A DNA stretch of 64,000 nucleotides, taken from a virus. The position numbers and the translations under genes were made by a program. Below, one piece after another: positions 1 to 64,000 of the stretch. Under the pieces are notes generated by a model. The model made no database searches. It saw nothing but the letters and a program-made list of their open reading frames with translations, and was not told the DNA's origin. Location: the IMG/VR virus record IMGVR_UViG_3300033183_000058, positions 1 to 64,000 of that record; one strand, written 5' to 3'. How positions within the stretch are numbered: position 1 is the first letter of the stretch; the number at the start of each line of letters is the position of its first letter.

Positions 1-2
1 AA

Positions 3-185
3 CAAGATGTTCGTTTTCGTTGGTATGCTATAATGGAAATTACAAGAAAAATTGCTAACACAAGTTTAGAAGATTTACATAGACAGCATACAGAAATGAC
101 TAGTGTTATCCTACATAATCAGGCTTGGTTTAAAAGAAATAAGCAGGAAGAATTACTTAAGGCCGTTAGGAAAATAAGTGGCTAA
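3..185 (+). CDS. 3' end of a truncated CDS (QDVRFRWYAIMEIT...HNQAWF...KISG*), hypothetical protein
   Basis: Manually translated open frame from the window edge to TAA at 183-185; not in ORF track; overlaps the next gene convergently by 33 nt. Confidence 0.6.
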   Translation, partial: QDVRFRWYAIMEITRKIANTSLEDLHRQHTEMTSVILHNQAWFKRNKQEELLKAVRKISG

Positions 186-788
186 TAAATGATCTGCTAT
201 CAAAGCATGTTCAACATTGTTAGGATGTCTTTCCTCTTCGTCATACTTTCCAACGTTTTTAAAGTCCATAACATCTAGTTCAATAAATGTTATCTGTCTT
301 TGATCACATATCGCTTTTAGAGCTAGACTATGATTATCACGCTTACTATCTAATTCATCACAATCAATCACGTGACTAACAGCAAACTTAACTCCCTGCT
401 CAAGTTCGTTTAAAATATTAGCATCACTAGAAATATAGACTTTACCAACATCTTTTCTATGCTTTGGATCTTGATAAACATCTTTCAGTGCTGTGGCAAA
501 GGTAGGATGTATGATATATGTTCTATCAAAAGCACGCCACGTAAGCCTGGGAGAATGGGTCCAACAAACTAACAACACCGACACGTCATCGTGCTTTTTG
601 ATTTCCTCAACTGCTGTGTGGAAAATATAATCGTTACTAGCACCGCTAAGTGCCACATTGATACATTTAAGATTTAAGTTTTTTGCTAGTAATGCAGGAT
701 AACTTTGTTGAGCATTTTCTTCACTCATAAAAGGATGATCTAACTCAGCACCGTGTGTCACTGAACAACCTGCGGCTATGAGTTTCAT
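153..788 (-). CDS. SGNH/GDSL-hydrolase-like protein
   Basis: N-terminal AAGCSVTHG (block I GDS-like), NVALSGASN (block II), C-terminal HPNNVEH (block V); ATGA overlap with carbamoyltransferase stop. Confidence 0.7.
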   Translation of the reverse strand: MKLIAAGCSVTHGAELDHPFMSEENAQQSYPALLAKNLNLKCINVALSGASNDYIFHTAVEEIKKHDDVSVLLVCWTHSPRLTWRAFDRTYIIHPTFATALKDVYQDPKHRKDVGKVYISSDANILNELEQGVKFAVSHVIDCDELDSKRDNHSLALKAICDQRQITFIELDVMDFKNVGKYDEEERHPNNVEHALIADHLLATYFPNGLK

Positions 789-2278
789 GATACTACTTTA
801 ACTCCATATCGCTGTTGAAATCTATCAGCATCACTACGATCATTAACCATTGGCTCACCTTTGATATTGAGGCTAGTGTTTAGCAACATAGGACAGCCTG
901 TTAGCACAAACCATTTTTCTAATAGTTGTCTTATACCACTACCACAATCCTTACTCACAGTCTGCACACGACTAGTTCCATCCTGATGTATGATAGCAGG
1001 AAATTCGCTTGGCTTCTTACATGTAGCCACAGTCTGCATATAAGGGCTTGTTGGAAAGCCTTTAGGCATAGTAAAGTATTCGTTGACATATTCTTCAAGT
1101 ATAACAGGTGCAAATGGACGAAACTTTTGTCTACGTTTAATTTCGTTTACTCGATCTTTTATTTCAGGACCTCTTGGGTCTGCTAGTAATGATCTATTAC
1201 CTAATGCTCTAGGACCAAACTCTGCACGTCCTGATGCTACTCCTACTATCTTTCCTGCTAATAGTTCATCTAATAAAGCATTAACAGGATACTCGCCTTC
1301 AATGTTCATACCTAGATATGGATGCGACCATTCTACTTGTTTACCATAAGCAAGTGCCGCGGCACCTAAACTTGAACCTGCATCGCCTGGATTGGGCATG
1401 ATCCAGATATTGTCAAAGTAATCACCCAGGTGTTCATTTGCTGAACAGTTAAGAGCAACTCCGCCCATGTAGACTAAGTTATTGCTACGACCTATTTTTC
1501 TAGCATGAGCCATTATTTGATGTAGGCATTGTTCTACAGTGTATTGAGCTGAAGCCGCAATCTGAAACTCTGTCATTTCTGGTCTGTAGTCTTCACAGCC
1601 TATGTGTAGATTATCATAAAATTCTATTTCTTTTTTGTCTTTGACAAACTCAGCAAATACATTGTAGTCTGGTCTTGCATAGGCGGCCATGCCCATTAAA
1701 ATATATTCATCCTCATTTGGTTTTAATCCTGCACGTTGAGTCATTGCTGAATAAAATAATCCTACCGAGTGTGGATATTTTTGACTCCATAATTTTGTAT
1801 ACTGAGCACGACCTTTACGATCATAGTGTGCATGCCAAATTGATATAGTGTCAAACTCGCCTATAGCATCAATGACTACAACAGTGGCATCGTTATAAGG
1901 ACTTGTTTGAAAACCAGCGGCCGCATGTGATAAATGATGATGATAACTTGAAAAAGGTATACCTGTGCCTATTAGTCTTCTGGCACGTGGAGGGATTTCT
2001 CGATCAATGGCCTGCATAGTTGTTATACGGCGCCAATCAAATCCTATACCTGAGCGCCAATTACGTAACTGTTTTAGTAAAGGCTTTTCATAGTAAGCAA
2101 TATGAGTAATCTTATTAGTATAGTTGTAGGCATCATAGAATATGTCAGTGTTTAGGCTACGGTCATTCTTTTGTTTTGAATAACGTTCTGCATGTCCAGC
2201 AAACTTAATTGAACCGTCGTAGTCTACAACACTAATTGAAGCGTCGTGAAAGCCTGCCGATATTCCTAAGTAACTCAC
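785..2278 (-). CDS. Carbamoyltransferase, NodU/CmcH/TobZ family
   Basis: GISAGFHDAS, ERYSKQK, HHLSHAA, VIDAIGE, GGVALN, PGDAGSSLGAA, EFGPRALGNRS, FRPFAP, DGTSRVQTV, LLNTSLN motifs. Confidence 0.95.
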   Translation of the reverse strand: MSYLGISAGFHDASISVVDYDGSIKFAGHAERYSKQKNDRSLNTDIFYDAYNYTNKITHIAYYEKPLLKQLRNWRSGIGFDWRRITTMQAIDREIPPRARRLIGTGIPFSSYHHHLSHAAAGFQTSPYNDATVVVIDAIGEFDTISIWHAHYDRKGRAQYTKLWSQKYPHSVGLFYSAMTQRAGLKPNEDEYILMGMAAYARPDYNVFAEFVKDKKEIEFYDNLHIGCEDYRPEMTEFQIAASAQYTVEQCLHQIMAHARKIGRSNNLVYMGGVALNCSANEHLGDYFDNIWIMPNPGDAGSSLGAAALAYGKQVEWSHPYLGMNIEGEYPVNALLDELLAGKIVGVASGRAEFGPRALGNRSLLADPRGPEIKDRVNEIKRRQKFRPFAPVILEEYVNEYFTMPKGFPTSPYMQTVATCKKPSEFPAIIHQDGTSRVQTVSKDCGSGIRQLLEKWFVLTGCPMLLNTSLNIKGEPMVNDRSDADRFQQRYGVKVVS

Positions 2279-3111
2279 TGGTCTACTCTGATTCTTCCTC
2301 GTTCGGTATTTTCACCAGGCACTGCTAAAAACTTATCAATAAACCAGGCACTGACGTCAAGTGCTTCGCTATCTTTAACAGCAAAGTCATACAAGTTAGC
2401 ATGGGCATGATGATTATTATGTAGTCCTTCGCCTAGTGTCCATAAATGAACCCAACTGTTATTTTTACTACGGTCATCAGTGTCAAAGTTTCTATATCCA
2501 AGTGTATGCCCAATCCAATTAACAAATACATTTAATTCAACATGATATATCCAACTTGGCATAGCAACTAAAAATACTGTTATACGCCAGTCTATTAATA
2601 ATGTAACTGCTGTTAATGCCGCCCAAAGTTTATAATAATGATTATGAATAAATCTACATGTTGGATGAACTAGCAAATCTCTAGGAGTCATACCTCCTCT
2701 ATCCATAAACCATTTAAGATTATTAAATTCCCAAAGACCTAATGCTGTGTATAATTCTCCATCATTTACAGGACTATGCCAATCATTTGGCTTGTCTGTT
2801 ACCCTATGATGTTGTCTATGATTACGAGCGTATTGAATTGGAGAACCAACTCCTAACAAGAAACTAGTCCAGGCCATTAACTTTTCACCAAACGGTGTAG
2901 TATTAAATGCTCTATGACTAAAGTATCTGTGCATACCAATTGAATGACCAATCAGTTGAATTACCTTACTCCATACTAGACCTGCTAGTAGCCACCAAAG
3001 GCTTACACCATTAAACAACATGAATATTCCAAAGAAACTTGTTAAGTATATTAAACCTAAAAAATATCTGAATTTATTCGTTGTTATTTCTTTCTTTATC
3101 TTCGCTAACAT
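2275..3111 (-). CDS. Membrane fatty-acid (delta-9-type) desaturase
   Basis: Three His boxes HRYFSH, HRQHH, HNNHH (GEGLHNNHH) plus hydrophobic segments. Confidence 0.92.
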   Translation of the reverse strand: MLAKIKKEITTNKFRYFLGLIYLTSFFGIFMLFNGVSLWWLLAGLVWSKVIQLIGHSIGMHRYFSHRAFNTTPFGEKLMAWTSFLLGVGSPIQYARNHRQHHRVTDKPNDWHSPVNDGELYTALGLWEFNNLKWFMDRGGMTPRDLLVHPTCRFIHNHYYKLWAALTAVTLLIDWRITVFLVAMPSWIYHVELNVFVNWIGHTLGYRNFDTDDRSKNNSWVHLWTLGEGLHNNHHAHANLYDFAVKDSEALDVSAWFIDKFLAVPGENTERGRIRVDQ

Positions 3112-3850
3112 GATTGTCTTTGTCTAAATCTAGATCTACTCTTTTTAATATTCTTCCGTTAAACAGTGCCTGTGTTCCGGGTTCCATATCTTTAGTTACG
3201 TATGCGTGACCATGTATTTTACAATCATCACCTACTTCTAAATGTCCACCAAATCTTCCCGTAACGATGGTAGCATTACATCCTACAAATACATTTTTAC
3301 CGCATTTAACTCCGCCTGCTACAAATCCTTTAACGCTGACAAAACTGTTCTCTCCCATGACTGCATCATGCCCAAATGCCGCATAATCTAATGCAGTAAC
3401 ATGTTCACCAAATTGAACATCGTCTCGGACGTCAACCCATCTTCCTGTGTATGACCCTTGTCCAAACGTTGCACCTTTACTTATCTTTGTATCCGGATGA
3501 ATTAACGTATGACAGGGTAAGTTTAATTTTTTAATTAATGCTAGTCGTTCTAATCTTAAATGATAACCGCTTTCCTCAGGTTTGTCTTCAATCCTGCTAT
3601 TACCGTCCCAACTATTGCCTAAGAAGAACATGGCATTACCAAACTTATGAGGATTATCAAGTAACTCTTTTTCACTGCCAATGCACTCGACACCTTTGAT
3701 TATGTGTCCAGGCTCATACATTCTATCCAAAAATCCAATAATTTTGATATTGAGAAGTTCACAGTTCTCAGTGAGGAAATCCATGCCCCATCGTGATCCT
3801 ACGAAAACTATTGGTTCTTTCTTTTTAAATTTTTTGAATATTGAAAACAT
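3074..3850 (-). CDS. Hexapeptide-repeat (left-handed beta-helix) acyltransferase, PglD/NeuD-like
   Basis: N-terminal Rossmann-like segment (IIGFLD...CIG), LIHP motif, then hexapeptide repeats (FGHDAVMGENSFV, VKCGKNVFVG, VGDDCKI, VTKD). Confidence 0.85.
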   Translation of the reverse strand: MFSIFKKFKKKEPIVFVGSRWGMDFLTENCELLNIKIIGFLDRMYEPGHIIKGVECIGSEKELLDNPHKFGNAMFFLGNSWDGNSRIEDKPEESGYHLRLERLALIKKLNLPCHTLIHPDTKISKGATFGQGSYTGRWVDVRDDVQFGEHVTALDYAAFGHDAVMGENSFVSVKGFVAGGVKCGKNVFVGCNATIVTGRFGGHLEVGDDCKIHGHAYVTKDMEPGTQALFNGRILKRVDLDLDKDNHVSEDKERNNNE

Positions 3851-3856
3851 ATTGTA

Positions 3857-3885
3857 ATTATACCTTATTCTGTGCTACTTGTAAA
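3857..3885 (-). promoter_or_regulatory. Sigma70-type promoter TTTACA-N17-TATAAT for the acyltransferase/desaturase pair
   Basis: -35 at 3880-3885, -10 at 3857-3862, 17-nt spacer; ATG 6 nt downstream of the -10, no SD. Confidence 0.6.
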
Positions 3886-3976
3886 TAAAAGGATCACGCT
3901 TCTTTAGTTCTTTTAATTTCTTCCTATATTTAATTTCTATTTTAATTCTATTAATTAAATTCTTTAACCATTTCAT
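3875..3976 (-). CDS. 33-aa basic peptide MKWLKNLINRIKIEIKYRKKLKELKKRDPFIYK
   Basis: Manually translated; ATGA start/stop overlap with upstream gene (translational coupling); fills the intergenic gap; below ORF-track size cut-off. Confidence 0.75.
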   Translation of the reverse strand: MKWLKNLINRIKIEIKYRKKLKELKKRDPFIYK

Positions 3977-5031
3977 AGTATTTCTATCCTTTCTATATCT
4001 AAATGTGAACTCATTTGTTTCCATATTTCAAACGAGTCTGTTGTTCCAAAACTTTTTTCTAATTCAACATAACCTAATTCAAGATATCCTAAACTTAATT
4101 TAGGATCGCGTGGATCTAATCCGTGCTTAATTAACCAATTTTCAAATTTTAATAATTCTCTATCATGCCATGGACAATCATTATTACGTGTTATACTTCT
4201 GCCCCACTCAATATCAAACTCTCCCGAATAATATTGTAGGTGTGTTATTGCTTCACAGGTTGCTTCGTCTAAGTCTGGTGCGTCTTCGTCTCTAAATACT
4301 TCTATTAGAGTTTTACCTATTTGCGTCCAGTGCATGTAAACATGAGCAAATTTACGATCATACCCATTGGTTATAAATCCTTGTCTATGATCATCTGTTA
4401 ATTCATATCTAGTAGCCTTAAAGAATGTTGTTATCTGACTAGGTCTTATCCATTCAGGTGCTACACGTTGCTTACGCTGACTTAATATTAAACTTTCTAA
4501 TTCATGACAGATATTATTAAGTTGTCTTATAGCGTTACGCACCTCTGGCGGCGATACTTGGCCATATGGACTGGGGGATTCAACTGTGCCTTCTAAACGT
4601 TCAAAATGATTGTGTAATTGATTCATAATTGAATGTTTAGTTTTTAATCCAATTGCTTCTTGGCTTGCTAGATGTGCTTCTACCGAATCACTTCTAACGC
4701 GAGTCTCTATAGGATAAGTGTCAGGAAATCTAACAGTGTTTGGATGGAACCATTCTTCAATAATATAATCTTCTAAACCATGCTGTGTATAATCATAACG
4801 ATTAATAATCTCTACACTTTTATTAAGTTCATCGCAAAGATATTCAACAGTGCGAGCCGAATCTGGCCATCCTAAAAAACAAAATGATTTTTCCAATGTA
4901 AGATTTTGATCTAATATTTCTTTAAGAGCGTTAACCCAATCTTGTGCTAGTTTAGTGTCGTTAGGTCTAATGTAATAAGCGATCTTATCATCATTATTAA
5001 ATGGATTTTGTAATGTAACTTTAATTTCCAA
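3973..5031 (-). CDS. Hypothetical protein (352 aa) in radical SAM operon
   Basis: Long ORF overlapping both neighbours; no recognised motif. Confidence 0.75.
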   Translation of the reverse strand: MEIKVTLQNPFNNDDKIAYYIRPNDTKLAQDWVNALKEILDQNLTLEKSFCFLGWPDSARTVEYLCDELNKSVEIINRYDYTQHGLEDYIIEEWFHPNTVRFPDTYPIETRVRSDSVEAHLASQEAIGLKTKHSIMNQLHNHFERLEGTVESPSPYGQVSPPEVRNAIRQLNNICHELESLILSQRKQRVAPEWIRPSQITTFFKATRYELTDDHRQGFITNGYDRKFAHVYMHWTQIGKTLIEVFRDEDAPDLDEATCEAITHLQYYSGEFDIEWGRSITRNNDCPWHDRELLKFENWLIKHGLDPRDPKLSLGYLELGYVELEKSFGTTDSFEIWKQMSSHLDIERIEIL

Positions 5032-6328
5032 TGTCGTCCCACCATTCCAATGCGTCTGTTCTATTACTTAATATATCTCGCATGGTATACGTATCTTTTC
5101 TAATTAACTCTAATTGTAGCATACGATTCTTACCGTCCACAAGAGCTTGTTGCCATGTATCTGAAAATTGTTCCTCAAATGTAGGTCTTGTTTTTAGTTG
5201 CTCTAATACATCACGCATGGCTCCTTCGCTGTGAGGTATTAGTTCATCAAGCCATGGATGTAATATAGATCGTGGGAGTGCAAGTGGACTCATAATGATG
5301 TCTGGGGTAAACCCAAACACCACTTTAGCCAGAATGTCTATTTCTTTTTCTTTCGCAAGTTTTTGGATATTTTCAACTTCGAATAATCCAGGGAGTGTGA
5401 GCGTGAAGTCCAATCGAATCTGTCTTCTATGAACTGCGTTCTCAAGTCCTTGATCGAGATTCTCAAGCCAAGAATTGTAGTTGAGACCCGTCCTAATATA
5501 TTCTCCAATCGCTCCTGTTCCGTCGATTGACGCACATATCTGCCAATCGCGTAAGTTGCTAAGGATATCAGTATAAAGATTACAGCCTCTATAATCCACA
5601 CGGCTGAGGTTGGTATTGTATCGAGCATAAACATTTGGTCCATCTCCTAATTCAATGATGCGTTGCATGTATCGCCAGTGTTGCTCATACATCAACGGTT
5701 CTCCGCCTACCCAGTAAATCTCTTCGACTCTATGGTCTTCAACTGCGTCAGCGAACTCCTGCTCTATCTGCGTGTCCTGAAACTTAGATATTTCATCACG
5801 CACTGCAGGCACCATCCAATTATTTTTGGGATTTTTAAAATCTATCATCCCATGCTTACGTTGTTCTGATTCCCAAGCACTGGATAACATATCCCCACAC
5901 ATACGGCATTTGAAATTACATAAATTGGTAAACCTATAATCCCAACTAACAGGTTTCATTGTAGTATGACCTGTGTCGTCCGTTGTGTCCCAAATCTTAC
6001 TATAGTATTTACTACTGAACAGGTGATCAAAATATGTGCGGTAAACGTCAGTGTTTAATAACTTACTATTACACACATCACATTCAGGCAAGGGTTCTCC
6101 CTTCATCATACGTTGACGCACTGATTTCATATGGTCACTGTTCCAGTGTTCTTCTAAGGTAATAGGAATATACTTGCCTGTGCCTGATTTAGTATCTATA
6201 TACTGTTCAAAGTTCTGTGCAGGTTCTCTTGATGCACAGCACATTCGTCTTTCTGTTTGTGGGCTTAGATAGGTATGTGTCCAAGGAGCCATACACAAAG
6301 TAGCAGGTCTGTTCTTAGGTTCTTTCAT
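5021..6328 (-). CDS. Radical SAM protein with N-terminal twitch (half-SPASM) domain
   Basis: CMAPW...MCC...CDVC before CNFKCRMC; GGEP; YNTN; SIDG..EYIR. Confidence 0.92.
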   Translation of the reverse strand: MKEPKNRPATLCMAPWTHTYLSPQTERRMCCASREPAQNFEQYIDTKSGTGKYIPITLEEHWNSDHMKSVRQRMMKGEPLPECDVCNSKLLNTDVYRTYFDHLFSSKYYSKIWDTTDDTGHTTMKPVSWDYRFTNLCNFKCRMCGDMLSSAWESEQRKHGMIDFKNPKNNWMVPAVRDEISKFQDTQIEQEFADAVEDHRVEEIYWVGGEPLMYEQHWRYMQRIIELGDGPNVYARYNTNLSRVDYRGCNLYTDILSNLRDWQICASIDGTGAIGEYIRTGLNYNSWLENLDQGLENAVHRRQIRLDFTLTLPGLFEVENIQKLAKEKEIDILAKVVFGFTPDIIMSPLALPRSILHPWLDELIPHSEGAMRDVLEQLKTRPTFEEQFSDTWQQALVDGKNRMLQLELIRKDTYTMRDILSNRTDALEWWDDIGN

Positions 6329-7520
6329 AGCCTATTGCCTCTGCTAGTTCAGGATGGTGGTCCCATAATGACTCGTTGCGTAGTCGATCAAATCTGCGTA
6401 TGTTGTCTAGTAATTCTTTTGACTCAACGCCCTTGCCTTGATCCATAAAGTTTATTATTCTATCAAATTCTTTCTTATGTTTGTTGTGATTGGGAATCAA
6501 ACTTAATTTTGCGATGGCACGTATCTTTGCCCTTGGATGCAGATTCGCTATGTTGTTATACCATATCTCATGAAGCATGTTCCAATAGACAAAATCAAAC
6601 TCTTGCTTGTCGATCCACCAACTTAGTTCTTCCAAATACATCACATTAAACACATTTACTGTAGAACAGCACTGTAGAGTTATGTTGCCAAACTCTTGTT
6701 TAAGTTTTTTAAAGCGTTGTATGTTAGCATTTACTTCTTGCCACTCTGCATTCTTACGTTGATATTCAAATCTTTCTCGAACATCATCTATGCTAAATGC
6801 TATTTCAACTAATTTAAATTCCTTCCATACCGCTAAGTTCTTTTCTGGATACTGTGTGCCGTTAGTGTTGTAATGTATTTCAATATTCTTAGCAACACCT
6901 CGATCTACTAGTGTTCGTAGGAAGTCAAAATGCTCCTGAATCATAAAAGGTTCGCCACCAGTAAACTCTAGGTAGCGTATGTTGTCTACATTGTCAGACA
7001 TCTCTTGCCAAAAACCTTCTGCTTCTCTAGGCCAGCGACCTTGTTCAATCATTTTATATGGAAAACTAGACTTCTGTTTTTCTTTAGGCAACTCTTGAAG
7101 TTCTTCTGTGGCGTAACTACTAGAACTCCAACTACCACATATACGACATTTTAAATTGCAGATGTTACCTAGTTTAAAATCTATAAACGCCAACGGCTTA
7201 TGATCTTGAGTCCATTCAGTGCTATCAATCATTGACTCTAAACGCTCTAATGTGTATTCACGTTTTGACTTACCACCTGAATCTTCTACTGCCCAGCACT
7301 TCTTACAAGTGTCTGGTTTCTCTCCGTTTAGAAACTGACTACGCAGATCACGCATAGACTCTTGTGCTTGTTCTACAGTGTCTACACCTACACGTAATTT
7401 CTCACCTTGATCATTGACTAATTCATCCTCTGCCAGACAACATGGTCGCATGGTGCCAATGGGACTTGTTTCAACACTAACCCAAGGTAGTATGCAAAAT
7501 GTTTTATTTGGTAAGTTCAT
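6315..7520 (-). CDS. Radical SAM protein with N-terminal twitch domain
   Basis: CILPW...PCC...CKKC before CNLKCRIC; GGEP; YNTN; C-terminal DRLRNE..PEL. Confidence 0.92.
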   Translation of the reverse strand: MNLPNKTFCILPWVSVETSPIGTMRPCCLAEDELVNDQGEKLRVGVDTVEQAQESMRDLRSQFLNGEKPDTCKKCWAVEDSGGKSKREYTLERLESMIDSTEWTQDHKPLAFIDFKLGNICNLKCRICGSWSSSSYATEELQELPKEKQKSSFPYKMIEQGRWPREAEGFWQEMSDNVDNIRYLEFTGGEPFMIQEHFDFLRTLVDRGVAKNIEIHYNTNGTQYPEKNLAVWKEFKLVEIAFSIDDVRERFEYQRKNAEWQEVNANIQRFKKLKQEFGNITLQCCSTVNVFNVMYLEELSWWIDKQEFDFVYWNMLHEIWYNNIANLHPRAKIRAIAKLSLIPNHNKHKKEFDRIINFMDQGKGVESKELLDNIRRFDRLRNESLWDHHPELAEAIGYERT

Positions 7521-9168
7521 TTAACTCAGGTATTGCTTCTAATACATTTTCATTTCTAATACGATCTAGTTCTATTGTTTTTTGCCAAAATCTTTCTCTG
7601 CCTTTGCCATTTAATGGATCATTAAGTAAGTTTAATGCACTTTGAAATCCTTGCGTTGCTCTTCCAAACGTGTCAAGAGGTTTAAGCCAAGATAAATGTT
7701 CTTGGTATTTTTCTGATATTTTCTTTCTATAATCTTCGTCAGCAATACTGACCTGTAACCATTTTGGATCAACTAAAAGATTAATATTTAAATCTTGTGG
7801 TTTTATTAGTCCTTTACTTACCCATTCTTTATGAAAATCGGGTAAGTGTAAAACATTTAAAATGCTTAGTGTAGGACTAATATAAAAGTCAACACGAGGA
7901 CATTGTTCCATCATTATACGTCTATTACGTTCCACTTCTTCCCAATCTGTGCCTTTACGAATATACTCTGCTCTTGGACCCATGGCATCTAAACTAGCAC
8001 CAACAGCAACTGATTTAAATTTACGCCAATAGTCAAATACATAACGATCTTTTAGTTTTGTTTTAGTAAAGTTTGTGTTATAAACCAATGTAACATCAAA
8101 TCTTTTACGACGTTCTAGTTCTTCAAGTATATGATAATGTTCATCCATTATCAATGGTTCACCACCAGCAAAATATATTTGCTCTACATAGTCTATATGT
8201 TCCATTAGTTGTTCTAACATATCGGTTTCGTGTCGGCCTGCCCAAAACAGAGCTTTATTCTTTTTACCCCATTCAGGACCTGCAAGTTTAATTTGATCTT
8301 GATACCAAGAACTTGAAAATATGTGTCCGCATGAACGACAACTTAGATTACATAGGTTACTAAAACGTATATCCCAATATGTCATTTCAAACTGATCAAA
8401 TGTTCCATCAGATAAAGTTTTATCTACTCTTTTAACATGATGTCCTTGATGTTTGTTAGCACTTTGTCTTGGACTAAAAAATCCTGCACGTTCTTCTTCA
8501 TAGCATTTTTTACATCCTGGGCTTTGAATATCATTGAGCATGTTTGTTCTCAACGTCTTCATTTTAGATGAGTTCCATATTTCTTTAAGAGTTTTGTTTC
8601 TAACAGAGCCAAAATTTACACTATAGTTCCACAAACAACAAGGTTGAGCTTGACCATTGGGACTAGAATTTAAATGGATCCAGGGATACATACAAAATGT
8701 TTTTGATTCAGTTAGTAAGTATTTTTCTCTTTCAGTTAAGTCAAACATATTAATGTTTGTAGGAACACTCGAACCATATATATACTCGTCTGTTATTTTT
8801 GCAGTGGTTTCATTTTTTATATAGTTTCCTTCTAATACTTTAAAGTCTAGTTTATTTTCTTTATCAGTATTAACAATATTGAGCTTTGTTATTTCTTTTT
8901 CAATATCTTTGTTTGTTGTTTGCACTAATATAAAACAAGGAGTAATGTCAAGGTTATTAACAATTCTTAATAAGATTGATAACTTAATGCCCACATCTGA
9001 ATCTTTTTGATATAAATCAGAATCTCCAAAGTTGATAACTATTCTGTCATTATTATCATATGCTTCTTTTTTATTTTTTTTAAGATTAGGAAACAAATAA
9101 TTTTTTAATTCGTTTAGATCTTCAATCGAATTTATATATAATGTATCAATGATATTATAATTTGCCAT
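7504..9168 (-). CDS. Radical SAM protein with N-terminal twitch domain and extra ~155-aa N-terminal region
   Basis: CMYPW...PCC...CKKC before CNLSCRSC; GGEP; YNTN; DRIRNE..PEL. Confidence 0.92.
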   Translation of the reverse strand: MANYNIIDTLYINSIEDLNELKNYLFPNLKKNKKEAYDNNDRIVINFGDSDLYQKDSDVGIKLSILLRIVNNLDITPCFILVQTTNKDIEKEITKLNIVNTDKENKLDFKVLEGNYIKNETTAKITDEYIYGSSVPTNINMFDLTEREKYLLTESKTFCMYPWIHLNSSPNGQAQPCCLWNYSVNFGSVRNKTLKEIWNSSKMKTLRTNMLNDIQSPGCKKCYEEERAGFFSPRQSANKHQGHHVKRVDKTLSDGTFDQFEMTYWDIRFSNLCNLSCRSCGHIFSSSWYQDQIKLAGPEWGKKNKALFWAGRHETDMLEQLMEHIDYVEQIYFAGGEPLIMDEHYHILEELERRKRFDVTLVYNTNFTKTKLKDRYVFDYWRKFKSVAVGASLDAMGPRAEYIRKGTDWEEVERNRRIMMEQCPRVDFYISPTLSILNVLHLPDFHKEWVSKGLIKPQDLNINLLVDPKWLQVSIADEDYRKKISEKYQEHLSWLKPLDTFGRATQGFQSALNLLNDPLNGKGRERFWQKTIELDRIRNENVLEAIPELNELTK

Positions 9169-10501
9169 ACCATTCCTTTAGTTCAGGAAAAGTTTCTGTA
9201 AAGTTTTTATTCCTGCGTTGGTCGTATTGTTCGTAAAAGTTTTTAAAATCACTCAATAATTTTTGTTCTTCAAAAGTGTCCGAGTGCGGTTTGTCTACAA
9301 GTTGTAGGTAATCAATTAATCTATCTATATGATTGTGTTCAAACTCATGTAGCCATTCACCGTAGTTTGTTTTAAATATACCTAGTCTGTTTGCTTGAGC
9401 TATTCTAAACTCTTTGTTTAACACTAACGGTGATTGGAAACTAGGAAAGCGTAAGATGTTTAAGGTAAAGTTAACACTATCTTTGCCATACTGTTCTTTC
9501 CATTTCATTATCTGTCTGAGGAATCTATCTAGTGTAGTCAGGCACAGTGCATTAATGGTGCACATGACATGCAGTCCTCTGAGCCTGCGACTGTCTAGCA
9601 AATACTCTACATTATCTTGCCATACTTGATAGTCTAAACCATCACGAATATATTCTGCTTTAGTTCCACATGCTTCGTTACTAGTATATAGATCTAGTTC
9701 AACTTCTTTGGCTCCTTCTATCAGTCTATCTATCTTTTCTCGATCAAACGATAAGTTTGAATTAATAGCAAGACGTGTTTGACTCTGTCCTCGATTCCTT
9801 TGAAACCATTCTAACAGTTGCCATGTATAACCTGACATTAATGGTTCGCCACCTGTTATTCTAAGTTCTTTGAGTGTCTTGTGTAGATCGGATTCCCACC
9901 ACTTGAAGAAGGCCTCAATGTAAGGATTATGCTGACCATAAGTATACAACTGACTACTGTCGTGAGTATGAGTAAAGTGGTTGCGGCCATCACTAACCAA
10001 GTTGGTATAACTACCTTTGAACTTAATGTCCCTAACCCAACTACTGCTAAAAGCGGGGTTGCAATAACTACAAGCCAACTGGCAAGTCCTATCAAAAGCA
10101 ATTTCCAAAGTTCTAAGTTCAACATCTTGTGTCCATTTAGTATGGTAAGCATCGTCTAACTCCTTGTCCTCATATATAACTGTTTTATAAACTCTATCCG
10201 ATATAGCATCCTTGCCCATATCTTCAATCTTCCAGCAGTATTCGCACCCTTTAGGTCTCTCACCTGCCTGCATCATAGCACGTTCTTTTTTCTTTTGTTC
10301 TGTATTGTGTAATGCTTTTGGATTGCGTTCTACTTCTGTAGTAGTAATCTTGTGTGGTAAAGGATGATGACAACTGGTAGTCATGCCACTGCCTAACCAT
10401 ATGGTAGCGTTATACCATTTGGCCGCACAGAAACTATCACTCTTAATATCAATGACTCTGCGTTTATATTCTAAGTCTGTTTCGTTATGCTTTTTTGGCA
10501 T
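9155..10501 (-). CDS. Radical SAM protein with N-terminal twitch domain (AKW subtype)
   Basis: CAAKW...SCHH...CEYC before CQLACSYC; GGEP; DQRR..FPEL; ATG at 10501 preferred over GTG 10510 for SD spacing. Confidence 0.9.
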   Translation of the reverse strand: MPKKHNETDLEYKRRVIDIKSDSFCAAKWYNATIWLGSGMTTSCHHPLPHKITTTEVERNPKALHNTEQKKKERAMMQAGERPKGCEYCWKIEDMGKDAISDRVYKTVIYEDKELDDAYHTKWTQDVELRTLEIAFDRTCQLACSYCNPAFSSSWVRDIKFKGSYTNLVSDGRNHFTHTHDSSQLYTYGQHNPYIEAFFKWWESDLHKTLKELRITGGEPLMSGYTWQLLEWFQRNRGQSQTRLAINSNLSFDREKIDRLIEGAKEVELDLYTSNEACGTKAEYIRDGLDYQVWQDNVEYLLDSRRLRGLHVMCTINALCLTTLDRFLRQIMKWKEQYGKDSVNFTLNILRFPSFQSPLVLNKEFRIAQANRLGIFKTNYGEWLHEFEHNHIDRLIDYLQLVDKPHSDTFEEQKLLSDFKNFYEQYDQRRNKNFTETFPELKEWYGKL

Positions 10502-11915
10502 ATTGTTCACACTCCTTCCACCATGCAGACATTTCTGGAAATGTCTTTAAAAAGTCAGTGCCTCTCCTTCGATCGTGTTCACTAAAGTATCTATAGAAAT
10601 CTGCTTTTTGTTTATTTTTATAGTTATCATCTAACTGTTGGCCTGATCTCATCCAAGTGATATCTCTGTCAAGTCTTTTTATTTCGTAGTCTTTAAACCC
10701 TTTAAATCTAGTTTCTTCTGTTTCATGCCACTTAACCATCCAGGCCCATAGTCTTTCTAGTTTATCAACATATGGTTCAGGCAGTAAGTCCATACGCATC
10801 CACTCAGGTGTTCTCAATATAGGTGTGTCAAACCACACACGTTGATATGTGTTTGAATGCACTTGTCTAAGTCCGTGTATACCTGCAAACAAGTTTTCAA
10901 CTGATGTAACATTTAAGTTATTCATAGTTATGATAAATGTTATGCTTGAACGTTCTGGCACTTCAAACAAGAACTGATTAACACGTTCCCATAACAGTTT
11001 AAAGTCTAGTCCATCTCTGATATATTCTGCTTGTTCGCCAAACCCGTCCACACTCACATACTGCATAAAGTGTTCTACATTATCATCTGCACATATCTTT
11101 TTAACATAACCTAAATACTTTTGCCATAGTTTTTCATCTACTGAAAAGTTTGAAGTTACATTTAAATGTAAGTCTGGTTTAGGGTTTTCTAAAACATAAT
11201 CAAATACCTTGAAGGTATTCTTGTCCATTAAAGGTTCTCCGCCTGTCATGCGGAAGTGTTTAAGTTCAGGGTAAAGATCAGGCCACCAATCCCAAAACGC
11301 AGTTAGGTATGGATTGTGTTCTCGGAAAGGTATAGGCTTTCTCCTACCCTGAAAATAGTTAGGGTCATTGTGTGGCGTTGATGTTGGCCACGCACCCAAT
11401 TCGTTTGACTCTTTCTCCCACGCTGTAGAGTATTGTGGTGAGCAGTAAGAGCATTTTAAATTACAGTTGTGATTAAAGTTAACTTCTACATAACTTGGTA
11501 TAACATCTTGATCCCAAGGTGCGTTAACTATTTCATTAAATGATTCTGCGGCCCAAGGTTCACCTGAGCGATAGTGCCTGTCGCTGAGTTTACCATTGTC
11601 TTCCATAGTCCAACAGTAACTACATTCTTCTGGGCGTTGCCCTTCTAACATCTGCTTACGTGCAGATTTCTTTTGTGCTGTATTATGTAAGGCACTAGGA
11701 TGAAACTCTAAAGGTTTAACATCTATTTCATGTAAGGGTGGATGGTAGCATGAGTTAGTCATGCCCGTGGTGAGATGTAGGCTAACCTGTTTCCATTTAG
11801 CCAAGCACATACTAGGACTTACTGTGTCTAACTGTTCTTTAGCAACTTCTGCGTCACTTAAGAACTTAGACTTAAAGTCCTTGTTTACTTCATCACCTTT
11901 ATTTTGAATAGACAT
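10485..11915 (-). CDS. Radical SAM protein with N-terminal twitch domain (AKW subtype)
   Basis: CLAKW...SCYH...CSYC before CNLKCSYC; GGEP; DRRR..FPEM. Confidence 0.92.
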   Translation of the reverse strand: MSIQNKGDEVNKDFKSKFLSDAEVAKEQLDTVSPSMCLAKWKQVSLHLTTGMTNSCYHPPLHEIDVKPLEFHPSALHNTAQKKSARKQMLEGQRPEECSYCWTMEDNGKLSDRHYRSGEPWAAESFNEIVNAPWDQDVIPSYVEVNFNHNCNLKCSYCSPQYSTAWEKESNELGAWPTSTPHNDPNYFQGRRKPIPFREHNPYLTAFWDWWPDLYPELKHFRMTGGEPLMDKNTFKVFDYVLENPKPDLHLNVTSNFSVDEKLWQKYLGYVKKICADDNVEHFMQYVSVDGFGEQAEYIRDGLDFKLLWERVNQFLFEVPERSSITFIITMNNLNVTSVENLFAGIHGLRQVHSNTYQRVWFDTPILRTPEWMRMDLLPEPYVDKLERLWAWMVKWHETEETRFKGFKDYEIKRLDRDITWMRSGQQLDDNYKNKQKADFYRYFSEHDRRRGTDFLKTFPEMSAWWKECEQYAKKA

Positions 11916-12810
11916 CTACTTCTCTTACCATAGGCCCTTGGTTACGCCAATTTGATCTATAGTGTCTTTTGAAAAACTTACTTTGTTCTTGATCTAGTTC
12001 TACCACATCCAGATCTAATCTACTGAGTTCTTTAGCATTCTCTCTTGCTATCTGATCTGGATCTTGTGATTGCATTTCCGTCCATAACTTTTCCAAGTTA
12101 TCAAACCATTGAACTTCTGTATGATCCCACTCACTTAACATAGTCATTAGTGTGCCTTGTCTGGCTCCTGCTATTGCCCATATACCATTTTCAACATCAC
12201 GGCCTACTGTGTGCCATATGTTGAGATTATCTAAGTTACGTTTATGAGCTCTATCTTTAAATTTATTTATTGTTGGTTTATGTCCTCGATCTAAACACAT
12301 CTTAACACCTTCGCGGAATCCTGCACGCCATGCTTGGAAAGGTGTAGCATTAGGGTATGTAACTGAGTAGCAATCGTGCATGGCCCAGTATAAAGGATCA
12401 AAACAAAACTCTACATTAGTATCATCACTACCGTCACTGTTCTCATGTGTTTTCATATTATAGACAAAGTCTTTGGTCCATGAACTAAGTCCACCGTTGC
12501 CATACATTAATCCATTTATATGATTACGAGCTCTCCAACGGAACACTGCCTTTTCATAATCCTCATCTTTGAGTTCTAGTGTAAGATCAAAGAAGTCCGG
12601 GCTAGGCATATTGTCACCATCTATTAGGATAAATCTATCTGTATTACTAGCATCAGCCGCGGCTTTGTGTGCGGCGTCCGATCCTTTAACACCGTCTACA
12701 CGAGTTGCCCATGGAATCATATTTTTAATTTGAACCCAAAACTCTTCCTTTTGTGGTTCATCATAACTTAAGTATATGCAGTCTAAATCTGCTACATCAA
12801 TCTCAGTCAT
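11899..12810 (-). CDS. Putative GT-A-fold glycosyltransferase
   Basis: IYLSYDEP start, AHKAAA helix followed by FILIDGDN (DxD) as in GT-A folds. Confidence 0.6.
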   Translation of the reverse strand: MTEIDVADLDCIYLSYDEPQKEEFWVQIKNMIPWATRVDGVKGSDAAHKAAADASNTDRFILIDGDNMPSPDFFDLTLELKDEDYEKAVFRWRARNHINGLMYGNGGLSSWTKDFVYNMKTHENSDGSDDTNVEFCFDPLYWAMHDCYSVTYPNATPFQAWRAGFREGVKMCLDRGHKPTINKFKDRAHKRNLDNLNIWHTVGRDVENGIWAIAGARQGTLMTMLSEWDHTEVQWFDNLEKLWTEMQSQDPDQIARENAKELSRLDLDVVELDQEQSKFFKRHYRSNWRNQGPMVREVDVYSK

Positions 12811-13129
12811 AGTATTTTACTTTCCATTTCTGCCCTTGTCCTATTATAGTAATGTCATCAACTAGTGTTTCTGTCCCCTCATCACTAGGAACAAGTTTAC
12901 GATACTGCGTAATCTTATTTGGATTTACCAGTTTACCGTTTTCAACTTTAACATCAACTCTACCTTCAAAAAACTCTTGCTTAGTGACAACAATATAACT
13001 ACCTTCTAGCTCTTGTCTTGAATATTCCTTAGGAGTTCCGTCCTCATTATAGTATAAACGATATTCATCTGATTGCTCTTGCCTTTTAACAGGCTGTCTA
13101 TTTTTAATTACTTCCCAAAAGGCTGTCAT
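12803..13129 (-). CDS. Hypothetical protein (108 aa)
   Basis: ORF overlapping both neighbours in the operon. Confidence 0.7.
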   Translation of the reverse strand: MTAFWEVIKNRQPVKRQEQSDEYRLYYNEDGTPKEYSRQELEGSYIVVTKQEFFEGRVDVKVENGKLVNPNKITQYRKLVPSDEGTETLVDDITIIGQGQKWKVKYYD

Positions 13130-13895
13130 AATGTTTCTCTAACACATCAGCAAAAGATTTGACTTGATAGTGTGTAGGTATTTGTTGTTGTATAGTCTGT
13201 ATACGAAGTCCGCAATCTGTTAACTCCCACACAAGTTCTTTTGTCCAGTCTTCACCATGACAAAAATTTATCTTGCCTTTCATGTGTGCAAACTGTGGAT
13301 ATGTGCTAGGTAGTAGGAAGTTTTCTCTACCTAGTAACACTATAGCTAATGCGTATACTGTATCAGTGTCTGGTTCAGATTGATCCCAATTACGCAATTT
13401 AACTTGATCCCAATTATCAAATAGTTCTCTACATGTTACAAAGAACTTAGCGGCTAATTCACTTCGTCTCCAATATGTTATTGCGTTATACACATCAGGT
13501 AGTTTGTTGTCATCTAAATGACGTCTATAGGTTCTATCTGTAGTCTTGTGCCCATAAAAGTTTCTAGTGCCTTGTGCTATAAACACATCACGTTTTTCGA
13601 CCATAGCCCACCAATGCTCTATTGAACCATTAAGAATCATATCTGCTTCTAGTTTAATAGTCTGACGAAAAGGTGTTGCTTCAAATATCTGCCAGTCATT
13701 TTTTAATCCGCCTTGGTCACCATAAGGTAAAGGTATTTCATAATCAAATATAGGATCTTGACAATCACCTACAACTGCTACTTTGGCTTTGGGCATAAAG
13801 TATTTTATTGACTTTGCAAGAGCTCTAGCACACGGGTGATATGTGTCGCCTTGTGCTACAATTAAATAACCTTGTTCTGCTTTAACTGCCTGCAC
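13104..13895 (-). CDS. Putative glycosyltransferase (GT-A/GT8-like)
   Basis: GYLIVA...LAKSIK, TPFRQTIKLEAD (ExD variant of DxD), late DTVYAL and HMK motifs. Confidence 0.6.
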   Translation of the reverse strand: MQAVKAEQGYLIVAQGDTYHPCARALAKSIKYFMPKAKVAVVGDCQDPIFDYEIPLPYGDQGGLKNDWQIFEATPFRQTIKLEADMILNGSIEHWWAMVEKRDVFIAQGTRNFYGHKTTDRTYRRHLDDNKLPDVYNAITYWRRSELAAKFFVTCRELFDNWDQVKLRNWDQSEPDTDTVYALAIVLLGRENFLLPSTYPQFAHMKGKINFCHGEDWTKELVWELTDCGLRIQTIQQQIPTHYQVKSFADVLEKHYDSLLGSN

Positions 13896-14652
13896 AGATC
13901 GCCTCCATTGATTGTTTATTCATTACGTGAATATCTAAACCTTTAATATTTTGTATTACCGCTTTTTGTTGTAGGTATGTTATGTAAGATAAAACAAATG
14001 TATTTTCCTTCTCTCCAGATCTAACATCAACATCAGTGGTTGCTGTAACTAGTGGCCAAGGAATCGAATATTTGCTAGATTCTACATGTCCACCTAATAG
14101 GCCAAGTGCTATTGAAAATGCCCAATCATTACGAAAAGTCTTGCTGTCAAACTTATATAAAAATCCATAGTGTTTCCAATCTCGTTTGATCATCTCAACT
14201 GTGTCAAATACTTCTTTAGCAAAATTAGATCTATTAAAATACATCACTGTGGCCCAACGACTGGGAAACTTATGCTCACCAAATCTATCTAGTGCTATGA
14301 ACTCTGCTCTCCTTGTTACATCTGTTGCTGTCTGATGAATCATAAAATCTTTGTCTGCGTCAAACAATAAATTTAATATTTCACTGTTAACAATGTAGTC
14401 AACATCTAGCACTATTGTTTCATCATAAGGACTATGATCCCAAGCACGATTGCGACTAGCATTATACCATAACTCTCCACCTTGGGTAGCATTGAATACT
14501 CTGGTGCCACCCAGTTCAGCATCATCTTGGTTTGATATAATTGTTGTGGGTAGACCTAAGTATCTTTCAATACGTTCAGCAGACCATTTGGCCATAGAAA
14601 GATAATCCGTGGTGCCATTGTTAAATGCGTAGAGTAATACTCCTCGACTCAT
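13882..14652 (-). CDS. Putative glycosyltransferase (GT-A/GT8-like)
   Basis: GVLLYA, SPYDETIVLDVDY (DxD), RNDWAFS, HVMNK; paralogous layout to the downstream gene. Confidence 0.65.
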   Translation of the reverse strand: MSRGVLLYAFNNGTTDYLSMAKWSAERIERYLGLPTTIISNQDDAELGGTRVFNATQGGELWYNASRNRAWDHSPYDETIVLDVDYIVNSEILNLLFDADKDFMIHQTATDVTRRAEFIALDRFGEHKFPSRWATVMYFNRSNFAKEVFDTVEMIKRDWKHYGFLYKFDSKTFRNDWAFSIALGLLGGHVESSKYSIPWPLVTATTDVDVRSGEKENTFVLSYITYLQQKAVIQNIKGLDIHVMNKQSMEAICAGS

Positions 14653-14948
14653 CGTTGTCTCGATTGTTCTGCTAGTTCAACACTCCAAGCATTTAACTGT
14701 TCTTGATGTCTCTGCTTGGCCTCTTTGAGTAAGGATGGTCTATCAACTTCTGTGGGATTATTAAATTCATCAAGTATGACCACAGTGTCTGTGTCAAATG
14801 ATGATAATAGGACTATTAGATCTGCACCTGCACGGAACATGCCGCCTTGGTGTGCGAATAGTAGTTTTGCTTCGTATTTTTCACGCAAGACCTGTTTAGC
14901 GGCCTCGTGATCAAAACGAGCTTTGATCTTTTTGCTGATTGTATCCAT
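14649..14948 (-). CDS. Hypothetical protein (99 aa), first gene of the modification operon
   Basis: ORF with ATGA overlap to the next gene. Confidence 0.75.
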   Translation of the reverse strand: MDTISKKIKARFDHEAAKQVLREKYEAKLLFAHQGGMFRAGADLIVLLSSFDTDTVVILDEFNNPTEVDRPSLLKEAKQRHQEQLNAWSVELAEQSRQR

Positions 14949-14953
14949 ACCTT

Positions 14954-14971
14954 ATTATAACACATACTTAT
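14954..14971 (-). promoter_or_regulatory. Candidate promoter for the modification operon (ATAAGTA late-box variant and adjacent TATAAT)
   Basis: Minus strand reads GATAAGTATGTGTTATAATAAGGTATG directly after the terminator. Confidence 0.45.
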
Positions 14972-14976
14972 CAGAC

Positions 14977-15007
14977 AAAAAGAAAGGCACCTAAAAAAGT
15001 GCCTTTC
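14977..15007 (-). terminator. Rho-independent terminator
   Basis: GAAAGGCAC-N8-GTGCCTTTC 9-bp stem followed by TTTTT on the minus strand. Confidence 0.8.
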
Positions 15008-15025
15008 AATTCTACCAAAAACTTA

Positions 15026-16033
15026 TTATAATGCTTCTTGTGTTGATATTGTTGGTGTTCCCCATGCCGCACTTGTTAAGTAAGTTGAGCTTGGGTAGAT
15101 AAAGTTAACATTTGATGTTAATGTTCCATTAACGATATCTAATGAAGCAGGGTTTGTGCCCGGTGTTGGGTAAGTTGGGTTACCTGTGTCAGCCGCCGCA
15201 TCAACAAAAGTTGTTCTAATGTCAATGTAGGTTGCTGAGCCAGCCGCCGCATTAGTAAATGCTTCAATCTTAATATAGTTTGCTGTGTATGGTGCTGTGT
15301 CAGCATACTTAATGATTAATTGTGTTGCTGAAGTTGTTAGGTCATATACATCAACTGTTGCTTTTGATGAACCTCCACCACCTGCACCACCACCAACCTG
15401 TGTAACACCTGTTAGTGCCTGTGAGTTAACAGTGTGGCTAGTTGAGCCTGATAAGTAGATTGTGCCCATCTTAGAGCATAAATCTGTCCATTCAGTGTTC
15501 TTGTTGCTTGATGTGCCACCTGAACGTGAATATGTCATTCTGATCAAACCACCTGCATTAAAGAAGTATCTTAATGCGTTTGCTGATGCAAATGTCACAC
15601 GCTGTGTGGTGTTAACTGAAGTCGTCCAGTTTGATGTTCTTGACGAAGCACCGCTGGTTGTCACGGTCGAACCCGAAGCCGCCGCATCCAATCTTGATGT
15701 TGTTATGGTTGCTAAGTCAGTGGCCACTGTTGCCAGTGCTGTAATAGTGTCACCAGCTGATAAACTTGTATAGTTAGTCACTGTTGAACCTTGGTGCGCC
15801 GCAATATTTTCAATTCTTGATAAGAAGTTGTCCCATTGTGTCGCTGTAATTGTTGATCCTGCTGATACTGAACTTAGTGTTGAGCCTGTCTCACCGTAAC
15901 CTTTGTCAAGTGTTCCAGCACCCCATAACGTGTTAACGTTGTTTACACTATTGTCGCCAGTGCCAGCCGCATTACCTGTGACAAACGTATTATATTCGTC
16001 GTCTAGTATTGTATCGCCTGCTGTATATGCCAT
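15026..16033 (-). CDS. Virion structural protein (Thr/Ser/Gly-rich, tail/baseplate associated)
   Basis: Composition typical of beta-rich virion proteins; TATAAGTA at 16053-16060 and GAGGA SD; located at end of the baseplate module. Confidence 0.65.
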   Translation of the reverse strand: MAYTAGDTILDDEYNTFVTGNAAGTGDNSVNNVNTLWGAGTLDKGYGETGSTLSSVSAGSTITATQWDNFLSRIENIAAHQGSTVTNYTSLSAGDTITALATVATDLATITTSRLDAAASGSTVTTSGASSRTSNWTTSVNTTQRVTFASANALRYFFNAGGLIRMTYSRSGGTSSNKNTEWTDLCSKMGTIYLSGSTSHTVNSQALTGVTQVGGGAGGGGSSKATVDVYDLTTSATQLIIKYADTAPYTANYIKIEAFTNAAAGSATYIDIRTTFVDAAADTGNPTYPTPGTNPASLDIVNGTLTSNVNFIYPSSTYLTSAAWGTPTISTQEAL

Positions 16034-16060
16034 TTGTTATGTTCCTCTATATTACTTATA

Positions 16061-17413
16061 TTAGTGAGATACTGTGACAACTGCTAACACAGTGCCTTCT
16101 TCACTTGATGTTTTAGTTTCTAGTGCTCTGCCAATAACGTTAAATGGCGTAATTTCATCTGCTAAAGCCGCCTTTGCTTTACCATTACCTGCTGATACTA
16201 GTCTATCACCTTTGTTCACTGTGCCAATAACTCTCACAGGAACTCGACCGTTCATAGCGATTGGTGGGTGAGTTTCGTTATTACCTGCACCTGAGTTCAT
16301 TAAGTAAGCCGCCGCTGTTGATATAACACCGAACACTTGATCACTTAATGCATCTTGTGCCATTGTAATTTCTTTTACACCGCCTAGTTCTACAACTGTG
16401 CCTGCTGGATATACTGTGTCTGCTTCAAATCTTTCAGCCAAGTCAGAGTATTCAGCGGCCGACGCTGTTCCGTTAAAGTTAACAGCATATACGTTGTTAT
16501 ACTGTAAACTTGTAGTGCCTAAGTCAATAGTTGCGTTAGCACCTGGATTCATTGCTGAAGTAGCGCCATCAAAGTTAACAACAGTTGTTGTTGAACCACC
16601 ATCGTTGACTTTAATTGAAATATCACCGTCTTGTGTTTGGTTTGCAATAGAGATATCAGTGCCGGATACGCTTACTCTGAAGTCACTGTCTACACCAACT
16701 GCTAGACCTGTGTCATTTAACACGCCTAATGTGCCTGATGTTGTGTCGTTTGCAATAGCACTTAAGAAGTCTGTTGAATCTAAACTATCTAATGTTTGTG
16801 CGTTTGTAGCATTACCTTTAAACACAGCATTTGAAACTGATGAGCTTAATTGTATACCTGGGCCAATTGTTGCAAAACCAGTGATGGCTGTTCCTGGTGT
16901 AAATGTTGCGTCTTTAGATACTGTTGCTACAATATCATCTTCAACATACATTTTAACAACAACGTGGTCAACTGCTACGTTATCTTCTACAGTGTCAACA
17001 ATAGCACCTGAAGTTCCTGTGCCTGCTGTAAATGAAGGACCAACTAAAATAAATGCTGAACCATCATATACTTTTAACTGTGCATTTGCTGAGTCAAACC
17101 ATAAGTCACCAGCAACGTTTGATGTTGGTTGTGTAGCAGAACTTGTAGCTGAACCTAGGTTCTTAAATGTTGTTCCGTTATAAACTTTTAATAATGAATT
17201 TGATTTATCAAACCATAGTTGACCTGTTAATGGGTCACTTGGTGCTGTTGTATTAGCACCGCTTTCAAGTAGTTTCACTACGTTTTCGTTTAAGAACTCG
17301 CCGTAACCAGCGTAGTTCTTACCTACTAGTGTAAGTGAACTATCAGTATTGATAGTGCCGTCTGCGACTGTGGCAAAGATCGTTCCATCAGTTAAATTAA
17401 TTGTATAAGCCAT
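16061..17413 (-). CDS. Tail-fibre/baseplate fibre-like protein with C-terminal chaperone-like domain
   Basis: LTLVGKNYAGYGE, repeated GQLWFD/GDLWFD..LKVY motifs, C-terminal YSDLAERF...GRVPVRV domain. Confidence 0.7.
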   Translation of the reverse strand: MAYTINLTDGTIFATVADGTINTDSSLTLVGKNYAGYGEFLNENVVKLLESGANTTAPSDPLTGQLWFDKSNSLLKVYNGTTFKNLGSATSSATQPTSNVAGDLWFDSANAQLKVYDGSAFILVGPSFTAGTGTSGAIVDTVEDNVAVDHVVVKMYVEDDIVATVSKDATFTPGTAITGFATIGPGIQLSSSVSNAVFKGNATNAQTLDSLDSTDFLSAIANDTTSGTLGVLNDTGLAVGVDSDFRVSVSGTDISIANQTQDGDISIKVNDGGSTTTVVNFDGATSAMNPGANATIDLGTTSLQYNNVYAVNFNGTASAAEYSDLAERFEADTVYPAGTVVELGGVKEITMAQDALSDQVFGVISTAAAYLMNSGAGNNETHPPIAMNGRVPVRVIGTVNKGDRLVSAGNGKAKAALADEITPFNVIGRALETKTSSEEGTVLAVVTVSH

Positions 17414-17441
17414 CTCTTATTACTCCGTATCCTTATTGTAT

Positions 17442-17448
17442 TATTTAT
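17442..17448 (-). promoter_or_regulatory. T4-type late promoter (ATAAATA)
   Basis: Matches core of gp55 consensus TATAAATA upstream of fibre gene. Confidence 0.6.
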
Positions 17449-17470
17449 CAGACCTATTAACTAAGCACAT

Positions 17471-18121
17471 TTAAGTGGTGCTCAAATTGGTCAATGTTTG
17501 TATTCGCACCGTATAATCAATTTGAATCTGTCTGTTCAATGACTTTTGAACAGGGTGGAATACTACGTGTGTTACCAAGTCAAGGTCTGATGTTGATCCT
17601 TGCCATGTTTTTAATCCTAATTCATCAAACACATAATCGCCATCTAGGTTTGTTGAATTATCAAAAGCCTGCTGTCCGCTAGGCTCACCATAGTCTAGTA
17701 AGCAACTTACTAAAATGTCAGTATATACTTTACCTGATGTATGTAACACTGTCAACTTATTTCGAGTAGAATCAGTGTTTGCTGATGATGTATCATCGAC
17801 TACCTTTTGATAAGTTTGATTATACAAGTCAGCATTTTGTCCTGTAACGTTTGGTGGTAGATATGTAATAACACCTGTAGTGTCTACACTTGATCCGCCA
17901 TTACCAAATGCCATTTGATAAATGTATCCTTTATCCTTGTTAGCCATTGATTGTGCTAGGCTATTAGAGAAGTTTTCATAATGGATAGCGTTACGCTTGT
18001 CTACCATAACTTCTTTAGAGTTTGGGTCAAAGATCTTTAAGTGTCCTTGAATAAGGATACCACCGTTCTCGTCTGGTTTTTTATTTTCGTCTGTCATTTT
18101 AGTTTCTTGTGTTTGTTCCAT
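17471..18121 (-). CDS. Baseplate-region structural protein
   Basis: NAIHYEN, MAFGNGG, FDELGL, THVVFHPVQKSLNR; start uncertain (18121 or 18097; ORF-track start 18136 lies upstream of the late box at 18126-18132). Confidence 0.65.
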   Translation of the reverse strand: MEQTQETKMTDENKKPDENGGILIQGHLKIFDPNSKEVMVDKRNAIHYENFSNSLAQSMANKDKGYIYQMAFGNGGSSVDTTGVITYLPPNVTGQNADLYNQTYQKVVDDTSSANTDSTRNKLTVLHTSGKVYTDILVSCLLDYGEPSGQQAFDNSTNLDGDYVFDELGLKTWQGSTSDLDLVTHVVFHPVQKSLNRQIQIDYTVRIQTLTNLSTT

Positions 18122-18135
18122 ACTATATTTATCCA

Positions 18136-21100
18136 CTATGAATTTTCACCCCTTAAGAACTTAGCAGGCACTGTGTTAGCATCCTGTAAACTCTTAGTAG
18201 TTCTTACAGTTGATCCATCATCTACTGTAGGTAGTTCATACAATGTTTTATTGTATGCGTAATCTAGTTTTGTTCCTAGTGATGTATCATAAACTACTGC
18301 GTCTACTGCATGAGCTGATGCACCTGTTCCTGCAACTCCTCTACGCAGTCCGCTGATAGTATTATTAGTTACATCACGTTCTCTGTATGTTATGCGTTCG
18401 CCGTCTATTGTAACAACACCAAAGATATTATTTGCTAAGTCTGGTGCTGAAACTTTTGAAGCATCTTTAAGATAAATTGTGTCAGCATCAGCTGTTAGTG
18501 CCTGTGCTAATTCTGTTCTATAATCCTTGTTGGTTCTATAGATAACATTGTTGTCTCTCATATCTTTAAAGATTGCAAAGTCTAGTGTATCTGGAACTTG
18601 TTTTTCAGTTTGTAGAGTTACTACAACTACATCGTTATCACTAACTGTTGTTGATAGGAACTCAAGAGTCTGACCGTCTGCATTAATTCTCCAATCACGG
18701 CCAAGGTATTTGCGTAGTCCGTTAACAGTTACACGTAGTCTATCTGGACGTGTAATTGTTCTATCTAAATCGTATTGACTTAGATCAGTTACTTGTCCTG
18801 TAGTTTCGTCAAACGTGGCACTGTCAAATCCTGATGCTTCTGAATCAAAGCCAACTGTTAACACTGATCCAATCGCTGTTGGTCCATTGAAACATCTTGT
18901 TAATATGTCAAGCTCACTTGTATTGTTGTCTGTTGTTACTAGAATTCTTGCACCAGTAATAGGAGCAGTGTTAAATGTAATACGATTCAATGAATCACTT
19001 ACTGGAACACCTGAGTATGATATCTTATACTCTGCTGATGTTTCAACAAAGATTTTAATATCTGCATCTGCATCTGGAACTTCGTTAAGTTCAACATATC
19101 TTATTGAACTAGCATCTGCAGGACTTAGTGTAAAGTCTTCATACAATTTAAGTTCTTTATAGTCAACAAACACATGGACATCGTTATCAGCAATTAATGT
19201 TTGGAATAGATCTTCTGTTGTTTTCCAGTTTGTTAAATTTAAATAGTATATTGCACTTGAGCCATCTGCTGTAAACTCTAATCCTTCTGCAGGTGTTAAA
19301 CGTTTACCATCTACTTCAACAACTGCTGTGTATGCGTTGTGACCTTGAATATCATTTTCTAATACAAACTCTGTGGTTGTATTATCACCATACATAATCT
19401 GTGATGTTGGGTGACTTGATGAGTGAGGTAATGATTCATCATGTGTTACATAGCCTGGAATACTTGAAGGATCTCTACCATCGTAACCAAATATAGCAAC
19501 AGCCATATAGTCACCATCTTCTAGTGGTTCAGTGCTAAACTCTTTAACTTTATCCCAATCCGATGTGCCATTGTTATCTAAATCTTGATCACCAAATGTA
19601 ATTCTTGTAGTATAATCATCTACTTCACGGAAAGTATAATTTGTTACTCTTGATCCGTTGACTTTAATCATTGCTTCGTAGATTTCATCAAATGCTACAG
19701 GAACATCAATGTAAGCGCCTTCACTTGAATCATCTATTAATATATCTCCTACATCATAGTTGTCAACCCATAGTTGATTGCCACCGCCAATACCATATGA
19801 TTCAATTCTTAAAACATCACCAACTGAAATGTTGTTGCCGTTAAATGTAATTGTTTTGTTTAACCAATCTACTGTATAGTCTACAGTATTTTCTGCAGGT
19901 GTTACATATTCAAATCTCAATGTAAGTCCTGTTGTAGCATTAAATGCTCTAACAGCAAATGGATTTTCAACTAAGTTAGCAAAACTAAATGTTGATTCAA
20001 CACCAGTATACTCAAACATTTCTGATTTAAATGGAGCACCGTGGCCATCTTCGTTGTAATCAAATCCAGGACGTGTAAACACTTTGATGTTTAATGTATC
20101 AAAGATAGAACTTGGAACTAGCTCTTCAGGTGAATGACTTGAATATGTGTCAATGTAAGCACCTCCATCAACATTGATATCACTTACCTGAGTTCCTAGA
20201 TATGTATCTGTATAGTCACCCGGAGCATACTTAGTATCCAACAGTGATGGACTGTATGTTGGTTCACCTTCGTCACCAAAGTCTAAGTTATCATATGGGT
20301 TAATATCATAATTGCCTATGTCAAAACCTGTGTTCTGGCTGTATAGAACACCTTTAACTTGAACGCCTGGATAATCAATACCTGCTATCAATAGGCCTAG
20401 ATCAATACCTGGCTCATCTACTGCTGGTGTATAATAACCTCTGGTTCTATTAACGCCTGTTAACTCATCTGCTGTTACTAATTCAAAGTCATCTGGATCA
20501 AATGTTGCACCAGAAACAACTAATGCAGAGTCATCTTCATTCTTAGCTCTGTAAACTTTGTTATTGTATCTTACTAGATCACCTGCATCATAAGTTTCAT
20601 TTGCTTCCCAGTCAACAATTTCTGATTGATATTCATATCTATCGTATTTGATTGTTGTTTTATATGAACGCACTGCACCAGGGCTAGTAATAGCAACTGC
20701 TGTTGCACCTGAGCCCGAGCCGCCTGATATTGTAATTGTTGGTGGTTCTGTATATCCTTCGCCTGCGTTTACAACTTCAATTTCAACTACTTCGCCTGCT
20801 GTGTTAATTCTTGCTTTCAACACTGCTGTAGTTGTTGCTGTGCCTGTAACAGTAACTTCAGGTGCTGTTAAGTAACCTGAGCCACCTTCTGTAATTGACA
20901 CAGAGTCAATACTCAACGAATAGTTGTTATACCATGATGTATAGTTACCTGTTGACCAAATGTTAGCAGTTGATGGGTAACTACCTACTTTGCCATCATC
21001 GCTTAGCCTTGGGCTAATAAATGTTGTTTCTACTTCATCATACTGTGCCGGTAAATCAAAGTCTGTAGCATCACCGTAGAACAATTCATCACCGTTATAT

Positions 21101-24100
21101 TTTAGAGTAAACTCTTTGATCTGAACATGATAAGGTTTAACTTCTTCAATATACTTCTCAACGAACTCTTGATTATCAACTTGGTAAATGTCGTATGGTA
21201 TTAAGTCTCTTAGAGTATGCTGTATGTCAACCAATGAAGTTTTCATTAACCAGTTAACAGCAGTTTGTTCACTCTTGATATATTCAAATGTTAAGTTAAT
21301 TAAGTCAATTCTATGATCTGCAAGATCGTCAATTAGTATTTCATCATTGATTGATTTAATAATTTGTCTAGTTTCAACGACTGGTTCTGCATCAAAATAT
21401 TGTGCGTCAAACACTTCAACATCAAAGCCGTTACGTCCTGTAGAATAATCATAAACACTAGTATTAATTGCAATAGTGCCGTCTTCTAAGCCAATACGAC
21501 TCCAGCCTGTTGCAGTTCTTTCATACAATTCAAACTTACTATCTGCATTAGCTGTAACTTTAACTATATCACCTTCAACAACAAGATTTTCAACAGTTAC
21601 TAGTCTAGAGTATGATGCTACTTCTTCCTTAGGTTTATCTAAACTTGAATAGCCCTCAGCATACCAATCAACATATGACCAATAGTTTGATGTTTTATAG
21701 TTTTGAACTCTGGTTAATAATAAAGAATCATCTGCTTGAACTTCGTAGATAGTCCATAAGTTGCCATTTGTTGAATCATTAACAACAAGATACTTGTAAC
21801 CAGTTGCTACTAATTTTAGATTTTGATAAGTTAGTTCATCGTAAGTATTAAGTTTTTTATCCCATGCACCTGACCCACTAGCAGGTGTTGCTTCTTCACT
21901 TGCTAATATATCAAGTGTTCTCATTTCTGTAATAGGATGTTCTGCAAACACTTTATTTGCTCTTGTGATATAGTTTTTCAATGCAGTGAATCTATCTTCA
22001 AACATTGATTGTCTTGGACGGAATTCTACACCGTAAGAATCTGCTTCGCTTAAGAATGGATCCGGCACTTTATTGCCAATTGAGTCAACACCTGCATAAC
22101 TGTCAACAAACTTTTTATATAACTGTGTGCTTAAAAACTCAGTTGGGTCATTTGTTTTAATTAATTCATATTCAACGTGAACATTGTTATCTGTTTTAAC
22201 TTTATCAAATTCAACATGTAAGATTCTATCTTTAGCACTTAGATATTCTTGTGAATTGTATAGTGCCAGTGTTGAACTGTCTAATGGTGTAAAGTATGCA
22301 ATACCACTTGACTTAGGATCTTCAGTATACTGTTTCATTGTTAACGAACTTAGAGTTTTACCTCGACCTACATTTGGATTATCTTTTACCCAGAAATAGT
22401 ATTTGGTTTCTATTGTTCCACTAACAGCAACGCTTGTTTTAACTACAAAGTTTTCAGTAGATAATACCTGTCCTTGACCACTATACTGTGCAGGCGGTTG
22501 TGAACTTTCTGTCCACTCATAGAACTCTGCCACAGACCCTTCAAACAGTTGTCCTAATCGTTTTGCTCTGTATTCTGAATCACCTTGATAGTAGTTGATA
22601 AATCTAATATTTTCTGTGTTCCACCATATTTTACCAACTGATTCAGCACCCCATGTTTGTCCTGAATTATTAACAGCACCTAGGTTGTATTGTGCAGGAT
22701 CTGTTGGTCCTATGATATCAATATTTTGTCTAACTGCACCAAGTATTTTACCCTGCAGTGGATCAAAGTGATCTAAGTTTGCTTTAACTTCTTTATCAAG
22801 TCTGTCATAGATAAAGCCTGTGTTAATACGATCAATATCAACTACTGATTCTTCTTCTCTGATTACTTTCCATGCAAACTCTCTATTTGGATTATCCCAG
22901 ATTGCTATTCTACCAACAGTTGATGATCCATCGCCAGCTGTGTGTCCTGGACTTGTAACAATAACTGAGCCTGACTTATAATCAACAGCATGACCAAACT
23001 CTGCTAGTTCACTGACTACAATGTCTGATATTTGTTGTCCAACCACAAATTTACCTGGGTTACTAATAATATCAGGAGCACTGCTTAGATAATCAAATGT
23101 GTAAACTGACCCGCTTTGTGTAACAACTTCTTTAATTTCGGTAGCGTTACCGTCGAATTCAGTTGTTTCTGAATCAAATGTTGTTGGTAATTGGCTAACA
23201 CCTCTTGGCGAACCAACTACTAGTGTAAGTGCATCTGAACTAACCGATAGGCTCTGACCAAATCTCGAATTATTAACCGGAACTGGTGATGTAATAGTCT
23301 GCACCGATTTAAATATTTCTAAACCTAGATCATCAAGTGCATCACTATTATCACCTGCAGGATAGACATAAAGTTTGTTTGACACTGCTCCTGCATTGAT
23401 ATTTGTTAGACTAATTGTTAGTTTGTTGTTAGTTTTTGTTGCTGTTACATTTGGTATTACAGCATCATTAATATCTTCAACAACTTGATCTAATGTTGTT
23501 CCTGTAAACTCTACAACAACGTTGTTGATTCTAATTTTCTCACCCTGTGTAACAGTTGGGTTTGCTACAGTGCCTGTGATAGTTCCGTAGAGCCTTGATT
23601 GATTAACTGCACGTTGCACTGATCCTTGTTCTGGCCCAACTAGGCTATCGTATGGTGCTGACGCATACAGTGAGCAGTTAGTTGGACATATTGTTACATC
23701 ATAACCAAACTCTGCATCTGCTGATGATTCTGTTTTTGTAACTGTGTCTAACAACATAAAGTTGTTGGTTTCAATTTCAACAAAGTCGCCTAGATTAGGT
23801 GCTGTGTCGAGTGTAACTGTGCTACCTGACAATGTATATGTTCCACCGAGGTAATGTGCTTTATTAGTTAAGTATTCACCATTGATCGAAACAGCAACTC
23901 TGCCCTGTGGTGATTTATCTGACACGTATGTTTTGTCAGTGTCATCTGTTACTACAATTCTTTCTACATCTCTGTCATAGACATAAACTTTACCTTCTCC
24001 ACCTGCTGTTCTAGCACCAACAATAACTTGTCTACCATCTGTAGTAGTTGCTAGACTATATCCAAAGTCTTCGCCCACTGACCCAACAATACTTGATACA

Positions 24101-27100
24101 TATTCAAAGTAATCACTTGAACGAACCGTTATAGTTGCACCGTCTGCTGGTGCATTTTCAAATGTAAATGTATCACTAGAATCATAACTAAAGTCAAAAT
24201 CAATTTTAGGAATTTGAACTATACCGTCAACTGTTACAAATATTGAATTAAAACCGTCTGCTGTATACAGGCCTGTAATATCAAATATTTCAGTTGATCC
24301 GTCACCAGTTAGTGTAACTGTTTCTCTTCTAGTTACTACAACAGTTTCGCCGTCGCCTGGAGCAGTGTCTAGTGTAAGAACACCTGTTGATGATACTGTG
24401 GACGTAAACGAATATTCATTTGTTTCTAATTCAACATTATTAACCACAACTACTAGTTGATCAGCGTCATCTGCTAATACAAAACCTGTTAAATCATACT
24501 GTCTAGTTGAACCATCGCCTGTTGATCTAAACTGTTGCACCTGTCTATCAACTCTTTGATAAGCATACACAGAATTCTTACCTGGTGCTGACACATAAGC
24601 CCAACGACCGTCATCTGATATTGCTACAGCATGTCCATAGTTTGCTTCATCATTAGCATCGCTTGGATTAACCATTAACTGGTGTTCAGAAATTTGATTT
24701 GAGTTTTCTTGTTTAAGAACCCAAACATATCCTTCACCGTTGTTCGATTCAGACGCACCTGCTAGTCCCCAAGTTTCATCTGCAAACGCTACGTCATTGC
24801 CGTAGCCTTCTAAGTTACTTGCTGAACTACCTGTTAGTATCGAGTTTTGTGCAAATTTATTATTAGCCGTTTCAACAAATGTAAACACAGCACCATTGCC
24901 GCCATCATAATTATCAGCACCTACTAGAGCAGTTAAATTGTTTGCATTTTGTGCTACACTTGAGCCAAAATTAGTATTAACTAGATCTTCGTCTGTTACA
25001 GTATTTTCATAAACACCGTATGGTTCAAATGAATTTTGTTTTTCAAATGGGTTTACTTTTTCAATGACCTGCCACTTATCTGAACCGTTATCATTAATCC
25101 AAACTCTATTACCTGGATCTAGTTCATTGGCAAATGGCAAATCAGCAGTGTCACTTGGTTGTGCCACTCTTACTGAATTTAACTTAAACACTACACCTTC
25201 AGATTCAACTACTGTGATATCTGCTGGTAATGATTGTAATATTGTTACTTTGTGCAGTGCTGGAACTGATTGCACTCTATAGGCAAAGTTTATTGCGGCA
25301 TCAAAGAATCTTACAATAATGATATCATCTTTGGCTAACCCATGATTGCCCTGGAATGATAATGTAGTTGTTCCATCTAAATTGTCTGTTGCTGACAACA
25401 ATGTTGGTTCAACTGTTCCTGCTCTGTATATGTTCCAATCATGGCTATTATCTTTAGCAACCCATATTGTTGTGCCTTCGCCTAGTGTTTCTAAGTATGG
25501 AGTAATTAATCCTAGATTACTTAAATCCCATGTCTGTATATCTACATCATCTGTGTTAACGTATCCTGCTGTTGATAAATTATTTTCGCTTGATACATAT
25601 TCAACTGTTGGTAAAACATTTGCTGATGTAATTTTATAACTTTGTTTATAAATGTCAGACAATATAACAGTTTGATCAACATCTGTTCTTGAATCGCTTA
25701 CTGCTAGTCCTGTTGTTGCAGGGTTTGCACTCATTAAACTTTCATCTAAACGTAGTTCATAGAAACTTCTATTTGCTGATGCACCATATGTGCCTTGTTT
25801 AACTGCCCAATTTTCTGAAACTGAATAGTCTGCTAATTCCTTAGGTAGTCTTGCTGATTTAAATAGATCAACTGCTCTATTGGTTCCTTTATTACCAATA
25901 AAGTTTTCATATACACGAACCTGACTGATGTCAGTTAGACCCATGTTAGTCATGTAGTCACGTTCACTAAAGCCCACTAAGTGGAAACCAAGTTGATCAG
26001 CATCTGTTTCTAAGTTTGCTATGTTATGATCATAGTAGTTGCGTAGTTGATCTGTTTTAAGATTTAAGTTAGGTAGTAGACCTTTCTTAATTTGATCATA
26101 TTCTGTTTCTAACCATTTTGAATAATCAAATGTGTCGCTAGGTGGAACTGATTCTGCCGCGGCATAATATTGATTTTTATATAAAACTATGTCACCTTTA
26201 GCATAGCGTTTTATGCCTGCCCATTCAACAACATTGTCAAAGTTAAATATAAAGCCTTGTGCTTCAATGTTACCGTTCCAATCACCTGTGTTGTAACCTA
26301 CAACTTTTAATCTATTCTGTCTTGAACCGGTGATTGGATCATATATTAAGTCATTAAAAATACTTGAGTTATCAAACACTAGAACATGTTCATAACTTGT
26401 CATCTTCATCTTAGCATATGATATAGCATTTTCATTTACAGTTTTAACTTCAAATTCATTTTCTTGTCGATTAAACACTAGATCACTGTTTGAAATTGCT
26501 CTAAGGTTTTGATTTAAAATAAAGTCATCTGCTGTCTGACCTGTAATTGGTGCAACAACTGTATTATCTTTTTGTAAATATAATCTATTTGCATTAGGGT
26601 TAATGTTAATCAATGAACCTGTGGTCCAGCCTTGTTGACTCCAGTAGAGGAATTCACGAATCATTTGTGTCCAGTCAAGCAAGTAAGCATTGTCTACATC
26701 ATCAAATACCATGCCTTTTGCTTCTAGGTATCGACCGTAACTTATTAAGAAGTCACACATTGTTGAGCGACTAGTAAACACATAACCATATGGTATTCTT
26801 GTAACTGCTGTTTCGTAATCACTTGAAACTCTAACAGACTCTGAACCTACTGAAATTGTTTTATAGTTGCCATTTGGAATACTTGTAAATATTTCAAAAT
26901 ATGGGTCTAGTTTTGAATTACCGTATACTGCCCAGCCATCGTCGGTTTTTTGTATAATAACTGATGAATATTCTACTGTATCAAATACTTCGTTATTGTG
27001 TAAGAATATTTCATAACTTTCGTCAGGTAATAGCAAACTTGTATTGTTTGAATTAGGTGATGTTTTTTCAGTAAAGATTTTTAAGTATTCTTTGTCTGAA

Positions 27101-30100
27101 TAACTAGCCATTCTATAGGTCAGTTGCACATCCATGTTGTCTAGTGTTTCTTCGATCGCTGTGTTAGTATCTATACCTTGTTTACGAGCATAATCTACTG
27201 ACCAATTAATGTAAGAATGTTTAGGAGTGTCTGCACCGTATATAACTAGGTCGCTGGTTGTAATTCTTGAACGACCGTTATATAAAATTTGATCTAATCC
27301 TGAATCACGTTTGTATAAATCTCTATCTGCATTTAGTGCAAAAAACTCTGCTGGTTTAGTTAATGCTAGTAAACGCATTACAGCAAATGGATATGCTGAT
27401 GACTTACGCCACGCAGATTCTACTGGGCCTTGATCACCAACTACCCAAGACTTCTTAAGACTTAGACTGTCATAGTTACCAGTCATTGTATCAAATGCTG
27501 TTTTTAACTCGCCTTCATCTGTAATAGGTAATACTGATGATAGTCCTGTTCGTTTATATTTTTCGTCTACAGTGTATGAGTCTGTGCCATCCCAGATTCG
27601 GCCTGCTTCTAAATCGTCCCAAAGAACTTCGTTGCCTGATGTATAAGGTGCTGGGCCATATTTGGTATTCCACCAACTTGGTTTTTCTGTAAAGCCAATC
27701 ATTTCCCACGGACGAACATGTGGACTATCAGTGTCATAAAAGTCATTGAATATACCTCTCCAATGTCCTAGTAGTAGTTCACCGTCTACTGTATCCTGTG
27801 CCGATGAATAGTTCCATGTCTTCTGATCATCAGCATCATAATCTTGATCTTTATAGTCAAGTCTATTCCATGCCACCCATGATAAGAAACTTGTTCCTAA
27901 TATGTCTGTGATCTCTGCCTGTGTGTAGTCTGTTGTTCTAAATTTACCTGGAGCAACATCTTGGTAGCATAATGGTATTGTATTTGTTAAATCAACTTTA
28001 ATGTTGTTGTAGATACGTTTTTCAAATTCTAATAATAAATCATCTCTAGCATCACCAAATGCTACAGTTCTTGACCCATCATGTCCAACAATTACATTTT
28101 TTGTTTCTGTATATGTGTCATCGCTGACTATTTCTGGATCGTAACGACCATACAAACCTAGTTTAGTAGGTGTGCTAGGAATATATGAACCTGCTGTCGA
28201 TTCATATTCTCTGATTACTAAAACATCACCAACTGCTAGTGTTTTTGATATATCAACTCGAGCCACATTAGCAGGAACTGTATAGTCTGTATTGTATAAT
28301 AACTGTTCGTCATTTAGGTAAACCAATAGACCTTTATAGTTTGCTTTGGTAAAGTCATAGGTCTGTGTAAGATCAAATATACTGTCATCAATTGCTGTTA
28401 CTGTGTATGTTGTTTCGGTGTAGACATCGCCACATGGTATTGTGTCTGACCAATAAAATGGCATTGAATTTTCTTTACCAGTATTAACAAATTGTATTGC
28501 TTGATCAAGTTGATCTCTTACAGTGCCTTGGAAATCATTGTTTGAAAATGCTTCGACTAGTTTCCATTTATATTTTTCATATTCTGTAGCGGCAAAATCT
28601 AAAGCCTTAAAGAAATTAATATTAGAATCACGCATAAATGTTGCGGCAAATTGTATTGGTGATCCCTGTTGAACAATTTTATTACCATAAGGAACAACAT
28701 CACCTAGATCTCTAATATTATTTTTACCTAAAACTGAGCCTGATAATTCTGTAATGTGCTGTGCTAGATCAATATAGTGATTTCTAATAGTGCCCAGTGT
28801 AATATCATTAAACGTTCCATTAACTGAATTATTTGCTAAATTATCAGGAACTTCATAAAAGCCTGCTGTTGATGCTAGGTCACTTTGTAATTTAACTACA
28901 ACATTATCTCCTGCAGTAGGTGTATAGTCTGTGCCAAATGTTACAGTGGTCTGTGTTGAGGATGTTGTATATGAATATCTACTTGGCTCTTGATAAACAT
29001 TGTTAACATAAACAATTACTGGATTTTCTACTGATGTTTTTGCAGGAACATCACAAATCAGATCAACTCCGGCCCAGGTAAATGTTAGAACTTGATACTG
29101 TATTGATTTGTTATTATGTTTTTTCCAACCTATTTCCTGATCATAGGCAGTTCTTGTTGTATAGTTATGAACAAAGCCAAAATTAATTGATTTAGTAGTT
29201 GATGTTGAATCTACAGTGTAGGTAAATGTGTCTTTTTCTAAATTATTATCAAATACAATATCGCCAACGTTGTCGATGTTTAAGTATTTTAATTTTTGAT
29301 TTAGTATAGGATCAACCGCGCCACTTCCATCTGCATAACTGAATAATTTAGTGCCTGTGAAATTTGTTGATGGATAATATGTATTATCGCCTAGACTGCG
29401 TCCATTTGAATCAAATATATCAAATAACGGTGATTGGTTTACTGATGTTTTTTGCTGTGCTTCTACCCAACTAGTGCCGTTGTATCTATATGCTTTACCC
29501 TGAAGTGTAGCACCACTTGAAAGATAAACAACTTGGTCTGTTGTTATTGATGCATCGCTGGCCTCAGTTAAATTAATAATTTTTGCAGTTGACGAAACAC
29601 CGTCTTGGTCAATTAATTCAACTTGATATATTTTATTTCTTACTTCAGGATCTAGATCATTGGCAAAAATAATTCTAGAACCTGTTACCAGACCGTAGCC
29701 ATCTGTTGAATATCCTGTCTTACCATTGACATTTGATAGTGCGTCTGTTTGATTTAAATCAATAATATCAATTTCTTCTAGTGCTTCTGTGCCATAGTTA
29801 TATAATCTTAATCCTGGTTTGAATTCTAACACAGGTCTTTTTGCTCTCAGATTCTGATCTAAGATTGCTGTGGTATTATTATATTCTGCTGTTTTTGTAA
29901 TTACATCAACATGGAACCAACGATTTGATCTTGTCCAGGCATTTTTATCTAGACTTGCACGATTAATTGTGTAGTAGTCTGCATCCTTTGGAGCATTTAA
30001 TGATTCGTCCCAAGGACTTGCGTCATATGCTGTTGAATCAAATGGCAGTGTTTCCGAATCGGTATATGTTTCTGGTGTTTTAAAATCTTCTACTGCTAGT

Positions 30101-31539
30101 AATTTAATTGCAGTGCCAACACCTTCTACATAATATTCTTTATCCTGGTATAAAGCAGGTTCTGTTGTGCCACGGAATTGAACTTTTAAGCCATTGGTAA
30201 ATTCTACACCGTTAGGGCTAGTATAAGCAGTTTTACCTACAATATCATCAACATCCAGTGTTAATTGATCAGCTTGATCAACAATTTTAATTACGCCAAA
30301 CTTAGTAGCATCATTGCCATCCTGATACCATAGTTGGTCCATGACTGCTGTTAATAGAGGTTGTTCCTCAAAGTAACCTTCTGCATTTTTCCAGAATGTT
30401 CTTGACGCATTTACTGTGCCATATTGTATTTCTACTTTTGAATTCTGTGCAACTGTCTGAATTGAGTTTAGTTTAATATAATCTCTACCATCAGGTCCTT
30501 CTACATATTCAATACGCCAAATTGAATAACGCTGTGCCTGTGTTGATATCTCTGTTTCCTGTGCATATGAATCTATATCAAAGTTAGCATTGTCAAATTG
30601 CTCAGTTCTGCGCCATCCTGATATCTCTGGATCAGTTTGCGTGTTGCGATTTAAAAAGATTAAAGTTCTACCTTCTAGATCTCTAATTTCATCAATACCA
30701 TCTGTATCTTCTAAGAAAGTGTCAACGTAACGACCATTAATTTGGTCAAATTTAAGATCAGTTGCTAGATCTACTTCGCCTAGATCAGTTAAATTAAAAT
30801 AAAAATTCTGTGCAGTTGAATCAGGAACATTAAACGTTACTGTGCCGTTATCTTCACCATTGTTGGTAACACCTAGTATACCTCTTGCTGATATGTTAGG
30901 GCTCTGTGTTAGACCACCCTGTGTTCCTGGTGATGCTTGTATCCAAAAAGGATTACCTGTTTGCCCTAGTTCAAATGTATAGTTGCCGCCTCTGACTAAA
31001 GTAATAGTTGGATTATCACCTGCTTGACCTTCAAGACTATATCCATCGTCACCTCTAGTAACTTCATAACTATCACTGGTAGCAATTTCTGTTGCTTGAA
31101 CATCAACTGAATCTGGGCCACCACTGAGCCAATAGTATTGGCTAAAGTTAACAAACTTGTCGTAGTCTATAAATGGGTCCCAGGTATAAAATTCACTTGA
31201 AAATAATCGATCGTGTCGGCTAGTATTACCACCCGCTACACCAATGGTATCAATTATCTCAGGATATGTAACTAAATCTTCAGTTTTAGTTGTATTTGCT
31301 TTTTTATATGTAACAGCTGGTTCTAATTGATAGTTAGTGCGTTCAGTATCGCTTTCTAATACATAACTGTCTGCAGGATTTACACCTAGACCATACTTAC
31401 GACCAATGTATCCTTCTACACGCTGTAGGCGTGATGGTTGAATCATTTGATCTAAAGTAGATGCTAGAAACTTTTTATTAGTCTCTGTTCTAAATATTTC
31501 AGGTAGTAGATCTACTGATCTTACTCTAGTTGTTGCCAT
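18136..31539 (-). CDS. Giant (4467 aa) baseplate wedge protein, positional gp7 equivalent
   Basis: Follows gp6 with 1-nt overlap; N-terminal LLPEIF, late IEEVKPYH motif, FG-GAP-like repeats, GDGST..F repeats, GSGY..P.VT repeats. Confidence 0.7.
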   Translation of the reverse strand: MATTRVRSVDLLPEIFRTETNKKFLASTLDQMIQPSRLQRVEGYIGRKYGLGVNPADSYVLESDTERTNYQLEPAVTYKKANTTKTEDLVTYPEIIDTIGVAGGNTSRHDRLFSSEFYTWDPFIDYDKFVNFSQYYWLSGGPDSVDVQATEIATSDSYEVTRGDDGYSLEGQAGDNPTITLVRGGNYTFELGQTGNPFWIQASPGTQGGLTQSPNISARGILGVTNNGEDNGTVTFNVPDSTAQNFYFNLTDLGEVDLATDLKFDQINGRYVDTFLEDTDGIDEIRDLEGRTLIFLNRNTQTDPEISGWRRTEQFDNANFDIDSYAQETEISTQAQRYSIWRIEYVEGPDGRDYIKLNSIQTVAQNSKVEIQYGTVNASRTFWKNAEGYFEEQPLLTAVMDQLWYQDGNDATKFGVIKIVDQADQLTLDVDDIVGKTAYTSPNGVEFTNGLKVQFRGTTEPALYQDKEYYVEGVGTAIKLLAVEDFKTPETYTDSETLPFDSTAYDASPWDESLNAPKDADYYTINRASLDKNAWTRSNRWFHVDVITKTAEYNNTTAILDQNLRAKRPVLEFKPGLRLYNYGTEALEEIDIIDLNQTDALSNVNGKTGYSTDGYGLVTGSRIIFANDLDPEVRNKIYQVELIDQDGVSSTAKIINLTEASDASITTDQVVYLSSGATLQGKAYRYNGTSWVEAQQKTSVNQSPLFDIFDSNGRSLGDNTYYPSTNFTGTKLFSYADGSGAVDPILNQKLKYLNIDNVGDIVFDNNLEKDTFTYTVDSTSTTKSINFGFVHNYTTRTAYDQEIGWKKHNNKSIQYQVLTFTWAGVDLICDVPAKTSVENPVIVYVNNVYQEPSRYSYTTSSTQTTVTFGTDYTPTAGDNVVVKLQSDLASTAGFYEVPDNLANNSVNGTFNDITLGTIRNHYIDLAQHITELSGSVLGKNNIRDLGDVVPYGNKIVQQGSPIQFAATFMRDSNINFFKALDFAATEYEKYKWKLVEAFSNNDFQGTVRDQLDQAIQFVNTGKENSMPFYWSDTIPCGDVYTETTYTVTAIDDSIFDLTQTYDFTKANYKGLLVYLNDEQLLYNTDYTVPANVARVDISKTLAVGDVLVIREYESTAGSYIPSTPTKLGLYGRYDPEIVSDDTYTETKNVIVGHDGSRTVAFGDARDDLLLEFEKRIYNNIKVDLTNTIPLCYQDVAPGKFRTTDYTQAEITDILGTSFLSWVAWNRLDYKDQDYDADDQKTWNYSSAQDTVDGELLLGHWRGIFNDFYDTDSPHVRPWEMIGFTEKPSWWNTKYGPAPYTSGNEVLWDDLEAGRIWDGTDSYTVDEKYKRTGLSSVLPITDEGELKTAFDTMTGNYDSLSLKKSWVVGDQGPVESAWRKSSAYPFAVMRLLALTKPAEFFALNADRDLYKRDSGLDQILYNGRSRITTSDLVIYGADTPKHSYINWSVDYARKQGIDTNTAIEETLDNMDVQLTYRMASYSDKEYLKIFTEKTSPNSNNTSLLLPDESYEIFLHNNEVFDTVEYSSVIIQKTDDGWAVYGNSKLDPYFEIFTSIPNGNYKTISVGSESVRVSSDYETAVTRIPYGYVFTSRSTMCDFLISYGRYLEAKGMVFDDVDNAYLLDWTQMIREFLYWSQQGWTTGSLININPNANRLYLQKDNTVVAPITGQTADDFILNQNLRAISNSDLVFNRQENEFEVKTVNENAISYAKMKMTSYEHVLVFDNSSIFNDLIYDPITGSRQNRLKVVGYNTGDWNGNIEAQGFIFNFDNVVEWAGIKRYAKGDIVLYKNQYYAAAESVPPSDTFDYSKWLETEYDQIKKGLLPNLNLKTDQLRNYYDHNIANLETDADQLGFHLVGFSERDYMTNMGLTDISQVRVYENFIGNKGTNRAVDLFKSARLPKELADYSVSENWAVKQGTYGASANRSFYELRLDESLMSANPATTGLAVSDSRTDVDQTVILSDIYKQSYKITSANVLPTVEYVSSENNLSTAGYVNTDDVDIQTWDLSNLGLITPYLETLGEGTTIWVAKDNSHDWNIYRAGTVEPTLLSATDNLDGTTTLSFQGNHGLAKDDIIIVRFFDAAINFAYRVQSVPALHKVTILQSLPADITVVESEGVVFKLNSVRVAQPSDTADLPFANELDPGNRVWINDNGSDKWQVIEKVNPFEKQNSFEPYGVYENTVTDEDLVNTNFGSSVAQNANNLTALVGADNYDGGNGAVFTFVETANNKFAQNSILTGSSASNLEGYGNDVAFADETWGLAGASESNNGEGYVWVLKQENSNQISEHQLMVNPSDANDEANYGHAVAISDDGRWAYVSAPGKNSVYAYQRVDRQVQQFRSTGDGSTRQYDLTGFVLADDADQLVVVVNNVELETNEYSFTSTVSSTGVLTLDTAPGDGETVVVTRRETVTLTGDGSTEIFDITGLYTADGFNSIFVTVDGIVQIPKIDFDFSYDSSDTFTFENAPADGATITVRSSDYFEYVSSIVGSVGEDFGYSLATTTDGRQVIVGARTAGGEGKVYVYDRDVERIVVTDDTDKTYVSDKSPQGRVAVSINGEYLTNKAHYLGGTYTLSGSTVTLDTAPNLGDFVEIETNNFMLLDTVTKTESSADAEFGYDVTICPTNCSLYASAPYDSLVGPEQGSVQRAVNQSRLYGTITGTVANPTVTQGEKIRINNVVVEFTGTTLDQVVEDINDAVIPNVTATKTNNKLTISLTNINAGAVSNKLYVYPAGDNSDALDDLGLEIFKSVQTITSPVPVNNSRFGQSLSVSSDALTLVVGSPRGVSQLPTTFDSETTEFDGNATEIKEVVTQSGSVYTFDYLSSAPDIISNPGKFVVGQQISDIVVSELAEFGHAVDYKSGSVIVTSPGHTAGDGSSTVGRIAIWDNPNREFAWKVIREEESVVDIDRINTGFIYDRLDKEVKANLDHFDPLQGKILGAVRQNIDIIGPTDPAQYNLGAVNNSGQTWGAESVGKIWWNTENIRFINYYQGDSEYRAKRLGQLFEGSVAEFYEWTESSQPPAQYSGQGQVLSTENFVVKTSVAVSGTIETKYYFWVKDNPNVGRGKTLSSLTMKQYTEDPKSSGIAYFTPLDSSTLALYNSQEYLSAKDRILHVEFDKVKTDNNVHVEYELIKTNDPTEFLSTQLYKKFVDSYAGVDSIGNKVPDPFLSEADSYGVEFRPRQSMFEDRFTALKNYITRANKVFAEHPITEMRTLDILASEEATPASGSGAWDKKLNTYDELTYQNLKLVATGYKYLVVNDSTNGNLWTIYEVQADDSLLLTRVQNYKTSNYWSYVDWYAEGYSSLDKPKEEVASYSRLVTVENLVVEGDIVKVTANADSKFELYERTATGWSRIGLEDGTIAINTSVYDYSTGRNGFDVEVFDAQYFDAEPVVETRQIIKSINDEILIDDLADHRIDLINLTFEYIKSEQTAVNWLMKTSLVDIQHTLRDLIPYDIYQVDNQEFVEKYIEEVKPYHVQIKEFTLKYNGDELFYGDATDFDLPAQYDEVETTFISPRLSDDGKVGSYPSTANIWSTGNYTSWYNNYSLSIDSVSITEGGSGYLTAPEVTVTGTATTTAVLKARINTAGEVVEIEVVNAGEGYTEPPTITISGGSGSGATAVAITSPGAVRSYKTTIKYDRYEYQSEIVDWEANETYDAGDLVRYNNKVYRAKNEDDSALVVSGATFDPDDFELVTADELTGVNRTRGYYTPAVDEPGIDLGLLIAGIDYPGVQVKGVLYSQNTGFDIGNYDINPYDNLDFGDEGEPTYSPSLLDTKYAPGDYTDTYLGTQVSDINVDGGAYIDTYSSHSPEELVPSSIFDTLNIKVFTRPGFDYNEDGHGAPFKSEMFEYTGVESTFSFANLVENPFAVRAFNATTGLTLRFEYVTPAENTVDYTVDWLNKTITFNGNNISVGDVLRIESYGIGGGNQLWVDNYDVGDILIDDSSEGAYIDVPVAFDEIYEAMIKVNGSRVTNYTFREVDDYTTRITFGDQDLDNNGTSDWDKVKEFSTEPLEDGDYMAVAIFGYDGRDPSSIPGYVTHDESLPHSSSHPTSQIMYGDNTTTEFVLENDIQGHNAYTAVVEVDGKRLTPAEGLEFTADGSSAIYYLNLTNWKTTEDLFQTLIADNDVHVFVDYKELKLYEDFTLSPADASSIRYVELNEVPDADADIKIFVETSAEYKISYSGVPVSDSLNRITFNTAPITGARILVTTDNNTSELDILTRCFNGPTAIGSVLTVGFDSEASGFDSATFDETTGQVTDLSQYDLDRTITRPDRLRVTVNGLRKYLGRDWRINADGQTLEFLSTTVSDNDVVVVTLQTEKQVPDTLDFAIFKDMRDNNVIYRTNKDYRTELAQALTADADTIYLKDASKVSAPDLANNIFGVVTIDGERITYRERDVTNNTISGLRRGVAGTGASAHAVDAVVYDTSLGTKLDYAYNKTLYELPTVDDGSTVRTTKSLQDANTVPAKFLRGENS

Positions 31540-34500
31540 TAAGCGACTCCACTGTTAGTTGCTGTTCTTAATACTGTTGATGTTAGTGCGTCTACCACTT
31601 CAACGTCGTTGACTGTGGCCGCATTAACAAATATTTCATTTGGTGCTGAACGAATTTCATATAAATCACCAAATGACTTTGTTGGATCACTTGGAACCAG
31701 AACAACACTTGATACAATATCACCTAGTTGTTCATGTAGATATGCTGATAATTCTGAGAAATAAAATGTATCACCAAAGTCCCATTTATCAATTGTAAAA
31801 TATTCATTCATTGCTTCAATTACACGTGATTTAATTTCACTGGTTGAAGTAATTACGCCCTGATACTTGATAACTTTAATTGTTGCCTGTAGTTCGCTGG
31901 CACTCTTTGCACCAAATAGTGGTTTAAATTTAACAGAATTCATAATCATGTTGTCACTCAACATCTTATAATCCTGTAGTCCTGCATAAGCAACTGTTAA
32001 TTCATCAATGGTAGGTCTTGTTGGTTCTGTAACTTTGCCAGTTGTATCATTAATCCAGTTTTGATATGCTGTATAGTAAGCATTAGTTGCCAAATATAGA
32101 TCAACAATGTTGGTAATCGCTGGATCAATTCTATGTCCATCACCCGAATTATGTTTATAATGGAAATATAAATTCTGTCGACCTGTTTTTGCTTCGTAGT
32201 CTGTGGTCTGTGTCAGTGTATATGTCGTGCCTGACACTGTAAGTTCATAAAACTTTTCATCAGTTATGCCATAAAATACTTGTCCGTCTAGATATTCTGT
32301 TTTTGCTAGTTCCATAGCATCTAGATCAGCATACAGTGTATTAACAACTCCACTGGCTACTGGCACATATCTTTCTAGGTTGTCAAAGTCTGTAGTTTTC
32401 TGCAGGAATACTTTTTTAGTTGCGGCATTTACTGTTGGCGCCACAATGTCCTTAAAGATGTCTGGGTTATCTGCTACACCATCTGCATCTGAGTCTGCAT
32501 AACTCACTAATACTTTAAAGTTGTCAATAAATCCATCTGTTTCAACTGTTTGACCAACAACATCTAATTTAATATCTGTTGACAGTGCTGAATTTGAATC
32601 AGGTTGTGAATTCATTTTAATAACATTTACAAAGTCATTGACTACTTTACCAGTAGTAGCGTCATAAATGTTGTCATTGTCATCATAGATAAATCTATTT
32701 TCTGCTACTGAAGCAAAATAATAATTTAAATTACGATATTTTACTGTATAGGTAGTGCCATCTGTGGTAAACTGTGCTAACCATGATGCATCTCTCTGTA
32801 GTCTGTCTGTGTTTTTAGCATAACTTAGGCTAAATTCAGCATCTTCGTCTAGGTTGTCTGCTGAAATAATATACCAGTCACCTGTTTGATTATCGAAGCC
32901 TATACCAAAGTCTCTATAAAGTTCAACTTGCTCAATCATTGATGTTTCAATTGAGTTTGGAATGTCTGTTACAAACACTGGAATTATTTCAGTGACATCA
33001 GCACCTGTTGGTAAGAAGTCATTTAGTGTTACAGGACCAGATCCATCGCTTAAATTACCGTCACCAAAGTTAGTGCCGTCTCCTGTTAAACTTGTCACAG
33101 TTGCCCATACAACTAATTTCTCATCAGCACCTGTTGGTGTGCCTGCTTTTAATTTATTATTACTATCAAAATAATATCCTGTTGGTGCCTCGAATTTAAT
33201 TAATGCACCGTTGACAATGTATTTTGTATTACCCGAAGCAATTTCTCCAACTGATATTGGATTACCAGCGGCATTTTTAAAATAACCTGTTGACTGATTA
33301 GTTGTTGTAGTTGACTGTTGCCATAATATGTCTGTTGATGTTAGATCAATTCTAGCAAATTTATCATTATAAAAATGACGCATACTGCGATCTGCTAGTT
33401 TAGGCTCTAGTGTGTTTACAATAGCACTTGAAATATCATTAGTGTCAACAAAGGTAAATGTAAAGTTTGGATCAAGATATTCTTGATATATCATGCCGTC
33501 ACTGCAGAATGAATTAGTAGATGAATATTTGCCTGTTGGATCTAATAAATCCAAATATCTATTAAGACCAATACTTGATCTGCCAACTGCTTTTGATTTT
33601 AATATTGATGTATACTGTGTGTATGGGAAGTTATTGTAGTCTTCACCATTGACCATTCTATTCTGTGTATAGAATCTAGCAGGAGCTCTAGTTTTAATTT
33701 CATCTAGTGTTTCTCTTGCTTTGGCATTTGTTACAGGTTCTTGTAAGCCAAGTGTAAATATAATAGTTTCGTTTCTGCCATTACGTGATGTATATGGTAA
33801 GCTCACTGTCACTGATTGAATTTCGTTTGGATTAATTACATATTCTAAACCATTTGAAGTTCTTAGATATGTTCTATATGTGCCTACAGGTATTTTTGAA
33901 AATACACCATCACCAAAATTAATTGTAATAGTATCATTAGCACCTGACTCCACTGAATAAACTGTTCTTTGTTGTCCGTCTACTGAAGGTGTAGCACCTA
34001 CACCATAAATTGAATCTACTTTAGTCCATTCAGTTAATAAATTATTTTCAACTTCAAATAACCACACGTCTGAATTATTAACACCATCTATAGCAACGTC
34101 AACTTCTCTGTTTGAAATGCGTTCACCTAGATTAAATTGTTGATTAACTAAACTACCTTGTTTGAATAGGAAGAAGTAACCAGTATTTGCTGAGCCATAG
34201 CCTAGTTTATCGTTACGATAAAGAACATTCATTTGTCCATCGGGCTGTGGTGCTGGTTCATAGATATATGTTTTGTCTGCTGATGTTGCTGATGTTACTT
34301 CAAATGTCATACCTACGCCATCTACAGTAGCATCAAAAGGCACAACTGGCAAATAACCAGAAGTTACATTTAATTCATATTCATCTGTTTGCACACCTAG
34401 TAGACTTTGACCGTGACCTGGACGACCATAACGTTGACTACTGACCATAGCGGCATTCATAACAGCATTAAATTGCTCAAACCAATCACCATTGGTAGCA

Positions 34501-34937
34501 TCATTCCAACGCACTGTTACACCTGATAAATTTAGACCATTGTAGTCAGTAACTGATTCAGTAGTTGATACTGCTGTAACTTTAATATAGCCCTGTGCGT
34601 TTTGATTACGTTTAGGTTTATATCCAACTAGCTCTGCTAGTTTAACTACTGATTCTCTACGCTCTGCTGTGTCAATAAAGTTTTCACGTGCATTTAAGTC
34701 ATTGCGGAAAGCAAGACCTTGTCCCATAAAGGACATAAGATCTAATAGAGCAATAAACTCACTGGATTCAATAAAGTCATTGAATGTCTCAGGATAATAT
34801 AATCTGAGATAGTCAACCATTGACTTTCTTAGAGTCTCGTAGTCGTAACTTTGTAGGTCTGCTTCACGGAAAGTCTGATATAATCTCTTCCAGTCCTCCG
34901 CTCCAAATATTGCTGTTTGTCTAGTAGTTTTCGCCAT
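31539..34937 (-). CDS. gp6: Baseplate wedge subunit gp6-like
   Basis: YDYETLRKSMVDYL..FNDFIESSE, ENFIDTAERRESV..LA..VGY.P, ETLDEIK.RAP..FYTQNRMVNGEDY; adjacent to gp25. Confidence 0.88.
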   Translation of the reverse strand: MAKTTRQTAIFGAEDWKRLYQTFREADLQSYDYETLRKSMVDYLRLYYPETFNDFIESSEFIALLDLMSFMGQGLAFRNDLNARENFIDTAERRESVVKLAELVGYKPKRNQNAQGYIKVTAVSTTESVTDYNGLNLSGVTVRWNDATNGDWFEQFNAVMNAAMVSSQRYGRPGHGQSLLGVQTDEYELNVTSGYLPVVPFDATVDGVGMTFEVTSATSADKTYIYEPAPQPDGQMNVLYRNDKLGYGSANTGYFFLFKQGSLVNQQFNLGERISNREVDVAIDGVNNSDVWLFEVENNLLTEWTKVDSIYGVGATPSVDGQQRTVYSVESGANDTITINFGDGVFSKIPVGTYRTYLRTSNGLEYVINPNEIQSVTVSLPYTSRNGRNETIIFTLGLQEPVTNAKARETLDEIKTRAPARFYTQNRMVNGEDYNNFPYTQYTSILKSKAVGRSSIGLNRYLDLLDPTGKYSSTNSFCSDGMIYQEYLDPNFTFTFVDTNDISSAIVNTLEPKLADRSMRHFYNDKFARIDLTSTDILWQQSTTTTNQSTGYFKNAAGNPISVGEIASGNTKYIVNGALIKFEAPTGYYFDSNNKLKAGTPTGADEKLVVWATVTSLTGDGTNFGDGNLSDGSGPVTLNDFLPTGADVTEIIPVFVTDIPNSIETSMIEQVELYRDFGIGFDNQTGDWYIISADNLDEDAEFSLSYAKNTDRLQRDASWLAQFTTDGTTYTVKYRNLNYYFASVAENRFIYDDNDNIYDATTGKVVNDFVNVIKMNSQPDSNSALSTDIKLDVVGQTVETDGFIDNFKVLVSYADSDADGVADNPDIFKDIVAPTVNAATKKVFLQKTTDFDNLERYVPVASGVVNTLYADLDAMELAKTEYLDGQVFYGITDEKFYELTVSGTTYTLTQTTDYEAKTGRQNLYFHYKHNSGDGHRIDPAITNIVDLYLATNAYYTAYQNWINDTTGKVTEPTRPTIDELTVAYAGLQDYKMLSDNMIMNSVKFKPLFGAKSASELQATIKVIKYQGVITSTSEIKSRVIEAMNEYFTIDKWDFGDTFYFSELSAYLHEQLGDIVSSVVLVPSDPTKSFGDLYEIRSAPNEIFVNAATVNDVEVVDALTSTVLRTATNSGVA

Positions 34938-34957
34938 AATATTTCTCTGTTATCCAA

Positions 34958-34964
34958 TATTTAT
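34958..34964 (-). promoter_or_regulatory. T4-type late promoter (ATAAATA)
   Basis: Upstream of gp6 start. Confidence 0.6.
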
Positions 34965-34991
34965 CACTTGGATAAACTGTGTATATTATAA

Positions 34992-35366
34992 TTACTGGGC
35001 TAAAACTGTATTTTTATTTTGATCAAAAAATAAGGATAAACGTTGAACTTCTGTGGTAGGTAATACTGTAACATCAAGTTCTATTAGGACTCCGTTTTCC
35101 TGAGGATATACTGTTTGTCTTTCTAATTTTACTCTAGGGTCTTGTTCAATGGTTCTACGTAGTTCTACTTCAATGTCTTGCATGACTTCATCTGTCATTG
35201 GTTCAAATATTATGTTCCATATTGAAGTGCCGTAACTAGGATTACCAGGTTTTTCTCCCTGTTTAATTAATAGACTGTTGAGAATATCTCGTTTAACTAA
35301 TTCGTAGTCTTCTAAACGAAATTTCTTTTCTTGTCCAATTGTATTAAATCCGTAGTAGGTTGCCAT
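34992..35366 (-). CDS. gp25: Baseplate wedge subunit gp25-like
   Basis: LVKRDILN...GEKPGNPSYGT.I..IIFEP...DPRV motif, 124 aa, between gp5 and gp6. Confidence 0.9.
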   Translation of the reverse strand: MATYYGFNTIGQEKKFRLEDYELVKRDILNSLLIKQGEKPGNPSYGTSIWNIIFEPMTDEVMQDIEVELRRTIEQDPRVKLERQTVYPQENGVLIELDVTVLPTTEVQRLSLFFDQNKNTVLAQ

Positions 35367-35374
35367 AATAGTAT

Positions 35375-37495
35375 TTATTCGCCGGTGATTGTTGGATTGT
35401 TAATGGTTGCATTAACTGTGTCAGTTATGCCTTGATCGTTAATTGTGTTTGAATATCCACCCGGTGAACTAAATGCTGACACTGTGGTAGACACTTTTTC
35501 ATCTGTAAATGCTACAGCAAACTGTCCGTCTCTCACTGACTGTGATATTCCATTTTTAGTTACTGAATTTAAATCTCTACCTTTGGCCCATTTAACTGTG
35601 TTGTCTACTCCATACTCTACCGAACCTGTGAGTATACCACCTAGGTCTCCGGGTGCTTCTGTGCCTTTTAATACACCATTGGATCTTAATTTTGAGAAAC
35701 TGTCTTGCATGGTCAACTGCACTGCCGACTCCTGTGCTGATGTTGAATTTAAAAATGCTGGTAAGTCACTGATGCCATCTTTTTCTGTCCAGAAGTTAGT
35801 GTTGTTTAATAGTCGTTCAGTGTCTGCAGGATCCTTAAGATAGTTTGCTGTAGTTCCTGGTGTTAGATACCCTGCACGTTCTAATTGTTCTGCTGATATT
35901 CCAAACTTACCTGCACCTTTTGCCAGACTAAAGTCTTGATAACCTTGACCAGTATTTTTAGCAATCTGTGCTTTAATACCTGTTAATTGATCTTGATTCA
36001 ATGTGCCAATTTCAACAGTTGCTCTTTCTACACTGGTATAGTCATCAATAGCAATACCGTTAGGTGAAAATTGTGCCGCTGACTGTAGAGCTTCTGTGGT
36101 ATATTCTGGAAATTCTGTGTTTAATGTTCCTGTGTAGTCTACAGAGTTCTGTGTTCCTCTGTTGTGATATGGCCATGGTTCATGTGAGGGCACTCTAGTA
36201 GCAATAGTTTCTAACTGCCCGCCTTGTGCTGTCCATTCGGTAGTAAACTCTGTGTCTGCTACTTTATTTTTTCTTATACCTGTAGCCGCTGATACTGGAA
36301 CACCTGCACCCGAATTAAGTGAAATACAGTCTGCTGAAAATACTAGACTGTCGCCTCCATCAAATGATCCTAATTCTTCTGCGTCTAAAGCCAAGACATT
36401 ATCTGAACGTGCTACTAATTTTAATTTCGAATATAATTTTAATTCTGCTTCACTGCGAATACTTGTCAATGTAGACTCTAATTTCATATTAGCATTACTA
36501 AACGCATTAAAGTTTCTACCTGCATACATGTTAATATCATTGTCAGCATGTAGATTAATATCACCTTTGGTTCTTACGTTGACTGAATTAGTAGAAAATA
36601 CATCTAGTGTTCCTTCTCGGCCTAGTTCAACCCAAGCATGTCCATTGGCATGTGTAATATAAATTGAGTTGCCACTGTCACTGAGTGTAATTTGATGACC
36701 TTTTGATGTTCTAATACGAACTAATTGATCATTTCCGTCTTTATCACCGTCATCCATGACAAAACTATGACCGCCTCGTCTAGCCAGTGTATTAATTAGT
36801 GTAGCGTCAACTGCGATTGCAGGCCCTGGTGTTGAAAAGCCAAATACTTTTGAAGGTGATTCTCTGTGACTTGATGATCCAATAACACCTCTAACAGGAT
36901 CTCTTAATAGTCCTTGAAATGCTAGTTGTCCTGCTAATACATCATGGACAGGTTTTGCTCTGTTATAAAATTGAGGATCTTCAGATATGTCAACTGATTT
37001 TACATTAATTTCAGTTACTGGCAGTTTATTATATGTGTCGCCCCAGTTTGATGTTTTAACATAGTTACTGGTAGCACCAATTGCAGGTAGCATGTGACCA
37101 ATACCTGGTTCTATAATACTGCCAAGATAGTAGCCTAGGTTAGGATCACCATTGGCAAAGAAACATAATACTTTAGTGCCAATGTCAGGTGCTGACCACC
37201 ACATACCATAACTCTGTCTATTAAAAAAGTCGCCTGTTTCATCAGCGCCAAAGTTTTGATTATTTTGATTAGTTACACCCATGTAAGGAGAAAGGTAACT
37301 CACAGTTCTCCATGATGCTGGGTCGTTTTCATTACCGCCGTAGGTTTCTAAATATACCTGTATCCTACCGGAACGTGTTGGGTCAATATTATTTTTTACT
37401 ATGCCTACTAAAGGGCCTGGTGTAGTAACTGCACCGCCTTTATCATATTTGTAAGCACCTGCTTGTCCAATATTTCTGTTTATATTTTCTGCCAT
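35375..37495 (-). CDS. gp5: Baseplate central spike gp5-like (OB fold + beta-helix) with extra C-terminal domain
   Basis: GIVKNNIDP.RSGRIQV, SYGMW..PDIGTKVL.FF.NGD, GGHSFVMDD, IRTSKGHQI, beta-helix repeats, RVPSHEPW. Confidence 0.8.
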   Translation of the reverse strand: MAENINRNIGQAGAYKYDKGGAVTTPGPLVGIVKNNIDPTRSGRIQVYLETYGGNENDPASWRTVSYLSPYMGVTNQNNQNFGADETGDFFNRQSYGMWWSAPDIGTKVLCFFANGDPNLGYYLGSIIEPGIGHMLPAIGATSNYVKTSNWGDTYNKLPVTEINVKSVDISEDPQFYNRAKPVHDVLAGQLAFQGLLRDPVRGVIGSSSHRESPSKVFGFSTPGPAIAVDATLINTLARRGGHSFVMDDGDKDGNDQLVRIRTSKGHQITLSDSGNSIYITHANGHAWVELGREGTLDVFSTNSVNVRTKGDINLHADNDINMYAGRNFNAFSNANMKLESTLTSIRSEAELKLYSKLKLVARSDNVLALDAEELGSFDGGDSLVFSADCISLNSGAGVPVSAATGIRKNKVADTEFTTEWTAQGGQLETIATRVPSHEPWPYHNRGTQNSVDYTGTLNTEFPEYTTEALQSAAQFSPNGIAIDDYTSVERATVEIGTLNQDQLTGIKAQIAKNTGQGYQDFSLAKGAGKFGISAEQLERAGYLTPGTTANYLKDPADTERLLNNTNFWTEKDGISDLPAFLNSTSAQESAVQLTMQDSFSKLRSNGVLKGTEAPGDLGGILTGSVEYGVDNTVKWAKGRDLNSVTKNGISQSVRDGQFAVAFTDEKVSTTVSAFSSPGGYSNTINDQGITDTVNATINNPTITGE

Positions 37496-37503
37496 GTGTC
37501 TAT

Positions 37504-40167
37504 TTAACCTGCATCATCATCTGGTGCTGAAATTAATATTGATGGTATATAGTTTACTTCTCTGACGTTAGTTGATACAACAGGACCATTATCCAGTGTT
37601 GACCCTTCTGTTTCCTCAACGTCAGGATATTGTTTTAAAATTCCTTGTATATCTTGTGTAAACACACCTTTTGAAAATTGATTATTGACCTGTGTTACTT
37701 GATATATCAAACCTTTATATACTTGCCCAGAGCCTGTGGTTGTATTTTCTATTTCATTTTGATCTTTAAGTTCGATTGGTCTTAGATCTGCCATGCCAGT
37801 TGTTTCGTCATAGTCTTCCATAGTGTTGTAATCAACTTCAATTAAACACTCTCCTGAATCATAATCAACTGATCCGTCGGGCAAATAACCAGGATTGTTG
37901 TCTTGAACACCTAGGCTTCTCCAGAATATATCTCCCTGCTGTATATAATCAGGATCACCTAAGATTTTCATGTTTAATAATGCGTAATCTGTTGGTGAAT
38001 ATAACACCGACGCCGCACGAGCCGCTGGGTCTGCAGACAAGTCACTGCCTTGTATCACTGTTTGATCTGGTGGTCCAGGGTTTGTTGTTTCTCCTATTGT
38101 CGAAACATCTGCTTTATTTTGTGCAATCAACGGACTCGATGACACATAATACAGTGCGTTGAAGTCAACTTCGTAATTTAATATTTCTGTATTTTCTCCA
38201 GTAAACCAATATTTGTATCTTTTTTGGCAACCATTGAATTTTCTTCTAGGAAATGCAGGTGATTTAACATCACTGACTGCACTTGGAGTTACTTGATATA
38301 TTATTTTATAAGCATAATCCTTGCGAATTTCGTCCCAACCCAATACTCGAACGCTGGAAGTTATTCTATACCACTGTAATAAATTATTACTTGATTTATT
38401 TTTTACGTCTCTGGTATTAGGATCTATATATTTTTTCTGCTGTGCTGTAATCCATTCGCTGGCTCTGATACATTGATCTAATATATGTTGTATTTGACTA
38501 CCTGCGTTAATTGAAAAATTAAGTATATTTTTCTGCACTGTGTTACTTGATGTAGATATCAATGCTGGATTAACGTTGGCCATGGCCGTTCTTTCTTTTT
38601 TAGTTGTGCCTGGTGCTTTTACTTTTTGCTTACCAATACCACCTCTGAATTTAACTTCAAATTCAGGTGCAATACCAATAACGCCTTTTGCTTCTAGTTC
38701 TTTATAGTGTCTATTCAGTGATTCAAGCATGCCAGTTGACAATAATCTAGTATCATTGCCATCCACTTCTTGACTTAGTTGACCATTAAATAAATTCTCA
38801 AGTGTCTGTCCTTTAATCTCAACTTGATATTTTGCTGTTGAGTTTTTCTGACCCATAGCCTGCAAGTGATTAATTGGCACTGCTGAACACATGTATTCTA
38901 CTGCGCCTGTTGCGGCTCTTGTAGTAATATTAGTAAATTGAAATGGAATATATTTTTCTGTTAATGGTCTACTAGCAGTGACATTGACTGTGCCATCTGC
39001 ACCTGTTCCGCCACCTGTTTCAACATCAGATGCTGTAGCTGATTGTCCTTCTTCGCCGTAGAATCTTATGACCATGAGATAATGCTGTTTAATCCAATCT
39101 TTAGCACCTAGTCGTGCCTCAGGGTTTTCATTAGCTATTAAATCTTCACTGGCATTTTTTAATCTATTTAAAAATGTAAAACCATATGGTTCTGTAATTT
39201 TAAAGTTTAACTGTGTTACGTTAGTAGCACCTCTGACCTGTTGTGGCATTAGTGTCTGTATTTCTAAATCGTCAATGAAATAGTCTAGGTCAAAAAATCT
39301 ATTTCTAAATGCTCCGCCTGCAGTATACGGATCGCCTACAAATCCTCCTGGTAATCCTCCGCTGGCTAATATAGCATTAAATCCTTCAACACTTTTAACT
39401 GCCTGTGCATCTGCATCATTGGCATTTGCTTCTTCATCATAACCCATCATTTTGTTATATTGATCAGGTGTTATCATGTATATGGTTATGTTATATGTTG
39501 ATGTGCCAAATTTTGATAAAACATTACTGCTAGGATTAATTTCTTTATCATAACCTACAGCAACACGAATATTGTTTTGTCCACTCTGTGTAGTTGGATT
39601 AGTAGGTGCCTGTAGTCCGGTGTCTTCGCTGACAGCATTAGTTGTTTGATCATTAAAATCTGCAAGACCTCTAGTAGTAGTTTCATCAGCATTTGAATTA
39701 GTTTCGATAGCATTTGCACCTTGGTCTGACTCTAGTTCTGGGTTTTGAACTGTGGCATCTTCTGTTCTGTTTAATCCGTCGTCACCTGCTATCTGCGCCG
39801 CAGAATTAGTAGCATCCTCAGGCAGAGGTTCACGTGTGCCTGCATCTGCTATAGCTTGTTGTAACTCTGTTAATGCGTCAGCAGTAGTATTTCTAGACAC
39901 AGCAAGATCTGTTACTGCTTCTGCTACTCTATTACTCCATTCAGGATCACTGCGTCCTTCTAATACATTTGGTGTTTCTCTGGCTGTATTGATATTTCTA
40001 ATTAGATCACTGGCTCTTTCTACTAGATCGTTTGCCGTGTTAACAGCAAAATCAGAATTAATTGTAGCCAGATACGAATTAATGTCAGCAACAACTGCGT
40101 CAGCCTGAGCACCTAAGGCATCACGTTGAAGTTCAATCTGTTTGACATCAGCTTCTCTTAATGCCAT
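37504..40167 (-). CDS. Baseplate hub protein (gp27-like position)
   Basis: FKITEPYG, KILGDPDYI, Y.VT.V...FSKGVFTQ motifs typical of hub proteins; between gp53-like and gp5. Confidence 0.6.
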   Translation of the reverse strand: MALREADVKQIELQRDALGAQADAVVADINSYLATINSDFAVNTANDLVERASDLIRNINTARETPNVLEGRSDPEWSNRVAEAVTDLAVSRNTTADALTELQQAIADAGTREPLPEDATNSAAQIAGDDGLNRTEDATVQNPELESDQGANAIETNSNADETTTRGLADFNDQTTNAVSEDTGLQAPTNPTTQSGQNNIRVAVGYDKEINPSSNVLSKFGTSTYNITIYMITPDQYNKMMGYDEEANANDADAQAVKSVEGFNAILASGGLPGGFVGDPYTAGGAFRNRFFDLDYFIDDLEIQTLMPQQVRGATNVTQLNFKITEPYGFTFLNRLKNASEDLIANENPEARLGAKDWIKQHYLMVIRFYGEEGQSATASDVETGGGTGADGTVNVTASRPLTEKYIPFQFTNITTRAATGAVEYMCSAVPINHLQAMGQKNSTAKYQVEIKGQTLENLFNGQLSQEVDGNDTRLLSTGMLESLNRHYKELEAKGVIGIAPEFEVKFRGGIGKQKVKAPGTTKKERTAMANVNPALISTSSNTVQKNILNFSINAGSQIQHILDQCIRASEWITAQQKKYIDPNTRDVKNKSSNNLLQWYRITSSVRVLGWDEIRKDYAYKIIYQVTPSAVSDVKSPAFPRRKFNGCQKRYKYWFTGENTEILNYEVDFNALYYVSSSPLIAQNKADVSTIGETTNPGPPDQTVIQGSDLSADPAARAASVLYSPTDYALLNMKILGDPDYIQQGDIFWRSLGVQDNNPGYLPDGSVDYDSGECLIEVDYNTMEDYDETTGMADLRPIELKDQNEIENTTTGSGQVYKGLIYQVTQVNNQFSKGVFTQDIQGILKQYPDVEETEGSTLDNGPVVSTNVREVNYIPSILISAPDDDAG

Positions 40168-40168
40168 A

Positions 40169-40468
40169 TTAGAAACCTAGTGCTTTTTTAAGTGTTGAAA
40201 TTTTAGGCAAGTAGATAGTTGTTCCTACTTTAAAATCATATATAGGATCTACCAATGAGTTTGGGTTACGCTGAGCAAATACCCACCATAAATCAGAATC
40301 ATCATACAAATCTTGTGCTAATAGATCAGGACGATGTTGATAGGTCTGTGTTATTGTATATTGTTGATCATCACTATACTTTGGTATTTTACGATTCTGC
40401 ATAACACCTAGATAACCATCTTGTGTTCTTGTGGTGTAGTATGGTGACTTTGATGAATATTTTGCCAT
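40169..40468 (-). CDS. gp53: Baseplate wedge gp53-like (LysM-like) protein
   Basis: RPDLLAQDLY.DSDLWWVFAQRN...GTTIYLP. Confidence 0.75.
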   Translation of the reverse strand: MAKYSSKSPYYTTRTQDGYLGVMQNRKIPKYSDDQQYTITQTYQHRPDLLAQDLYDDSDLWWVFAQRNPNSLVDPIYDFKVGTTIYLPKISTLKKALGF

Positions 40469-41277
40469 TACCAGAAACCTCTCTTAAGACCTGACCCACT
40501 GGCATAATCTTTGAGACTGAACTCTTGACTCTGTCTCTTACGTGACACAATAGGATGCAGTGTTAACATAAATTCTATTTTAGTTGGAACGTAACTTGAT
40601 GTTCTACTAGATAAATCACCTGTGCCAGATCCATAATATTTGTTTTCAGCACCTTTGCTTATGCCTTGTGTGAATAATTCAAATAGTCTTGTTAATGGTG
40701 ATCTATATCCATTTCTTGCTGTTCTTTGTTCGGATAAATCAACACCAGAATCTGCATTTGATGTTCTTACATAGTCAACGTCCGGTGGTAACACATAGTT
40801 AAATTGCTGTATTACACAAGGCTGATTATTAAATTGATCATCACCAAAACCTTCTAAGAACACCAACGGTGGTGGATTGCCACGTTCTGCTGTGTCCTGA
40901 CCATAAAACATTTTAGTTGCTGAACGGAAGAAGTGCGTTGTGGCCAACAAATAGTCTGCTTCTTTAGTTGACTGTGCTGTAAATGTTCCAGTAATTTGTA
41001 TATCGGATATTTGACTTGATTGATAAAAATACTGTTTATAGTTTGAATGTGTTGGAGTAGTTTCACTATAATTTGCTTGATAGTTAACCATGACCTGTGG
41101 TGTGTATGGAAATATAACACCATCAGTTCCTCTGAGAGGTGACAATATGCCCGGTGTGTCTGATTTATACAACACATTTGATCCAGGTGCAAGACGCATT
41201 CTAAATCGCCAATCTCTAGCATCTGTTTCTACTGTAGACTGAGCGGTTACGTCATTTGGGTTAGTAATGTCTGCCAT
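40468..41277 (-). CDS. Tail tube initiator / baseplate-tube junction protein (gp48/gp54-like)
   Basis: FPYTP, I.ITGTFT, PPPLVFL.GFG, PCVI..F.Y, VPT..E..LTL motifs. Confidence 0.65.
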   Translation of the reverse strand: MADITNPNDVTAQSTVETDARDWRFRMRLAPGSNVLYKSDTPGILSPLRGTDGVIFPYTPQVMVNYQANYSETTPTHSNYKQYFYQSSQISDIQITGTFTAQSTKEADYLLATTHFFRSATKMFYGQDTAERGNPPPLVFLEGFGDDQFNNQPCVIQQFNYVLPPDVDYVRTSNADSGVDLSEQRTARNGYRSPLTRLFELFTQGISKGAENKYYGSGTGDLSSRTSSYVPTKIEFMLTLHPIVSRKRQSQEFSLKDYASGSGLKRGFW

Positions 41278-41296
41278 TTATTTTCTCCGTTTCTAC

Positions 41297-41303
41297 TATT
41301 TAT
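41297..41303 (-). promoter_or_regulatory. T4-type late promoter (ATAAATA) heading the baseplate module
   Basis: Upstream of GGAG SD and ATG 41277; divergent from gp55 promoter. Confidence 0.65.
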
Positions 41304-41347
41304 TAATATCATTATAACCCATTATAATTGTCGCTTACCAAAAAAGG

Positions 41348-41375
41348 TTGACAGGGGTCTAATCGGCTGTATAAT
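41348..41375 (+). promoter_or_regulatory. Sigma70 consensus promoter TTGACA-N16-TATAAT for gp55-47-46
   Basis: Perfect hexamers at 41348-41353 and 41370-41375. Confidence 0.85.
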
Positions 41376-41403
41376 TAATAGTATTGTTAACGGAGAAACT
41401 AAC

Positions 41404-42321
41404 GTGTCAGAAGATAAAGTAATTACCAGAACCGGACGTAGAGTAAACTATCTCAACAACAGAGATATCCTTAAAGAAATACACAAGTCAAAAAAGACCT
41501 ACTGTAGTTACACTAATATTGAAACTGATTCAGACTTTGATATTATTGTTCCTGATATTAAAAAAATTAATAAAACTAGAATCAAAGAAGCACGTCAGTT
41601 AAAGATCACTAAGTGGAAAAAAGAAACAGGCGAAGAATTAAATCCTAAAGATATAGCAGATACTGATCTAGTATTTCGTGTTATGACCTGGGACCATATT
41701 CCTCTAGTGCCTAAAAAGCCTACTAAAGCACAGTTAAAGAAACGTGCTAAGATTGAGGAAATGTTTGATGACATTGAAGAAGCCAGAGAACAAGAAGATT
41801 ACGGCATTGATGATCATATTCATGCCAAAGTAAACTTTCCTCCGTTTCAACACTACAAAGTTGATGAAGATGGCGTCCCATATAAGGTAGGACAAAGCCA
41901 TTGGCGAGGTGATTTTGAAACAGGTAAGTTCTCAAAAGATCACGGACAAATGACTAACAAACTAGCTCATATGTTTATCAAATTGTGTGAGCGTTATGCT
42001 ACTAGATCAAACTGGCGTGGTTATACCTATAACGAAGAAATGCGTGGACAGGCGCTACTTCAACTATCACAAATTGGTCTACAGTTTGATGAGTCAAAAT
42101 CGGACAATCCATTTGCTTATTACACTGCGGCCATTACTAATTCATTTACTCGTGTGCTTAATATTGAAAAGAAAAACCAAAGCATCAGAGACGATATCTT
42201 AGAAATGAACGGATTGAATCCAAGTTGGACTAGACAAAACGCCGATGTTGATGCTAAACTAGAAGATAAGTTTTACGAAAAGCAACGAGAAAAACAAAAA
42301 GAGAAACAAAAATCAAAGTAA
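41404..42321 (+). CDS. gp55: Late-transcription sigma factor gp55-like
   Basis: NYLNN, NWRGYTYNEEM, FDESKSDNPFAYYT..ITNSF.R..EKK; directly upstream of gp47/gp46; GTG start with GGAG SD. Confidence 0.88.
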   Translation: MSEDKVITRTGRRVNYLNNRDILKEIHKSKKTYCSYTNIETDSDFDIIVPDIKKINKTRIKEARQLKITKWKKETGEELNPKDIADTDLVFRVMTWDHIPLVPKKPTKAQLKKRAKIEEMFDDIEEAREQEDYGIDDHIHAKVNFPPFQHYKVDEDGVPYKVGQSHWRGDFETGKFSKDHGQMTNKLAHMFIKLCERYATRSNWRGYTYNEEMRGQALLQLSQIGLQFDESKSDNPFAYYTAAITNSFTRVLNIEKKNQSIRDDILEMNGLNPSWTRQNADVDAKLEDKFYEKQREKQKEKQKSK

Positions 42322-42346
42322 AACCCTGTAACTACTAAGGAAGGTT

Positions 42347-43363
42347 ATGGCAAATTTATTTAAGAAGGCGGCTGTCCTTACTGACATTCACTTTGGACTA
42401 AAGTCAAACTCAACTACACACAACGAAGACTGTTTAAATTTCGTAAAATGGTTTATTGAAAAAGCCAAAGCGGAAGGTTGTGAAACCTGTATTATGATGG
42501 GCGACTGGCACAACAACCGTGCCGCAATCAATATCGTCACACTCAACTATAGTTTAACAGCACTAGAACTACTAGGCGATGCTTTTGATCGTGTGTTCTT
42601 TATTCCAGGTAATCACGACTTATACTACAGAGACAGGCGTGACATACAGTCAGCAAGTTGGGCTAAACATATCAAAAACGTTCACATCATGAACGACTTC
42701 TACTCAGAGGGCGATGTTCAATTCATACCTTGGCTGGTTGGTGACGAAGCAAAGAAAGTTAAAAAGATGGAAGGCAAGTATGCTTTTGGACATCTAGAGT
42801 TACCTCACTTCTTTATGAATGCTATGGTGCAGATGCCAGACACAGGTGAGATACAGCGTGAAGACTTCCGTGGATTAGAATCTGTTTATACAGGACATTT
42901 CCATAAACGTCAAAGCCATAATAACATTATCTATACTGGTAACTGCTTTCCTCACAACTACGCAGACGCAGGCGATGATGACAGAGGTATGACCATTATT
43001 GAATGGGGTAAAGATCCAGAATATCATTCATGGCCACAACAACCTAGATATCGTGTCTATAACTTAGATGAGATGCTGAACAATCCAGAAGAACTCTGTA
43101 AGGAAAAGATGCACATCCGTGTGAACTTGAATATTGATATTAGTTATGAAGAAGCAAGTTTCATCCGTGAGGAGTTTGTAGGCAAATACAACCTACGTGA
43201 ACTTACACTGATACCTGTTAAGAAAGATGTAGAGTTTGCAGATGTTCAACCAGGAGAGTTGAAGTTCGAATCGGTTGACACCATAGTAACAAATCAGTTA
43301 ACATCAATAGAAAGCGATCATTACGATCCTAAACTACTATTAGAAATTTACAGAGATCTATAA
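42347..43363 (+). CDS. gp47: Recombination nuclease subunit gp47 (Mre11/SbcD-like)
   Basis: DIHFG, GDW, GNHD, GH.E, GHFH metallophosphoesterase motifs. Confidence 0.95.
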   Translation: MANLFKKAAVLTDIHFGLKSNSTTHNEDCLNFVKWFIEKAKAEGCETCIMMGDWHNNRAAINIVTLNYSLTALELLGDAFDRVFFIPGNHDLYYRDRRDIQSASWAKHIKNVHIMNDFYSEGDVQFIPWLVGDEAKKVKKMEGKYAFGHLELPHFFMNAMVQMPDTGEIQREDFRGLESVYTGHFHKRQSHNNIIYTGNCFPHNYADAGDDDRGMTIIEWGKDPEYHSWPQQPRYRVYNLDEMLNNPEELCKEKMHIRVNLNIDISYEEASFIREEFVGKYNLRELTLIPVKKDVEFADVQPGELKFESVDTIVTNQLTSIESDHYDPKLLLEIYRDL

Positions 43364-45133
43364 TTGTTTAAACTAAAAACACTAACAGTTAAAAACTTTA
43401 TGAGTGTGGGTAATGCCACGCAGGCAGTTAACTTTGATCGTAGAGACCTAACACTAGTATTAGGTGTTAATATCGATCTCGGAGGCGATGATAGTGGCGC
43501 AAGGAATGGAACAGGTAAGACCACTATCATTAACGCCCTTTCATATGCACTGTTTGGACAAGCATTGACCAACATCAAACGTGATAACTTGATTAACAAA
43601 ACAAACTCAAAAGGTATGTTGGTTTCATTAGACTTTGAACATAATGGACAGCAGTATAAAATAGAACGTGGACGTAAGAAAAATGTCATGCGTTTTTATG
43701 TAGGTGATGAGGAACAAGAAATCACAGACATGGCACAGGGCGATAGTCGAGAAACACAAAAATATATTGAATCAATGTTGGGCATGAGTCATGAGATGTT
43801 CAAACATTTGGTTGCACTAAACACCTACACTGATCCTTTTTTAAATCTACGTGCTAACGATCAAAAAGATATCATTGAACAGTTGCTTGGTATTACCATG
43901 CTTTCAGAAAAAGCAGATGCTCTTAAAGAAAAACTTAAAGAAACTAGAGATGCAATCAAAGAAGAAGAATATCGCATCAAAGCACAGCAGGAAGCCAACG
44001 CTAAGATCAAAGATCAAATTGAAGGTCTCAAACGTAGACAAACATTATGGATTCAGAAAAAAGAAGATGATATCGATTATCTAAATGCAGGACTAGCAAA
44101 ACTAGAAGAGATTGATATTGAAAAAGAGTTAGAGCTACACAAAGAACTTAAGACGTGGAAGGAACAATCTACACAGATAGAACAAGTTCAAACAGCAATC
44201 AAACAAGCAGAGCGTGACTACAAGCGTGAAGAAGATGCTATCGGTAAACTAAAAGCAGACTTAGAGTTAGTTAGAGAACATAAGTGTCATGCCTGTGGAC
44301 AAGAGGTGCATGATGAGAAACATGGTGAGATTCTAGCACAAAAAGAAGCAAGTCTTAAGGATGCTGAACAAGAACACGAGCGTCACTACACAACCTATCA
44401 AGAACTAGTTAAAGCAGAACAAGAATTGGGTGCTTTAGGTATTAGACCAGAAACATTCTACTCAGATGAAAAAGATGCTTATGAACACAAAAGTTCTATG
44501 GCTAACTTAGAATCACAGATTAAACAACGTGAAGCAGAAGAAGACCCATATGATGAACAGATCAAAGAGATGGAAGAAAGTGCAGAGTCTGAGATAGATT
44601 ATTCCACAACGAATGATCTAGAAAAACTGCGTGAGCATCAAGAGTTCTTACAAAAATTGTTAACAAACAAAGATAGTTTTATTAGAAAACGTATCATCGA
44701 TCAAAACTTGAGTTATCTTAATTCACGGTTAAGTTATTATCTTGACAAGATTGGACTGCCACACACAGTCACCTTCCTTAGCGATCTGTCAGTAGAGATA
44801 CAGGAACTTGGCCGTGAGTTAGATTTTGATAACTTGTCTAGAGGTGAACGTAATAGACTGATACTTTCACTGTCGTGGTCATTCCGTGATGTCTATGAAA
44901 GCCTCTACGACCCTATTAACTTACTATTCATTGATGAATTGATTGATAGTGGTATGGATTCTAGTGGTGTTGAATCAGCACTGGCAATCCTTAAGAAGAT
45001 GTCAAGAGAGCATAACAAGTCAATATGGCTAGTGTCACACAAAGATGAACTAGCAGGTCGTGTTAATAATATTATGACTGTGACTAAAGAGAATGGTTTT
45101 ACTACATACGGTAACGACGTTGAAACAGTTTAG
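43364..45133 (+). CDS. gp46: Recombination ATPase subunit gp46 (Rad50/SbcC-like)
   Basis: KNFMSVGN, Walker A NGTGKT, zinc hook CHAC, signature LSRGE, Walker B LFIDE, SH. Confidence 0.95.
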   Translation: MFKLKTLTVKNFMSVGNATQAVNFDRRDLTLVLGVNIDLGGDDSGARNGTGKTTIINALSYALFGQALTNIKRDNLINKTNSKGMLVSLDFEHNGQQYKIERGRKKNVMRFYVGDEEQEITDMAQGDSRETQKYIESMLGMSHEMFKHLVALNTYTDPFLNLRANDQKDIIEQLLGITMLSEKADALKEKLKETRDAIKEEEYRIKAQQEANAKIKDQIEGLKRRQTLWIQKKEDDIDYLNAGLAKLEEIDIEKELELHKELKTWKEQSTQIEQVQTAIKQAERDYKREEDAIGKLKADLELVREHKCHACGQEVHDEKHGEILAQKEASLKDAEQEHERHYTTYQELVKAEQELGALGIRPETFYSDEKDAYEHKSSMANLESQIKQREAEEDPYDEQIKEMEESAESEIDYSTTNDLEKLREHQEFLQKLLTNKDSFIRKRIIDQNLSYLNSRLSYYLDKIGLPHTVTFLSDLSVEIQELGRELDFDNLSRGERNRLILSLSWSFRDVYESLYDPINLLFIDELIDSGMDSSGVESALAILKKMSREHNKSIWLVSHKDELAGRVNNIMTVTKENGFTTYGNDVETV

Positions 45134-46034
45134 TAATACACCAATAAAGTTGTTACATCTAGAACCTACAACAGACTGTAACGTTGCTTGTCCTCAGTGC
45201 AATAGAACTATCGGACTTCCTTACTACAATGATAAAAAAGATAGATCTGAACTTTCGTTAGACGATATTAAAAAATTATTTACTGTAGAATTTATAAAAA
45301 ACCTTGACAAAATGTTTATGTGTGGAAACTTTGGCGAGCCTGCGGCCGCTAAGGATTGCCTGGATATATTTCGTTACTTTAAGGAAGTTAACCCTAACAT
45401 AACACTGGGCATGAATACCAATGGTAGTCTACGAACCAAAGGCTGGTGGAAGGAACTTGCTGAAATCTTTTCAGGTCCATTGGATTATGTTGTTTGGTCA
45501 ATTGACGGATTAGAAGATACCAATCATATCTATCGTGTTAACGCAGTATGGGATAAGATTATTGAAAATAGTCAAGCATTTATATCAGCAGGCGGCTCAG
45601 CACATTGGGATATGCTGATATTTGACTATAATGAACATCAAGTTGATCAAGCAGAAAGTCTAGCACGTGAACTAGGATTTAGTTGGTTCAGGGCAAAAGT
45701 AAGTAAACGTTTTGACTATGCTCCTGTTGGGTTTTTAGAACCACCTAAGAGTTGGAATAAACCCAATGTTGTTGAAGCAGATAAAATTGAATGTATAGCC
45801 CTTAGAGAGCAAAGTTTATATGTTGCCGCAAATGGTGAAATTTTACCTTGTTGCTGGTTTGGTGCAGAGGCATTCAGTTTAGATCAAAAAGCCAAAGAGC
45901 TAACAAAAGATTTAACTAAATTAGAACATAGTTGGACCAGCGACCCCCATAGGATTTGCTTGACTACTTGTGGTGTAGATGAACAAGGAACAAGTTTTGA
46001 TAAACAATGGCAAAGAGAAACACAACTTCGTTAG
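45120..46034 (+). CDS. Radical SAM protein with C-terminal Cys (SPASM/twitch-like) region
   Basis: CNVACPQC, CGNFGEP, TNG, SIDG, C-terminal C...PCC...C..TC; start uncertain (TTG 45120 or ATG 45093). Confidence 0.88.
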   Translation: MKQFSNTPIKLLHLEPTTDCNVACPQCNRTIGLPYYNDKKDRSELSLDDIKKLFTVEFIKNLDKMFMCGNFGEPAAAKDCLDIFRYFKEVNPNITLGMNTNGSLRTKGWWKELAEIFSGPLDYVVWSIDGLEDTNHIYRVNAVWDKIIENSQAFISAGGSAHWDMLIFDYNEHQVDQAESLARELGFSWFRAKVSKRFDYAPVGFLEPPKSWNKPNVVEADKIECIALREQSLYVAANGEILPCCWFGAEAFSLDQKAKELTKDLTKLEHSWTSDPHRICLTTCGVDEQGTSFDKQWQRETQLR

Positions 46035-47548
46035 ACATAGCACTATTAAGTGTTCCAAGAATTGCACCTGTGAGGCCACAGATGGCTCCTGCTGTCTTAA
46101 AGGGTATATGCAATAAACTTGATCTATCATCTAAAATATTAGATCTTAATCAAGACTTTTATCTAAAGTGGGGTAAACAAAACGAATCAGCAGTTCAGAC
46201 TTTAGATGATTACTTTATTGAATTCTCTAAATCATTAGATTCTAATATTAAAGACATTTACTACCAATGGATAGACTCTTGGGTTGAGCAAATTAACAAA
46301 CTCAATCCTAAGCATATAGGTATCAGTGTGTTCAGTTGGCAAAGCCAAAGATTTACTAGAGATCTATTAACACGCCTCAGACCTAAAACCCAGGCAATAA
46401 TACACATTGGCGGTCAAGGTCTAACACATAATCAAAATTTAAGTGCTCACTGGTCAAGCCGAGTAACATTTGGATGGGAGATGTTAGATTCTAATCTCAT
46501 CGATTACTTTATGAAAGGCGAAAGCGAAGAAACATTTGAACGTTTCTTACAGGGAGAAAGAGATTTACCTGGACTCAACAATGATTCTGTTGTTAAGTTT
46601 TCAGCATTAGACAATGTGCCTTTGCCTGACTATGATGATTTAGACATACAAGGATACCAAAATGGTTATAGTGCCGGTGTGTTGCCTATAGAAAGCAGTC
46701 GCGGTTGTGTGCGTAGTTGTAGTTTTTGCGAAATGAGTTCAATGCACGGTAACTTCAGACGTAAGTCAGGACACAGTGTAGCACGTGAAATGATTGAATA
46801 TTATAAAAAATATGGAGTTAGAGATTTCTATTTCCATGACGATCTAATGAACGGTAATCTAGATGATTTTAGAGACACCCTTAATGATCTAATAGAATTT
46901 TATGAACAAGAAAATTTAGGAGATGCTTACTTTAGTTTAAGTGGGTATTGGATCATACGTAGCCAGCGACAGTTTGGAGTCAAAGATTGGCAGACACTAA
47001 AACGTGCAGGTGGTAACTTGTTTGTAGTTGGTATCGAAACAGGATCAGATAGATTAAGAAAAATAGTTCGTAAAGGATTTACCAACAAAGATCTAGAGTT
47101 CAGTGTTAAACAAATGAGTAACAATGGTCTTAAGTTTTACTTTATGTTAATATCAGGCATACCTGGAGAAACCAAACAAGACTTTCAAGATACATTAGAT
47201 ATGCTGACTAATTGGCAACGTTATGTTGCAGACGGAACTATTATTGGTATTAATCTAGGAACAACAGCAACTATCGAAGAAGGCACAGACTTTTATAACA
47301 AGCCTGAGAAATACAATGTTGTTGGCTTCCAAGGTAAAAAGCCACAGGGCATCAACTGGATGAGTTTAGACACACCTGAATTAGATTATAAAGAACGTGT
47401 GCGTAGAAGAATTAAAATACAAGAACACGTTATGAGTTTAGGTTATCCATTATGGAAAGGTGATGATCATCTTAAGATAATCAAAGATCAATATATCCTT
47501 AATAAGGATCAATGGGAACAGTATCGTTCAGGATTAATAATGCCGTGA
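46007..47548 (+). CDS. B12-binding-domain radical SAM protein (class B methyltransferase-like)
   Basis: N-terminal Rossmann-like domain (IGISVF, IHIGG, GESE), SRGCVRSCSFC, FHDD, GIETGS, GIPGET. Confidence 0.88.
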   Translation: MAKRNTTSLDIALLSVPRIAPVRPQMAPAVLKGICNKLDLSSKILDLNQDFYLKWGKQNESAVQTLDDYFIEFSKSLDSNIKDIYYQWIDSWVEQINKLNPKHIGISVFSWQSQRFTRDLLTRLRPKTQAIIHIGGQGLTHNQNLSAHWSSRVTFGWEMLDSNLIDYFMKGESEETFERFLQGERDLPGLNNDSVVKFSALDNVPLPDYDDLDIQGYQNGYSAGVLPIESSRGCVRSCSFCEMSSMHGNFRRKSGHSVAREMIEYYKKYGVRDFYFHDDLMNGNLDDFRDTLNDLIEFYEQENLGDAYFSLSGYWIIRSQRQFGVKDWQTLKRAGGNLFVVGIETGSDRLRKIVRKGFTNKDLEFSVKQMSNNGLKFYFMLISGIPGETKQDFQDTLDMLTNWQRYVADGTIIGINLGTTATIEEGTDFYNKPEKYNVVGFQGKKPQGINWMSLDTPELDYKERVRRRIKIQEHVMSLGYPLWKGDDHLKIIKDQYILNKDQWEQYRSGLIMP

Positions 47549-48075
47549 TATTAGAACTACACTTTGAATCAGACAATCATTTTGGACATCCAACACTAGA
47601 GATTGCTGTTGACGATCAACAGTTGTATCAGGGTGGGATTCGTAATCGATTCCAGTTTAATATAGAACTAAGCGATGGCCAACATCAACTTAAGATCACA
47701 CACTATGGTAAAAATAAAAACGAAACCACAGTTACTAATGATAAACATTTTAAGTTAACAAAAGTATTAATGGACTCGGTTGATTTAGATCTTAAAGAAC
47801 ATTGTAGATTATCGCACCAAGGGATATTTAGACCTGACTATCATCCTGACTTTGTTAAAGATCAAACATTGTTGGGTGTAATACCTCCTGAGACCATACA
47901 GCCTAATCATTACTTTGGGCATAACGGAGTTTGGATATTAGATTTTAAAACTCCTGCACTGCTTTGGATTATCGAATCACAGAATCCATCAGGTATGCAC
48001 TTAGAGGATACTATTTTTAAAAGTGGGCAAGACACTATTAATGATATAAAAGAATTTTTTGGAATAGATGACTAA
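47545..48075 (+). CDS. Hypothetical protein
   Basis: ORF; probable GTG start at 47545 overlapping upstream TGA. Confidence 0.7.
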   Translation: MILELHFESDNHFGHPTLEIAVDDQQLYQGGIRNRFQFNIELSDGQHQLKITHYGKNKNETTVTNDKHFKLTKVLMDSVDLDLKEHCRLSHQGIFRPDYHPDFVKDQTLLGVIPPETIQPNHYFGHNGVWILDFKTPALLWIIESQNPSGMHLEDTIFKSGQDTINDIKEFFGIDD

Positions 48076-49180
48076 GTTTGATTACACTGCAATAGACGAA
48101 TATCAATTGGAAATTACAACTTACTGTAATGCTAGTTGCCCACAGTGTCCTCGTAATGACCTAGGTGGCAAATTAAATCCTTACATGGATCTAGTTCACT
48201 TGGAACGTGATGTAATTGATCGTGCATTTACACCTGAACTATGTAGTAGACTAAGACAGGTATTCTTCTGTGGCAGTTATGGCGATCCTATAGTGCATCC
48301 AGAGTTTTTAGATATACTAAAAGACTTCCGTCGTAAGAATCCAACATTATGGTTATATGTGCATACCAATGGCGGTGCTCATAATCCTGCATACTGGCAC
48401 GAGATGGCTGAGATAATGAATGGCTATGGTCAAGTAGACTTTGGCTTAGATGGATTACAAGATACTCTACACCTATATCGCAAACACGTAGACTATGATA
48501 AAGTTATAGAAAACGCCCAAGCATTTATTTCTGCAGGTGGACGTGCTATGTGGCAGATGATTGTGTTTAAGCACAACGAACATCAAGTTAAAGAAGCAGA
48601 ACAGATTGCTAAAGACATGGGCTTCTTTAAGTTTCTTGCTCGTAAGACTGGTCGTTTCTTCCATCATGGCGAAGAACGTGAACTAGATCATTGGCCTGTT
48701 AAAGATATGCAAGGCGAAGTAGAATACACACTGGAACCGCCGGAAAGTGAACAATGGCGTAACCAAAGTGTTATTAAATTACCAGAACTTAAAAAGCAAT
48801 ATAACGACCTACAGCAATACTTTAAGACCACAGACATACATTGTGATAGCCTACACGGTAAAAAAGTTGCTATGAACGCACAAGGCGTGTTGTTGCCCTG
48901 TAACTTCTTTAATCATAACCTCTATGATGCTAGGTTTAGAGATGGCACACTGCCAGGTAGTAATCGTGGACACACAGTAGACGGAAAGAATCAAGTAAGA
49001 ACATTTTTAGAACAGTATGGACTTGACAATTTAGACATACACAATTATAGTATAGAGGACATATTTAAAAATCCTTTCTGGTCGGACCTAGTTGACACTT
49101 GGTCAAATAACAATAGAATTTTTGAATGTGCTATGACTTGTGGTAAACAATTTACAAAAGTATGGGATCAAACTCGATGA
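48068..49180 (+). CDS. Radical SAM protein with C-terminal Cys region, paralogue of 45120-46034
   Basis: CNASCPQC, CGSYGDP, TNG, ENAQAFISAGG, NEHQV, C-terminal C...PC...CAMTC. Confidence 0.9.
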   Translation: MTKFDYTAIDEYQLEITTYCNASCPQCPRNDLGGKLNPYMDLVHLERDVIDRAFTPELCSRLRQVFFCGSYGDPIVHPEFLDILKDFRRKNPTLWLYVHTNGGAHNPAYWHEMAEIMNGYGQVDFGLDGLQDTLHLYRKHVDYDKVIENAQAFISAGGRAMWQMIVFKHNEHQVKEAEQIAKDMGFFKFLARKTGRFFHHGEERELDHWPVKDMQGEVEYTLEPPESEQWRNQSVIKLPELKKQYNDLQQYFKTTDIHCDSLHGKKVAMNAQGVLLPCNFFNHNLYDARFRDGTLPGSNRGHTVDGKNQVRTFLEQYGLDNLDIHNYSIEDIFKNPFWSDLVDTWSNNNRIFECAMTCGKQFTKVWDQTR

Positions 49181-49761
49181 AAATATTAGTAACCGGAGAC
49201 AACAGAGGCCTAGGCCTAGACATAAAGAACGAATTTTCTGCAGATGGCATAAGTAGACAGTCAGGCTTTGACATTACTCGAGACGTTAAGCAAATTGCAG
49301 AGAAAAGTTTGGAGTATGATGTCTTTATCAACAACGCATTTGATGGTCCCCCACAAGAAGACTGGGCTAACTTTGGCCAAGTTAACTTACTGCTAGAAGT
49401 ATACAAGCAGTGGCGTGAACACAACAAAACAGGTTGGATATTTAACATAGGCAGTATTGGCGAGAAGAGCATAGTTGCTCCAGACCCTGATTGGGAAACC
49501 TACAGGATAGCTAAGTCAGCATTGAGACACGCTAGTCAACAATGCACTCGTGCCTTTAAAGACAACAAAGTCAAATTTAGGACTACGTTGATTAGTCCTG
49601 ACAGGCTTGACACTGAATTATCACGTTCTCGTGATAACTGGACAGGTAACGGTATACAAACTAAGGATATCATTGATTTTATTAAGTATTCTTTGGAAGT
49701 AAATCCTAACACTGTCATCGAGGAGGTCACTTTTTACTGTGGCCTTGATTACTCGGCATAA
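49177..49761 (+). CDS. Short-chain dehydrogenase/reductase (compact)
   Basis: VTGDNRGLG, FINNA, NIGS, YRIAK (YxxxK); ATGA overlap with upstream stop. Confidence 0.85.
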   Translation: MKILVTGDNRGLGLDIKNEFSADGISRQSGFDITRDVKQIAEKSLEYDVFINNAFDGPPQEDWANFGQVNLLLEVYKQWREHNKTGWIFNIGSIGEKSIVAPDPDWETYRIAKSALRHASQQCTRAFKDNKVKFRTTLISPDRLDTELSRSRDNWTGNGIQTKDIIDFIKYSLEVNPNTVIEEVTFYCGLDYSA

Positions 49762-49797
49762 ATGTTAGTGCTACAACTCTTTTAGAAAGGAAACATA

Positions 49798-50238
49798 TTG
49801 TCATACGAAAACCCTTGGATGTTACAAGACTCAATCTTTGACTCTGAAGATATCGGTGACAACTACGGTTTCGTCTATAGAATCACAAACACTACAAACG
49901 GACATGACTACATCGGCAAGAAGTTCTTTTGGCGTAAGGTCACACGTCCGCCACTCAAAGGCAAGAAAAATAAAAGAAGATCATTGGCAGAATCTGATTG
50001 GAAGGAATACTGGGGCTCCAGTGACCGACTACAGGCAGATATAGAAAAATTAGGCAAAGACAAATTCTCAAGGCAAATAATCCATTTGTGCAAATCCAAA
50101 GGCTCAACAAACTATTTGGAGTGCTACTATCAAATGAAAGAGAACGTGCTGTTACGTGATGACAATTACAACGGCATTATTAACATTCGACTTGGTGTAG
50201 GATCTGTTAAAGACGTATTATTAGAAGATTTAAAATAA
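49798..50238 (+). CDS. Small GIY-YIG-family nuclease (catalytic domain only)
   Basis: GFVYRITN..NG.DYIG, YWGSS, YLE, NYN; TTG start with AAGGA SD. Confidence 0.85.
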   Translation: MSYENPWMLQDSIFDSEDIGDNYGFVYRITNTTNGHDYIGKKFFWRKVTRPPLKGKKNKRRSLAESDWKEYWGSSDRLQADIEKLGKDKFSRQIIHLCKSKGSTNYLECYYQMKENVLLRDDNYNGIINIRLGVGSVKDVLLEDLK

Positions 50239-50658
50239 ACAGCCACTGATGCAGATGTATTCTGTGTCCTACGAGGTGATCACTGAGAAGTGTGGAACTC
50301 CTGAGAATAGACTTAGGAACGGGACGGCAACAGGCGAATAAGTTTAAAAACTAAATGATGTAGGCTCTGAGAAAAAGCAACCTACGTGTTGATATAGTTT
50401 GGCTAATCACGGACTATACAGCATCCGCCAGATGAATCTAGAGTAGGGAGCACCGGCTGACCACTTCCGTCCTTAGGGAATCTCTTTTGATTAGTATGAC
50501 GCTAACACGGATGATGCGTGGTCATAATTTGCCTGCGGATAGGTGAATTATGACTTAAATCAGGATGATACGCGAAGGGTATGTAAAAGAAATCAATTAA
50601 CTCTAGTTAAGAATAAAAGGTATGAGCGATAGCGAAATACAGATGTCGTAAGACATCT
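50239..50658 (+). ncRNA. Candidate ~420-nt structured non-coding RNA of unknown family
   Basis: No ORF; more GC-rich than other intergenic gaps; at least ten stems found by hand, with G-U pairs and GNRA loops (GAGA 50285-50288, GTAA 50648-50651) favouring the + strand. Confidence 0.7.
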
Positions 50659-51344
50659 TAAAATGTGTATCCAAAATGATCAATCCAAACACGATGTGCT
50701 TCAGTAACAGTTGCTAGAGTCTTTGGGTTTGTGTAATAGTCCTGATAAGGATTAGGTCTTATCCTGTAACCTGATTTATACTTTGGCATTGTGTCTGGTT
50801 TATACACTTCACCTATATTCTCACAGATACGTGCTACCTCATTATCAAAATCCTCATAACGAATAACATCATCTACAATAACTTCATCACCAATAGTAAA
50901 AACATCTAGGTCATCTGCTAACCATCTAGGTTTCATATCAATAAACCACTCAAACGATTCCCTTACTTCGTCAAATGGCATGTGTGGTTTACGAGCAATC
51001 TTCTTACGTATAGAGTGCATGGTCCACCAAAACTTAGATACCATACGATCCCAAGGATTGCGAATAACACAGATCTTGTAGTAAGACTTCCATACATCCT
51101 CACCTAACAGACTACGCAGTCTTTTAGCACTCATATGATTCCAATATTGATCTTCTTTGATCTTTCTACCATTGTGTCTGGCTCCTGCTATACCATACTC
51201 TGATATAGTTTCTACTCTGTTGTGATCGCCTAGGTCTACTGTGTCGGGTGGTAAACAAAACTGTTCAAGGTATGCTTCAACAGAAGTGCCACCTGTCTTT
51301 TTGGTTTTGAGATATATGAATTTGTGAGTGTGGCTTACAAGCAT
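50658..51344 (-). CDS. Sulfotransferase family 2-like protein
   Basis: FIYLKTKKTGGTS (5'-PSB), IRNPWDRMVS (3'-PB), IRYED, FGYTF; start reassigned to ATG 51344. Confidence 0.85.
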   Translation of the reverse strand: MLVSHTHKFIYLKTKKTGGTSVEAYLEQFCLPPDTVDLGDHNRVETISEYGIAGARHNGRKIKEDQYWNHMSAKRLRSLLGEDVWKSYYKICVIRNPWDRMVSKFWWTMHSIRKKIARKPHMPFDEVRESFEWFIDMKPRWLADDLDVFTIGDEVIVDDVIRYEDFDNEVARICENIGEVYKPDTMPKYKSGYRIRPNPYQDYYTNPKTLATVTEAHRVWIDHFGYTF

Positions 51345-51360
51345 AACATTACTTATAGTC

Positions 51361-51397
51361 AAAAGAAAAGGCCCAGGTATCTCAACGTGAGCCTTTT
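51361..51397 (-). terminator. Rho-independent terminator
   Basis: AAAAGGCTCA...TGGGCCTTTTCTTTT on the minus strand. Confidence 0.7.
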
Positions 51398-51417
51398 AGT
51401 AGGTTTATGCTAGAGAC

Positions 51418-51651
51418 TTACTTCTTGTCCCAGATTGTATATAAAACCCATACTGCGATTAAACCAGCTACGCCTTGATCGCCTAGTGATTTAACGATGC
51501 CAGTTACAGAACCAATAACGTCTGTGCCTGGAAGAAATGGAACTGTGTTACCGCCAAATAAAATTTCTAAAGCGATGAACATTGCCATTAAAGTTACTGC
51601 TAAATGAGCAATCTCGTTAGCCCACTTCTTTACGTTTTCCAATACTTTCAT
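51418..51651 (-). CDS. Small membrane protein (77 aa, two hydrophobic segments)
   Basis: Strong AGGAGGT SD, own promoter and terminator. Confidence 0.8.
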   Translation of the reverse strand: MKVLENVKKWANEIAHLAVTLMAMFIALEILFGGNTVPFLPGTDVIGSVTGIVKSLGDQGVAGLIAVWVLYTIWDKK

Positions 51652-51801
51652 GTAGTATTACCTCCTAAGAAGCCACGCCCTAGTTTATCATCTTCACCAC
51701 AAAACTTTGGTGCGTGAAATAGTATTTAGAGTCTAACACGGGTATAAACAACACAGTTTTTATATTTGTGTTCCGTGCATAATTATAGGCTCTAATACAT
51801 T

Positions 51802-51830
51802 ATTATAGCATTAAATGGCGATTTGGTCAA
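51802..51830 (-). promoter_or_regulatory. Sigma70-type promoter TTGACC-N17-TATAAT
   Basis: -35 at 51825-51830, -10 at 51802-51807. Confidence 0.65.
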
Positions 51831-51831
51831 T

Positions 51832-52065
51832 CTAAAAGAAGGGCATTCTGCTCTTTTTGGTGGTTTCTAGATTTTCCTTGATTATGTCGTTTATGATAGA
51901 TCTTTCTTCCATTGACAGGTGCATGGCTTCTGTATAGCTCAAACCACCACGCATATACCATGCCATTTTGAGACTATCGTTTCTAATACTCTTAGTCTCT
52001 TTTTCCATTCCTTCAACTAGGCCCTCGATCTCTTCAGAGTTCAAGGTCAAGAGCCTTATACGAAA
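51832..52065 (-). CDS. -1 frame extension of the gp26-like chaperone (gp51/GT-like part)
   Basis: Open -1 frame through the NFF slippery site; WYMRGGLSY..AM.LS.EER motif. Confidence 0.7.
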   Translation of the reverse strand, partial: FRIRLLTLNSEEIEGLVEGMEKETKSIRNDSLKMAWYMRGGLSYTEAMHLSMEERSIINDIIKENLETTKKSRMPFF

Positions 52066-52895
52066 AAATTTGACATATCCAATGTAAATGGTTGACTGTA
52101 TTCTTTGCCACATTCCTCGTTAGAACATTTAATGGTCAATGGTTTTATTTCTGTTCCAGCTCTGAGATCACTTAAATGATCACGTATTCTATTAAACACT
52201 TTGCTGTCGCAGTTGGTCATAAACTCTTTGATATGCTCTGGATTGTCTACAGTTTCTCCGTTTACACGAATCAACGATATGCTGTCTCCGATAGCACCCA
52301 TGGTAAGTTTGGTTACGTTTGCTAAGGCTTGTCCTAGTGCAGACATCTTATCTGCTTCTGGTATGTTTTCATCTGCCTGCGCCATCTGCATAACCTTTTG
52401 TTGTTCAAACTGTGCTTTGGCAGTTTCGTTTAGATCAAAGTATGTCATAGGTTTAAAGAATACTTCAAGGTCACTTATCTTTGCAGACTTTGCATAGTCT
52501 GGTGCACGATATTGATCAATGACATTACGTAGATCAAGTGCGTAGTCCTGTGTTTCGTTGCAGTGAGGACAAGTCACAGTCATTTCCATTTCGTGACCAT
52601 AACTGGCAATTCGAACTGCTGTTAACAATAGGTCAACGTCTGTTTGTGGGATCGCCCATGGATCTTTGATGTTTGGTATACAGCTCTTAAATATTTCAGC
52701 AACTGCTGAACCGTTAAACAATGCGTCAGGTGTTCTGTTTACGATCTCATCCATAGCAGTCATTGGAAAGATAGGTATCTCTCCGTTAACAGGCATATCT
52801 AGTGTGCCAGGTGGATAAAATTTACCATCACTAGGTAATTTAACGTAGATTGCAGGTTGTCTAAAATACTTCTGTAAGGGGTTATTTTCGCCCAT
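52056..52895 (-). CDS. gp26: Baseplate hub/tail assembly chaperone gp26-like
   Basis: YVKLPS.G, PMTA.DE, D.D.LL..VRIASYG, CPHC and CSNEEC zinc pairs, terminal NFF; start reassigned to ATG 52895. Confidence 0.8.
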   Translation of the reverse strand: MGENNPLQKYFRQPAIYVKLPSDGKFYPPGTLDMPVNGEIPIFPMTAMDEIVNRTPDALFNGSAVAEIFKSCIPNIKDPWAIPQTDVDLLLTAVRIASYGHEMEMTVTCPHCNETQDYALDLRNVIDQYRAPDYAKSAKISDLEVFFKPMTYFDLNETAKAQFEQQKVMQMAQADENIPEADKMSALGQALANVTKLTMGAIGDSISLIRVNGETVDNPEHIKEFMTNCDSKVFNRIRDHLSDLRAGTEIKPLTIKCSNEECGKEYSQPFTLDMSNFFV

Positions 52896-52906
52896 ATTCA
52901 AATACC

Positions 52907-52936
52907 ATAAATAGTTATATAACACAAATATTTATA
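52907..52936. promoter_or_regulatory. Pair of opposed late promoters: ATAAATA (+, 52907-52913) and TATAAATA (-, 52929-52936)
   Basis: Two late boxes in the 67-nt gap between the divergent gp26-like and tape-measure genes. Confidence 0.7.
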
Positions 52937-52962
52937 TGCGTATATAACCAGGTATTTAATTA

Positions 52963-54882
52963 ATGGAAGAATATGATCCTCAGATAATGCGACAGTTCAT
53001 GGACGAGCTCCAGAGAACCGGTCGAGTAACTAAAGAAACCGCTGACCAAATTGCGGCCTCGGGTTCCACTTTAGAAAAATACATGCAGGAACTTGGCAAG
53101 GCATCAAAAAATGCTAGCGGCGAGATATTAAAAGGTGCTAAAAATCTAGCATTTGGTCTTGTTGAAGGTCAAAGAAGATTCCAAGATTTAAATCCAGTTA
53201 TCGATGGTGTTACTAATGCTATTACAGCACTTAGTGATGCAGTTCCGTTCTTTGGCGGAATAATATCCGGTGTAGCAAGAACAACAGCAGAAGCAGGCAA
53301 GATCATGCTTCGCCAAATGGACATACAGACTAAAGCATTTACTGATGTAGGTGATATTGGCGGACTGGCGGCTGATGGTCTAGAAGGCCTCAAAGATCAA
53401 TTTTTAGATTCTGGATTAACATTAGAATCATATGCAAAAGCTCTACGCAACTCATCAACAACACTAGCAAGATTCAGCGGAACAGTAGCATCAGGCGCTC
53501 AGGTATTTTCACAAGCGTCAGGTATATTAACACAAGGTGTTGATGTTGAACTACGTAGACTAGGCTTTTCAGCAGACGACCTAGGTGAAACACTAGAAGC
53601 ATTTATTGGTCGACAAACAAGATTAGGCAGATCGCAAGGATTAACTGCAAGTCAGTTAGCAAATCAAACACAGGCATACGCAAAAGAACTTGACCTATTA
53701 AGCAGAGCTACAGGTATGAGTCGCAAGGCCATAATGCAACAACAGGATGCGGCCTTAAGTGAAGCAAGATTTAGATCTAGTATAGAAAGTATACAAAACG
53801 AAGGTGTAAGAACTAATCTATTAAACTTCCAGACCAGTGTTGCTTCAATTAGTCAAGGGCTCGGACAAGGTATTAGAGATTTAACCTCAGGTTTCTTCAA
53901 CACTGAAGAAGCACAGGCGTTAATGATACAAACAGGCGGAGCGGCGGCATCTATCCTGGGTGACCTCAGAGGCGGCCTAATTGATGAGTTTGAAGCAAGA
54001 AGAAGATTACAGTCAGCGTTGAGAGATAATAGTAGACAACTACTAACTGATTTAGGTCCAGCAATTGGCGAAGCAAGTTTAGCAACACGTAATGCCGCAG
54101 GTGTATTTGATATTATGAATGCTGACCTAACAGCATCTGGTTTTGATATCCGTAGAGAACAAGATGGTCTAGCAAGTGGCACAAATGATCTAACATCAGA
54201 TATGGTTCAAGCTCAGAAAAACATTGAAGGTATGAATATCGAAATGCAGAGATTGTTCTTGGCCGCTATGCCTAAAGCCGCTGGTGCTGTTGAAGGATTT
54301 ACAGACATCATGCTCGAGGCTATCGGAAAGATCAGTAACCGATTCTTAGGCGAAGCAAAAGAAGAAGACAAGACCAAGTTTGAAAATATTATGGGTCCTA
54401 TAAAGGGATTTGGTAATCCTTTTGATGGATTAGTCATGCAGTCGACTGACGAAGCAACAAAAAACTTGTTAGCCGCTAATGTCAAACCAGATGTAGCAAC
54501 AGTTAAGACAGCACAGATTGCAGGTCTGCATGATGCTAAGAAAATAGCAGGAGCCAGCGACGATGCTCCTTTAGCAAGTATTTTAGGTTTTGATGCTGTA
54601 TCAAAATTTGGTGTAGCAACAGTTGGAGAATTTAAGTCTAAGATCGCAGACATGGACCTATCAAAACCATCTGGTCCAAAACAAACATACTCATCAATGA
54701 CTGCAGGATTAGATACATCAACAGTAGCGACATCTACTACAGAGACTACACAACAAGCAACAATGTCTACTGATATGTCTAATATGTTCAAAATGTTAGC
54801 TGGTAAACTAGACGAAACCAATGATATTCTTACCAAAGGCAACAGAATTGGCGAGAGAACATATCGTTCCAATTTGGCATAA
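52963..54882 (+). CDS. Tape-measure-like protein (639 aa)
   Basis: Ala/Gly/Leu/Gln-rich helical composition, YAKELDLLSRATGMSR; adjacent to chaperone and portal. Confidence 0.7.
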   Translation: MEEYDPQIMRQFMDELQRTGRVTKETADQIAASGSTLEKYMQELGKASKNASGEILKGAKNLAFGLVEGQRRFQDLNPVIDGVTNAITALSDAVPFFGGIISGVARTTAEAGKIMLRQMDIQTKAFTDVGDIGGLAADGLEGLKDQFLDSGLTLESYAKALRNSSTTLARFSGTVASGAQVFSQASGILTQGVDVELRRLGFSADDLGETLEAFIGRQTRLGRSQGLTASQLANQTQAYAKELDLLSRATGMSRKAIMQQQDAALSEARFRSSIESIQNEGVRTNLLNFQTSVASISQGLGQGIRDLTSGFFNTEEAQALMIQTGGAAASILGDLRGGLIDEFEARRRLQSALRDNSRQLLTDLGPAIGEASLATRNAAGVFDIMNADLTASGFDIRREQDGLASGTNDLTSDMVQAQKNIEGMNIEMQRLFLAAMPKAAGAVEGFTDIMLEAIGKISNRFLGEAKEEDKTKFENIMGPIKGFGNPFDGLVMQSTDEATKNLLAANVKPDVATVKTAQIAGLHDAKKIAGASDDAPLASILGFDAVSKFGVATVGEFKSKIADMDLSKPSGPKQTYSSMTAGLDTSTVATSTTETTQQATMSTDMSNMFKMLAGKLDETNDILTKGNRIGERTYRSNLA

Positions 54883-54888
54883 TCAAGG

Positions 54889-54934
54889 TTGACACATTCC
54901 TTTTTATCCGTTAATCTAATAGAGTCGATAAATA
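54889..54934 (+). promoter_or_regulatory. Promoter region of portal gene: TTGACA-N17-TAATCT and late box ATAAATA
   Basis: -35 54889-54894, -10 54912-54917, late box 54928-54934. Confidence 0.55.
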
Positions 54935-54957
54935 CACCTAGACACTAGGAAAAACGG

Positions 54958-56679
54958 ATGGCAACATACAGAAAACATTTTTCAGCGAGAACAGACGGAT
55001 CACTAAGCCCAATTAGTGGTATCACAATGGATCGAACCAGCGGACAAGGTGGTAACAACAACGACTTTGCATTCCGCAACTACCAATCAAGATTACCTGA
55101 GGTATATTCAGGACATCCTAACAGGGTAGAGCGTTACAATCAATACGAAGCCATGGACATGGATTCAGAGATCAACGCATGTTTAGATATTATTGCAGAG
55201 TTCTCAACACAGCAAAATGAACAAAACGGCACAGCATTTGATATTGAGTTTAACGACAGTCCAACTGATCGTGAAATTGATATTATCAAGAAACAACTAC
55301 AGCAGTGGGTTAAACTAAACAAGTTTGATCAACGTGCATTTAAAATGTTCCGTAACACCATCAAGTATGGTGATCAAGTATTCATCCGTGACCCAGAAAC
55401 ATTTGAACTATACTGGGTTGACATGTCAAAAGTTTCTAGAGTTATTGTCAACGAAGCAGAAGGTAAGAAACCAGAACAGTATGTGGTTAGAGACATTAAC
55501 CCTAACTTTGAGAACTTGACAGTAGCGGCCAAAACAACACAAGACGTTGCTATGAATCCTCCTACACAGGGCGGATATACAGCACCTAACAACTACACAG
55601 CACCGAATGCCGCATATGGTGCAGGCAATAGATTCCAACAAGCACTGAACGAATTATGTATTGATGCCAAACACGTGGTCCATCTAAGTCTATCAGAAGG
55701 ACTGGACAGTTCCTGGCCATTTGGTATGTCAGTGTTGGAAAACGTTTATAAAGTATTCAAACAGAAAGAATTGTTAGAAGACGCACTATTGATCTACAGG
55801 GTGCAACGTGCTCCGGAACGTAGAGTATTTAAGATTGACGTAGGTAACATGCCGAGCCACATGGCAATGGCCTTTGTGGAACGTATTAAAAACGAAGTGC
55901 ATCAACGTAGAATACCTACAGCAAATGGTGGGTCAGGTAGTTTAATGGATGCCACATACAATCCATTATCAATCAACGAAGACTACTTCTTCCCAACGAC
56001 AGCAGACGGTAGGGGGTCAAGTGTTGACGTATTACCGGGAGGACAGAATCTAGGCGAGATTGATGATCTACGTTACTTCAACAACAAACTATCAAGAGGA
56101 CTAAGAGTTCCAAGTTCATACTTGCCAACTGGTCCAGACGATAGTCCAGCACCATTAAATGACGGTCGTGTAGGCACGGCACTTATCCAAGAGTATAGAT
56201 TTAATCAATACTGTATGCGTCTACAGAACCAGGTCAGCCAGAAGTTAGATGACGAGTTCAAGATGTTCCTGCGTTGGAGAGGCTTTAACATTGATAGTTC
56301 GATCTTCACTATCAAGTTCAATAGCCCACAAAACTTTGCAAGTTACAGACAGGCAGAACTGGACAGTCAACGTGTCAACGTATTTGGACAGCTAGAAGCA
56401 TTACCATACATGAGTAAACGTTTCTTGATGCAGAGATTCCTAGGTCTAAGTGAAGAAGAGTTATTAGAAAACGAGAACCTATGGTCAGAAGAACGTGCAG
56501 AATCTGAACCATTAACACCGAGTGGCGCGGACATGCGTTCAGTTGGCGTAACACCGGGTAACATTGAAGGTGATCTAGAAACGGCAGATGATCTAGATGC
56601 TGACCTAGAAGCACCGGATATTACGGAACCAGCAGGTGATGAAACACCGCCAGGTGCGGAAACTCCTCCAGGAACATAA
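54958..56679 (+). CDS. gp20: Portal protein gp20
   Basis: LLEDALLIYRVQRAPERRVFKIDVGNMP, EDYFFP..GRGS.V..LPGGQNLGEIDD..YF..KL..GLRVPSS. Confidence 0.96.
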   Translation: MATYRKHFSARTDGSLSPISGITMDRTSGQGGNNNDFAFRNYQSRLPEVYSGHPNRVERYNQYEAMDMDSEINACLDIIAEFSTQQNEQNGTAFDIEFNDSPTDREIDIIKKQLQQWVKLNKFDQRAFKMFRNTIKYGDQVFIRDPETFELYWVDMSKVSRVIVNEAEGKKPEQYVVRDINPNFENLTVAAKTTQDVAMNPPTQGGYTAPNNYTAPNAAYGAGNRFQQALNELCIDAKHVVHLSLSEGLDSSWPFGMSVLENVYKVFKQKELLEDALLIYRVQRAPERRVFKIDVGNMPSHMAMAFVERIKNEVHQRRIPTANGGSGSLMDATYNPLSINEDYFFPTTADGRGSSVDVLPGGQNLGEIDDLRYFNNKLSRGLRVPSSYLPTGPDDSPAPLNDGRVGTALIQEYRFNQYCMRLQNQVSQKLDDEFKMFLRWRGFNIDSSIFTIKFNSPQNFASYRQAELDSQRVNVFGQLEALPYMSKRFLMQRFLGLSEEELLENENLWSEERAESEPLTPSGADMRSVGVTPGNIEGDLETADDLDADLEAPDITEPAGDETPPGAETPPGT

Positions 56680-56687
56680 ATATTACT

Positions 56688-56909
56688 ATGACACTCAATG
56701 AAATGTATGACAGACCTCAACCTGGTTACCAAGACGTAGAAGACGATCAAGGTCAAGTTAAACTAGGTGATTTACGCAAAACTAAACTGACTCTTAAACA
56801 GATCAGTAAGATGCGTCAAATGAATGACGTCCGTGCATTTGAGAATGATCAAAAGCTAAAACGCATACAAAAACAGTATGCTCCAGCACCAGAAGCACCA
56901 AGTTTCTAA
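56688..56909 (+). CDS. Small head-module protein (73 aa)
   Basis: Between portal and prohead core genes; late box 5 nt upstream. Confidence 0.7.
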   Translation: MTLNEMYDRPQPGYQDVEDDQGQVKLGDLRKTKLTLKQISKMRQMNDVRAFENDQKLKRIQKQYAPAPEAPSF

Positions 56910-57019
56910 TAATATTATAAAAATATTACATTTCTGACCATTTTTAGGCTAAAAAACACCCATATATTCCTAAAACCTGTAAATAAGTTACACTAGCCCC
57001 ATATATGGAGAATTAAAAC

Positions 57020-57787
57020 ATGAATAAATTTGAACAACTTATCGAATACATCATTAATGATGAAGAAGATAAAGCTAAAGAGTTGTTCCACGAAGTAGTA
57101 GTGGAAAAATCTCGTGATATCTACGAGAGCTTAATGGCTGAAGAAGAAACAGTTGAAGAATCAACAGAAGAAACAGTTGAAGAAGCAACTGAAGAAACAG
57201 TAGAAGAAGGAACTGAAGAAGTTGCTGAAGACGCTGTTGAAGAATCAATCGAAGAAGAAATCACAGACGAAGAAATTGGTGGTGATGCCGCTGACGACTT
57301 AGTTGACGAAATTGAAGCAGACGAAGAAGGCATCGCTCTTGAAGGTGAAGAAGACGAAGATTTAGAAGATCGTGTTGTTGACTTAGAAGACAAATTAGAC
57401 GAATTAATGGCTGAATTTGAAGAGTTAATGGCTGATCAAGACGCTGAAGAAGCACCAGAAGAAGAAGGCGACATGGAAATGGGCGACGAAGCTGAAGAAG
57501 AAGGCGAAGAAGAAGAGGAAGTTGAAATGCCAATGGAATCTGAAGAAGAGATCGCTGAAGAAACAGAAGAAGAGCAAGTTGACGAAGCAGTATCATTAAA
57601 GCCAGTTAAGGCTGATAACGCTGATCACGCTACTAACAAAACATCTCCAACACCAACAAACGGTGGTGCTAAAGAGAAGTTAGCAGATGCTCATCCAGCT
57701 AAAACAGAAGAAGAAAAAGGCGCTCCTGCTCCTAAGGCAAAAGAATTGCCACATGGAACTACAGAGCCTGATCCAAAAAAAGTTTAA
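57020..57787 (+). CDS. Highly acidic prohead core protein (gp67-like position)
   Basis: Glu/Asp-rich; GGAG SD; directly upstream of gp21. Confidence 0.7.
   Translation: MNKFEQLIEYIINDEEDKAKELFHEVVVEKSRDIYESLMAEEETVEESTEETVEEATEETVEEGTEEVAEDAVEESIEEEITDEEIGGDAADDLVDEIEADEEGIALEGEEDEDLEDRVVDLEDKLDELMAEFEELMADQDAEEAPEEEGDMEMGDEAEEEGEEEEEVEMPMESEEEIAEETEEEQVDEAVSLKPVKADNADHATNKTSPTPTNGGAKEKLADAHPAKTEEEKGAPAPKAKELPHGTTEPDPKKV
57143..57214 (+). repeat. Three tandem 24-nt repeats encoding EETVEE(S/A/G)T
   Basis: GAAGAAACAGTTGAAGAATCAACA / GAAGAAACAGTTGAAGAAGCAACT / GAAGAAACAGTAGAAGAAGGAACT. Confidence 0.85.
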
Positions 57788-57804
57788 TTTAGGAATCTAC
57801 TAAA

Positions 57805-58431
57805 ATGGCAATGCACCTTAAGGAACACTTGAACTATAATGCGGCGAACATCATCGTTGAAGGTTCAGAGTCAGGCAAAGACCTTTACATGAAAGGTATT
57901 TGTATCCAGGGTGGTGTAAAAAACGCCAATGAGCGAGTATATCCAGTGAAGGAAATTGAGAATGCAGTTAAGACACTCAATGAACAAATTACTGGTGGTT
58001 ACTCAGTTTTAGGTGAAGTAGATCACCCAGATGACTTAAAAATTAACCTAGACCGTGTAAGCCATATGATCACAGAAATGTGGATGGATGGCCCAAACGG
58101 CTATGGTAAATTAAAGATTTTACCAACACCAATGGGTAAACTAGTAGAAACTATGTTGACCTCAGGTGTTAAATTAGGAGTTTCAAGCCGAGGAAGCGGT
58201 AACGTTTCTGAAAGCGACGGACAAGTCAGTGATTTTGAAATTATCACTGTCGATGTAGTGTCACAGCCTAGTGCTCCAAATGCTTATCCTACAGCGATTT
58301 ATGAAGGTCTTATGAATATGAGACACGGTCATAAAGTATTGGATATGGCTAAAGAGGCTAACGGTGACGCCAAAGTGCAGAGATACTTGAAGAGTGAAGT
58401 TATGCGACTCATCAAGGATCTCAAATTATAG
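57805..58431 (+). CDS. gp21: Prohead protease gp21
   Basis: KNANERVYP, LGEVDHP, INLDRVSH, LGVSSRGSG, DVVSQPSAPNA. Confidence 0.96.
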   Translation: MAMHLKEHLNYNAANIIVEGSESGKDLYMKGICIQGGVKNANERVYPVKEIENAVKTLNEQITGGYSVLGEVDHPDDLKINLDRVSHMITEMWMDGPNGYGKLKILPTPMGKLVETMLTSGVKLGVSSRGSGNVSESDGQVSDFEIITVDVVSQPSAPNAYPTAIYEGLMNMRHGHKVLDMAKEANGDAKVQRYLKSEVMRLIKDLKL

Positions 58432-58440
58432 GAGAATGGC

Positions 58441-59532
58441 ATGCTAGATGTTATAAAACCATTGCTCGATAGCGACTTAGTTAACGAAGAAACACGCAAC
58501 GAAATCAACGAAGCGTGGGAATCTAAGTTAAATGAAGTTCGCGATCAAGTTCGTGCAGAAATCCGCGAGGAATTCGCACAGAAGTATGAACACGACAAAA
58601 CAACAATGGTTGAAGCAATCGATCGCATGGTAACAGAAAGTCTTGAAACTGAACTTGCTGACGTTAAAGCAGAAAAAGCTCAGTTAGCAGAAGATCGTGT
58701 TAACCAAGTTAACAAAATGAAAGAATCTGCAGAAAAATTTAATAACTTTATGGTTACTAAGTTAGCAGAAGAAATCAAAGATCTTCGTGAAGACCGCAAA
58801 CAACACGGTGCTACAATGGAAAAATTGGAAAACTTTGTTGTTGCTCAATTAGCAGAAGAGATTAAAGAATTTGCACAAGATAAACAAGATGTTGTTGAAA
58901 CTAAAGTTAAACTTGTTGCAGAGGCTCGTGAGAAACTAGAAGAACTTAAAACTAAGTTCGTTACAGAATCAAGCGAAAAAATGTCAACTGCTGTTGCCAA
59001 GCACTTGAAAGCTGAACTTTCTCAATTACAGGAAGATATCAAAGTTGCTCGTGAGAACAGTTTTGGTAGAAAAATCTTTGAAACATTTGCTAGTGAATTC
59101 GCAGGCACTCATTTAAACGAGAATGCTGAGATCCGCAAGTTAATGGCTCAAATCGAAGAAAAGAACCAGCAATTAGAGGAATCAACCAAGGCACTCGACG
59201 AAACAAGAATGTTGGTCGAAGCCAAAGAAAGAGATATCCGCATTATTAACGAAACTAACGAGCGTAATGCTAAGTTAGATGAATTGCTTGAAACGTTGAA
59301 TGACGAAAAAGCAGAAGTGATGCGTAATTTATTAGAAGGCGTTCAAACTAAGAAATTAGAGAATGCTTTTAACAAGTATCTCCCAGCGGTGCTTAACGAG
59401 AATGTAGTGAAGTCTAAGAAAGCGACACTTACAGAATCTGTTAAGGAAGTTACTGGGGATAAACCTGCGCCAGTTGAAGCAAAAGATGATGACTCACAAG
59501 TTATCGACTTACGCAAATTGGCCGGACTATAA
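58441..59532 (+). CDS. gp22: Prohead scaffolding protein gp22-like
   Basis: Long Glu/Lys coiled coil between gp21 and gp23. Confidence 0.8.
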   Translation: MLDVIKPLLDSDLVNEETRNEINEAWESKLNEVRDQVRAEIREEFAQKYEHDKTTMVEAIDRMVTESLETELADVKAEKAQLAEDRVNQVNKMKESAEKFNNFMVTKLAEEIKDLREDRKQHGATMEKLENFVVAQLAEEIKEFAQDKQDVVETKVKLVAEAREKLEELKTKFVTESSEKMSTAVAKHLKAELSQLQEDIKVARENSFGRKIFETFASEFAGTHLNENAEIRKLMAQIEEKNQQLEESTKALDETRMLVEAKERDIRIINETNERNAKLDELLETLNDEKAEVMRNLLEGVQTKKLENAFNKYLPAVLNENVVKSKKATLTESVKEVTGDKPAPVEAKDDDSQVIDLRKLAGL

Positions 59533-59554
59533 GTAAAGACATTAGGAGAAAGAT

Positions 59555-60730
59555 ATGTCACAAGAACTACTTGAAAGCCGTTGGGGTGAAACTAAAGAAG
59601 CATTATTAGAAGGCCTCCAAGGTAATAAGAAAAATTCAATGGGTGTTGTTTTAGAAAACACTCGTAAGCACTTGATGGAGACATCAGCGGCTGGCACAAC
59701 AACAGCTGGTAACGTTGCTACATTAAACCGTGTGATCCTTCCAGTGATCAGACGTGTGATGCCAACAGTTATCGCTAACGAAATCGTTGGTGTTCAACCA
59801 ATGACAGGCCCAGTTGGTCAAATCCATACATTAAGAGTGCGTTATGCAGAAACAAACAATGCTACTGGCACTGCTAACGATGTAACAGCAGGTGACGAAG
59901 CATTATCACCATTCAAGATTGCTACTGCATATTCTGGTGATGGCACTGCAGGTAATGCAGATGTAACAGCGGCTAAAGAAGGAACAGGCGGTCGTAAGAT
60001 CTCAGTTCAAATCTTGAAACAAGCTGTTGAAGCAAAAACACGTAAATTACAAGCACGTTGGACATTTGAAGCGGCTCAAGATGCACAAGCTATGCACGGC
60101 ATCGACGTAGAAGCAGAAATCATGGCGGCTTTAGCACAAGAAATTACTGCTGAAATCGATCAAGAAATCTTAGCATCTTTACGTTCATTAGCGGCTACAG
60201 AGTTCACATACAACCAGAACACAGTTTCAGGCACAGCGACATTCGTTGGTGACGAGCATGCGGCACTTGCTGTTTTAATTAACAGAACTGCTAACTTGAT
60301 CGCTCAAAGAACACGTCGTGGCGCAGGTAACTGGGCTGTTGTATCTCCAGCGGCATTAACAGTATTACAATCTGCTACAACTTCAGCGTTCGCAAGATCA
60401 ACTGAAGGCACATTTGAAGCACCAACAAACACTAAATTCGTTGGCACATTAAACGGTGCTATGAAAGTTTATGTTGACTCATATGCTTCAGATTCTACAG
60501 CAGTATTAGTTGGTTACAAAGGCTCAAGCGAATCAGATGCGGCGGCGTTCTATTGCCCATACGTTCCACTAATGAGCTCAGGTGTTGTTTTAGATCCATC
60601 AACATTTGAACCAGTAGTATCATTCTTAACACGTTATGGCTACGTAGAATTAACAAACACAGCATCATCATTTGGTAATGCTGGTGACTACGTGGGAGAA
60701 ATTGCTGTTTCTAACTTATCATTCTCATAA
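59555..60730 (+). CDS. gp23: Major capsid protein gp23
   Basis: LPVIRRVMP..IANEIVGVQPMTGPVGQI, VEAKTRKLQARWTFE.AQD, LAQEITAEID, FYCPYVPL, TRYG. Confidence 0.97.
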   Translation: MSQELLESRWGETKEALLEGLQGNKKNSMGVVLENTRKHLMETSAAGTTTAGNVATLNRVILPVIRRVMPTVIANEIVGVQPMTGPVGQIHTLRVRYAETNNATGTANDVTAGDEALSPFKIATAYSGDGTAGNADVTAAKEGTGGRKISVQILKQAVEAKTRKLQARWTFEAAQDAQAMHGIDVEAEIMAALAQEITAEIDQEILASLRSLAATEFTYNQNTVSGTATFVGDEHAALAVLINRTANLIAQRTRRGAGNWAVVSPAALTVLQSATTSAFARSTEGTFEAPTNTKFVGTLNGAMKVYVDSYASDSTAVLVGYKGSSESDAAAFYCPYVPLMSSGVVLDPSTFEPVVSFLTRYGYVELTNTASSFGNAGDYVGEIAVSNLSFS

Positions 60731-60757
60731 GTTGATACAGCACACGCTGTTAACATT

Positions 60758-60788
60758 AAAAGAGGACTTTTCGGAGTCCTCTTTTTTT
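60758..60788 (+). terminator. Rho-independent terminator after gp23
   Basis: AGAGGACTT-TTCG-GAGTCCTCT stem-loop then T-run. Confidence 0.92.
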
Positions 60789-60800
60789 GACTCAAATTTC

Positions 60801-60808
60801 TATAAATA
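60801..60808 (+). promoter_or_regulatory. T4-type late promoter TATAAATA
   Basis: Perfect consensus just after the terminator. Confidence 0.85.
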
Positions 60809-60813
60809 CTATT

Positions 60814-60901
60814 ACTCGCACACGGGGTGCGTTTTTATGCTGTTACCATATCAGCGTAGCGGATAGAACCCGCATTGGACTTCTATAAGGAGAAATATAA
60901 A
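60814..60901 (+). promoter_or_regulatory. Structured 5' leader (four hairpins, last covering the SD)
   Basis: CGCAC/GTGCG, TATGCTG/CAGCGTA, GCGG/CCGC, CTTCT/AGGAG stems. Confidence 0.5.
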
Positions 60902-61258
60902 ATGGGTAGACCAATAGACAAATACTTTTTAGGTGCAACCGGCGGTTCGCCAGCAACTATTCCAGTTCGTGCAGACATTAGTGGAACAGACTTTGAAGGT
61001 TACATCGTTAATCAAAAAGGTTCTAAAACTTTCACAGTATCAAACGACGCAGGCACACTTCAAGGTGAATGTGTTTTAGTTGACAAAGTTAACGGTCACG
61101 ATGCAGGCGAAATGTCTATCGTTGGCTTAGCAGACGGTTCTGCGACAACGATTCAAAAGATCACAGCTCACAAAGCAGTTGACTATAATGGCAACGCTTA
61201 CTCATGGGCAGTGGCAGACGATTCATCTGAATCACTATTAATCTTAACAGCACTATAA
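60902..61258 (+). CDS. Putative virion protein (118 aa, MGRPIDK...)
   Basis: AGGAG SD 9 nt upstream of ATG 60902; follows gp23. Confidence 0.75.
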   Translation: MGRPIDKYFLGATGGSPATIPVRADISGTDFEGYIVNQKGSKTFTVSNDAGTLQGECVLVDKVNGHDAGEMSIVGLADGSATTIQKITAHKAVDYNGNAYSWAVADDSSESLLILTAL

Positions 61259-61281
61259 TTTAAGATTATTATCGACGCAAG

Positions 61282-61316
61282 TCCCTTCTTAGTAAATACT
61301 CTAAGAAGGGATTTTT
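61282..61316 (+). terminator. Terminator hairpin whose loop is a late-promoter box
   Basis: TCCCTTCTTAG-TAAATACT-CTAAGAAGGGA perfect 11-bp stem then TTTTT. Confidence 0.7.
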
Positions 61317-61895
61317 ATGACAGTAGCATTTGTATTAGGTAATGGTAAAAGTAGACTAGCAATAGATCCACAACAGGATCTAATAGGTAGAGGAACCATA
61401 TATGGTTGTAATGCTATATACAGAGATTTCATGCCACAGGTTCTTGTGTCAACAGACAAACCAATATCAGATCAAATACAACTTGAGGGAATACCTGAGC
61501 GTGTAAAGCACTGGACACGCAGACCTTTACCAGATTCAAAGTCACTAAAGATAGAGAGACCATACTATGGCATGAGCTCAGGACCAGTTGCCATAAGCCG
61601 TGCGGCCATAGATGGACATACACACATATACTTTATTGGGTTTGATCTAGGATCACCTGATGGTCTACTTAACAATGTCTACGGTGGCACAGAATTCTAT
61701 AAAGCCAATACCGATAAAGCAACGTTTGCGGGTAACTGGGTTTATCAAATAGATCAGATAGCAGATCTACATAGAAAATCAATATTCTTTCGAGTTCTTG
61801 GTCAAGAATCTACAGCAATTAAATTTAAAAATAAATGGAAGAACATTGAGGATATCTCAATGGAGCAGTTTAAACTGAAGATAAATAAGTTGTAA
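61317..61895 (+). CDS. Rossmann-like protein resembling DUF115/MptE/Maf-type transferase folds
   Basis: VLGNGKS, YGCNA, LVSTD, SSG..A, IYFIGFD motifs. Confidence 0.55.
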   Translation: MTVAFVLGNGKSRLAIDPQQDLIGRGTIYGCNAIYRDFMPQVLVSTDKPISDQIQLEGIPERVKHWTRRPLPDSKSLKIERPYYGMSSGPVAISRAAIDGHTHIYFIGFDLGSPDGLLNNVYGGTEFYKANTDKATFAGNWVYQIDQIADLHRKSIFFRVLGQESTAIKFKNKWKNIEDISMEQFKLKINKL

Positions 61896-61908
61896 ATAGG
61901 ACAGGACC

Positions 61909-62580
61909 ATGGCAACAGTAAAAAGAACATCAGGTGATTACAACATATACACATACGATGCCGCAGGCAACGTAGATGGTAACGTAGGTATCACTACACA
62001 TACAGTTACTATCACTGGTAACCTCAACGTATTAGGAACAACTACCGAAGTTACTTCAACAGATACAGTTATTGCTGATAGATTGATTACACTTAACAAT
62101 GGTGAATCAGGCGCTGGCGTAACTGGTAACTTATCTGGCATTGAAGTTGATCGAGGCACAGAAACAAATGCTAGACTTGTTTATGTTGAGTCAACAGATA
62201 TGTGGTCAATTGACAACGGTGACGGAACTGTAGTTGCTATCGCTACATCAGTATCTGGCAACGCAGGCTTAGATAACATTGTAGAAGATACAACACCACA
62301 ACTAGGTGGCGACTTAGATGTTAATGGTCAAAGCATTGTGTCAGCAAGTAACGGTAATATTGTTATTGCCGCCAACGGCACAGGTATTTTACACGTTGAT
62401 GGTTCAGCAGTAAGATTACAAAATGAAGGATCAGATCCAACAGGGCAATCAGGTTACACAACTGTTTATGCTAAAACAGCAGGGTCAGGCGGCACAGGTC
62501 TATATGCTGTGTCAGGATCAACATCCGCAGACGAATTAGTAAGCAAATCAAAAGCCGTAGTATTCGGTATTATATTTTAG
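61909..62580 (+). CDS. Virion structural/fibre-like protein
   Basis: ITGNLNVLGTTT, D.LITLNNGE, GIEVDRG, DTTPQLGGDLDVNG motifs; late box at 61881-61887. Confidence 0.7.
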   Translation: MATVKRTSGDYNIYTYDAAGNVDGNVGITTHTVTITGNLNVLGTTTEVTSTDTVIADRLITLNNGESGAGVTGNLSGIEVDRGTETNARLVYVESTDMWSIDNGDGTVVAIATSVSGNAGLDNIVEDTTPQLGGDLDVNGQSIVSASNGNIVIAANGTGILHVDGSAVRLQNEGSDPTGQSGYTTVYAKTAGSGGTGLYAVSGSTSADELVSKSKAVVFGIIF

Positions 62581-62590
62581 GAAGTAACAA

Positions 62591-62905
62591 ATGGCAATTT
62601 CAACAAACGCAGTAGGAAATACAGCAACAACAGTTTACACATCAAGTGGTAATACAGCAATTACATACATGACGTTTACTAATCACACTGCATCAACAGT
62701 AGCAATTGATATCAATGTAGTGCCAAGTGGTGATTCAGTTGGTAATGTAAACTTAATTGCAGATTCTTTAGATGTAGCGGCCAATGATACATATCAAATT
62801 TATGCATCAGGTGAAAAGTTATTGTTAGAAAACGGTGACTTTGTTAGTGCAACATGTAATACAGCGTCGGCACTAAACTGTGTAGTATCATACACTTCTA
62901 TCTAA
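62591..62905 (+). CDS. Small virion structural protein
   Basis: Beta-rich 104-aa ORF with SD, in late operon. Confidence 0.65.
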   Translation: MAISTNAVGNTATTVYTSSGNTAITYMTFTNHTASTVAIDINVVPSGDSVGNVNLIADSLDVAANDTYQIYASGEKLLLENGDFVSATCNTASALNCVVSYTSI

Positions 62906-62913
62906 GGTAATCT

Positions 62914-63330
62914 ATGTCAACAGGTAGATTTTTAAAAGAGCCAGTTATAGCAACTACTGCTAAAAGTATTGGCGTGCCAACTGGTAGCACTGCTACCAGA
63001 CCTGAAGCACCTACCTTTGGCACATTTAGATATAATTCAGACGTGGGTCGTTTAGAATATTATAACGGCACAGCATTTAAACAAGTAGCACTTGACGGTG
63101 AGAAAACAATGACTGTTGACACTTTTACAGGTGACGGCACAACAGCAACATTTACACTATCAGAAACTCCAACAGGCACAGGACAAATTCTAGTGTTCAT
63201 CAGTGGTGTTCATCAAGAACCAGACACTCACTATACTCTAGCAACAGACGATCTTATTTTCAACGAACCAGTTCCAGACCTGGAAACTATTACAGTTATT
63301 ATTGGTATGGGCGAAACTCCAGATTCTTAA
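62914..63330 (+). CDS. Virion structural protein
   Basis: VPTGSTATRP..G.FRYN...LEYY and TGDGTTATFTL..ILVFISGVHQEP fibre/baseplate motifs. Confidence 0.7.
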   Translation: MSTGRFLKEPVIATTAKSIGVPTGSTATRPEAPTFGTFRYNSDVGRLEYYNGTAFKQVALDGEKTMTVDTFTGDGTTATFTLSETPTGTGQILVFISGVHQEPDTHYTLATDDLIFNEPVPDLETITVIIGMGETPDS

Positions 63331-63334
63331 TTAG

Positions 63335-63432
63335 ATAAATAAACGCATAACCAACACGGTGTTGGGGACAAACCGAGGTAAACCTGCGATTGAACAAGGT
63401 TATCCGTGAAACACGGAGGATGAGGAGATACT
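63335..63432 (+). promoter_or_regulatory. Late promoter (ATAAATA 63335-63341) plus structured 5' leader
   Basis: Several stems including a GGGA tetraloop hairpin, ahead of GAGGAG SD. Confidence 0.55.
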
Positions 63433-64000
63433 ATGGCTCAAGGGCGAATTTCTGGTAGACTCTTGCGAGATGACCTTGCGAGAGATGACAACTTAACATT
63501 TGATACAAATACCCTAGTAGTTGATTACGGCAACTCTAAAGTTGGTATTGGCACGGTATCACCATCAGACATCCTCACAGTATCAGGCAACGCTACGCTT
63601 GGTAACATACAAGTTTCAAACAATCAAATAATTTCAGTCAATGCCAATGCACATATTGTGTTAAATCCAAATGGCACTGGTAACATTGACGTATCGTCAA
63701 CAACTATAAACAATTTATCAGATCCAACACAAGCACAAGATGCGGCCACTAAAGCCTATGTAGATTCACAAATGGCAAGCTCAATTGGCAACAGTATTGA
63801 CTTAGGCACAGCAACAGACGGAAATATAATAGATGGTGCTTATCTAGGCTGGACTACATCAACAAAAGTAACAGATGCTATTGATGACCTAAACGAAGTA
63901 ATGCTTAATGTTTACAATGATACTTTTGTAAGTTCAGTAGACTTTACAGCAGATGTAACATCAGGTGGTGCAGGCACTACAGTTACACTGACAATTACAC
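63433..64000 (+). CDS. 5' part of a tail-fibre-like protein (MAQGRISGRLLRDDLARD...), truncated by window end
   Basis: Manually translated; GAGGAG SD; VGIGT..PS..LTVSGN and DPTQAQDAATKAYVD fibre motifs; not in ORF track. Confidence 0.8.
   Translation, partial: MAQGRISGRLLRDDLARDDNLTFDTNTLVVDYGNSKVGIGTVSPSDILTVSGNATLGNIQVSNNQIISVNANAHIVLNPNGTGNIDVSSTTINNLSDPTQAQDAATKAYVDSQMASSIGNSIDLGTATDGNIIDGAYLGWTTSTKVTDAIDDLNEVMLNVYNDTFVSSVDFTADVTSGGAGTTVTLTIT

What the first reader, a model, noticed from the sequence alone, without database searches (positions are those of the whole stretch)
49798..50658. Minimal GIY-YIG nuclease immediately followed by a ~420-nt ornate non-coding RNA: candidate nuclease-RNA system
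Seen: the largest ORF-free gap in the window starts at the nuclease stop and is almost fully foldable: GCAGA/TCTGT (50251-50265), CACT-GAGA-AGTG (50281-50292), TCCTGAG/CTTAGGA (50299-50318), GTAGG/CCTAC (50360-50385), TGTTG.TATAGTTT/GGACTATA.CAGCA (50387-50423), GGGAG/CTTCC (50446-50468), a 15-bp stem GGTCATAATTTGCCT/AGGTGAATTATGACT (50520-50555), GTAT..ATAC (50620-50640) and AGATGTC-GTAA-GACATCT (50641-50658), plus possible long-range pairs GGGACGG (50321-50327)/CCGTCCT (50467-50473) and CAGCC (50240-50244)/GGCTG (50455-50459). G-U pairs and GNRA loops favour a + strand RNA co-transcribed with the nuclease. The 146-aa protein has only the catalytic domain plus a basic loop (RPPLKGKKNKRR). It does not match tRNA, tmRNA, RNase P or intron consensus that I recognise. 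Inference: a ribonucleoprotein (RNA-guided or RNA-regulated nuclease), an antitoxin-like RNA, or a replication-origin transcript nicked or processed by the nuclease.
Basis: partly seen in the sequence, partly recalled or inferred. Interest (0 to 1): 0.87.

Follow-up and report, generated by a model that had tools for sequence, protein, structure and literature searches.

The report
Large twin-box phage RNA beside nuclease
Behind a small DNA-cutting enzyme gene, this uncultured T4-like aquatic phage encodes a real, roughly 420-base knotted non-coding RNA shared by well over a hundred related phages; the two are faithful neighbours, nothing shows that the RNA guides the enzyme, and the RNA's job is unknown.

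Summary
The 419-nt gap (50239-50657) is the largest ORF-free stretch in the window. It encodes a real + strand structured RNA. A covariance model built from four relatives recovers 52 homologues. In these, 47 of 55 pairs show compensatory changes (88.5% paired, against 32-47% in slid controls). This includes the long-range CAGCC/GGCTG helix and a crossing GGGAG/CTTCC helix, which makes a pseudoknot.

The RNA has a ~240-nt 5' domain and a 3' module. In the 3' module two identical 7-nt boxes (GGAUGAU at 50509 and 50563) flank a 15-bp stem. In relatives both boxes change together.

No Rfam family hits the window. Bacterial-island homologues reach RF01712, and one phage subfamily carries RF01718 in the same slot.

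The 146-aa protein is an intact, catalytic-domain-only SegE/I-TevI-type GIY-YIG nuclease. Of 108 assessable loci found through the RNA alone:
- 73 have this nuclease directly upstream;
- 14 have an unrelated PD-(D/E)XK nuclease there;
- 13 have no nuclease.

Most GIY-YIG homologues have no RNA, and a nuclease swap leaves the RNA unchanged.

Verdict: conserved neighbours at the end of the Mre11/Rad50 operon, not a demonstrated RNA-guided nuclease. This scan has met the same RNA family before on other phage DNA.

The parts
49798..50238 (+). 146-aa GIY-YIG endonuclease with the catalytic domain only (SegE/I-TevI type). TTG start with AGGAA 5 nt upstream; stop codon TAA at 50236-50238.
   Evidence: PF19835 at 138.8 bits and phrog_447 at E 2.8e-42. 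AlphaFold model pLDDT 91.8; best PDB matches are the I-TevI catalytic domain 1LN0/1MK0. Invariant in 25-137 relatives: Y27, Y38, G40, K42, R92, E108, N125.
50240..50476 (+). 5' pseudoknotted domain of the RNA. It contains long-range helix CAGCC 50240-44 / GGCTG 50455-59; hairpin 50251-65; a junction closed by GUCCU 50266-70 / GGGAC 50321-25 that holds hairpins 50281-92 and 50299-318; the conserved-loop hairpin; hairpin 50387-423; and the crossing helix GGGAG 50446-50 / CTTCC 50464-68.
   Evidence: Model R1 gave 52 matches. 47 of 55 pairs have changes on both sides; 88.5% are paired against 32-47% in slid controls; 0 of 500 shuffles reach this. The pseudoknot helix is 95.7% paired, with GC to AU exchanges.
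50360..50385 (+). Hairpin GTAGG/CCTAC. Its loop and stem top, GCUCUGAGAAAAAGCAAC (50364-50381), form the most conserved word of the family. This is the part shared with Rfam RF01712 in bacterial homologues.
   Evidence: Near-invariant columns in A5. The pattern scan with this word found at least 120 viral contigs, 115 of 119 of them with the whole RNA. RF01712 covers this hairpin in L297, L274 and L280.
50509..50515 (+). Twin box 1 (GGAUGAU), single-stranded, 5' of the long stem.
   Evidence: Identical to box 2. In 32 of 38 distinct relatives both boxes carry the same variable dinucleotide (AC, AG, GG, GC, UC, GA, GU).
50520..50555 (+). 15-bp stem GGUCAUAAUUUGCCU / AGGUGAAUUAUGACU with loop GCGGAU.
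   Evidence: RNAalifold on 30 diverse sequences: 8 pairs, 7 with compensatory changes, and many G-U pairs on this strand.
50563..50569 (+). Twin box 2 (GGAUGAU), 54 nt after box 1.
   Evidence: Box spacing is 49-67 nt in relatives. No complementary partner lies within -700 to +400 nt or above chance in whole loci.
50620..50640 (+). Hairpin GUAU/AUAC with the conserved apex GAGCGAUAGCGAA (GNNA loop on a GC/GC stem, flanked by GA and GAA).
   Evidence: The apex is nearly invariant and the outer stem varies with pairing kept (alignment A7).
50641..50658 (+). Terminal hairpin AGAUGUC-GUAA-GACAUCU. It is the likely 3' end of the RNA and lies next to the stop codon of the convergent gene.
   Evidence: A hairpin is kept at this place in all 30 sequences of A7 with a different sequence each time. 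Metatranscriptome contigs end by about 50675. There is no T-run, so the terminator scan does not call it.
50658..51362 (-). Convergent sulfotransferase-like gene. It is not part of the unit and marks its downstream border.
   Evidence: PF03567 at E 4.6e-08. Absent at this place in relatives L006, L007 and L009.

Best explanation
The gap encodes an autonomous, two-domain structured non-coding RNA of about 420 nt on the + strand. It belongs to a large RNA family of uncultured T4-like aquatic myophages, with rarer copies in prophage-like islands of Proteobacteria.

Location and transcription: the RNA sits at a fixed genomic place. It is the last element of the rightward Mre11/Rad50 (gp47/gp46-like) transcription unit, facing the convergent baseplate genes. 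It is probably made by read-through from the nuclease gene, because its first helix starts 2 nt after the stop codon. It ends at a conserved terminal hairpin.

The nuclease: the 146-aa GIY-YIG protein is a resident, vertically inherited, catalytically intact DNA endonuclease. It occupies an exchangeable 'nuclease slot' between Rad50 and the RNA. The slot holds GIY-YIG in about two thirds of loci, PD-(D/E)XK in about one eighth, sometimes both or a full-length NUMOD3 homing endonuclease, and sometimes nothing. The adjacency is therefore conserved synteny, perhaps reinforced by homing-type co-conversion next to an ultra-conserved RNA gene. It is not RNA guidance.

What is shown: the RNA fold, the family, the synteny, and the independence of the two partners.

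What is inferred: the RNA acts in trans as a stable scaffold. Its 3' module displays two identical single-stranded 7-nt boxes on either side of a rigid 15-bp helix, for a reader that needs the two words to be the same. The 5' pseudoknot domain is a swappable second domain.
For: RNA reality and strand:
- Fold z-score is -3.0 on + against -1.4 on -.
- 25 of 80 pairs are compensatory among 5 close relatives.
- 47 of 55 pairs are compensatory among 52 homologues, and no shuffle or slide comes near.
- Many G-U pairs work only on the + strand.

Fixed place: the gene order is Mre11, Rad50, [f7], nuclease, RNA, [variable], baseplate genes.

Independence of the partners:
- 14 loci have PF24608 PDDEXK_15 instead of GIY-YIG.
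- In 5 loci the nuclease gene is on the other strand; in 3 it lies 0.7-1.6 kb away, with an IMPDH or methyltransferase gene inserted in two of them (L120, L130).
- 13 loci have no nuclease.
- Bacterial copies lie next to a tRNA and a resolvase, without a nuclease.
- About 50 of 80 GIY-YIG homologues have no RNA.
- The GIY-YIG to PD swap between L109 and L129/L098 replaces only about 780 nt, and the RNA stays 77% identical while Rad50 is 71-72%.

Resident nuclease: GIY-YIG distances track Rad50 distances (Spearman 0.70, 52 loci), and the protein is more conserved than Rad50 (0.32 against 0.39).

Transcription hint: metatranscriptome contigs of four salt-marsh runs cover 49756-50679. One bridges the gene end and the RNA (50156-50571). 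None covers 50680-51350.

Twin boxes.
Against: - No direct evidence of a discrete stable RNA. Only assembled contigs were laid, they come from relatives rather than this strain, and DNA carry-over cannot be excluded.
- 81-88% of RNA loci do keep a small nuclease gene upstream, from two unrelated folds that both lack a targeting domain. This is more than plain synteny requires and leaves a functional tie open.
- The trans-acting scaffold role and the nature of the twin-box reader are inference only. No partner sequence was found.
- No promoter or canonical terminator is called.
Confidence: 0.6

Rival explanations
1. Homing-endonuclease reading. The small nuclease genes are selfish, or recently domesticated, free-standing homing endonucleases. 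They park beside the RNA gene because its near-invariant words give a lasting cleavage and co-conversion target, as T4 SegB does beside tRNA genes.
For: - The protein belongs to the SegE family, and its fold is nearest to the I-TevI catalytic domain.
- The same slot holds unrelated nucleases, with a clean cassette swap between conserved flanks.
- L168 carries a 360-aa SegE_GIY-YIG+NUMOD3 protein inserted between Rad50 and the PD gene, relative to L091.
- Nuclease genes occur in both orientations.
Against: - The 146-aa form has no DNA-binding domain.
- It is inherited with the backbone (rho 0.70) and is more conserved than Rad50. No pair has a close Rad50 and a distant nuclease.
- No closely related pair of loci (RNA 90% identical or more) differs in nuclease presence.
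Confidence: 0.2
2. Ribonucleoprotein reading. The RNA binds the minimal nuclease and guides or regulates it, with the variable twin boxes as the specificity element.
For: - The RNA starts 2 nt after the stop codon.
- 87 of 108 RNA loci keep a co-oriented small nuclease upstream.
- Both nuclease types lack a targeting domain.
- The twin boxes vary fast while staying identical.
Against: - Both partners are common without the other.
- Two unrelated folds would have to use the same RNA, and the RNA does not change at a swap.
- Other genes can sit between the nuclease and the RNA.
- No target matching the boxes was found in 693 kb of related phage DNA above chance: 46 and 63 hits against about 42 expected.
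Confidence: 0.12
3. Cis-acting 3' element. The structure is a 3' UTR that stabilises or terminates the Mre11/Rad50-nuclease mRNA and insulates it from the convergent late genes.
For: It lies at the end of the operon, has a terminal hairpin at the convergence point, and has no promoter of its own.
Against: - 420 nt with a conserved pseudoknot, invariant loops and twin boxes is far more than a terminator needs.
- The same RNA stands behind inverted nuclease genes and in bacterial islands in other contexts.
- The 5' domain is swappable while the 3' module stays.
Confidence: 0.08
4. Template reading. The twin boxes are realignment repeats, like the R repeats of retroviruses, the telomerase template ends, or the repeats that let the DRT2 reverse transcriptase jump. 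The 54-nt box-stem-box unit would then be copied repeatedly by a polymerase.
For: This is the only known logic that demands identity of two words without conserving their sequence. Box spacing is constrained to 49-67 nt.
Against: - No reverse transcriptase is found in the 73.8-kb record (the record is only about 21% complete).
- The proposed template is a stable hairpin.
- Unit lengths are not multiples of three.
- No tandem product was found, but that search was uninformative.
Confidence: 0.06
5. Replication-origin or primer transcript processed by the nuclease.
For: The position between early and late modules recalls T4 oriF beside the baseplate genes (from knowledge of T4, not tested here).
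Against: - The cumulative GC-skew minimum lies near 41 kb, not at 50.3 kb.
- R-loop primers need no conserved pseudoknot.
- The RNA also occurs in bacterial islands.
Confidence: 0.04

Closest known systems
Methylobacterium-1 RNA motif (Rfam RF01712; Weinberg et al. 2010, PMC2864571), an orphan ~103-nt motif
   Same: It has the hairpin with loop GCUCUGAGAAAAAGCAAC preceded by A(C/U)GAUG and followed by a second hairpin. Bacterial-island homologues of the window RNA score 49.9 (L297), 35.3 (L274) and 31.1 bits (L280). The window-derived model R1 finds the L280 copy as the only hit in a 2.1-Mb genome (E 2e-5).
   Different: The Rfam model does not hit the window at all. It covers only about a quarter of the RNA. 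The pseudoknot, the twin-box module and the phage context are not part of the catalogued motif.
Polynucleobacter-1 RNA motif (Rfam RF01718; same paper), an orphan 141-nt motif
   Same: In subfamily L016/L021 it fills the first third of the RNA slot, behind the same nuclease and ahead of the same 3' module (63.4 bits). Its topology, a closing stem around two hairpins, resembles window 50266-50325.
   Different: It is not detected in the window at E<=10, nor at gathering score in 15 loci with the window-type 5' domain. Homology of the window's first third to it is therefore unproven.
Free-standing GIY-YIG homing endonucleases of T4-like phages (SegA-G; I-TevI catalytic domain, PDB 1LN0/1MK0)
   Same: The same Pfam family as SegE, the nearest solved fold, and an intact catalytic set.
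   Different: There is no NUMOD, zinc-finger or HTH DNA-binding domain. It is 146 aa, against about 200-245 aa recalled for these enzymes. It is inherited vertically.
Large ornate RNAs of phages and prophages (GOLLD, ROOL, HEARO/omega RNA)
   Same: A large, multi-helix RNA of phages with unknown function. HEARO-type RNAs are nuclease-linked.
   Different: No Rfam match to any of them. There is no IscB/TnpB-type nuclease. The linkage to the nuclease is facultative.
Repeat-dependent template RNAs (telomerase RNA, DRT2/DRT10 ncRNAs; preprints 10.64898/2026.06.29.735271 and 10.64898/2026.09.22.753630 for the recent phage and defence cases)
   Same: Two short direct repeats that must stay identical. 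This is a works-like resemblance only.
   Different: No reverse transcriptase found, and no product found.

Membership tests
Rfam RF01712 Methylobacterium-1 | Covariance-model score at or above the gathering score (40 bits) | tested here: not met
   No hit on the window even at E<=10 over 430 nt. Homologues score 49.9 bits (L297), 35.3 (L274) and 31.1 (L280).
Rfam RF01712 Methylobacterium-1 | Hairpin with the conserved loop word GCUCUGAGAAAAAGCAAC, followed by a second hairpin | tested here: met
   Window 50360-50423. The word is present at 50364-50381, and both hairpins covary.
Rfam RF01718 Polynucleobacter-1 | Covariance-model score at or above the gathering score (37 bits) | tested here: not met
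   No hit on the window or on 15 relatives with the same 5' domain. Met only in L016 (63.4 bits).
GIY-YIG superfamily, SegE family (PF19835) | Profile match over the curated cut-off | tested here: met
   138.8 bits against a cut-off of 25.
GIY-YIG superfamily, SegE family (PF19835) | Catalytic residues (the GIY and YIG tyrosines, a basic residue, Glu, Asn) | tested here: met
   Y27, Y38, G40, K42, R92, E108 and N125 are invariant in 25 and in 137 relatives. Assigning them to catalytic roles is by analogy.
GIY-YIG superfamily, SegE family (PF19835) | GIY-YIG fold | tested here: met
   Model pLDDT 91.8. The top PDB matches are I-TevI 1LN0/1MK0, with probability 1.0 and TM 0.67-0.68 on the target, although E is only 0.02.
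Free-standing homing endonuclease (functional class) | A separate DNA-binding or targeting domain | tested here: not met
   No second Pfam domain in the 146 aa. Compare L168, a 360-aa protein with NUMOD3.
Free-standing homing endonuclease (functional class) | Sporadic, horizontally mobile distribution | tested here: inconclusive
   There is slot turnover between families. Within GIY-YIG loci, however, inheritance tracks Rad50 (rho 0.70).
RNA-guided nuclease systems (CRISPR, OMEGA/HEARO type) | Obligate co-occurrence of the nuclease and its RNA | tested here: not met
RNA-guided nuclease systems (CRISPR, OMEGA/HEARO type) | RNA-protein binding and RNA-dependent cleavage | not testable with these tools
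   Needs biochemistry.
Type III toxin-antitoxin (ToxIN-like) | Tandem ~36-nt RNA repeats upstream of an endoribonuclease toxin | tested here: not met
   There are only two 7-nt boxes 54 nt apart, the RNA is downstream, and the nuclease is GIY-YIG.
RNase P RNA, tmRNA, group I/II introns, GOLLD, ROOL, HEARO | Rfam covariance-model match | tested here: not met
   Nothing at E<=10. ARAGORN finds no tRNA or tmRNA. A remembered likeness of AGAUGAAU...CCGGCU to RNase P CR-IV/V did not hold in relatives.

The most novel reading that the evidence does not exclude
The twin boxes are a programmable specificity element read by base pairing, or used for strand transfer. The RNA would then be the targeting or template part of a modular system, and whichever minimal, domain-less nuclease occupies the upstream slot (GIY-YIG or PD-(D/E)XK) would be the effector. 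This would be a new kind of RNA-specified nuclease or repeat-synthesis system in T4-like phages.
Probability: 0.08. Interest if true: 0.9.

Novelty: new variant of a known kind. Interest (0 to 1): 0.6.

Why it matters
This is a large, pseudoknotted RNA that no catalogue holds as a whole, and it is conserved in well over a hundred abundant aquatic T4-like phages. It shows that two orphan Rfam motifs from 2010 (RF01712, and RF01718 in a sister subfamily) are pieces of one much larger RNA architecture.

Its two 7-nt boxes drift in sequence but always stay identical to each other. Ordinary RNA pairing does not explain that constraint, and it points to an unknown reader or to a strand-transfer step. 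Its constant place beside interchangeable minimal nucleases at the end of the Mre11/Rad50 operon gives a concrete hypothesis to test.

A cultured bacterium, Methylophilales LSUCC0135, carries a copy, so experiments are possible.

Tried and rejected
- RNase P-like reading. From memory, AGAUGAAU...ACCGGCUGACC resembles CR-IV/CR-V. Rejected: no Rfam hit and the AGAUGAAU word is not kept in other subfamilies.
- T4 EndoII (DenA)-like reading of the nuclease, suggested by cyanophage synteny after nrdB. There is no PDB sequence hit, and the nearest fold is I-TevI, not EndoII. Left open as an analogy only.
- tRNA-cluster analogy. No tRNA in the window or in 56 related loci.
- CsrA-sponge idea for the GGAUGA boxes. 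Rejected because GGA is not conserved in the boxes of relatives.
- Boxes displayed in short hairpin loops. This was my by-eye impression. Flanking complementarity is no better than in shuffles: 3.81 against 3.74 for box 1 and 2.99 against 3.47 for box 2.
- A cis partner for the boxes. None within -700 to +400 nt, and none above chance in 693 kb.
- Cultured phages carrying the RNA. blastn of three subfamily queries against 50,697 phage records found nothing. R1 found nothing in Melnitz, S-SCSM1, S-SM2 or phiN3.
- Tandem box-stem-box junction in metagenome contigs. 0 hits, but the normal-context control also gave 0, so this is uninformative.
- Parts of the window without metatranscriptome cover (50680-51350). 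Relatives lack that gene, so this is no evidence of silence.
- RF01712 in 151 genomes of the order of LSUCC0135. Found only in that genome itself, so the RNA is not a core bacterial RNA among those searched.
- Literature searches found no description of the whole RNA.
Full report
WHAT IS THERE

The window is part of a 73.8-kb IMG/VR viral record, estimated about 21% complete. It comes from a T4-like phage. The best cultured relative of the nuclease is in Methylophilales phage Melnitz (58% aa, Kyanoviridae).

ORF 49798-50238 encodes 146 aa that match Pfam SegE_GIY-YIG (138.8 bits) and nothing else. They also match phrog_447, a 148-aa family often mislabelled 'NAD synthetase'.

From the stop codon to the stop of a convergent sulfotransferase-like gene lie 419 nt with no ORF of 70 aa or more. 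This is the largest such gap in the window.

THE RNA IS REAL

The + strand folds at z -3.0 and the - strand at z -1.4.

Relatives found through the nuclease keep the downstream sequence at 73-84% identity. Among five distinct sequences, 25 of 80 predicted pairs already show double changes.

A covariance model from four sequences (R1) found 52 matches.
- 47 of 55 pairs have compensatory changes.
- 88.5% of cells are paired, against 32-47% when partners are slid.
- No shuffle out of 500 reaches the observed values.
- Adding the crossing helix GGGRG/CYUCC gives 95.7% pairing with GC/AU exchange.

The 5' domain is therefore a pseudoknot. CAGCC (50240) pairs with GGCTG (50455), and GGGAG (50446) pairs with CTTCC (50464). 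Frequent G-U pairs fix the strand as +.

ANATOMY

The 5' domain (50240-50476) holds a three-hairpin region, the hairpin with the near-invariant word GCUCUGAGAAAAAGCAAC (50364-81), a further hairpin and the pseudoknot.

The 3' module (about 50497-50658) holds a 15-bp stem (7 of 8 RNAalifold pairs compensatory), a hairpin with the conserved apex GAGCGNNAGCGAA, and a terminal hairpin whose sequence differs in every lineage while the pairing is kept.

On either side of the long stem lie two single-stranded boxes, GGAUGAU at 50509 and again at 50563.
- In relatives the boxes read ACAUGA., AGAUAA., GCAUGAU, GAAUAAU and so on.
- In 32 of 38 distinct sequences both copies carry the same variable letters. 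The exceptions are mostly mis-assignments by my pattern.
- I found no complementary partner nearby or above chance in 693 kb.
- The boxes are not enclosed by hairpins.
- This identity constraint is unexplained.

MODULARITY AND KNOWN MOTIFS

The 3' module is the most widespread part.
- In L016/L021 the first third of the slot is Rfam Polynucleobacter-1 (63.4 bits).
- In L015/L012/L022/L038 there is yet another, uncatalogued 5' domain.
- In two metatranscriptome contigs the first 100 nt of the window RNA are replaced by 103 other letters.

The window itself hits no Rfam family. Fifteen loci with the window-type 5' domain have no RF01718 hit.

A scan of bacterial genomes with the core word gave mostly chance hits, but about ten real homologues.
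- Methylophilales LSUCC0135: the RNA lies next to a tRNA, followed by a collagen-repeat protein and a resolvase, which looks like an island.
- Oxalobacteraceae MsE-6.
- Burkholderiaceae, Sphingomonadaceae and Dechloromonas MAGs.

In these the central hairpins are Rfam Methylobacterium-1: 49.9, 35.3 and 31.1 bits. R1 finds the LSUCC0135 copy as the only hit in its 2.1-Mb genome (position checked). None of 150 other genomes of that order has RF01712.

The catalogued orphan motifs are thus fragments of this larger RNA family.

THE NUCLEASE

The AlphaFold model is confident (pLDDT 91.8). Its best solved relatives are the I-TevI catalytic domain. There is no PDB hit by sequence. Y27, Y38, G40, K42, R92, E108 and N125 are invariant.

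The family is widespread without any RNA. It occurs in nearly all cyanomyophages after nrdB, in FelixO1-like phages, in Sinorhizobium phages and others.

LINKAGE

To avoid circularity I searched IMG/VR with the RNA word alone. Of 119 loci, 115 have the RNA. Their upstream state is as follows.

| Upstream state | Loci |
|---|---|
| GIY-YIG gene directly upstream, same strand | 73 |
| PF24608 PDDEXK_15 nuclease (six checked by Pfam) | 14 |
| Cut off by the contig end | 7 |
| Neither | 21 |

Of the 21 with neither, eight have a nuclease gene on the other strand or 0.7-1.6 kb away. In two of these (L120, L130) an IMPDH-like or a methyltransferase gene lies in between. The other 13 have no nuclease.

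Conversely, about 50 of 80 GIY-YIG homologues (46-60% identity) are followed by another gene within 120 nt.

Gene order is conserved: Mre11-like, Rad50-like, a small ORF, the nuclease, the RNA, variable genes, then convergent baseplate genes.

L109/L110 (PD) and L129/L098 (GIY-YIG) are collinear. Homology stops inside the small ORF and resumes exactly at the RNA. The RNA is 77% identical and Rad50 71-72%.

L168 has a 360-aa SegE+NUMOD3 endonuclease inserted ahead of the PD gene, relative to L091.

Within GIY-YIG loci, nuclease distances follow Rad50 distances (rho 0.70), and the nuclease is the more conserved of the two.

READING

The RNA and the nuclease are long-standing neighbours in a slot that tolerates exchange. 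Each lives without the other, and the RNA does not respond to a change of nuclease fold. This favours an autonomous RNA gene next to a resident small endonuclease.

A homing-type relation is the main rival. A true ribonucleoprotein is a minority possibility. What keeps it alive is that two unrelated nucleases without targeting domains are retained next to an RNA with a fast-changing but internally matched word.

The origin reading gets no support from GC skew. No promoter or canonical terminator is called.

Four salt-marsh metatranscriptome runs hold contigs over the nuclease gene and the RNA, and one contig bridges them. This is only a hint of co-transcription.

EARLIER NOTES OF THIS SCAN

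Searches show that the same RNA family was met on several other phage genomes. The conclusions were similar: a real RNA, twin boxes, not shown to be a guide, and a relative of Polynucleobacter-1.

I reached the twin-box observation independently. Here I could not reproduce the Polynucleobacter-1 assignment for this window's subfamily.

Noticed in passing
window 60816-60904 (+): Rfam freshwater-2 RNA (RF02980) at 68.1 bits, above the gathering score of 49.9. It lies in the 144-nt gap after the capsid region.
   Followed up: no
L015:3190-3390, L012, L022, L038: A third, uncatalogued structured 5' domain of about 200-230 nt (for example ...GGUAAAGUCCAACAGGCUG...GCUACGAAAACCCC...). It stands behind the same GIY-YIG gene and ahead of the same twin-box 3' module. 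No Rfam hit at E<=1.
   Followed up: partly
L016:3504-3647 and L021: Rfam Polynucleobacter-1 (63.4 bits) occupies the first third of the RNA slot in this subfamily.
   Followed up: partly
L168:2517-3596: A full-length 360-aa SegE_GIY-YIG+NUMOD3 homing-type endonuclease inserted between Rad50 and a PDDEXK_15 gene. It is absent from the otherwise collinear L091.
   Followed up: yes
L120:4264-5325 and L130:3919-4593: Metabolic genes (an IMPDH/GMP-reductase-like gene and a SAM methyltransferase) are inserted between the GIY-YIG gene and the RNA.
   Followed up: partly
window 50658-51362 (-): A sulfotransferase-like gene sits between the RNA and the baseplate genes here and in L008, but not in L006, L007 or L009. 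It is a lineage-specific insertion.
   Followed up: partly
L280:2637-6744 (Methylophilales bacterium LSUCC0135): The bacterial copy of the RNA lies directly after a tRNA gene. It is followed by a collagen-repeat/CBM protein and a serine resolvase, which looks like a small integrated element.
   Followed up: partly
window ~40000-42000: GC skew and AT skew change sign here, at a switch of coding strand. This is the cumulative-skew minimum of the window.
   Followed up: no
L123, L126, L128 (ORFs of 371-382 aa directly upstream of the RNA): In this nuclease-free clade the gene before the RNA is a protein with no Pfam or PHROG match.
   Followed up: partly
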